Origin: Schmidtea polychroa
Lineage: Eukaryota
DNA length: 43,183 bases
Direction of reading: 5' to 3'
NCBI GenBank assembly: GCA_044892525.1
Contig: CM097886.1
Span: 147,270,818 to 147,314,000, forward strand
Shown: positions 1-43,183 of the stretch, one piece after another
Position numbering within the stretch: the first letter of the stretch is position 1
How the letters are laid out: every line of letters starts with the position of its first letter
Notes under the pieces: generated by a model
What the model was told of the DNA's origin: nothing
The model's input: only the letters and a program-made list of their open reading frames with translations
Database searches by the model: none
Made by a program: the position numbers and the translations under genes

Positions 1-494
1 TGACTTTTGATAACACTGATACAAGCACTCTCAAATTAAAATGTTATAATAAAATAATAATAAAATTAAGCAATTCATTAAATAATGTACTAGTTTAGTC
101 AAGTCTCACTTCATCCATAATCCAGAAACCAACGATATGGTGACAAAAGGTGTAGAAGTTGGTGCATCCAGTAGACAGAACCAACCAATGTATTCTCTTG
201 AATTTATCTGACCAACAGATCAGCTTTTAGTGTGTTTGGCTATGTGAAATAATTAAAATTTTTGTAAACAATAGGGGGTTTAGATGTTTTTGTTTGGCCA
301 TGATATTAATTTTATTTGATGTCTATTGTATAATGAATAACGAATAACATAAGACTAATGATGACATATTAATGAAAGATAATGTAGAGAAACGAAAGAG
401 AGCTCATAAAACTCTGTTCAATAAATGTAAATATCCGAAAGAAATAAATGAGTCAATGTGCCAAATATTAAAAGCTAAATGAACGGATAAGAAT

Positions 495-1254
495 TAGTAT
501 TTGCAATACCGGGATCCCGGGATCCTTTATAATTTCCCCATCCCGAAAACCCGGGATTTCAGGATTAGAATAAAATTTTATGTTGGTGTGATTAGCAGCA
601 ATGAGATATATGCATTTCAATATCTGTAGTATTTATTATCTAATTCATTAAGTAATTATTGTTGGTACAACGTTTTTGATTATTAGTGTGTGAAAAATAT
701 TTTTGGTGTCAGAGTTAATAAATAACTACACAAGCGCGTAATTACAAAAAAATAAGTAAGAAAACAGATATTCAAAAACAAAGAAAATGAAACAATAAGA
801 GGTCGATCAAATTCATAAGGAGAGAAAAAAGTAAAAATCGAAATTTATCTAAAAAACAAAATTTTATCATTCGTATTGCACTTGTATTGCTCAATATCTA
901 CACTATCTCCAAAAGTTTACAATTTTTTAATGACAATTAAGCCCACATGTATAGAGTCAGAACAAGCATTTTCAGTTGCTACTTTGATATGCTCAAAAAG
1001 TCGGAGTCGGCTAAATAATGAAACGATTGATACATTATGCTTTTTAAGATCGTATTTTCAAAAAATAAATAATTGATCCCTTAATTTTTGAAATTATGAA
1101 TATATATTTTAGCACAATGTGTGAACCTTCCTTTTTATTAATCTATACCAAGAAATATTAATTTTGTTGATAAATAACTAATACCATTCATATTTATGTA
1201 CCTGTTTTTCATTGATTTAAAAAGAAAAAACAAAATCCCGGAATTGAAACTCTA
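495..1254 (+). mobile_element. Non-autonomous hAT derivative with imperfect TIRs, retaining the transposase C-terminus
   Basis: Left end TAGTATTTGCAATACCGGGAT (from 495) resembles the reverse complement of the right end AATCCCGGAATTGAAACTCTA (1234-1254). Encloses an hATC-like ORF. No clear 8-bp TSD. Confidence 0.6.
876..1076 (+). pseudogene. hAT transposase C-terminal dimerisation domain fragment
   Basis: TIKPTCIESEQAFS...SKSRSRLNNETIDTLCFLRSYF matches the hATC pattern (P-T-S-x-x-S-E-R-x-F-S ... R-S-R-L). Confidence 0.8.
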
Positions 1255-1882
1255 AATATTTGTAGCCCAATATATGTGCTCTCCATTACTCAAGAATTCT
1301 ATCGGTTAACATAGGCGAAAAATCTGCTATTAACCACAGAAAATTCAAAATTAAATTTTATTAAAATGCATTTAATTAAATCAAGACGGTCTTTAAGGAG
1401 CTCTGTGACACTTTACAAATTGAAAGTTTTAATTTGCGGCGCACTTTTTAAAAATATTTTCATTATGAAATCTTATTCTATTTCTGCATATTGTGTAGGA
1501 GTACAGATGAAACCTTAATTGAAAATTTATAAAGGCGTTTTATTTTTTCAAAAAGATTTTTTGTCTTAAATAGTTTAAATTGTATTCATTATCTAAATTT
1601 ATATCAAATTTATTTTAAAATTGAGCTAACTTTTAAAGTTAAAGAAATCTCTTTATTTCATTTTTATTTGTTTGAAAAATATGTAAGTTTATACGAATTT
1701 AATAATTTCAAATATAAATTTTTATTTGCAATTTTTATATTGATCTATATTTTTTATACTAAGTTTTTTCAGCCATAATTTTTTATTTGTAAGATTTATG
1801 ATTTTTTTCTGTTTTTATAATTCAAAAAATTAACTATCTTATAATTATAACACTTTTAGAAAATTCAAAAATATTACTTTTA

Positions 1883-4800
1883 ATGCCCATTTCTAAATCT
1901 AGAAATAAAATTATACAACTACAAGCAAATATTAATAATAATACCAGTTTACAACAAGAAATTTGTGATAAATCATTTTTGCTGAAAAATTTTGATGATA
2001 AAAAATTTTTTTTCAAACGAAAAGTTTTTATTGATGGTATTAATGGTTTGGAATTTACCAAACTTGAAAAAATGTTAATAAAACTTAAAGCTGTATGTTC
2101 TATTTAGATACTTATTCTATGTACTTGAAATCTTCTAGGAAGTTCTTGAGAGTTATGATGAAGCATTAGACTATGTGATAGTATCCAAGAATCAGTTGAC
2201 ATGTTTAAATTCGACAAATAAAATTAGTGAAATATCTAATAATAAATCTAATGGAAACTTATTAACTTTGGATTCTAAATTAACAAGATCTCGTCAAATT
2301 CAAAAGCTTTTAAATTCTTCAACTGGGAAAAACAATGACAAAGTAAGTTTAAGCAAAAATTATTAATTTTTATAATTAAAATCTGAGATAATGTTTCATA
2401 ATTCTTTTTTAATTTAGCCTCCTATTTCAAATAATCAATCTCATTTTATAACCCATCTTAGAAAAAACAATGTTCCAATTTTATGTGTTACAGGTAATTA
2501 ATTAAAATCGTCGTTCAAGCTTAATGGTAATTTCAATTCAGATGTCTGGAAATGGATTACAGCTCATTATGCCAAACTTATTCAGGTGATTTTTCAATCT
2601 ATTAAAATAATTATCAACTTTTTAATTTATATTTACTTATTTTTATTCATTTATAAAAATTTAATGAAACTGAAATTTTTAGTCAAATTTGATTGGTTTA
2701 CTACCGATGGATTTTATTTGGTTTACGTTTCACTGATTCGATTGGCTACTTTTATGAATAATATAATGCAAAATATTTGAATACAGGTAACCCTCCTACG
2801 ACGCGGTAAATAGGTTCCTAAAAATGCTGCGCTGTAGTGGCGTAACTAGTGGACACAGGACCCTGCGTTGCGGGGGCCACAAATTATTACTAAAAAATAT
2901 TTACAATCATTTTCTGAAACTTTTTTCCCGCAGTTATATTTGCCTACAAGCATAAAACTATCATTGAATAGCGGCTGCTGTGAATAACTATGTATTAAAC
3001 TTTAACCGAAAAATTTAAGTGGAAATATTTTACATTGCGCGGGGGGCCCAAATTTTGAAGTTCCGCCACTGCCTGCACTTCTGATTATAATACGAAAACC
3101 AAAAAAACAAATTTGCACTTCGTATATTTTACTGCACTTGTAAATCAATAATTTTTGATAATATATTGACCAGGTGTGCGGGAAACTAGATTTGCGAAAT
3201 CGAAGCACTGGTGCTATTTTAGGGGGAAGGGTGTACGTGCGATAACCCAAAGTTGTCCGTGGGGCTAATATCTACCTATTATTATTATTATTATTATTAT
3301 TATATTTATTATTATTATTATTATTATTATTTCATGTGACATTTCTACATACCGAGAGTATTTATTTGCATTTTTTATTATCTAATGTTTGCAAGTTATT
3401 TTTCTACACCTTTCTCAATTTATATATTAAATGAAGGCATCAAACGCAATATTATTCCATAGAAACCGGTGTATAAGTATAGTGCACCAATTTTTAATTT
3501 TAAACGAAAATTATTAAGAAATTTTTAAGATTATTGATTTAAGGGGCATTTACAAAAATCCATTTTTTTGTCTATTACAAAAATAGAACATTTTTTAAAA
3601 ACAACAACTGATAATAAACAAAACAATATGATTAAGATCCGTTTTTCTTGAGTTATAAAAACGGAGCTGGAATTCTTCTAATTCGTGATCTTCTGGCTAT
3701 AGGGGTAGGCAAATCCGATGATTCTAAATTAAGATTAGAAAGAGGTAAAATACTCCAAGAGTAAGAATCGTAATACACTTTTATAATATTTATAATATTC
3801 GGAAACATGTTCGATCTGATTTAAGTTGTGATTTCCAAAAATGGCACATATTCCAAGATCATAGCCAACTTTTTTTTACACTCAAATGTTTTATTGTTTA
3901 TATCCACCGTAAATCTATTGTCAACAAGAAATATATTGTTATTAGACTGCTCTACGGAAAGTAATGATCCTTGGGTCATATTTCTATTCAAAACATTAAG
4001 GCATTTATCAATAATTGGCGTTGGAAATCTTTTTTGTAATTTATTCAAAAAATATTCTATTTTGTAATTTATTTAAAAAATATTCTATTTTAGTAATTTT
4101 TCCTTAATTTAAAAGTGCAGGAAAATATTTGACATCACCTCAATTAATTAATATAGAGTTAATCATCGAAATATGTAAATTCGGTTTTAAAAATTAGTTA
4201 ATTTATAAAATAAATAATGTCTCACCCTTTTATGCATAAATCCGGCATATCTAAAATTCATAATAAATCATCAAATGATGAATGTTAAAATAATAGAAAG
4301 TTTTATTAATTATTAATTATTATTAAAATTTTATACAATATTTTTATTGGAATTTAATTTTCATTTTTTTCCAAAGAATGCAGAAATAGTAAAAGAAAAC
4401 AAAATCATCGATGCGGCTAAGGGGCTAAGAGTTATAAGTGGTCCGGGATTTAAAATTTATCACGAGCAGGGCATATATGCACCTATATATAAAACTAAGT
4501 CCAAGTATATGCCGAATTATTGGGAAGAAGAATGTTCGATTAGCCCTGATAAGAATTTAGCAATTGAAAAGACTATTGAACCAAGTCAAACTAAATTGCC
4601 GTCAGAAGTCACAAAGAAATTCCGAAATTCTAATAATTTGTTGAAGCCTTTGGGGGAAAATGTTAAGATTGAAAAAAAGAAAATCGAAGCCACTAAATTG
4701 TACTGTGAATGCTGTCGTGTTTCTTTTAAAGATACAGTCAGAGTAAGGCTTGCTAGAGAGTTTGTTGAGTTGAGTATTTTTTTATCATAGCATCTTCAAA

Positions 4801-7214
4801 CACCGAGTCATTTAAAATTTTCCGATGATCCTTTGAATTTTCAAGGATTTGGCGAAGATTTCAACATAAATTCACACTTGAAAGAGTTTTTATCCACTAG
4901 AATCAGAAAACAAAAAGCTATTGAAAGAATAGAAAGCAGAAAATTGATTAAAAAACTGTGAGTTTATTCTTTTATTTGCTTTTCATTCTACTCTCTTTTT
5001 TTTGTTAGGTCTGTTAACGATTTCAAAAACGAAATGACCAATCTTCCTAATCAGACTGTTTCTCAAACTATTGACGGACAATTGATAAATGATAATGAAT
5101 TAGAATTAGATGGAATTGAATCGATTGTGCAAGAAGTGAAAATCAATAGTGAAAATTTTTTAAATGGAATCGACATAATACATGAAGAAAATGAAAATAA
5201 GATGTCAGAAAAATTGACTAATGAGAATGAAGCAGTTTTGAAGATAAACGAGGGAGTCGAATCAGTTGGAAAAGAAGAAGAAATCGTTAAAATCGTCCTT
5301 GAAAGCAATGCAAATGAGATCGAGGTGATAAATAATGAAACTGAGAATGAAGCGTCAAAACAATTGATACAAGAGAGCGAAGCGGCTATAAAAATAAACG
5401 AGGAAGTCGAATCTATTGGAAAAGAAGAAAAAATCGTTAAAATCAACCTTGAAAGAAATGCATATGAGATCGAGCTGATAAATAATGAAACTGAAGCGTC
5501 AAAACAATTGATAGAAGACAACGAGGCCGTTTTACAAATGGATAATGGAGGCAAATTGATTGCAAAAGAAGAAAAAGTCGTTAAAATCGTCCTTGAAAGG
5601 AATGCTAATGAGATCGAGGTGATAAATAATGAAACTGAAAATAAAGTAACAGAAAAATTGACAGAAGAGAACGAAGCGGTTATAAATATAAACGAGGGAG
5701 TCGAATCTATTGGAAAAGAAGAAAAGATCGTTGAATTCACAAATGGTATTGAGGCGATAAATAATAATAAACGACAAACTAGAAATAATTCTGGGTGGAT
5801 AAGAATCTCCAATGAAAGTGTTACACCCATCTCGAAGAAGAGATCTAAATTATCACTGAAACTTCGTCGAAAGCCTCATGTCGTTACAGATAGTGAATTG
5901 CGATACGAATCTTGTGAAAATTTGAACCCGGTTAAAGCTTATTCTGCCGCAATAGAATCGAAAATCAAAAATGAATATTCTGTTTGTGAGTCAGCAGGCC
6001 CAATATGCCACCATTCAGCAGTTATTATTAATCATCAATATGCTCCAGAACCGAATGAATTACAGCCAATCGAAGTTGTGAAAGAAAACCGAACAATTTC
6101 TCGTGATGTTTCCTACAATGTCGTGGAATTCGATGAGAAATTTATCACTATCCACAACTTCTTCGTTCCATTGGACGTTTTGAGCATTGTTCTGGGTCAG
6201 TGTGACAAAATGACAATTCCAAATTTCATTGAGTTAAATCCCATTTCAGTTGTTAAGTTGTCCCGTGCTGCCCAGACAACCATCGTTCAATCGGAACTCT
6301 CAAATTTATCTCCCGAAATTTCCTATTTCCCAAAAGTATCCGAAGAAATTGCCTCGATAGAACTAAGCCATCACCCAGTAGCTGGAATAGCGAATGTTTC
6401 CACGGTTACTTGCTATAACAGCATTGAGTCTGTTGAAATCATCAAGATCCCAATCGATAATGAAATCGTGAATGATAAATTGAACAATTCTCTTGCCAGT
6501 TCAATCGATTTCCCGTCCACGTGTCGATACAATATCACCTTGCACTCGACTCCAGAAAGTGTTAAAACTCCGCTTTCCCCGATTGATACCAACTTGAACA
6601 AGATCGCATTTTCTCCGTTCATTTTGCGAATGGCCAAAAAATCCTGTGCAAAAAACGGTCGATGCAGTCCAGAATTTGACGTATCTCCGTTGCGTTACGG
6701 ACCGGTCGATAGTTCGTTTTTTCAATTCGATACCCATTCGACTCAGGAAACCATTTTGGATCCGATTTTGAATCTGAAACAAATGATAAATTCCGACCCG
6801 AAATTCGATGTTTTCTCATCTAATAATCGAAATATCAATTCCAAATTCAAACCGTATTTTTCAGTGGATTCGTTAGTGGAAAATCATTTCCTGGAAAAGT
6901 TCGACATTAATTTGAAATCGGACTCAGGAAAATTTATTGAAGTTGTATCCAAAAATAAGAAAAAGAAATCGAAAAAACCCAAAAAACGATCTCGACCCGG
7001 TAATGGATTCCATTCGTCATCATTCGGTGACGGTAATAGCAATTACGATAAAAGCATCGATACCACACCGAAACCGAAACGACAGCGTCTAAAGTCCTCA
7101 AAAATCTCAAATGACATCATATCAGAATCACCTTTATCAATTCGTCCGTTTCGACGTGCCAAATATATTGCGAGAGAATCGATTAATATTTCCACGAATC
7201 TCTATTTGAATTGA
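1883..7214 (+). CDS. DBF4: DBF4/ASK/Chiffon-like Cdc7 kinase regulatory subunit; exons 1883-2092, 2139-2342, 2418-2493, 2542-2585, 4377-4742, 4791-4957, 5009-7214 (3273 nt, 1090 aa)
   Basis: All six introns are GT-AG and phase-compatible (46, 75, 48, 1791, 48, 51 nt). Motif N/BRCT-like RKVFIDG...KLKAEVLESYDEALDYVIVSK; motif M GPGFKIYHEQGIYAPIYK...MPNY; after splicing, motif C zinc finger YCECCRVSFKDTVRHLQTPSHLKF with the C-x2-C-x9-H-x5-H spacing of DBF4. Confidence 0.85.
2835..3071. mobile_element. hAT-type MITE in DBF4 intron 4
   Basis: Ends TAGTGGCGTAACT / AGTTCCGCCACTG (11/13 inverted match), GGGGGCC subterminal motifs, flanks a degraded 6/8 TSD-like match. Confidence 0.6.
3277..3331. repeat. 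(ATT)n microsatellite
   Basis: Direct reading of the sequence. Confidence 0.95.
3821..4048 (-). pseudogene. Possible degraded MULE/SWIM transposase fragment
   Basis: FLVDNRFTVDINNKTFECKK followed by frameshifted YDLGIC resembles the SWIM lead-in (TVDL..TCxC..GIPC). Weak. Confidence 0.25.
5190..5765 (+). repeat. Four in-frame tandem repeats of about 50 codons inside the DBF4 tail
   Basis: Recurring peptide EAV(L/I)KINEGVES(I/V)GKEE(K/E)IVKI(V/N)LE(R/S)NA(N/Y)EIE(V/L)INNETE. Confidence 0.9.
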
Positions 7215-9701
7215 AACAACTACAAAAGATAGATTTCCCTAGGGAGAAATGTGCACTTATATGATTTGTGATAGAATATCACACTGTCCTCCCACATCTC
7301 TATCCGTGACAATCGGGATGATATTCTATTTAATTTGAGTTGATGTTCCAGCCCCATTCAACTTGGATTGTTTCCGTTTTAACGGATTGGACTTTCGATA
7401 TTGTTTAGGGATTTTTCTAATATCAATAATCGAATTTTTTTAATAAATGTGCTTTCTACTTTTTCAATGAAATTTCTATTTTTAATTTATTATTATAGCT
7501 AAATTTTTAATTTCAAGTTGTCATATTTATATTGATTAATTTATATAGTTAACGATTTATTTATTACTAATATATTTATAAATATTTCTCCATATAATTT
7601 TCATACTCAAAATAATAACTTGATATAAATGTGGAGTTGGTAATATATTTATAAATAATAACTTTAAAATAAAGATTAATTCGCATTATGTTATAGTAAT
7701 GTTGAGGTTGGAATGAAAAAAAAATAAAAGTTAATTAAAAATGAAGTCCACAGGTAAGAGTATCTAGCAAATGAAAAGATGAAAAAAGAATGTATAATAA
7801 TGAATAGTTAAGCTCTATGGAAGGACAAAAGAATTAGTCAAATTAAAAATTATGTTAAATATTTTAATGAGAAGGTGCGGCAAAATATGGCATAATGATT
7901 AATTAGTTTGTAGGTGTAGGGATGTTATGTTTAAATGGACTAAAAAATGAAAAAAATAGAATTATCCAGCTATCAAAAAACCGTTTTTTTAAAAATAAAT
8001 TATTTGGATATTTAAAATTATCATATTATGATTATTAATTATAAATTCGTCTCAGAAGTAAAATGTTGGATTTTTATTTGAAAGTCGGTTCTCTCTGACT
8101 CCTCGTTCTTATTCAGCCAAAATTAATCAAAACCAACACAGAATAATTTTATTCACTCTTAATCACAATTACTATCTGTATCTTTATCTTTAGATAATTT
8201 TACATTCGATAAGGTAGAAAACCAACCTTTTCTTGTACGAGTCTTACCTTGCTTGAATTACTATATTTCTCCTTTAAATTACTGATAGACGGATCTCTGC
8301 TTCTTTACTTTCTTTTTCGACTAAATGGCGGCTTGTTCACTTCTGAGCTCTCTTTTTATACTGAGCCCAATCATGTAGAAAATTGCGCTAAATAATCTCT
8401 TCGGGAATCCTAAATCAATATTTTGGCTTTTTTTGTTTATTCTAATTTGTTAACCCTTGATTAGGGCTAAAAATATTGCTTCTTTTATTTCACTGCTCAG
8501 GTCTCACTGCGCTTTGGGTTTCCCATTGGCTCGGATTTTCCATTACCGGTTAATTAATTTTAATTACTTTGTTTTTTTCGCATTAACTTTCCTTGTAAAC
8601 ACCTTATTAAATTTTCATTATAATTTCTGAACTCGTCCACCTTACCCGATACCCTTGACTTTTTCTAATATTGATTTTTATTTTTAGTAAATTTTAAATA
8701 ATTTTGCACTTATATTGATTTTACTATTATTTGTTATGCTTCCTTTTTAATTATGATTTATTTGGTTTTTTCGCTAAACCCAACAAAAAGGAAATAAATT
8801 AATTCAAAATTACAGTATAATCAAATAAATCAACAATCATATACATATTATACAAACTGATCAATCTTTACAAAATTCAAATATATTTCAACAGATAAGA
8901 AAATATTACTGAATTTACAGTGGCATAATCATTGTTGATCAAACTCATATGTTTCACTGTTTTGCCGTAATTGGATTCCTAGTATATCATATTCATCTAC
9001 CCCATAGATTAGTATTGTCAATGCTATTGAGAGGTCCTTGAAAAAAAATTGAAATTATTATGATTGTTGCAACATGGATTTTAATATTTTATCTCACAGA
9101 TATTCTGTTGAATCTCTGGAAATGCAAAATCATATCTCAGAATATCTCAGAATAGAATATCTCAGGATAGAATATCTCAGGAATCGAAATTTGTATTCCA
9201 TATGGAATTTCTTATACTTAGAAACACTTCTCAAAATTCTATTGCTCCATCACAATAATTTAAGCAAAGAGGTGCCGCCTATGATAATATTCTGAACCAA
9301 TGGGGTAACCGCCATTAGATCGGTTTACCACATTAGTTTCTACACCAAAGCTCAATAGATAATCATTAATGAGACATTGAATTAGAAATGTCGATTGAAC
9401 TTTGTTTTGGTTTTAGTTGTTGTGAGGTATTTTCAGCTGAGAATTAAATATTTCAATGATTTATTAAAATAATTTTAAATGAGAAATAATTGACTATTTA
9501 AAAAAACTTTTAAAAACATTTTTAAATTGAAATTTTTAAAATTTTAAAATTTAAAAATCAAACAAGCTTCTATTAGTAAATCATTTTTAAATTAATATAT
9601 TTTAAATATCGAAATTTTAATAAATAGTTTTTGAAATATTTTATTGAACACTGAAAATTCGTTTGAAAATTATACAATATATTAAATAAATACTTGGAAT
9701 T

Positions 9702-9940
9702 ATGACGTTAACTTTTGAACCGGATTTAAAAAATAATTTAGAAGATGTGTTAGCAGCTTTTAATATGTCGACAACATCTATGGATTTCTTCATAAAGAAG
9801 CTATTTCCAAACGATTATCATAGAGAAGATGATGTTGAAGCATTCATTAAAGAATGTGATAAATATTTTAAAGTGGTACAAATGCCTACTTCAAGACAAC
9901 AAGTGGTGATCGAATTAGTGATCGATAAAAAGATCAGATA
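9702..9940 (+). pseudogene. Ty3/Gypsy gag N-terminal fragment ending in an (AT)n tract
   Basis: PNDYHREDDVEAFIKECDKYF resembles gag N-terminal motifs; the ORF runs into an AT microsatellite at about 9938-9960. Confidence 0.55.
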
Positions 9941-10014
9941 TATATATATATATATATATAGGAGTTGAGCCATTCTGAGCTATTCGTGATTCTCGCATTT
10001 CTCAAGAATTGTTC

Positions 10015-10726
10015 TCAAAGACAATGGTTATTTTCTTCGCATTGTGTCTCTTCTTGATCTGTTGTGACTAAATGACTCTTCTGATAGTCTTCTTTGTGGT
10101 GATATAGGCATGGCTTTTCTTGGGTATTCTTTTGAATTCTCGTCTGCGCTCCCTCAGTCACGCTAGCGTAAGTTCTTTGACCGATTGCTCTAATAAATTC
10201 CGTTTTATTGTTTCCATTTTTGTTACTTTCAAAATTTTTCGCCAATGATCTCGTTTCTTCAATTTTTGTTTCTGGTTTCGTCAACAGTATCTCCCTCAGT
10301 CTCGCATCACTTGCTTTATTTGCGATGAGATCTTGAACAATATCTTCCACTGATCGTCCTGATATACAACTTCAGCTAAAGATTTCTTTAGACGTATCTC
10401 TAAAGCTGCAACGCGTTCATCATCTTCTTGTTCCATAGGTGGCAATTCTCTGATTTTTCAGTTATTGATTTTGTAATTGAGAACGTATGTAAGAACCACG
10501 CTTTGGCTTTTACATCTGTTGTTTCTGTTTCTCTGACGTTTCCCCACAATATCTTTGCTTCTGCCACCAATAACACATTAAAAGTGCTTGTCAATCGCTG
10601 TCCATTTCTCAGAAGCCATTCTTTTTTTTCACTGATCCATTTTTCGAATTCTTGTAAACCTCGTCCATCATATTGTCTAATGTTCAGTGTCAGCATGTCT
10701 TTGCATGATTTCGGTAGGCCTTCCAT
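10015..10726 (-). pseudogene. LTR-retrotransposon gag fragment, frameshifted
   Basis: Two collinear ORFs (10400-10726, 10015-10350). LREILLTKPETKIEETRSLAKNFE matches the gag capsid C-terminal LRE.LL....L..A...A..FE pattern. Confidence 0.55.
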
Positions 10727-11637
10727 TAGCGATTTTTTAGATGTAGTTAGACGATAGTTAGATCCATCTTGGGTTTAAGAATCTTCAAATCTGACATAAA
10801 TTTATTAAATTGAAATATATAAATAAGTAAATTATATATTAATCCGTTATATTTGTATACAATAAAATAGTATATTAGGAAAGCGTAAAATTATAATTTC
10901 GACCTTTAAATAAACGTCACATACTGCTTTAAATTTAGAGACAGTTCGAAATTAAAAAATTCAGTCAACTAACTAGTCTTTTTTTTACAAAAGTAACACA
11001 ATACGCACGACAGTCTTATAACAAAACATCTTGATTTGATTTAATTGATTTGATTTTGATATGTGAAATGCATTTGAGATCTCTACCCCAATTTACATAG
11101 ACCTCAAATAAATTTTAAATAAATTATTTCATTAATTATTTATGATTAAAAAAATATCAGCCACAAATTCTTTCTAAACACCAATATAATCTTGAAGAAA
11201 GTGCTATTTAAAGTAATTCAGCTATAAGACTGACCGAGAGCACTATTTATTTTATTAGATAAATAAAGTTTGTTTTTGAACGGCTTCTCTTTGAATTAAG
11301 TATAATTTAAATAATAATCTACCTTACTTGAAATAAAGTAATTTTTTTATTATTTTTATTTGTATAAAAGTTCGAATTTTTAAAATTATAAATTATTATA
11401 GTTCAAAATTGTTTTCACCAAAGTTTGTTTAAATATTTGTGCCGACATATATACAATTTTATTTATATTTTTGACATCAAATTTTTTTATTTAGTTAGCT
11501 CTAATTTGAAAGATTTTAAGGAAAAGCATCACAATAAAATACAAGAAATAATTTTTTATAGCTGAGAAAAAATAAAAACAAATAAAAGTATTATTTTTTA
11601 TGTATTACTACATATTTATTACTACATACTACATATA

Positions 11638-11726
11638 ACACTTTAATAATTACAACCTGTTTAAAATGATATTTGTATTTGTACACTTTAATAATTACAA
11701 CCCGTTTAAAATGATATTTGTATTTC
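11638..11726. repeat. Tandem duplication of about 45 bp
   Basis: ACACTTTAATAATTACAACC(T/C)GTTTAAAATGATATTTGTATTT occurs twice. Confidence 0.9.
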
Positions 11727-12476
11727 TAGTTAAAAACTAATTTTGAACTCGTTTATTCATCACTGCATAATATGTATGTTGTGGAAATATCAATTGAAAG
11801 CCTTAATTAGAAGTGAGATTTAATTTTTAGTTATTTTTATTTATCTAATAATTCTAAAATACCAATAGTATATAAAATTCTCATTTTTATTAGTAAATAA
11901 TATTTTTTTTGCTATAGAATTCCAAATAGGATAGTTTTTTCCTAATTGAATAAAATAATTATACAGCATAAAGTACACTTTATATTAATTTAAAGTTATT
12001 AAAATTATGCTTTTAAGTTTTATAAATGTTTGAAAATGGGCACTTATCCAGTTTGCATCACACGGGTAAAATAAAAAGATAATGAAATAACACACATTTC
12101 TTCTCCGCAACAACAAATCTTCTTGTTGGTAATCCATGTTGCTGGCAAAAGAAATGGTACCAGACTCATTGAGGATCATCATTAGTAACTGTGCAGGTGT
12201 GATATTTATTAAATTCATTTCAAATTAATTATTTTATTATTTATATTGATCAATATTATATTATAATTATTTAACCCATGTGGGGAAACTGGGAAAGTGC
12301 CGAAATTGAAGGAATTTGTTCAAAAACTGACTTTATATATCTGATAAAATATCTAGTAATTTTGATTCGTCGTAAAGCTCAATGCTAGATTACCTAAAGC
12401 ATAAAAATACATTCACCATAGAATAATTTTCGTTCCCGATCAAGTTTGTGCTTGTCTTTATAACCACGATTGTTAA

Positions 12477-12875
12477 TGTGGTGGAAATTTGGGATAAAAC
12501 TTGTTTATATTAGAAGATCCGATTTGTTCATTACTTTATCGATGTGGTTGGTACTTGTTTTAGTTTTGCACTTTTCCTTCGTTGATCCAGCCTTTCTTCA
12601 TCCTTCCAATAAATTTGTGGAACTTTTATATTAATTAATCAAGCGTATTGTTAGGCTAGAGCTAGTATTAAGCCCAAGTGATTGAATTGTGACTGAGAGG
12701 CGTTGGCACACAACAAGCATACATACCACCAAGCAGAGTCAAACTCAAACCCATCCAAACACCGAATAAACACTTAAACAGAATTCACATGTGGTGGAGT
12801 TATATTCAATCATTGTTAAGAACGCTGAAAGCGACCAATTAGATTTTTGTTAAGGCCGTGTAACGCCTCACTACA
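12477..12875 (-). mobile_element. Putative 3' LTR of the Gypsy element (far boundary uncertain)
   Basis: On the minus strand a purine-rich GGGGCTGA tract is followed directly by TGTAGTGAGGCG at 12875, downstream of the integrase. Candidate CA end at 12477. Confidence 0.5.
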
Positions 12876-13044
12876 TCAGCCCCACGTGAAGTCGCGGAGC
12901 ACACAGGGACCCAAGAGTAGAGGTTGATGAAAGGTCTACTAGGAACAAGATCTAAATCAAAGTGTAGTGACAGTTTATCAAAGGTGGATAGTGTCTAGAA
13001 GGAAATTCGGCGATTAATGAATTAAATGATTAAATGGAATAAAG

Positions 13045-15150
13045 CTAAGTGAATTTCAGCATCAGATGTGCCAAGTTTTCATTAGAATAGACTCTGGCAA
13101 GTCTTGTAGGTTTGGAAGTGTCTTCACCAATTTGGCGCACCCAAATCTTATCGCTATGTTTCACATTTTTCTCTGTAGTTGCGATTTCATTTGAGTTCGT
13201 AACAGGTTCTACTGAAAGGTTTTCGTTCGACGTAGTTGAAATGGGTTCGACTGAAACTTTCTCTAAATCAGAGTGAAGTTTGTCTTCATCCACGTCATCA
13301 GAAATCATGAAAGCCGTTTTAAGTCCTCACAAATTTATATTTTGGATAACACCGTTGATAACGATGTGGCATTGTTATCCTTAATGTCGATCAATTTGTA
13401 AGGCCCCGAATATCTCGGTTTGAGACCTGAATCCGTAATATTACGAAGATAAACGTGAGTTGCGTCCTTGAAGGACTTTGGGACATACGGTGTATATGAG
13501 GAAGCATAAGAAAACTGTGGGTTGCTATCGATCGAAAGAAAATGATCTCTAGCCATATCTAATTCCTCAAAGGTAGGAGCGTTATCGAAATCAACTAATT
13601 CGTTAGGCAATGATGTTGAAGAAGTAACTGTGTCGGTGTAGTTCCGGTAGTCCTGGAAGGTGTGTTACTCCAACAAAGAAGAACAAAAGGTAAAGCTGTA
13701 GTCCAATTAAGTCTCGATGAAAGTATTCCAAGAGAAGTCTTCAAAGTTCGGTGAAATCTTTCGATCATGCCGTTTGTCTGAGGATGGTAAGCAGTTGAAC
13801 GTAGGTGTTGCATACCGAGCTTTTCAATTAGATGTTGAAATAACTGGGATTCAAACTGAGTTCCCCTGTCTGTGATTATTGATTTCGGAACACCGTATCT
13901 AGAAATCCAATGTTGCAAAATTGAATTTGCTACAATTTCAGCAGAAATGCTTTTTAAAGGAATAACCTCAAACCAACGCCTTTTCCGGTCAATCATGGTT
14001 AATAAGTAAGAAAAATCGCGATCAAAAGGCAAAGGACCGACCAGGTTGATGTGAAGAATTTCGAACCTATTTTCGGTCGGATAGTGAATCATCTGTGGCT
14101 TAGTGTGTCTAGAGATCTTGTGTTGTTGACAACCGATGCACTGGCTCACCCACAATTTAATATCGTGCCTCATTGCTGGCCAAACCACACGTGAATGTAA
14201 TAGATTGAAGGTAGCCGACGAGCCTGGATGATGTAAGTCGTGAATGGAGTGGAAAGCTAATTTCCGTAAGGAATTGTGCAAAATCGGTCTTAAAACACCT
14301 GATAAAGACGAGTCAAAGTGTACTCCGTCCACAATTTCAAGCTTATCGCCAAAAGCAGCTAGATCTTTTGCCGAAGGTGGATTGTCGCGGAGGCACTGTA
14401 CTGGAAATATTGTATCGTGCAATATAGCGTTGGTACTGCGGGAAAGACAGTCCGCAATAACGTTTTCTTTGCCGGCAATGTGGCGTATTTCGCAAGAAAA
14501 TTCAGTGATATTACTGATTTGCCTCTGTTGTCGTGGAGATGGGTCTTTCATTCCAAAAAGATAAGTTAGCGGTTTGTGGTCAGTGTAGATGATGTAGTGC
14601 TTGAAATGTTTGATTGAAAGATATATGCCTAAGAGTTCTCGGTCGAAAGCGGAATATTTCCGTTGTGCAAAAGAAAGTTTCTTTGAGAAAAACTCTAAGG
14701 GTTCGGAAAGGTCATTATGTAATTGGTGTAATACTGCACCAATAGCAACGTTTGATGCATTAGTAGTCAAACTCCAAGGTAAATCAGCATTGGGAAAATG
14801 AAGTGTTTAAATTTTCGAAAGTGCCGACTTAGCGTTTTCAAATGCACTCAGTGTGGTATCGCTCCATGATACTAGAGACTTTTTTGGTTTTGAGACAAGA
14901 CCTGATAGAGGTGACAAAATGTCAGAAACCCCTGGAATAAAACGATGACAATAGTTTATCGTTCCCAAAAAACTTCTCAGTTGTGAAACTGTTTTTGGAA
15001 GTGGGAATTTGGCTATAGTATCTAGTCTATCCGGGGGAAGTCGGATTCCATCTGCGGAAATTAAATGTAGAATTAAATGTAAAAGAAGGTACACTTATCG
15101 ACATTTACCTTAAGGTTGTTTTGTCGAAGTGCTGTTAAAGTGCTGTTAAA
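13045..15150 (-). mobile_element. Ty3/Gypsy pol remnant: end of RT, RNase H, integrase with GPY/F tail; frameshifted and 5' truncated
   Basis: RT thumb LRSFLGTINYCHRFIP; RNase H TTNASNVAIGAVL..YSAFDRELL..YTDHKPL; integrase HHCC (HDLHHPG...CIGCQQHK), HINLVGPLP, ITDRGTQFES, NGMIERFHRTLK; RYSGPY. First catalytic Asp of RNase H and integrase appear as Asn. Confidence 0.93.
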
Positions 15151-15934
15151 GTAAATAAAAATGAGACAGAAGCAAGAAGTATCACATGAAATTAACACAA
15201 CAGCAGTAAGTTAATTTGAATTAAGTGACGATGGGAAGGGATAGGAGTGGAAATCAGAAAGAGTTCCACGAAAAATTTCAAAAAATAATTAAAAAAATTA
15301 TAGTCGAAAAACTGGAAAATTCAGTAAAATGGCGAAAGTGATGATACAAAGTTAACAAAAAAATCAACATTCAATAATTAAAAATAACAAAAAGTAAAAA
15401 GAAATAACCTAAGAATTTAAAGAAAATAAGAATTAGGCACAAAAATCGACGAAAAGAACAGAAAATAGTCTAAAATGTTCAATTCCACCATGGCGGCAAA
15501 TTTAATTAAAAATAAATAAAATATGAAAATCAGAAAATAAAATTAATTATTATTCACAAAAAATCGCCATTAAAATTGATAAAAATAGAAATTCGAAATT
15601 AAGTAGAATAAAAATAATTCAAATTATTTTTACTAAATTTCCAATGCACGCAAAATCAGTCACAAAAACTAACTTGTGCAATTTATGCCAATTTCCTAGC
15701 AGATTATTACCGAGATAATAAGGAATTTTATTTGTTTTTATAATCTTGTTAGTGCAAGGTCGATTTAAGAATTATTGATTAGGGTTAAAGGGTAGATATT
15801 AATAATTTATGAATGTAGTAATAAATATATTCATTCGTTGCACACTTAGTTATGTTCAGTAAAAAGTACTGGGAAAGCCAGAGACAAAGTCTAATTAAGA
15901 TTTAATACTAGGGAAGGGAAACTAAACAGAAGTG

Positions 15935-15990
15935 GGACACAGACCTCCTATCGGCAGTGCGCGAACCCGCTTGAGTACCTGTCGATTATA
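15935..15990 (+). repeat. Dispersed repeat shared with 21200-21255 (LTR-like)
   Basis: CTATCGGCAGT(G/C)CG(C/T)G(A/G)ACCCG..TGAGT(A/G)C(C/T)TG(T/A)C(G/A)ATTATAA present at both sites. Confidence 0.65.
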
Positions 15991-17223
15991 ATATACAAAG
16001 ATATGCTCACTTTTCGCTAGTACCCCTCAATGCAGTTCCAACGTTGATCACCCAACGGGTATGGAACGGTACAGCATTCTTGTATTCTGGATTACGCTGG
16101 AAACATCAAAAAAGGGACAAATGTGGTCTACCTGTATTATTATCGTATTTTCACTCGCAAACGGGTATCACCCACATCCTAGTATAATCCGCGAATTTTA
16201 ACCAAACCAGTAAAAAAGAATTGATATACGATAAGTTGAATTTGGGATAGTTTTTTAAGAAACCACAATAACCGTTGAAGTGAGAACACCGAATTCAGTA
16301 GACAGAGTTCCGCAAGATGAACCGACGAGAGACGAACAATTTCTGCTTAGATGTTGCTCGGAAAGCAATCATTTCTTCGAAAAGAGATGACGCTAGAAGA
16401 AATAAGAAAACGAAATTTGTTCATAGAATACTTCACGTCCGATTATAGAAGAATGATCCTACTATCAATTGCAATTATAAATTAAGACGTGAAAGTAGTG
16501 AAATATATCTATTTGACACCAAGGATGAGGATCCAGCATTATGTCTCTTTCCGTTTGGGATCAATTGAAGACCAATAAGCTGAGATGCGTGAAATCCATA
16601 AGCTCGTTGTGGGGAAGATATTAGTAGGGCAAGATTTGCATGCCGAATTACAATATTTGAAAATGTGGATAGGGAAGCTATATGGTATAAGAGACTTGGT
16701 GGCAACACCAATCTTCAAAAAAACTTAAAGTAACAAAAAAAGTGCAATGGTTTAAACTCCAAACGCTGATGAATGAAATATGTGGAGAAACAACACAAAC
16801 GGGATTTCATTCGGTCAAATAAGATGCGAAAAGCATTTAACGGATTTATAAAGAATTAGAAAATCAATGGGAAGATTACATAGTATGGCTGGTCAAAGGT
16901 ATTGCAAAAAAATGTCCATTAGCAGGATATAAATTAAAAAATCAAGCAACTACAAGTGAAATAGAATATGAGGACGATACATCAATGCAAATTGAGATAG
17001 CAATACAGTACCAAATGGAGATAGAATCCTCAAAATACATAATAGAAAAGAGCTTGGCGATATTGTTACCAGCAGAGAGCAGAATTAAAAGTGGAGCCAG
17101 AATTATTTCCGCTAATCAATTTCAATAATTACCAAATATATTAAATGTTGATATCTATATATCTGTTGAGGATACCTAAATAACAATTTATAAATAAATA
17201 AATAAAATTAGCTGGGGCAAGAT

Positions 17224-17599
17224 TGTCATGACAAACGGGACGATCTATGGGAACTCAAAAAAGAAAACGGAAGTAGAACGAAATGAGAAATGAGAAAGAG
17301 GAATGAAACAAAAGAAATTAAATAAAAAAGTTAAAACCAAGGTCAGTACTAATTAATTAGTGCAAAAAGGAAAAGGAATTTCTTATCTCGACAGCTTGTC
17401 AGTGATAACGGAATTGCTTGGAGAAGGCGGTTCAACAAAAAGGAAAAAGGGAAAATAGCTTGACAGTCGTCAGAGATAAAAATGAAACAGTCGGGGAAGG
17501 CAGGAGAAAGATAGTGGAAAAACACATAATAATAATAATGATAATACAATAAAGTGATAATTTAAGCCTTTTGTGCTGCGAATAATGTATTTTATGAAA
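17224..17599 (+). mobile_element. Putative 3' LTR preceded by a polypurine tract
   Basis: GGGGCAAGA tract, then TGTCATGAC start; purine-rich body, AATAAA at about 17548, degenerate inverted end TTTATGAAA. Confidence 0.4.
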
Positions 17600-18240
17600 A
17601 AAATTGTCAATCAATAATAATAATTATCAATATAATAAAGAAATATAAATACAAATAGATAACATAAAAAAGTTAACATTTTGGAATAGAAACAATAAAT
17701 TTGAATAAAATCAGCTTTTATGATAAACTTAACAAAATTTTTATTTTCATTTTAACTAATAACACAGTGAAAAATAAATATTTGGAATATTTAAAAAAAT
17801 ATTGTCAAAATACACACTCATAAATAAATTCAATTAGAAATGTTTATTTATTTAAATTTCATTTCTGTGGCCTTGATTCGCATTTCAATAAAACGGTTAA
17901 TTTCTTCTGAATTAAAAACCCCTCTTATCCCCATTGAAGAGTGTAGTTTAAACATGCAATAACTTGATTAATTCTTTTTTCGTCATTCGCAACCACTATA
18001 GACACAGACTAGCTAAAATTATTTAAAAAATTAATTAAAATTTGGGAAAAGTGAAAATTAATATTTTTGTAGGGAAAAGTGGTAATCGGTGGCATGAGAT
18101 TTTGAAGACGAATAAAATAATATTAAACTGATGGAGGGATACATGTAATCTATTATCCGTTTCTATAAGTCTATCATGTGTGGATGAATTACTAATTAAA
18201 CATATATCTTTTTAAGATGAAAGACTAAATACAGCATTAA

Positions 18241-18437
18241 CCCATTTAGCACCATTTTTTTTCAATTCTTTAGATATCAAAAGACAAAAAATTTATAAGC
18301 AAAGTAAATATGCCAGAGTAACTAGGACATTTATGAAATACATTATTCTATAAAATAAAAAGTTAAACAATTATTTCTTTTGCACATTTTAGGCTCATTT
18401 GAAAAATTCTGTTAAATATACAAATTATTTGTATGGG
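18241..18437. mobile_element. piggyBac-like MITE, copy 1
   Basis: TTAA|CCCAT ... ATGGG|TTAA; homologous to copy 2, including flanks. Confidence 0.6.
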
Positions 18438-19084
18438 TTAATTTGAGTCTCATAATACGTTAAATAAAGCTTTGTATTTTTTATGAATAAGTTAATTTAA
18501 CTGTTTGGCTAATAAAGAAAATTATAATTGTTAATTATTTAACTCTGCAACTTTTCGTTGTCTATGGCACATTGTGGGTAATAATTAAAAATATTAGACA
18601 GTGTATAAAAACTATCACATTTGTTTACTTAAAAAAATATGTGTAGGAGTGTGAGATACTTGTCTTTGTTTGAATGAACACAAAAGTTTGATTTTTGAAA
18701 GAGGAAAACTATGGTTTTATTTTAGGCTCTTTAACCATAATTATTTGTCATTGACTCTAGAATCCAACCACCCTAGACGCCATAATACATCACCATCGTA
18801 AAATCCCCAAATCTGTTATATTCAATATATATATATATTCTAAAAGCTTGAATATGTATCAGTAAATATATCGATGTTTTTGATATTCACGACTTTTCGG
18901 CACTATCTTTTTTAAGTGAATTTAGTCACATCTTGTCTAGTTTTCTCCTATTTTATTTCAATTATCTCCTCACGAATTTTCAAAGCTTTATGAAGAATAT
19001 ATATTAATATGGACACGCAAAGTTTTAAATAGAGTTTTTATTTTTTTAAAATAAAAGTGAATATTAAACTAAATACATCATTAA

Positions 19085-19296
19085 CCCATTTGGCACCAAT
19101 TTTTTTTTAGATCTTTAGATATAAAATGACAAAAATTTTATAATCAAAGTATTAAATCTCCCAGAGTAACTATGAAATTTATGAAATACATATTATAATA
19201 AAATAAAAAGTTAAACATTTATCTTTTTCACATTATTGTCTTACTTGAAAAAATTCTATTTCTAAAAAAAAATTTAAAACGCTGGCTATAAATGGG
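19085..19296. mobile_element. piggyBac-like MITE, copy 2
   Basis: TTAA|CCCATTT ... AAATGGG|TTAA, a TTAA TSD with CCC/GGG termini. Confidence 0.65.
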
Positions 19297-19517
19297 TTAA
19301 TTCGAGTCTCAAAATTCTTTTTTAAAAGTAGAAACAAAATATTATAAATAAAGCTTTGTATTTTTTATGGATAAGCTGATTTAACAGTTTGACTAATAAA
19401 TAAAATTATAAATACTAAGTATAAATGATATATTTTATAATCTTGAATTTTTTACAATATCGAAAGCATTTTTTAGGATTAATTTTCCTAACATATTTTA
19501 TCATTTAAATTCTGATA

Positions 19518-20186
19518 TCATGGGATCTGTATGATTGCTTCATTTTTTAATGGATCAATTACATCTATTATCGGTTCTGTGTGTTCATTATGTGTGGATG
19601 AATTACTATAGTAAGTCTGATTATCGTCAATTTCATTTGAAAAACTGTCATTTGCCAAGATATTTTTCCCGAAACTGTCAGAATCTTCATTATTTATTTT
19701 TGATAAAATTTCAGTAATTATTTGATCGATTGTAGAAAGATCTGAATTAGGTGCATTAAATTTCTTAGGGCGACCTCTCTTTTTGTGAGTGACATTTGGA
19801 TTTTCTGATTGACTTTCGATTACATTAGACATTTCCGATTGTAATTCCGTTTGTAATTCTATTTGTGATTCCTTTTGTAATTCTATTTGTGATTCCATTT
19901 TCAAATTCGTTTCCGATATTGGCAATTCAGTGATAATGTTAAAATTATTTAAAATTTGATTGTTTTTTTTTATTTTAATTTTTTTTGAAATTTTGATTTG
20001 TTTTTCAAAATTTGCGAAATCATGATTTTGGGTATCACACGTTTTAGGTCGACCACGTTTTTTGAAAGAATTTAATGGTACATCATTTGGCATTGTGATA
20101 TTTTCATTCGAAGGAAAAGACTCATCACCGTATTCTCCGGGTTGAAAAGAAATGATTATTCTTTTTCGGATTCCTTTATAGCTCAT
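19518..20186 (-). CDS. Low-complexity protein with two AT-hook motifs (possibly TE-derived or an isolated exon)
   Basis: 222-aa ATG-initiated ORF with KKRGRPK twice and a short SQ(I/T)ELQ repeat. Confidence 0.5.
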   Translation of the reverse strand: MSYKGIRKRIIISFQPGEYGDESFPSNENITMPNDVPLNSFKKRGRPKTCDTQNHDFANFEKQIKISKKIKIKKNNQILNNFNIITELPISETNLKMESQIELQKESQIELQTELQSEMSNVIESQSENPNVTHKKRGRPKKFNAPNSDLSTIDQIITEILSKINNEDSDSFGKNILANDSFSNEIDDNQTYYSNSSTHNEHTEPIIDVIDPLKNEAIIQIP

Positions 20187-20450
20187 TGTTTCTATTTATC
20201 TAAAAATGAATATAGTTTAAAGTTAAAAATAGTGATTGATTTTTACGTTATTCACTTAAAAATATTAAGAAGAGTTACTAAGTTCGTAAGCTATTTTTAA
20301 AATATTTAAATTTAAACAAATATTAAGCCCTATTAACATTTAAAAATTGAAATTAAAAATCTTTCAATTTAACATTTTTGAAATTAATGTATTTAAACAA
20401 ACGCAAAATTTTCAAACAATTTCCTTTCTTGATGACATTTCATTTATTTT

Positions 20451-20597
20451 CATTACGACTATAGATAGAATATTTTTCCTATATACTCAAAATTATTGGC
20501 AATACTTTGTCAAATTTTCAAAATTTTCAACATTACGACTATAGATAGAATATTTTTAATATTTACTCAAAAATATTGGCAATACTTTTGTCAAATG
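20451..20597. repeat. Tandem duplication with an 80-bp period
   Basis: CATTACGACTATAGATAGAATATTTT...TATTGGCAATACTTT(T)GTCAAA at 20451 and 20531. Confidence 0.9.
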
Positions 20598-21283
20598 ATA
20601 ACAATCGATTAAGTCGGATCAACAATAAATTGATAAATTGATAACACCCGATAAATTCGTGTTATATTATGACTATTTGTAGGATTTTAAACATTTCAGA
20701 TTAACTTCCTGACTTGACACATCACCGTGGTCTCTGTTCTTGGTGGACGACAATTACTTCCATTTTTTATAACTTGATTCTTTTTCCCACGAGTAATTTG
20801 GACCTGCACTTTCGGCCAATACATATTTTTCTCTTCATATGTCTTGTGTATTCGTGGATTTGAACCAAATTGCATATCATTCTCTATAACGTCATTTCAG
20901 CCTTTCTAGCTACTTCTGAAGGTTATCTTTCATTTCCTTACAGTACGTTTCGACACATATTGTCCACGTCCAATCGTTCATATATTGATAATCCCAAAGA
21001 ACCTTAAATATGAACATGTTTCCTGGTACTATTATTAATCAATTTGGACCGACTTCATCCTCGTTTAACCTTCCTCTACCGAAAATCTAGAATACTAGAA
21101 ATTGTGCGATATGTCTATAAGTAACTGATGAGTATGAGATGTTGAGTGAATATAGCAAAGTTGGGAAAACAATCTAGTGACAGGGACCAGTATAAATCGG
21201 ACATAGGCCTTCTATCGGCAGTCCGTGGACCCGATGAGTGCTTGACAATTATAACGCAAGTAGTGGTGAATTATTATTTTATG

Positions 21284-21580
21284 TCGCATCTGTGTGCGTT
21301 TTCTGTTTGCATTTGACATTGGTTTTGTATGCGCACACAGACGCGAGCACTATGATTTAAAGGGATTATTGTTCAATTTTTGAATTATCAGTTTATGTCT
21401 CGCGCCTGTGTACGCTTTTTACTTTGACATTGGATTAATTTGTGTGCACACACAGACGCGGACAATTGTCGGGTTGTATCGAAGTTTTTCGATTTTCTGG
21501 AATGTGGTAGAATTTCTGATTTGTTTAAATTTGTTTTTAAAAGATTTAGTTTGTTCCAGAAGAGTTTGAAAATAAATTTT
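21284..21580 (+). mobile_element. TIR remnant related to the 32093-33779 element (two tandem CGCGTCTGTG...CACAGACGCG stem-loop units)
   Basis: Motif pairs at 21284/21332-21346 and 21399/21450-21460 match the subterminal stem-loop at 32162-32220 and 33655-33707; followed by a similar TTCTGGAAT(T)GTGG tract. Confidence 0.7.
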
Positions 21581-21590
21581 TGTGAATTTA

Positions 21591-21971
21591 ATGGCTTCGA
21601 TTAATACAGATAATTACTATGATAATAAATGCAACAGGGACGTTCACACATCTCAGGATGGTAAATGTGTGACGTGCAATGATGGATTTATTGAAAGAAG
21701 TGAATCTGATAACTCAATGGAAAATGATGATGATGCCTTGAATGTTTTTCATATTATTCGTCATATTCCTGGTGGAAGTACTACAAACGAAACTGATGGT
21801 TCCTTTTTTATTACTTCAAGAAATCCTGATAATAGAAATGGTGTTTTTGGCCAACTATTATCAAATTTATTTGGTGGATTGCTGCCGCTGGATTTTAGGT
21901 CAGATTACATATTTTCAGATCAAAGTTTCGACAATTTTGTAACGAGTATTATGAATCAATTTGAACAATGA
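21591..21971 (+). pseudogene. RNF115/RNF126-like E3 ligase N-terminal fragment (zinc ribbon to linker; RING absent)
   Basis: YYDNKCNRDV...KCVTCNDGFIE matches the N-terminal zinc ribbon (first Cys replaced by Asp). SDYIFSDQSFDNFVTSIMNQFE matches GDYAW..GLDAIITQLLNQFE, and the ORF stops there. Confidence 0.7.
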
Positions 21972-23129
21972 TTAAAATATAATTATTAAACGAAGATTAC
22001 CTATTAATTTTATTTGGAAACCACAAAATTCCAATGTAATACTTATTAGTTGTTTCTACATTTCTCATTTCCTCTTGTCGGAATCAAGTACTCTAAAATT
22101 TGCGATACAGGAGCTTTCGACACTCACTTTTCAGTGAAAAATTTCGTACATTATGAATTAACCAGGATGTATTGCGAAATCATAAAAGAATTTGTTTAAA
22201 TCATTAGATTTCATCTCTTTGACTATGACGATTAACAGACGAAAATTCTCAATCATTATTACTTTAATATCCACATATACCTATTGAATTTCTCACAGTG
22301 GCCCAAACTAAGACAAAGATCGTAGCAACTTCTACGGATACGCTTATTTCTTTCTATTTGACCAATTATCGGACGTTCAAAACTTATTGAAATTTTCGAG
22401 TTTAACGGGTGACTAAAATGTTTGTCCCATTTGGTACTCTTCGGCGTTTATCGGCCCTTTCTAATATTCATTATGGTGTTTACGGAGTCGAAAAGTTGAA
22501 ATGGCGACTGGACGGAAAATGTTGGTGCGGGTTACATCTAGGGGTATCGAGACAAGAGTTGCTAATGTGAATCCGGTCGAATCACGTACGGACATTTGAA
22601 AACCACCACATAACTTTCAAAACGACAGAGCACCATGATGATCATGTTGGTAATGTGCTAAGTTGGTGAAAACAACATAGTAGAGTAGTGAGCGCCTGTG
22701 TTAGGACTACTAGAAATTTATTTAGTCATTATACTAGTGACCAAAGCAGAGATTCATAATTTTTTATACTTCATTCCTTCTCTAAAAGTGAATTTATTGT
22801 TACCAGCTCACACGTAATCAAAGTAAGGACAAATCAAACGAACAGTCTATTTTGTTCAAAGTGAACAGCTGTGGGACGAATTTTTCGCGTGTTCACAATA
22901 AAAAAATGTGAACAATATTTATCTTAATCCAATAGATTTGATTATAATAGCAAATATTTAATAAAACATAAAAATTTTTATTTATTAGACTGATTTTGAA
23001 AATAATTTGTAATCTCTGGACTTCTAGAACGTGTTTCATTCACAATCTCATTTATGATAACTGTTATAGTTTGAGTAATATTCTAAGTTGATTATTATCT
23101 TTTTATTAATGATTTGTGTTTGGAAGATT

Positions 23130-23191
23130 TGTAGAGCCCAGCCGAGTCTCCTGTAAAAATGGTCTCGGGACAGCTGGGATGAATGTATGTA
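23130..23191 (+). repeat. Left arm of an inverted repeat pair with 27792-27851
   Basis: 51 of 62 aligned columns identical to the reverse complement of 27792-27851; begins TGTAGAG. Confidence 0.75.
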
Positions 23192-23729
23192 GAGTTGCGA
23201 CAACTATATATGTAATAAACAAATAACAATAACAGTTACATAGATTTACACTTTTTATTCAAAGATAATAAAATAGAAAAAATGTTGTTGAAGATAGACA
23301 GAGGTCCAGAATATTTTAGATCTCTTTGACTTCAATTTTCTTTTGTCTCAAAGTTTGTTCTTCTGACAATATTTGGTATCACCTTGGTTTATATTTTCTT
23401 TTATTTTTAGGAATATTCTTTGATAATAATTTGGATCTCTTTGGTTTATAATTTGAATCGTTTTGGTGATATTGATTTTGTTATTTTTCAATTTTTTTAA
23501 AATTTTCAATTCTGTATAGTAAATTATTATAGAGAATTGCTATATAGATCCTTTTGTTCGATCACGGGGCCGTTACTCGAATTGAGTTAAAAAGTGTAAT
23601 TTGTAATTACATTAAAAAAAATTATGCATAAAACATTAACATTACATTACAATCACCAATATTAATGATAGTTTTACAAGAACAAACTCTAGAAAAAAAG
23701 GATTTAGTGCTTGTTTGTTTTCATTTGAT

Positions 23730-24417
23730 TTCACGTCTTCATTTGAATTATAGCAATTTTCAATGCCTTTTTAAAAGAATTTACGATCGTTTCTTTAGTT
23801 ATATTTTCCCAAGCTCTTGCTGTCCAAAGAATTGCATTATAAAGCTAATTTTTTGTAAACATTTTTCAAAATTGATTTCAGTATCTTCTTCCATCCTTGA
23901 TTTTACATCAGAGGGTAAAAAGATTTTTATTTATCTTTAACAATTTTAATGATACCTTGATCAAAAGGCTGTATCTTTGAGGTAGTATTTGAAGGAAAAA
24001 AAGCAGTTAAACATTTGAAAACTCGTAATCCTTGGGGTGTACAGGGGCATTATTCACTATTAATATCTTTCTGTTCTCTTTTTTCATTGGCGAATTTATT
24101 TCTTCTAACCAATCACAAAATATTGTAGAATTCATCCAGCTTTTATTATTTGCCTCATACTGATAGTTTGAGTGTAATTTTCCTTTAAAACATCCAGGAT
24201 TTTCTGATTTCCCAGTTAGCAGTGGCCTAGATTTTCCTCCAGTTTTACTTACTTCAAACAATATTTTCATTCTTTGGAAAATTTGCCATTAGCATTTTCT
24301 GAATTCGAAAATTAAATATCACAATTAAATAAATTTTCATCCTTATATTGAGACAATTTGTCTTTTAAAATATTTTTAAAATTAAATTTGCTTCTTCATT
24401 TATTCTTTTAGATCTTA
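23730..24417 (-). pseudogene. pogo/Tigger transposase, DDE_1 half
   Basis: KLSQYKDENLFNCD; GKSENPGCFKG..YEANNKSWMNSTIFCDWL..RKILIVNNAPVHP; FPSNTTSKIQPFDQGII; stops and frameshifts present. Confidence 0.85.
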
Positions 24418-25569
24418 TCACATCTTGACTTTCTTTCAATCAATTTTGACATTTTTTCAATCAATTTTAACAAATACATTCAGCCCATATTACAGATGAT
24501 GATAGAAGAAGGATTATCGAGTCATATATCGATGGAAATAGCGTAGTTACGATTGCAAGAATTATGATGTTCAAAAGGACAACGGTTCATTTTATTATCA
24601 AAAAATATAACGAGTCTGGACAAATCACTAGGAGTCAAAAAGGTGGTGTACACCGGCAATCTCTTTCTGAATCTCAAAAAAGAGAAGTGATTGATTGGAT
24701 TGATGACAATTGCGCTATCACATTGAATGAAATCAAGAAAAAATGCGTTAATTATATGAATGGGGGGTCAGTTTACCTACATTATCGAGGTATATAAGAT
24801 CATTTTCATATACATTCAAAAGAATCCATAATATTCCTGAGAGAATAAATAATGCTTCTAAACTTGATATGACACCTGTATAATCCAACTCTTTCATGGA
24901 GATGCTTTCCACGACAGATGATAATAACATCATCTTTATTGATGAAGTGGTTTTCAATTTTTCTATGAGAATCAAAGGAGGAAGATCTTTGGTTGGTACA
25001 CGACCAATCCAAGTTGTTTCGAGCATCAGATCTAGAAATGTATCTTTATGTTGTGCTATGAATATGCATGGAATTATTAGTTACAATGCTCAAACAAGAG
25101 CTTATAATTCTGATAGTTTGGGGAATTTATCAGATTCCTGATATCCGAGTTGCAAAGCAGAAACATTCAATCTGCAGTTTTCATCATGGATTATGTTACT
25201 TTTCATAAAACTGAAGCAACAAATAGTATTATTTCATAAAGTGGATGTAGTATATTATTTTTACTACCATACTCGCCATTTCTCAACGTGATTGAGAATA
25301 TGTTTTCAAAGTGAAAACAATTGATTAGAGCTCAAAGTTAACAATGAGCCCGAATTAATAGCTGCTATTGAAAATATGTCTTTCAAGATTGTATTGGCTA
25401 TTACAGACATTTTTTTGAATTTATCTCAAAATGTTTGAGAAAAGAGGAGATTTTTGATGAATAAAAATTAAGTTTTTGCTTACATATTTATTAATTTTAA
25501 ATATAATATAGTACAATTTTCATAGTAATAATATTTGTTAAAATTGATTGAAAGAATGTCAAAATGTGA
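24418..25569 (+). mobile_element. Tc1/IS630-like (DDE_3) element nested in the pogo transposase; transposase disrupted
   Basis: TIRs TCACAT(C/T)TTGAC(T/A)TTCTTTCAATCAATTTT at both ends, TA at the left flank (TG at the right). HTH region RRRIIESY..TVHFIIKKYNESG, IFIDE, RSRNVSLCCAMN, FIMDYVTFHK, LPYSPFLNVIENMFSKWK. Confidence 0.85.
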
Positions 25570-25920
25570 TGATAACCCCTGTATGTTATTTCGTCTTAGA
25601 AATGAAGATAACCACCCATTTGATGCCTTGAAATCTGATACGGCTAATTTCTCAGCAATTTCAAGGGCTTTAGTTATCATTATTTTAGAAGATATTGTCA
25701 TTTTTCTACTTCTCGATTCTTGAAACCACCTACATAAAATGGGATCAATATCCCTCATTCTTCCTAATTTTTACATTTCTAATCTTGTTATCATTTTTGT
25801 TGATCTCACATATTCTGAGTCTAAATTTAAAAGCTTGTTAATCAACCCTACAGAAATTGAATATTTATTTGCTAAAAAATCGTTTATTTTTAACTTCATC
25901 ATGCATTGGCATTGCTAGAT
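25570..25920 (-). pseudogene. pogo/Tigger transposase, CENP-B-type HTH half
   Basis: IDPILCRWFQESRSRKMTISSKIMITKALEIAEKL..FKASNGWLSSFLRRNNI is a typical CENP-B/Tc5 HTH. Confidence 0.85.
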
Positions 25921-26010
25921 TCTTAGGATTCTTTTTTCATGATATATGAGTCTATTTTATTTGTTTTACGCTACAATTTAAATGCACACTATTTTAATGT
26001 ATTTGCACAC

Positions 26011-26190
26011 TAAATGCTAACTATAAATAATAAATGCTAACTATAAATAATAAATGCTAACTATAAATAATAAATGCTAACTATAAATAATAAATGCTAA
26101 CTATAAATAATAAATGCAAACTATAATAAATAAAAGCTAACTATAATAACTAATTGCTAACTATAAATAGTAATGCTAACTATAAATAAA
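26011..26190. repeat. 20-bp minisatellite TAAATGCTAACTATAAATAA, 5 perfect plus 4 degenerate units
   Basis: Direct reading of the sequence. Confidence 0.95.
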
Positions 26191-26670
26191 TTATTTTCTA
26201 ACTTGGTTGATTGGATTGAAAGGTGGTCCAACAATTACGAATCTGGAATTAAAGTCATCAAAACCGAACCAGAAATTGACTTGGAACTTTGGACTAGCTC
26301 ATACCAGTGGGCAAAGTTGAAGAAAACCATTTTTCCAGAATCAACAGAGAGTGGTGTTGTTTACAAAATTGCTGCAAAAGATTTGACAGAAACCTACGAT
26401 GGAATTGACAACTGGGAAACGTTTGATGAGTTTAAAATTAATGCATTTCTTTCATGGACTACTATTTTACCAAAAGATCAAAATGACTGGATTAACGGAG
26501 ACTGTAACTGCCCTTCTTTTTTTAAAAAAATGCTTTGCAAACACATTGTTGGATTAGCTATTCGACTAAAGCTTGTAGCCCCTCCAACCGAAGCGAAAAA
26601 TGTTCCAATTGGAACCAAAAGAAAGAGAGGTCGCCCTGCAAAAGCAAGAAAAGCATTGCTGTTGCAGTAG
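26173..26670 (+). pseudogene. MULE-type transposase C-terminal part with SWIM zinc finger and AT-hook-like basic tail
   Basis: DCNCPSFFKKMLCKHIVGL (CxC-x8-CxH SWIM) and KRKRGRPAKA; the ATG comes from the last minisatellite unit. Confidence 0.75.
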
Positions 26671-27437
26671 AACTAAAAATTTATTATATCTAGTGCAAAT
26701 AAAATGCAGCCATCATACAAAACATTTTGTTAAACCATTTTTTAAATGTCTATAAATTGTTGTATTTAAGCATTCACAATAAATTGTAATCTCTATGCTT
26801 TTTTATTCATTGAAATATATCTGAAATTTTTATTTTATAATGTATAAATATTTTTGAAAATAGTGTGCAAATATTTATTTTTTAGTTTGCAGAACATAGT
26901 TAGCAAATATCGATTTTATAGTGTGCAAAAATCATTTTTTTAGTTTGCAAAATATAGTTAGCAAATAAGTATTTAATAGTGTGCAAAAATCATTTTTTTA
27001 GTTTTCAAAAAATAGTTAGCAAAAATCAATTTTATAGTGTGCAAAAATTATTTTTTAGTTTGCAAAAATAGTTAGCAAATGTTAATTTTTTAGTGTGCAA
27101 AATGGGATTATTTAGTTTGCATTTAATTAGGCGCCTTTGTTTTATATGATTAAATGATTATTATAATCAATAAAAAATTTAAATTGGAAAATTTCATATT
27201 CACTGTAATGTATCATATTTTTTATTTATTTTTAAATTGTAATTAGTATTCGTCGTATACGGTGATTTTTATCACCAAGTATGTGAAAATAAATAATAAA
27301 ACTATATAGTGTAAATTATTACTATAGTAAATTACAAATTTAAAAAACAAAAAAATCGATAAAAATTTATCTAAGGAAGAAAAAAATTTATCTAAGACAA
27401 CAAAAATTAAAACTATAACTGATCAGAAGGAAAACAT

Positions 27438-27663
27438 AGAACAATTATTATCTACTTATAATCTAGATCTTACAAGTTCAAAGAATATATATCATTTAAC
27501 AGAAATTGAATTTGGACATTCCACTATTCCGTTCATTCTTAGAAGAACAATTATTATCTACATATTATCTGCATCTTTACAAGTTCAAAGAACATATATC
27601 ATTTAATAGAAACTGATTCTGGTCATTCCACTAAACCGTTCATTTATAGAAGGATAATTATTA
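27438..27663. repeat. Diverged tandem duplication, period about 106 bp
   Basis: AGAACAATTATTATCTAC...TTACAAGTTCAAAGAA(T/C)ATATATCATTTAA at 27438 and 27544. Confidence 0.85.
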
Positions 27664-27716
27664 ATGGTAATTTAGACAATTGGTCGATAAAGTTTATGTT
27701 GTTTTTTGTTGATAAA

Positions 27717-27764
<48 letters not shown>

Positions 27765-27791
27765 AATGTAGTCGCAAATTAATTATTAATT

Positions 27792-27851
27792 TACATACAT
27801 CCACCCCGGCTGTCCCGATACTTTTTACTGGAGACTTTGCCGGGCTCTATA
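27792..27851 (-). repeat. Right arm of the inverted repeat pair with 23130-23191
   Basis: Reverse complement TATAGAGCCCGGCAAAGTCTCCAGTAAAAAGTATCGGGACAGCCGGGG... Confidence 0.75.
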
Positions 27852-27966
27852 AACTCTCTCATAACTACACAAAAACCTACAACATAATTCGAGAATTCAT
27901 TTAATCTACGATATTTAAGAACCTATAATATTCACGCTACAAAGTTTAACTTTTTATGAACACATG

Positions 27967-28193
27967 AGTAGTGTGTTTATTGAGCAAACGGAGCCAGACA
28001 CCCTAGCTGAAAATAATTTATAATTTCTACACATCAACATTTTCATAATTACAAATTTGGTAATTTTATAAATTTATACACTTCAACAGCCAAATACCCC
28101 AAGCTCCCCATACATCACAAATAAGGTGTACAAATTTGTACCATGTAAAATTAAATATGCATTGAATTGCGTTTGCTCAATAAACACACTACT
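27967..28193. mobile_element. 227-bp miniature element with perfect 24-bp TIRs starting AGTAGT
   Basis: AGTAGTGTGTTTATTGAGCAAACG at 27967-27990 and its exact reverse complement at 28170-28193; no TSD seen. Confidence 0.75.
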
Positions 28194-28409
28194 ATATAAA
28201 TATGCAAAAATGCAAATTATAAAATTTGAGAAATAGGGTTTAGCCAAAATATAGAATTTTAATATAATTTGGATATGGGTTTTAAGAAATGGTATAAATG
28301 TTTGAAATATTTGAAAATATGAAAAAAATGAAAATATGAGGAAAATGAAAAAATAGAAATTTCATGCTGTGAAAAAAAATACTTAAAAAATACTTAATTC
28401 CAAAAAAAT

Positions 28410-29105
28410 ATGACTACTCCAAATGGATACATTTGTGTACCTTGTGAAAAAACATTTCAAACTTTACCAGCATTAAAATCTCATAAAACATGTAATAAAA
28501 ACCAATTCTTTAAATAATGAAAATTCAAAAACGTGTGATAAATGTGGAAGTATATTTTTACTATCTGGCTATACTTCGCATCATGACACTTTTAGAATTG
28601 CAAGAGAACAAGAGCTTGAGAAAATCAACAAAATAAAACAAGCTGATGAGCGAGAGTAACAACAACTGCTAGGATTAGATGTAGTTCGAATGATTGAACA
28701 AGTTGGTTCTCCTCGTTCTTCATCAGTAGGAGTCAAGGATTATATTCTTTTTCACAAAGATGAAATTATAGCAACAATGAACAAGGCTCTTGAAAAATTG
28801 AGACATGTTAAATTCCGAATAGATATATTCATGACTTATAATCGAGTACAAACAATAATTTTTTAAACATTTCCATTAGAAGCAAATTCTTCCATTTATT
28901 TGGAAAACCAAGTGATTTATAAAAATTTATAAAGATTTAGATCAAGAAGCTGATTCAAAATCAGATTATATTGAAGGTAGTGACATGGTTCTAGTTTCTT
29001 TTGAATATATTCAAATTCATTATTGGAAAGCAACTCCTTTTCAACCAAAATCTTGGATTCCAACTCCTAAAGCTATTACAAGTAAATAGATCATCAATCT
29101 AAATA
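28410..29105 (+). pseudogene. Polinton/Maverick pPolB-associated N-terminal region with zinc-finger-like motifs, degraded
   Basis: CVPCEKTF..ALKSH and CDKCGSIF..YTSH. EGSDMVLVSFEYIQIHYWKATP..KSWIPTPKAITSK*IINL resembles the Polinton GSGW.L..I..L.I.I.KY.PL..SSYI.LP..I..KKAIIN motif. Confidence 0.55.
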
Positions 29106-29107
29106 CA

Positions 29108-29776
29108 TTGAATCTAAAGAGCTCTAAAAATAAATCTGAGGTATTTGCGATAATTCCAGTACAAAGAGAGAGATCAATAACCCCAACCCAAGACAAGTGG
29201 GAATCAGGAAATAGATTTAAGCGATCGAAAAGCCCATCACCCAAATGGAGGAACGATAATAATGTGAACAGAGCAAGCCAAAATTCACCAAGCACTGAGA
29301 GATCTAAAGCTATTCAATGTGATATTTGTAAGAAAATTGGTCATTATACAAACCAGTGTTGGTTTAAAAATAATTCTGAAAGAGTACCTAGGAGATTGAG
29401 TCCAGATTGGCAGAGAGATGATAGAGGAACAAATTTTCGGAGAACAATTCCTAATATGAAGTCAAATTTCAATGAGGTACAATGCTATCGCTGTAGTAGA
29501 AAAGGACATGTTTCTAGAAATTGTTTTTCAAGATCACCATCAACGTCACCATCACCACAGAGAGACAATGTGAATTTAAATGGGAAAATTCAATGTCATT
29601 TGTGCAGAAATTACGGGCATATTGCAAGATCCTGTCCCAGAAATTCTAACAAATTTCAAAGACCAATTTTGAAACGAACAATTAGATTTCAGGATGAAAA
29701 ACAATCAAACAATAACGTTGCTTATGTTCAGAAGATAAATTTAGAGAGAAAATTGAGAACGATGTTAATCAATTGA
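29108..29776 (+). pseudogene. Gag nucleocapsid-like region with three CCHC zinc knuckles
   Basis: CDICKKIGHYTNQC, CYRCSRKGHVSRNC, CHLCRNYGHIARSC separated by SP/R-rich linkers. Confidence 0.85.
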
Positions 29777-30159
29777 ATCAAAAATTGAATGAATTGATAG
29801 CAAAATTTGAATCAGAAGAAGAAACAGATGCTCATATTATGACGAGACGAAAATTGACAGATGAATCAAAACTTGATGATGTTGCTAGAAACATAGTTAA
29901 AACTGATATGCAAAGTGAAAAGAGTACAATACTTATTACTAAGGACAGAAAATTAGTAATAGAACCTGACGCAAACTCTCAGAAATTGACAGAAGTGTTA
30001 ATGAAGCTAACGATAATACTGTTGAGTTTAACAAAAATCAAAACTGTTATTAAACTTTGTATGGAATGTTATGCAGCAAGTGTGGGAAAGCGAGATCTAT
30101 TTGAAAATTATATGATAGAATTTGGCCAAACTCTACTAAAAATTAAATGGTTAGACCCA

Positions 30160-30375
30160 ATATTTATCAAAACAAATGATCAGACGGCACCAAATCCGAG
30201 TATCAAATTGAAGCATACGAAAAAGTGCATGAGCTAAAAAGAGAAATAATGCACAAATGTGAAGTTTGGGCAGTAGAACTTAGATTTATGGGCCGATTGT
30301 TGACAGACGACGAATTTTTGATACATTGTGGATTGATCCCCGGTGTTGAAAATTGAAATACAAGTAATGAGTATG
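30160..30375 (+). pseudogene. Frameshifted ubiquitin-like (UBL) domain
   Basis: Across two frameshifts: IFIKT..DGTKSEYQIEAYEKVHELKREIMHKCEVWAVELRFMGRLLTDDEFLIHCGLIPGVE/IEIQVM. This aligns with ubiquitin [44 protein letters not shown]. Confidence 0.65.
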
Positions 30376-30628
30376 ATTCCCAATGAGAAACCTGTCTAAT
30401 ATGATGTTGATAGAATTAAATTTGAATTAAATGAAGTATTGTTCAAAGGTGATATTATTGATAAATTAAATAATATTTTGAATTTAGAACTGGAATTGGA
30501 AGATAAATTAAAAATTTTAGATTATGTCAGACTTACAAAGATAAATATAGTGAAATGTTGAAAACTCTTTTTCGAAAATTTGGACAAGAATTTAGGAAGA
30601 AGGAATTTATATTGAGCCATTCATAATA

Positions 30629-31438
30629 ATGTTAACAATATATGATCAGGGAATCGAATGCACTAACGAGCATTGGTGTACAAAAGTAAGTAAAATACAA
30701 CGGAGAGCAGCAGAAAATTTGGGTAATGATGGAATAATTGTATTGACGTATAAAGGTTTTGAGTTAGATGATGACGAGTATTTATTTGATTGTGACTGTA
30801 TACCACGAAAGCTCGATGAAAATGGATTTTTGACGAATGAGGAACCGTCTCAAATGTGTATTAATGAAATAGTTGCGATGAAACAATTTGAATTAAAGGA
30901 AGTAGAAGAAAGTTTTAAAATGGAATTACCAAATTGGAAAAATGAGATAATGAGTGATGATGAGGAGATGCACGATGAACAAGAAATGAGAAGAGATGAC
31001 ATAGAAAATGAAACTGAAGAGATTATTGTTAAAAATGAGATAAAAATTGAAGTTAAAAATGAGGCATATATAACAGAGATGACGACTAATAATGAGATTA
31101 AGGAAAAACAATGCAGGAATTTGTATAAAATGAGATGTAAAATAATAAAAAGATTCCATGAGGAGAGAGATCAAAATAACTCAGAGAAAACTGAGAAAGT
31201 GTTACGTGCTCTAGTAAATGAATTATATGGTGAATCAACAGAGAAATTACAAGTAGAGAAATATGTGAGAAAAATCGCAAAGAAAATTAAAAAGAGATTT
31301 TGTGTATCGTTGAAACAGAAAAAAGAAAGTATGGAGTTTTGCGAAGATAGTGTGATAACTGAGCTGATGACTAGAGAAATGGATAGAAATATAGTATTAA
31401 CAAGTATGAGTTATATTTTGTTAGAAATCGGAACATGA
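30629..31438 (+). CDS. Acidic/charged unknown ORF with a possible second UBL-like motif at its N-terminus
   Basis: 269-aa open frame; KVSKIQRRAAENLGNDGIIVLTYKGFELDDDEYLFDC resembles the L.F.G..L.D...L.DY motif of ubiquitin folds. Confidence 0.4.
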   Translation: MLTIYDQGIECTNEHWCTKVSKIQRRAAENLGNDGIIVLTYKGFELDDDEYLFDCDCIPRKLDENGFLTNEEPSQMCINEIVAMKQFELKEVEESFKMELPNWKNEIMSDDEEMHDEQEMRRDDIENETEEIIVKNEIKIEVKNEAYITEMTTNNEIKEKQCRNLYKMRCKIIKRFHEERDQNNSEKTEKVLRALVNELYGESTEKLQVEKYVRKIAKKIKKRFCVSLKQKKESMEFCEDSVITELMTREMDRNIVLTSMSYILLEIGT

Positions 31439-32349
31439 TTGCTCAGATATGGAAAAACAAGAGGAAATAATTAAAACGGCAAGCAGAGTTTTACATAAAC
31501 ATGTGGGCACATGGATAAAAAGAGAATGGAGGTTGGGAGAAGCTGAGTAAACAAAAAATTGAACCAGTTGTAAAAATGAGCGAAAACTATGATGGGGCAT
31601 TAAAAAGAAAACCCGTAAAATTACCGTTTTTAATGTTTATGATCTTAATATTTTATGCAATTTCCAACTAAAACCTCTTCGTTAATTGCATATGATTGCA
31701 CTCAAACAAAGATTGGAGAAATTTATTCGATAATGTATTAAAGAATTAGCAATTAGCGACAAAATTAAAGACAATTCAAAAAATGTATAATTTCATACAT
31801 GTTAATCTTTGGACAAAATAGTGGAGAAATGTTGTCATAATCGAACCGATGATGAAGAAATTTATATGTATTGGACAGTCAAAGAACAGCAGAAAATTAA
31901 AATAATTTTCCAAAAAACCATGTAATTGAGATATTGAGTAAAGGAAAATTTTTTGTCAAAAATGGGAATCTACAGAAACCTCTTCATGGTTATGAAACCT
32001 GTACGAACAATGAATGGTCAAAATTAGAATCTCAAGATGAAACAAAATACCTTAATAACAAAACAAATCACGTTCAAATGCAGATTTGTAGTTGTTTCGA
32101 CCAGTCAGAGGGGGAATGTCACTCACCTCTGACTGGCAGTTTGTTGGATGCTTCTTTTGTTTCGCGTCTGTGTGCGCGGTCTGATTTGTTCGAATATTGT
32201 TGGTGTGCGCACAGACGCGAGAAGTAGGTTTGATTTTCGTTGTTTCTGGTGAAATTTTAGAATTATTGTTTTTTTGTAGAAACTATATTTAATTTTGTGG
32301 TTTTGTTTTACTGGTAAATTTTCGAATTCTGGAATTGTGGATTTTTTAA

Positions 32350-33393
<1,044 letters not shown>

Positions 33394-34593
33394 TAAAATT
33401 ACTATTTAGCAATTTGATGGAGGATGATCAGATGTTAAAGGTCAACTATCATAGAAGATGCCAAAGGTCAATTAATTATTGCCAACGTCCGGTTTCAAAT
33501 AACAGATTATTATAATTCCAAAGAATTCCAGAACGATTCCAGAAATTTCCGACAATTCAAACAATTCTACCCAGATAAACAAATTCACAAAATCAATATA
33601 GTTTCTACAAATAATTTCATAAATTCATAAAAGACAACGAAATCAAACCCATTGCTCGCGTCTGTGTGTGCACACCCATTTACCATAATTCGGCACACAG
33701 ACGCGAGAATATTCAACCAACAGACTAATCAACAGCCAGTCAGAGGTGAGTGACATTCCCCCTCTGACTGGTCGAAACAGTAGTAATGAAATAACTGTAT
33801 TTTACAAGACAAAGGTCGGAAAAAGGGTAAATGTTTTTATAAATGATAAAATTCAGGTAGTGTTGGACGAACATCGTCAACAAGCAAAAGGTAGCCTTCA
33901 AAATTCAAAACCGAAAGCAACATCAAATGAATTTATGACGAGAATTATGCATTGCAAGCGAAAAACCAACGCTGACCGGTGGCATATCGTGTTCATCGAA
34001 AATAGACATATTAATCTTCATAATAATAAATTCTTTGAGAAAATAACTATTAATCAAAAATTGAAGTTATTATTGACATTCTTATGTATAAAAAACAACA
34101 GTCTATCATTACACTATAAAGAGAATCTATTTATTAGCAATTGTGTTAAAATATCGTTCAGATTTGTAATTATGGCCATTCCAAGTGACATTCTACTCTT
34201 TGACATTGTGATCAATATAGCCATTGAAAAGGAGAACAATCATATATGACTTTCAGTATTCGGATCCGCGGAGATCAATGTGGTTAGAGACATGGGTGTA
34301 GTAAGATATGATTTCATTGCATGATATTGATATTGTAGAGTATTTCTTTATATTATATCTTTTATGATTATGCTCAAAATGACTAATAATAATCTTGTTA
34401 TGTGACTAATCGTGTTATCCTTTCTGTGAATAAACGGGTTGAGCGGTTACATTGCTGATGGGGAAATTGGGATATAAAAGTATGGTTGTTTTCAGATGAT
34501 TTAACAAAATTTTAACAGAAGATAACTAGAAAAGGAAATTCAAATGGGAAAAATCTAAAATTTCATTACTAGTTAAAATTCCATCTTCTAGAG

Positions 34594-37089
34594 CATAGGT
34601 TCCCAACCTGTGGTACGCGTACCACTAGTGGTACGAATTGATAATTTTGGTGGTACGCCAAGAGTTTTGTACTTTTAAAAAACTTATATTTTATGCTAAG
34701 ATAACAAAAAAATTAATCAAGCTATAAATTCGTATATTCTTCTGATAGAACGATACCCAACATATTCAGAAAAATATGCGTAGTTAAAAGAAAAATATTT
34801 TTAGTACTAACACGTTCGAACAAATCCAGAAATATACTATTAGGTTTAGTTTTTATTTTAATTTACAAAGCAAGCTGGGGTGTGATAAATTTGTATCCAT
34901 CTTATTAAGAAATAGTCCATAAGTAAATTATTATTTTTTAGATTTTTCAAAAAGAAAAAAATATTTCTATCAGGATTCGAACCAGCCCCCGAAGTTAAGG
35001 TCTTACCAAATTTTTTTACCCATTGATAATGAAAAATTTTGCCGATAACAATGAAAATTTAAGTTCATATAGCGAAGAAGAGGAAATCTTTGAAAAGACA
35101 AATTGTGTGCAGAAAAAAAAGCATAAAAAGAAAGAGAAAGTAGCCAGGCTCTATAATCCAGAATACTTAAGCTATGTATTTTCAATTAAATCTGGCTCAG
35201 AGTCTTCCGATTCCGCAGTGTGTTATCTGTTTCGAAACTTTATCAAATGGATGCATGAAACCATCACTTTTAAAAAGACATTTCTCAACTAAGCATCCGG
35301 AACTAAAAGATAGGCCTTCGGAATATTTTCAAAGGAGGGTTGCGGAACTGGGCCTTCAAAAAGCTTTTATGACATCTTTCAGCAATTTAAACACAAATTA
35401 TGTTCGGGCTTCATATTTAGCGAGCTTACATATAGCAAAATGTGGAAAGGCACATACAATTGGTGAAACTTTATTGCTGCCTGTTGCTAAAGATATCGTA
35501 AGATCAGTATTTGGCGAAAATTCAGCGAAGGAAATCGAAAAAATCTCATTGTCGAACAACACGGTAAAGTCACGAATAGACGATATGGCAAATCAGATAG
35601 AAAAAATTTTAGTCTGCAGATTAAAAGACTGTTGGTTTTTTTCTTTGTAGCTTGACGAAAGTACCGACGTTTCAAATTTGGCTCAATTACTTGTCTATGT
35701 TCGATTTGATTTTATGAACGAAATACACGAAGAAATGCTTTTTTGTAAACCTTTGAAAATGAGAACAACATCTAATGAAATTTTTAACATACTTACTGGT
35801 TACTTTGCTGAAAATGAAATAGACTGGAATAAATGTGTAGGGATTTGCACAGATGGTGCTCGAGCCATGATTGGAAGCTTATCTGGGGTAGTTACAAGAA
35901 TTAAAGAAGTTGCTCCGTTATGTATTTCTATGCATTGTATAATTCATCGTGCATCTTTGGCGGCAAAAAATATGCCCGATCCCTTGATAACAGTTCTAAA
36001 CGAAGCCGTAAAAACGATAAATTTCATAAAGTCTCGAGCACTTAATTCCCGATTATTTTCAATTCTATGCAGTGAGATGGGAAGTGACCATACCACGCTG
36101 TTGCTGCATACTGAAGTCCGGTGGCTTTCAAGAGGAAAAGTTTTAAGTCGACTATTTGAATTGCGAAATGAGGTAAAAATCTTTCTTAAAACTTCCCAAG
36201 AGCGAAACGATATTAATTTTACAAATGAAATTTGGTTGTCTAGGCTTGCATACTTATCAGATATTTTTGCTAGGCTGAATGAATTAAATTTAAGCTTACA
36301 AGGCGCAAACAATTCGGTGTTTGATCTCAGCGACAAGATATTAGCATTTAAGAGAAAATTAAGATTAATATTGCAACAGATTGAAAAAGGAGATATTTCA
36401 ATACTTTTTTCTTTAAGCGCCTTTGTTGATGAAAACAAAATTTCTGTTTCTGAGCAAGTATTGGCCGATATTAATCAACATATCATATCCATGTTACAAT
36501 CCTTTGAAAAGTATTTCCCGGAAAACGTTATTTCTCAAAATTGGATTCGAAATCCCTTCGCATTCCAATTTGATATCCCAGATAATGTTAATGATAAGGA
36601 ATCTTTTATTGATCTAATTAGCGATGGCAATTTAAAAATTAAATTCAATAACTCTAATTTGTGCTCATTTTGGCTTTCCATTCGTAAAGAATATCCTGAA
36701 TTATCAAGTCAAGCTATTAAATTTTTAATGACATTTAGTACTACGTATTTGTGTGAAACTGGATTTTCAACCATGTCAGCGATAAAAAATAAATACAGAT
36801 CATTGCTTAGTATAGAATCTGATCTTCGTCTCAAATTGTCGAAAATTTCACCAGATATTTCCATGTTAGTTAGGAATAAACAAGCTCAACCATCTCACTA
36901 AATAAAATAAAAATATTATGAGCAAAAAATTTTTTGTTTTTTTGTTTGATTTTTTTTCTTAACCACAAAAGAAATTTTTTATATATAAAATGCTACATTT
37001 AAAATAAGCCCCCCAAATTTTTTACGTGGTACTCAAAAATTATTTTTATTTTTAGTGGTACGAAACCCAAAAAAGGTTGGGAACCGCTG
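34594..37089 (+). mobile_element. Full-length hAT (Buster/Charlie-type) transposon
   Basis: TIRs CATAGGTTCCCAACCT / AGGTTGGGAACCGCTG, perfect 8-bp TSD TTCTAGAG (34586-34593, 37090-37097) with central TA, GTGGTAC subterminal repeats. Confidence 0.95.
35023..36901 (+). pseudogene. Buster-type hAT transposase (ZBED5/ZBED8/SCAND3-like) with a frameshift and one premature stop
   Basis: RLYNPEYLSY, PQCVICFETLSNGCMKPSLLKRHF..KH, FSL*LDESTD (TAG 35648-35650), CTDGARAM, HCIIHR, HTEVRWLSRG, FSTTYLCETGFS, QAQPSH. Confidence 0.93.
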
Positions 37090-38290
37090 TTCTAGAGCTT
37101 TTATTTAATAAAGATATAATTTGTTTATTCCAAGTCCTAAACTATCACAGACTTCTCGGTAAATTTTTTTCTTTTTGAAGTTAGTCCAATTGAAATGCCT
37201 TCAGATCAAAACAAATACAAGGCATTTACACCTCCAAAGTAGAAGCAAAAATTACAGAAACTAAAGGTGCAATTCCAATTAATCCAACACCAGAAAATAT
37301 TGCAGTTGAAATTGTTAGTGATCCTGTTATACTAATGCATGCAATTTTTATACTACTATTAGCTCTAGTCTATCTATTTCTTATTTTTTTTATAATGTTC
37401 AAGCCTTTCATCTAGTTTCTTTTAATCTAGTAGAAATTCATTTATTCAGTTTATGGTTCCACTATTCCGTCTTGCGCTGTTGGAGGGCTCTGCCCGATGG
37501 GTGGTGTTATTATTTTTATTATTTTCAGTATTGATGTTTTGATTATTTTGAGTATTGATATTTTCATTATTTACGTGGAACTTTGTATTTCTATCAATTC
37601 TAGTTTCTAAAATCACTTCTTCTTTTATTTCCACTTCTTTCATCTCGACTCTTGTTTGTTCTATCGATACATCAAAATAAATTTCATCCAAATTAGGATA
37701 TATTTTTGATTCTAGTACCTCAATTTTAAGTATTTAAACTTGATATAAAAACACTACAAAAACTTTGTATTATTTTTAGGTAACGTATAAGAAATCAACC
37801 CAACATTTGATTCATACTAATTGTACAATGCTTTTTGTACTTGATCAATAAAATCTATACTAGGTTTGGTCTCGTATATTATTACATCTAAATAATACAC
37901 CAAGGGAGAGTCGAAAACAATTTTCTTACTTAGGGTTTTGTAAAAGCCATCATTCTTTGCTCGATTAATCCAAATTAATCCTATACGAGTATAACAAACA
38001 ATAATGACATCATTCTTGCGAAAATCAGTTGATTCTAGGGTTTTTTCATTTTTCACAAACCAACTCATTTTTTCATTATCATCAGCAAACTAAAGGAAAT
38101 TTGGATAAATAATTTTTACAACTACAAAACAAAACCAATCAGTACTCCCCAGGCCAACTCCAGAACCCCCTACTTTGAAAGCACCCAAACTTTTTGGATG
38201 TTTATATGATTTGAATAATCCATGATTCTCTTATAATTCAGCAGATCTCCTTCTCCAAGAATAACCAGGATTAACATGAGTAGAATGTGA

Positions 38291-38812
38291 TTACAAAGCT
38301 AAAAATCTTCTGTTGTATGTTGTGATAATTTCATTTACTATACTATACAAGACGTTTACTTTTTTAATTAACTTAAAAGTTTCTTGATTGTGAATCTTTT
38401 CCAATCTTGATAATTTTCTAATTTCATCATCTTTTGATTTTAATTTTTTTATTGCTTCATTCAATTCATTAATTTGTTGGTTTATACGAGTATTAATTTG
38501 AATATTAATTTCATCAATACGTGTTCTACTTTCTTTAAGCATTCTATCATATTGTTTTTCAAGTCTATTCATTGTTGTAATATTTTTAATACTTTGTTCT
38601 TCAACAACCCCATCAACATATTTTTTATTAACTACATCATCTTGTGCAATCGGAAATGAAAGATTTGAAATTACATTATTATTCATGCTTAATTCTCCCC
38701 TCATTCTATCACTTAATTCATTAAGAAATTTACTTTCAACTTGTTCCATAATTTCAGAAGTATCCACTGCAAGGGTTTCTCCAAAATAATCATTAGGAAT
38801 TATTTGTCTCAT
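38291..38812 (-). CDS. Polinton-associated coiled-coil protein with an M.G.L.M..N.I.NL..P...D..NK.YVD motif
   Basis: MRGELSMNNNVISNLSFPIAQDDVVNKKYVD followed by a heptad-like region. Confidence 0.55.
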   Translation of the reverse strand: MRQIIPNDYFGETLAVDTSEIMEQVESKFLNELSDRMRGELSMNNNVISNLSFPIAQDDVVNKKYVDGVVEEQSIKNITTMNRLEKQYDRMLKESRTRIDEINIQINTRINQQINELNEAIKKLKSKDDEIRKLSRLEKIHNQETFKLIKKVNVLYSIVNEIITTYNRRFLAL

Positions 38813-38839
38813 TTTTTAAAGTTTAATATTAGATGTGAG

Positions 38840-39245
38840 ATTTATAATTATAGATTTGATATCTTGTCTTTGTTCCAAAAAAACACAAAGTTAACCAAGC
38901 CACTTTGGTTATTTTGGTATTTTCTCGTTGAATTTGCCAAGTATTGTAAATGTATCCATCAGTGAGATATACTTTCATTTCTTGGATTTAAATGATTCCA
39001 TAACAATCAAAATAAATTTTGAATTTTTTAGAAGCTAAAACCCAATGACATCTCTTTTCTTTAGTTTTTTGTAAATTAAAAATAATTTTATCTACATGTA
39101 AATAATTTGAAATTTCATCTCTCATTACTACTTGCGCTTTTAAATTCAAATCCTTTAGTATGTCTCGTAAATAAAAGTTTTTTGTAGTATCTCGACCATA
39201 TACATCTAGAAACTTGTCTAGAAATTCATCTAGAGATATATTCAT
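38840..39245 (-). pseudogene. Polinton adenain-like maturation cysteine protease, disrupted
   Basis: IIFNLQKTKEKRCHWVLA...IYFDCYG matches the IN.....G.HWV....YFDSFG motif; downstream YNTWQIQ remnant after a stop. Confidence 0.75.
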
Positions 39246-39349
39246 TTTTATGATATGAATTATAATTGATTTAATTATTTTAAATCCTTAAATCACCCTA
39301 ATCATTTCGGGTTTCACTGTCGGACAGTTTGGATTTCATGTCCTCCTAT

Positions 39350-40070
39350 ACCTGTCGTAAATGCAAACAAAAACTAATCTTTTCATTATTGAAATTAATC
39401 AACCTATTATCTTGATCAACAATACTGAAATTAATAGTTGAAATATATTTTGTGAGCATTGATAAATATAATAGAAAATATAATATATGGAAAACTATAG
39501 AAACAATTATCTCGCTTTCCATCTTGATATGTTCCTTGTATTAGATCACATGTTAAATTTATTAATGTAATTTTTGAAATTTCTACAATTTTTTCAGCAA
39601 TTCTTGGTTCATTTCCATTTGGACCATCATATTTTTTTTCTGTAATTCCTAAAAACTCCAAATTTATTATTTTCAGGAAAATAAATAGAATATCATTGTT
39701 TGATTATCATGTGTAATTTTCCTGTTGGTAAATCAGTTTTGAAAAACACCACATCTTGTTCAGTGAATTTTTTTTTAAGCATGTCCGTTATCAATTTGAG
39801 TAAATCCTTAAATTCATATGCTCCAGGTGGAATTGACATTAGAATATATCTTTCCACTTCACTATTTGGAACACTCGGATTTTTTTGAAACCCAAACTCG
39901 TTGTTGTTATTTGTAATATTAAAAAAACTCCTGAATGATGAGAACTACACTAGACCAATTTCATAATTGTAATCTTTATTCAATTCAAGAGGTCTTGGAA
40001 AATCACCTGTAAATTGCGGAGTTGTAGAATTGAAACGTAAATATGTTGAATATTTTCTACTTAATAAATT
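39350..40070 (-). pseudogene. Polinton minor capsid (penton-like) protein, with stops and frameshifts
   Basis: FPRPLELNKDYNYEIGLV, FFNITNNNNEF, IPPGAYEFKDL, INLTCDLIQGTYQDG..FYSF, INFSIVDQDNRLINFNNEKISFCLHL. Confidence 0.75.
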
Positions 40071-40691
40071 TATTATTTTTTCTAATTGAGAGTTTTCGAT
40101 TTTTAAGTTGTAAATTTCATTGACATGAATAAATAAAAAGAAATTAATTAATTAATTTGTGGATTGATTGGGAGGACTCTGTTCGACGGTTGGAGGTGGT
40201 TGATTTGGGGGAATAACTAAAAAATATCAGCATCAAACATACGATAAATATCATGTTTATTAGCATGTATTAATTAAGTCATTACTCGGATATATAGTCG
40301 GGTTGCTGCAATTAAAGTCTATCCAACTACAATTGGATATTTTTCATTTTCATTTTCTGATTCATCTTAGTCTTGTTCATGTATATTTTCTTGTATATAT
40401 TGTATATTTTCATCTTCAATTTCCATAAATTTAAAAACTTTGTTTTTTATTGTTGAAAAAAAATCAGACATTTTAAAAATGACGTATTTGGATTATTTGT
40501 ATTATTTATTATTATTATTTATGCTATATTATATTAATCATCTTTTCAGTACCTATTTCAATACTAGTTTGCTTTTCCACTAAAATTCAACAAAAACATT
40601 TTCCTTTGAAACCATCATCTTTTGTTATTTCTATTGTTACACTTACTCCATTCTCGGCTAATTTTTCATCTTGTTCGCTGACAACACAAAT

Positions 40692-40832
40692 ATGGAATAC
40701 AAATTAATAAAATCAATCATGTTTAATTGTGGATCGACCCTTTTGAATATCCATCGAGAAAATCCCCCATCTACAGATGAAGTAATCAATGAATTTATCA
40801 AACAGAAAAGGCGTTTGGACTTCGCATTATAG
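40692..40832 (+). pseudogene. hAT transposase extreme C-terminus (THAP12/ZMYM1-like clade)
   Basis: LLNIHRENPPSTDEVINEFIKQKRRLDFAL* matches the L.IHR....D.VI..F....RRL.F.L ending. Confidence 0.65.
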
Positions 40833-41296
40833 CCTAAATTGTTGTTTGGTGATGAAGCCTAAAATAAAATGACAATAGACGATAGTAATTATTAGGCTTA
40901 TAACTCTCTTCTCTTCTTTGCACTGTGACTATTGACTTTTGTTCACTTGAAAGTTGAAAGTCTTTAATAAATTTGAAATTTTTAATTTTATTGGAATCTT
41001 CATTTTCCATTTGTCATAAAAATAATAACATTTAATATTTATTTTTTTTTAACAATTTAACCCTTTCAATACTGTAAGGACATATTGTCAGAGAATTTTA
41101 TAGTCTGCCTGTCTGCTTTTTTTTCTTTTCTATAAAACTTTGTCAGTCTAGATGTTGCTTATAAACAGTAGACACGTGCTATAAATATTACATGAATTAT
41201 TAAAATAAAAAAATCGTATTGAAAAGGATAAACCATTTTGACCATAATATTAATAAATATTTCTCAACATCAACACCCTCCCCTCCCTTTCATAAA

Positions 41297-41463
41297 NNNN
41301 NNNNNNNNNNNNNNNNNNNNNNNNNNNNNNNNNNNNNNNNNNNNNNNNNNNNNNNNNNNNNNNNNNNNNNNNNNNNNNNNNNNNNNNNNNNNNNNNNNNN
41401 NNNNNNNNNNNNNNNNNNNNNNNNNNNNNNNNNNNNNNNNNNNNNNNNNNNNNNNNNNNNNNN
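41297..41463. other. Assembly gap (167 N)
   Basis: Run of N; ORFs crossing it are artefacts. Confidence 1.
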
Positions 41464-41904
41464 ATATCCGTTTCCCTTATATATTTTCAGTTTACTTATA
41501 TCTACATTGATTTTTGTCGTAGCACATAATAGATGAATTTCGATCGAAATGTGAAGATAATGCCTGGCATACAAACCCGAATATCTTTACAATTGTTATG
41601 TTAAATTTCGCAAATTATTATAATTCGATAGTTGATTACAAATTGAAATGTTTTACTTAAAATTTTTTAAAGATTCTAAATGATAAAATTTGTTATTGCT
41701 AACTATGTGAGGCCGCTGTTAGGACAGCTCTAATTTAAAGCACAACTTATTTTGCCAATTATTTTCGGACCAGTTACTTTTATTTATATTATTATATTTC
41801 AATCATTCGTTAATTAACCCAATAATTAATCACTCAAAATAATGGAAACAATTAGATATCAAAACTTCATAATTATTTTTTATTTTAAATTCATAAGCTT
41901 GCAT

Positions 41905-42295
41905 AGTAGTGAGAAGTGAGGAGTATAAACCAAGCCAAATATACAGTATTGCGTAATATTTATATGGGTACCCTAGGGGGGGGTGGTATGGTGTTGCATA
42001 ATTTTTTTTGAAAAGTTACGTACTCATATATGGAGGGACGTAATTATATTTTTGATTACGTAATAATCGGTTTTTAATTTACGCCATAATTGACCCCTGT
42101 TATATAAGAATTGACCTTTGACCTCTTACATAATTATTAACCTTTAACCACTTACATAATAATTGACCTTTGACATCTTACATAATAATTATACTTCATT
42201 AGAGAAGTAGGAGTATAAACCAAGGCAAATATACAGTATTACATAATATTTGTATGGGTTCCTTAGGGGGTGGTATGGTGTTACATAATTTTGTA
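41905..42295 (+). repeat. Direct repeat of about 95 bp flanking an array of TTGACCTTT motifs; possible Polinton-like terminus
   Basis: GAGAAGT(G)AGGAGTATAAACCAAG...GGGGTGGTATGGTGTT at 41911 and 42202; the first copy is preceded by AGTAGT (41905). Confidence 0.6.
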
Positions 42296-42415
42296 AAATT
42301 TTATTATAGATATATATTTATTGAATTATAAATTAATAAGAAAAAGTCATACATACATTTTTGAACCCGAGTACTATAATGATGATAAACACGGTTATAA
42401 TTCACACACAGATAA

Positions 42416-42439
42416 TATAATAATATTAATAATAATAAC

Positions 42440-42476
<37 letters not shown>
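42416..42476. repeat. (ATA)n microsatellite
   Basis: Direct reading of the sequence. Confidence 0.95.
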
Positions 42477-42479
<3 letters not shown>

Positions 42480-42599
42480 CCTTTTAATAACCAAATTGTT
42501 CACAACAATAAAAACTTTGACTATTTCACAATAAATTTACAATAACAACGTAAAATGCAAATGATATTGATAAAATATTTAAAAATTATATAAAACATT

Positions 42600-42950
42600 T
42601 TATTTCAAGTTAAATACATCTGTGTAGTATGCTTTACGCATTTCAGCTAATAAGAGATGGACTGATTGATCCCTTTTAAAGTCATGACAGCATGGACACC
42701 CATTGGGGCATGACAATCTCATAGAATCTTTGCAAACAATGCAATTTTCAATGCATCTAGTGTCAGACCTTAGAACCATATCGTATTGCAACTCTAAAAG
42801 TTGTTCTATATTAATACCTGTTAAACGAAATATTTTATTTATAAGTAACTCTGGTGCACAATAATCTATGGTATTTCTTATTCCTGGGTATAATTCTTGA
42901 AACTTCTTTAAAATTACTTCAAATAAGTAAACTAGATATAAAGATTATTA
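42600..42950 (-). pseudogene. Cys-rich unknown ORF remnant
   Basis: CIENCIVCKDSMRLSCPNGCPCCHDF with open coding-like sequence upstream; no family recognised. Confidence 0.3.
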
Positions 42951-43183
42951 ATTATAAATAAAAATATATTCTTTACCTTTTGACATTTTTTCTAACTACT
43001 AAAAACAAAATCAATACAAACAAAATTAATTAATTAATTAACATTTTAATTTCTGAGATAATGTTCTCTACATAGTGATTATAGTCTAGAGTTTTTATTC
43101 CAAGTAATACAACCTTCCCGCTTGAAAATACATTAACACAAACTGGATTATACTTTTGAAGACGTAAGGTAGGAAATATTTCC

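Follow-up and report, generated by a model that had tools for sequence, protein, structure and literature searches.

The feature at 21264-21967 of the window, the whole 43,183-nt stretch of Schmidtea polychroa DNA analyzed here, is most probably (probability roughly 0.8) a 3'-truncated solo long terminal repeat (LTR) of a BEL/Pao retrotransposon holding a piece of spliced host mRNA for an RNF115/126-like protein, likely captured by template switching of reverse transcriptase and likely serving as a disposable in-frame leader of a ubiquitin-Gag fusion. The window copy is a dead, truncated remnant, and it represents an unusual BEL/Pao clade with coding, exchangeable LTRs. What we add here is the RNF126 lineage of this clade, its parent gene, and its capture junction. 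The window copy and its surroundings comprise the following features.

21161-21253 (no strand assigned): unrelated repeat, the insertion target of the LTR; its continuation is absent on the right, and a second copy lies at 15925-16108
21259-21263 (+): left target-site 5-mer AGTAG, read from the sequence; its right-end partner is absent
21264-21967 (+): solo LTR of the RNF126-type BEL/Pao lineage, lacking the last ~180 bp; 91.6% to positions 1-721 of a 901-bp LTR flanked by target-site duplications (TSDs) in L032, with the ends taken from relatives
21285-21345 (+): inverted repeat 1, one mismatch in the 5' arm; from the sequence and a genome pattern count
21401-21460 (+): inverted repeat 2, a tandem duplicate unit, one mismatch in the 5' arm; from the sequence
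21461-21590 (+): G+T-rich, C-poor leader (8 C in 130 nt)
21571-21576 (+): AATAAA inside this leader, a putative poly(A) signal
21591-21967 (+): spliced RNF115/126-like cargo comprising host exons 1-5 and 46 nt from the start of exon 6, with 9 nt deleted; from the exon map and a 91.2% match to host CDS positions 1-386
21968-22420 (no strand assigned): right flank, outside the element; 1 match of 1 candidate in the genome

The 3' arms of both inverted repeats (CACAGACGCG) are exact at 21336 and 21451, and the two hairpins match those of an element at 32093 at 70% over 121 nt (E = 5.5e-6). The tandem stem-loops described in an earlier note on this DNA were thus found, as were its downstream GTGG tract (TTCTGGAAT at 21495) and its ATG at a similar position in the two elements (at 21591; the last arm lies 131 nt before it, versus 140 nt in the PSMA6-type element). 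The intronless RNF115/126-like N-terminus that the note proposed corresponds to a frame of 126 aa at 21591-21971, whose stop codon (21969-21971) is supplied by the flank; its match to the zinc ribbon family Zn_ribbon_19 in Pfam is weak (E = 0.01, below the cut-off). An AATAAA lies at most 43 nt upstream of the cargo ATG in 38 of 40 distinct RNF-type leaders.

The genome (781 Mb, AT-rich, and intron-bearing) was searched with the DNA of the window element, giving 1527 candidates of which 40 were scored, and with the cargo protein, giving 1152 candidates of which 150 were scored, with 163 matches; over 1,000 candidate copies of the RNF126-like cargo are present. Ends of relatives were read in 50 loci fetched from both searches. 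RNF-type LTRs natively start with TGGT(G/T)AATTAT (21264 in the window), and the LTR-like repeat that was thought to have replaced the outer terminus of the element is its insertion target. Most relatives extend ~180 bp past the window copy, via SGPPPANE...CQH...WLIK and most of the RING, and end with TTAAACA; cargo stopping before the RING is therefore a property of the window copy and not of its family. Among 25 distinct RNF-type loci with both ends, an exact 5-bp TSD was found in 17 and one with a single mismatch in 1, a few calls in ATT runs being possibly false; in 2 loci a primer site comes next, and 5 have neither, one of these carrying an exact 6-bp duplication. The two RNF-type LTRs with a primer site are followed by TGGTAGCAGAG; this primer site is complementary over 18 nt to a genome-encoded tRNA-Met at its 3' end, CCA included. 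A polypurine tract lies 5' of the LTR in L042 and L043, preceded in L042 by a DUF5641 integrase tail (E = 7e-20). The TG...CA ends, 5-bp TSDs, primer site, and polypurine tract indicate that the hairpin units are LTRs. The same anatomy, with its fixed ends, led us to reject Penelope-like or LINE-driven insertion as well as a hammerhead ribozyme at the ends, all three of which had been considered by eye.

Two-LTR elements were found in L187 (RNF type, LTRs 94.6% alike, with RVT_1 and Peptidase_A17 between them), L192 (98.6% alike), and L196 (other cargo, 96.4% alike, TSD ACTAA), and a direct LTR pair is also present in L096. The PSMA6-type L081 contains Gag (DUF1759), reverse transcriptase (RT), Peptidase_A17/RNase H, and integrase with DUF5641 in BEL/Pao order, with broken frames, and parts of the BEL/Pao gene set are contained in the RNF-type L187, L186, L192, and L103. 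By LTR anatomy and by internal gene set and order, the carrier is a BEL/Pao LTR retrotransposon. Many two-LTR copies are only about 3-6 kb long and thus internally deleted. Exact junctions of an RNF-type LTR with the primer site number only 7 in the genome, so most copies are probably solo LTRs. Recombination between LTRs would leave such solo copies, and a later deletion would then have taken the right end of the window copy.

The variety of cargo behind one motif had been read in the earlier note as repeated capture by a family of Pack-type DNA transposons, with genes caught between hairpin-bearing terminal inverted repeats (TIRs). The window does contain a unit, 32093-33779, with 49-bp inverted ends and a 5-bp duplication, as this reading would predict. 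However, an inverted partner within 10 kb was found for 0 of 17 related left ends; direct LTR pairs, the primer site, the polypurine tract, and BEL/Pao genes were found instead; the cargo is spliced; and the inner right TIR proposed at 22020-22045 is a chance 13-bp match (E = 0.43) in DNA with a single match in the genome. We consider a TIR transposon family very improbable. Capture behind one motif holds in the sense that a single mobile family carries varied host cargo with the same hairpin, but the carrier is the BEL/Pao retrotransposon and the motif is the 5' part of its LTR. The 32093-33779 unit, which had been taken for a TIR pair around PSMA6, consists of the following parts.

32093-32921 (+): sister LTR, PSMA6-type, TG...CA, with proteasome-alpha cargo from the ATG at 32359; from the sequence and domain search
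32922-32939 (+): primer-binding site, 18 nt complementary to the tRNA-Met 3' end; from the genome tRNA match
33079-33303 (+): ubiquitin ending LRGG, in one unbroken frame with the LTR cargo (32359-33396), a second ubiquitin starting after it; from frames and domain search
33468-33779 (-): 5' part of an LTR from a different subfamily, in inverted orientation, which had looked like a right TIR; matches the LTR starts of Rab-type L087, L091, and L093 at 78% over 312 bp

GTAGT is present at both outer ends of this unit (32088-32092 and 33780-33784). The unit, two LTR 5' ends of different subfamilies in opposite orientation, probably arose as an aberrant cDNA that the integrase accepted. An internal inversion was also seen in L093. 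Between the primer site and the ubiquitin of the sister element, a 79-nt GT...AG stretch (32962-33040) resembles an intron by its sequence; its removal would change the frame.

At the 3' side of the window copy, the sequence AACAAGTAG, sought as the right-end partner of the 5-mer AGTAG, is absent throughout 21000-30000 of the window. The continuation of the target repeat is present in L103, L109, and L110 and in the window matches only at 15925-16108. We read the loss of the right LTR end, the right TSD, and the rest of the target repeat as a later deletion, although the junction 21967/21968 may be an assembly join instead. The repeat of 21161-21253 adjoins RNF-type LTRs at four loci (the window, L034, L042, and L051) and is possibly a favored target or merely abundant.

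A search for the parental locus located a single host gene elsewhere in the genome. The pattern of the RING tail, the part that the LTRs lack, has one genome match, and it lies in this gene (G000:C1 near 218.2 Mb), which has 220 codons in 7 exons, an intact N-terminal zinc ribbon, and a complete RING-H2. Its six GT-AG introns measure 42, 49, 112, 45, 3086, and 52 nt. We take the name RNF115/126 from the domain architecture; PDB matches do not single it out. In 57 distinct cargo copies (median identity 93%), 51, 52, 57, 57, and 57 align across exon junctions 1-5. All five parent introns spanned by the cargo are missing, indicating that the cargo came through spliced RNA. The cargo also retains ~25 nt of host sequence 5' of the ATG.

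The earlier note had named two observations that would overturn it, a genuine spliced RNF115/126 locus with RING exons downstream and a hairpin that is a common housekeeping-promoter element. The frame at 21591 is indeed open for 126 codons from its ATG, as a gene would require. But the intron-bearing gene lies on another contig, no RING sequence follows in the window, and no hairpin arm, with one mismatch allowed, occurs in 30 kb around the host gene. That the window holds the genuine gene behind a housekeeping promoter thus has next to no chance of being correct, and a copy of spliced host mRNA inside an LTR accounts for the frame.

The 3' junction of the cargo points to the way of capture. 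The two sides of the spliced host exon 6/7 junction read TAATAAAA and CATGGTAC, and the LTR and primer site read TAATTAAACA and TGGTAGC. At this junction, where the LTR ends, the spliced mRNA has TAATAAAACATGGTAC and the LTR with its primer site has TAATTAAACATGGTAGC, a match of 10 nt that exists only after splicing. That the spliced junction mimics the LTR end and primer site (AAACATGGTA) points to template switching by reverse transcriptase. Soon after tRNA-Met priming, the nascent minus strand would jump to a co-packaged host mRNA at AAACATGGTA, copy it to ~25 nt before the ATG, and jump back, which would place the cargo in the U5 side of the LTR. The capture might instead have begun by direct mispriming, with tRNA-Met annealed to the host mRNA and no prior switch from the element RNA, and the end of the LTR does coincide exactly with the CA that precedes TGGTA in the spliced mRNA. 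However, just 5 nt of the 18-nt primer site match, which makes mispriming the weaker explanation. In addition, at a position where the host reads ATA the LTR reads ATT in 42 of 42 copies, and the clade has unrelated LTR ends that likewise finish with TAAACA, so the last bases of the LTR look inherited from an older LTR end. We therefore judge mispriming distinctly unlikely and favor the template switch.

Other LTRs with the same hairpin carry pieces of proteasome-alpha, Rab, DUSP, EAP30, LIM, cofilin, and WD40 genes, often as in-frame mosaics. The cargo sample comprised the first 35 of ~45 distinct hairpin loci listed, in position order from the start of C1, with 9 added later. A Pfam search with 26 LTR frames assigned 10 to proteasome subunits, 2 to DSPc, 2 to cofilin (one weak), 2 to WD40-like, 1 to EAP30, and 1 to Ras (weak), whereas 9 had no family and 1 gave a noise match; the LIM and Rab pieces come from loci outside these 26. 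The DUSP cassette has 181 candidates, with open frames of up to 1395 codons. In the mosaic of L118, RNF and PSMA6 pieces are joined in frame at a shared 9-mer, so that microsimilarity at switch points amounts to 10 nt at the 3' junction and 9 nt at the RNF/PSMA6 junction, both raw lengths of single junctions. The PSMA6 parent gene was not found among the 14 + 6 loci from the family search nor by pattern, and no DUSP parent gene is among the matches listed. With the RNF parent as the only one located, the other cargo would by analogy be of spliced origin. In L037, L192, and L218, one motif of the RNF cargo has been multiplied by short tandem duplications that keep the frame, with up to ~5 copies in L218.

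The cargo frames are in phase with what follows the LTR. Of 33 places that resemble a primer site, 29 have their longest upstream open frame in the phase that reads the site as His-Gly-Ser (medians 66, 9, and 1 codons), and one of the four misses is probably no real site. In 14 of 15 LTRs with callable ends, drawn from 35 position-ordered loci whose other 20 are duplicates or have uncalled ends, the longest frame reaches the terminal CA in the His-Gly-Ser phase; neither of these counts is a set of independent events, because copies share LTR ends (about ten distinct ends). In the PSMA6 lineage, the leader after the primer site is followed by two ubiquitins ending LRGG and LAGG and then by DUF1759 Gag. 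RNF-lineage elements have one diverged ubiquitin, ending RLCGG, 5' of DUF1759 Gag. Unbroken read-through is seen in single copies, namely at 32359-33396 of the window, in L084 (PSMA6-Ub-Ub-Gag, 591 aa), and in L257 (DUSP-DEAD-Ub-Ub). For the RNF type, no unbroken frame from the LTR ATG to Gag was found among the 7 exact junction loci or 17 longer loci, and the frame was seen only in pieces (open for 191 codons 5' of the primer site in L268 and for 190 after it in L265). One reading phase thus runs from the LTR cargo through the primer site and ubiquitin into Gag, unbroken in single PSMA6- and DUSP-type copies and in pieces in the RNF type.

Other counts weigh against so simple a picture. Primer site and ubiquitin are separated by a multiple of three nt in only 18 of 30 cases. 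Among 34 copies read from the RNF ATG to the terminal CA, 18 keep the phase and 11 are open. Indels common to at least two copies are a multiple of three in only 1 of 5, and shared stops show no significant depletion (p = 0.21). In L257, L259, and L260, the stretch between primer site and ubiquitins contains an in-frame DEAD-box fragment, whose position past the primer site indicates that capture also happens in the internal leader.

A captured leader ATG would block Gag translation unless it were in frame, so only in-frame captures would be expected to spread. Host enzymes cut at the ubiquitin inserted in the cytopathic pestivirus protein. Here, cleavage after Gly-Gly by deubiquitinases of the host would release Gag from a leader of any kind. 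We offer this ubiquitin-GG spacer as a concrete reason why capture into the LTR is tolerated.

The RNF cargo itself lacks the last CxxC and has lost zinc ligands (C11Y in 47 of 50 copies, C155G in 49 of 54, and H178P in 26 of 42). Of six near-fixed replacements, two abolish zinc-binding cysteines, and the RING is incomplete; in the window copy there is no RING, and no RING sequence lies downstream in the window. With zinc-binding cysteines lost and the RING cut short, the cargo cannot be a working ligase. Relative to the host gene, dN/dS was 0.87 for private changes, 1.0-1.4 for changes in 2-4 copies, and about 0.40 for changes common to at least 5 copies (17 N, 11 S; p = 0.067 versus private), and near-fixed host/cargo differences comprise 6 N and 10 S, unpolarized. 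The value of ~0.40 weakly hints that the cargo is not fully neutral.

Such a value would also be expected if the cargo peptides had a function that preserves them, such as shielding Gag or the element RNA by serving as ubiquitin-proteasome decoys. The lean of the cargo toward ubiquitin-proteasome genes fits this (proteasome alpha in 10 of 26 LTR frames, RNF126-like in >1,000 candidates, and EAP30 once). However, capture is more frequent for highly expressed genes whatever their function, the p value is only 0.067 and changes in 2-4 copies give 1.0-1.4, and zinc ligands are lost, domains cut, and mosaics freely variable. We regard functional peptides as unlikely; the cargo is likely a passenger leader that host deubiquitinases would cut off.

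The exact hairpin pattern has 2849 genome matches, compared with 0 for a reversed control, and is therefore far above chance. Most RNF-type LTRs have one or two hairpin units, with nearly invariant arms and spacing that clusters at 37-42 nt. Over ten outer pairs in 185 hairpins, we counted 1 compensatory change and 22 G-U versus 34 A-C, with no preference for G-U. The window copy folds with a z of -2.9, and its arms pair across the two units. The lack of covariation or G-U bias gives no support for a selected RNA structure, with little power given the invariant arms. As to the role of the hairpin, our guess is a paired promoter site in the DNA, which accords slightly better with these data than a stem in RNA would.

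We compared this arrangement with known systems as described in the cited portions of the sources. BEL/Pao families have been reported in a planarian (PMC3118150) and share the TG...CA LTRs, 5-bp TSD, primer site, polypurine tract, DUF1759 Gag, RT, Peptidase_A17, and DUF5641 tail, whereas here the LTRs contain host mRNA frames and ubiquitin precedes Gag; the word "ubiquitin" has 0 occurrences in the main text of that report. LTR-mediated retroposition (Tan et al., 2016; PMC5131818) likewise yields incomplete copies of spliced host mRNAs, chimeras of several genes, short similarities where templates switch, and repeated copying rounds, and the loss of parent introns that marks retrocopies is seen here for one parent gene (junctions 1-5 crossed by 51-57 of 57 copies). 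The retrocopies of that study are internal and replace retrotransposon ORFs, whereas here the cargo is inside the LTR, between TG and CA and before the primer site, in both LTRs, in phase with Gag, and survives in solo LTRs in hundreds to thousands. Cassandra, Helenus, and Ajax TRIMs (PMC10886601, PMC10853983) also have host-derived LTR sequence, a primer site, a polypurine tract, and a 4-5 bp TSD, but theirs are non-coding tRNA or 5S rRNA pieces acting as Pol III promoters, in contrast to protein-coding mRNA pieces that vary between subfamilies. ARAGORN found no tRNA in the window.

Cytopathic pestiviruses (PMC2850149) resemble the present elements in having captured cellular ubiquitin directly before an element protein, but they are RNA viruses without LTRs, their insertions are sporadic, and no exchangeable cargo lies upstream. 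The Burro giant Gypsy elements of planarians (PMC6431247) are LTR retrotransposons with captured host domains linked to ubiquitination; they are of the Gypsy type and >30 kb, and their domains lie in the polyprotein or accessory ORFs and not in the LTR. Pack-MULEs and animal Pack-TIRs (PMC8277862) also carry host gene fragments but are DNA transposons with paired TIRs, which these elements lack; no DDE transposase bounded by the ends of the family was seen in the fetched loci. The order LTR cargo, ubiquitin, and Gag was not found in the literature searched, a scope that lies outside Repbase, subscription journals, and supplements, and it is not described in the LTR and retrotransposon passages of PMC11410931.

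LTRs are usually treated as non-coding control regions. To our knowledge, known gene capture by LTR elements is internal. We see about an even chance that in this BEL/Pao clade the LTR has become a translated cassette of interchangeable host genes, in which the ubiquitin cut site frees Gag from any leader, reverse transcription writes mosaics of host mRNA into U5, and solo LTRs scatter thousands of promoter and chimeric-ORF units. Such a clade would carry its own engine of exon shuffling, with products that may also affect the ubiquitin-proteasome system of the host. Coding cargo in an LTR is amplified twice per element and persists as solo LTRs, leading to the >1,000 candidate copies of one host gene fragment. 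In this genome, such copies will make gene families look larger than they are and will confound both the mapping of reads and the design of RNAi. Because the RNF126 junction links a capture to the very start of reverse transcription, the mechanism can be tested on dozens of cargo genes.

A protein database search with the RNF cargo gave 0 matches and one with Gag gave two unnamed relatives, with PF03564 only, both of which say little about other species. Parts of a relative are covered by contigs of three sequencing runs, presumably of RNA, a signal to which the host gene can add. The tRNA-Met gene that is the primer of the family, which presumably shows initiator features, has 1226 matches genome-wide, and the copies listed from 79.33 Mb of G000:C1 (L232-L237) form a tandem array with a 454-bp period. 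Many family LTRs are inserted in ATT microsatellites. Four tandem ~27-kb units at 174.92-175.01 Mb of G000:C2 (L004-L007, L013-L017) each contain a two-LTR PSMA6-type element. Frames that by eye are Polinton/Maverick- or adintovirus-like (ATPase, integrase, polymerase B, and capsid) lie at most 10 kb from many family members (L084, L085, L088, L089, L092, L093, L097, L099, L102, and L229). The window also holds other mobile DNA, with approximate boundaries: a hAT-type transposase (34590-36901), a Tc1-like element with inverted ends (24417-25570), a SWIM-domain frame (26167-26670), a CCHC Gag-like frame (29090-29776), and a Gypsy-like RNase H-integrase frame (13595-14806).

Follow-up and report, generated by a model that had tools for sequence, protein, structure and literature searches.

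The locus described here lies in a stretch of 43,183 nucleotides from Schmidtea polychroa (GenBank assembly GCA_044892525.1, contig CM097886.1, positions 147,270,818 to 147,314,000 of the forward strand), the whole of which is called the window below. It raises the question of what ubiquitin-like (UBL) domains are doing directly behind a retroelement Gag. The reading that we regard as likely is that the locus is a decayed, 5'-truncated copy of a Ty3/gypsy family in which the Gag frame runs on through UBL1, a four-helix domain, UBL2 and finally a Bcl-2-like domain, and that the UBLs, as integral parts of the polyprotein, are places where host proteins of the ubiquitin system dock and not cut sites.

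The window copy is a broken polyprotein of a deleted subfamily

Three CCHC zinc knuckles were located at 29318-29359, 29483-29524 and 29594-29635 (Pfam zf-CCHC, E 1.4e-8 in the window translation), which bears out the three-knuckle gag of a preliminary description made from the letters alone. The frame past the gag fragment is open from 29716 to 30237, contains the peptide quoted in that description and agrees with its estimate that the frame is open back to about 29720. Alignment to sister copies yielded one frame with breaks near 29733, 30177, 30353, 30532, 30595, 31434, 31517 and further on, plus stops, in agreement with the proposal that gag and the following ORFs form one polyprotein split by frameshifts. 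A UBL had been placed at 30160-30375 and was found there in pieces across the frame breaks (Table 1). The second UBL, suspected at about 30650-30800, is predicted to have a beta-grasp fold, but its true extent is wider, and the acidic region noted behind it is real but leads on to two parts that had been missed, a Bcl-2-like domain and then a hydrophobic stretch. The position "between nucleocapsid and protease" did not hold, since Bcl-2-like and Env domains intervene and the window copy has no protease. The linker before UBL1 gave a weak match to the Matrilin coiled coil (Pfam, E 0.01).

Table 1. Features of the element copy in the window
Feature	Position	Strand	Remark
gag 3' part with three CCHC zinc knuckles	29107..29776	+	capsid domain and 5' LTR missing here
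Linker between nucleocapsid and UBL1, coiled-coil-like	29716..30153	+	next frame, after break near 29733
UBL1, ubiquitin-like domain	30154..30380 (3' end approximate)	+	broken near 30177 and 30353
Four-helix domain between UBL1 and UBL2	30400..30599	+	broken near 30532 and 30595
UBL2, more conserved ubiquitin-like domain	30605..30880	+	without C-terminal Gly-Gly
Acidic low-complexity spacer	30881..31099	+	basis: sequence
Bcl-2-like domain, BH2-type W-x-x-x-N-G-G-W motif	31100..31551	+	broken near 31434 and 31517
Hydrophobic segment and first Env residues, to internal deletion junction	31609..31731	+	
Post-integrase membrane-protein domain, first part	31750..32092	+	joined behind Env signal segment
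Nested insertion, separate from UBL element	32093..33779	+	
Post-integrase membrane-protein domain, remainder	33780..34330	+	sister-copy similarity stops here

The window copy is of the deleted type, in which the Env signal segment is followed directly by the post-integrase domain, and protease, reverse transcriptase (RT), RNase H and integrase are absent by deletion. It is an older copy (86% identical), interrupted by a 1.7-kb insert. No LTR pair, primer-binding site, polypurine tract or target duplication was found around it, and no 3' LTR follows position 34330 within the window. The copy itself is dead, decayed and 5'-truncated, and it belongs to a subfamily that lacks env and pol. A separate piece of about 400 nt at 17164-17533 (+), 11.5 kb upstream of the gag fragment, is 79-83% identical to the start of the family LTR; it was considered as a part of the window copy and dropped, as it could not be tied to the gag fragment.

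The gag-UBL arrangement recurs in intact relatives

The family of the window element (family A) comprises 45 scored DNA matches from 642 candidates, with full-length matches 84-87% identical. Among the best 30 family loci the knuckle region adjoins the UBLs in 27, which bears out the linkage that the preliminary description had proposed to check on other genomic copies; env is present in nine of the 30, the deletion junction in 16 and neither in five, within the flank fetched. A strict test for knuckle, UBL1 and UBL2 motifs in a single open frame, which misses motif variants, was passed by 10 of the 30.

In long copies the order is Gag, three CCHC knuckles, UBL1, helical domain, UBL2, acidic spacer, Bcl-2-like domain, hydrophobic segment, fusion glycoprotein (PF24664), protease, RT, RNase H and integrase. 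Two sister families (B and C), 38-43% identical in the cassette, have the same domain order and a membrane-anchored domain after integrase that closes the frame. Open frames reach 2,828 aa in family A, with the two copies read both closing within integrase, and are 3,361-3,437 aa long in the sister families. The protease-RT-RNase H-integrase series downstream of gag that is the hallmark of Ty3/gypsy is present in the long sister copies. LTR pairs were found in sister copies, and TG...CA ends, a primer-binding site starting with TGG, a purine tract and a 4-bp target duplication were seen in both of the two sister copies read. The LTRs measure about 0.9-1 kb; a long copy spans about 20 kb and deleted copies 9-10 kb. 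With kinship judged by pairwise identities, the element belongs to a multi-copy family of Ty3/gypsy LTR retrotransposons that has its kin among the Burro elements of planarians and the GAG-ENV-POL errantiviruses. A further family, D (L130:3-8000), has four knuckles, a single helix-UBL module and an RT that is 52% identical. One family B copy has near its 3' end (L056:7601-8929) a separate ORF of 443 aa, presumably a DEDDh exonuclease judging by its motif, for which Pfam gave DUF7881_N alone (E 0.01). In four sequencing runs that may be RNA, contigs covered 30, 14, 16 and 16 of the 30 bins of a sister copy, which is uninformative for the window locus.

LTR pairs were 99.6-100% identical in all four deleted-type copies examined, and the deleted subfamily has therefore been mobile recently. 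Since it lacks env and pol, its members would depend on full-length elements in trans. Compared with long copies, its post-integrase membrane domain is only 45-50% identical whereas the gag half is about 95% identical (loci L007, L010, L113 and L114; window 31750-34309), a divergence that may stem from recombination with another family or from fast evolution.

The cassette diverges much faster than capsid or RT: between A and B and between A and C, respectively, identities are 76 and 72% for capsid, 91 and 88% for RT, 38 and 48% for UBL1, 42 and 28% for the helical domain, 58 and 62% for UBL2, and 29 and 40% for the Bcl-2-like domain. Fast divergence of this kind is typical of accessory host-facing domains. 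Two family B subfamilies compared with each other gave a dN/dS ratio of 0.15-0.29; the A-B comparison, which is close to saturation, gave 0.28, and family A by itself gave 0.41, based on 16 of 30 loci selected for being free of stops. Judged by these ratios, the UBL cassette is under purifying selection. A single long-versus-deleted pair had a pN/pS of 0.42, which says little of the deleted lineage alone.

UBL1 and UBL2 are predicted ubiquitin folds without Gly-Gly

The UBL1 fragment of the window (30180-30353) matched Pfam ubiquitin with E 0.0013 and 18.9 bits, below the cut-off of 25.4; the UBL1 of one sister copy exceeded the cut-off (26.7 bits, E 4.8e-6) and that of another did not (22.7 bits). 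UBL2 gave no Pfam match in the window, and its alignment to ubiquitin did not rise above shuffles (z 0.7). The two domains resemble each other (z 7.2 over 500 shuffles) more than UBL1 or UBL2 resembles ubiquitin (z 5.4 and 0.7), to which their identity is at most 29%. The model of a sister copy predicted the beta-beta-alpha-beta-beta-(alpha)-beta order of a beta-grasp for the UBLs, with fold matches tied across all ubiquitin-like families. On these models, obtained by the structure prediction that the preliminary description had called for, UBL1 and UBL2 are two real ubiquitin-like folds.

Gly-Gly was found at neither UBL end in any of 15 aligned copies or seven distant relatives, and host deubiquitinases would therefore not cut there. 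The residue equivalent to Ile44 is Lys or Arg in UBL1 in all 15 sequences and Thr, Val or Met in UBL2, with the Ile44 patch scored at this position alone; UBL2 is thus the better candidate for binding ordinary ubiquitin receptors. A word-index protein search with the UBL region returned 1,154 candidates, none with E <= 0.001 (length window 858-2,732 aa), and a full HMMER search returned seven relatives.

A helix-UBL unit is common to compact and giant elements

The four-helix domain has a HEAT-like predicted fold, with the TFIIS N-terminal domain ranked at the top but tied with HEAT/ARM folds. Profile tests of the helical domain against PF08711 (TFIIS-N) were negative, and its assignment as a TFIIS N-terminal domain is a tentative lead. 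A helix-UBL2 profile searched against the PDB had its best match, with E 0.019, in an unrelated ribosome protein. In the ESM Atlas, helix-UBL2 reached a top score of 0.80, below the 0.9 bar, with ubiquitin-family clusters among the leads, and the helical domain of the distant relative P0007 gave no usable match. PF08711 also occurs in host loci of this genome (L092-L102): over a dozen, nearly identical to one another and mostly clustered on contig C2, have open frames of 340-520 aa and look IWS1-like.

Family D and the distant relatives P0007 and P0009 have the helical domain with a single UBL, and the distant P0004 has both UBLs. The same genome contains a separate giant family of Burro layout, with frames of about 4,790 aa, MATH and ankyrin domains and an RT 52% identical, and it has the helix-UBL module in common with the window family: hhalign aligned the part behind MATH with helix-UBL2 as a homologue over 102 columns (probability 70%, E 4e-5). 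The published Ubi2/SUMO-like motif of Burro is therefore probably UBL2. We infer that helix-UBL2 was the original functional unit and that UBL1 arose from it later by duplication. Even the young copies that lack env and pol have retained helix-UBL2, which is small and foldable and so lends itself to a search for binding partners.

A Bcl-2-like domain, a hydrophobic segment and a fusion glycoprotein follow

The Bcl-2-like domain of sister copies matched Pfam Bcl-2 below the cut-off (E 0.005-0.013), and all 60 rows shown of a profile search against the PDB were Bcl-2 or Bcl-xL, with a best E of 0.003. A BH1 of the NWGR type was not seen in this domain, and the Bcl-2 assignment is a putative one from sub-threshold sequence matches centred on BH2. 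The hydrophobic segment behind it is likely a membrane anchor together with the Env signal sequence. Between the Bcl-2-like domain and protease, long copies of three families match Monjiviricetes_fusion (PF24664) with E 1e-60 to 1e-93. Late-domain-like PTAP and YPx(3-4)L motifs lie adjacent to each other between the Env membrane anchor and protease, for example in L014:4890-9998 (P0003 651-661). PTAP occurs in four of four frames of families A and B and also in family D, and YPxnL in six of six frames of families A, B and C (loci including L014, L055, L061, L063, L066 and L067), which suggests ESCRT-dependent budding.

The layout belongs to the Burro type

The preliminary description knew of no retroelement family with such UBLs. 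The layout had, however, already been published for planarian Burro/GYPSM1, whose single polyprotein has three CCHC knuckles in Gag, MATH and BCL-2 domains with a Ubi2/SUMO-like motif lying between them, and an in-frame env that separates gag from pol (Arkhipova and Yushenova 2019, PMC6431247, in the passages available, citing Grohme 2018 and Jurka 2007). The present element is a compact, added member of this type. Its frames of up to 2,828 aa (3,361-3,437 aa in the sister families) contrast with 4,873-5,140 aa in Burro. Burro1/GYPSM1 proper, as portrayed in those passages, is a giant of over 30 kb with an ORF of about 4,900 aa and MATH, BIR and ankyrin domains, whereas no such Pfam matches were obtained in the frames scanned of the window and sister families. 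Two UBLs surround a helical domain here, in contrast to the one motif that the available passages of PMC6431247 name; Grohme 2018 or Repbase may already note two.

The GAG-ENV-POL order and HSV/gB-type Env are shared with Smed_errantivirus_1 and Smed_errantivirus_2 (Chary and Hayashi 2026, PMC13524379), to which the Env is identical at 118 and 113 of 156 residues (72-76%, counted by eye). Ubiquitin and Bcl have no mention in the main text and supplements of PMC13524379, and a description of an env/pol-deleted derivative was not found in its available passages. The accessible parts of PMC11410931, PMC13238120 and PMC8532177 added no domain detail, and nothing on UBL domains in retroelement Gag was found beyond PMC6431247. 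Among known host proteins, the integral (type II) UBLs of Rad23, ubiquilin and BAG1 and the tandem UBLs of ISG15, OASL and FAT10 differ from the present domains, given the low ubiquitin identity here. In addition, UBL1 and UBL2 are split by the four-helix domain and not arranged head to tail as in the tandem proteins, and their Ile44 patch is altered.

Docking on the host ubiquitin system is the favoured role

In the favoured reading, proteins of the host ubiquitin system would dock on the UBLs. The hydrophobic segment after the Bcl-2-like domain would anchor this half of the polyprotein in a membrane with Gag-UBL-Bcl-2 cytosolic and Env lumenal, and the cassette, attached to Gag or freed by the element's own protease, could adjust host protein turnover and survival in particle-producing cells. 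That UBL1 is basic where ubiquitin has Ile44 argues against ordinary ubiquitin receptors as its partners.

A more specific reading, which we consider unlikely, is proteasome targeting, in which UBL2 or both UBLs dock on 19S like the UBLs of Rad23, ubiquilin and midnolin, to degrade bound host restriction factors or to time Gag turnover. Shuttles of the Rad23/ubiquilin type have integral UBLs without Gly-Gly, as found here, UBL2 keeps Thr, Val or Met at the Ile44 position, and the best PDB matches of UBL1 in a single-sequence search were the Rad23 and ubiquilin UBLs. These matches are, however, non-significant (E 0.03-0.14) and the fold matches are tied, UBL1 is basic at the Ile44 position, and neither a UBA nor any other domain for binding substrates was identified.

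Tethering to the transcription machinery is a long shot. Here the helix-UBL cassette would be a captured TFIIS N-terminal (TND/LW, LEDGF-IBD-like) domain plus UBL by which transcription elongation factors would hold Gag or the pre-integration complex in place, or which would serve as their decoy; in an equally improbable extension, the non-autonomous subfamily would keep the cassette and Bcl-2-like domain fused in frame to a second surface protein that replaces Env. LEDGF guides lentiviral integration through a TFIIS-N-type domain, and if the TFIIS-like reading were true, a retroelement would carry its own version of that domain. No paper on a TFIIS N-terminal domain was among the literature matches listed.

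Still less probable is a ubiquitin mimic that recruits ESCRT for budding, like a Gag-ubiquitin fusion replacing a late domain. The UBLs do sit directly C-terminal of nucleocapsid in an enveloped element, and Gag-fused ubiquitin without Gly-Gly drives budding, but according to the available text of PMC2958808 this rescue requires Leu8 and Ile44, and UBL1 has no Ile44 equivalent. Because of this requirement, and because long elements already have PTAP and YPx(3-4)L elsewhere, the ESCRT role is weakened.

Cleavage signals for host deubiquitinases, suggested by the preliminary description, are very hard to maintain: cytopathogenic pestivirus ubiquitin insertions likewise place a ubiquitin fold in a viral polyprotein and depend on Gly-Gly cleavage, and a true Gly-Gly ubiquitin does occur at 33076-33303 in the unrelated nested insertion, but the absent Gly-Gly refutes Gly-Gly-specific cleavage here, and the element encodes its own aspartic protease. 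The role of the host-like cargo of these very abundant elements is thereby narrowed to a part other than that of deubiquitinase cut sites, with helix-UBL2 as the portion common to compact and giant elements.

Other features of the window

The nested insert at 32093-33779 has TG...CA ends, a 49-nt terminal inverted repeat and a 5-bp target duplication; a DNA transposon was considered for it and dropped in favour of an LTR-type insert with paired direct copies. In its ORF (32350-33396) part of a proteasome alpha subunit (Pfam E 3.5e-24) is fused to a near-canonical ubiquitin ending in LRGG. The insert has 89 scored matches in the genome, and at sister loci another ubiquitin-like unit follows. 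Elsewhere, the open frame at 4962-7214 (+), 750 aa long, contains internal repeats and gave no Pfam match, and a broken hAT-type transposase with weak zinc-finger and hAT dimerisation matches lies at 35171-36901 (+). Another gypsy element, unrelated to the window family, has left an RNase H and integrase fragment at 13045-15094 (-) that is 29% identical to the pol of that family.
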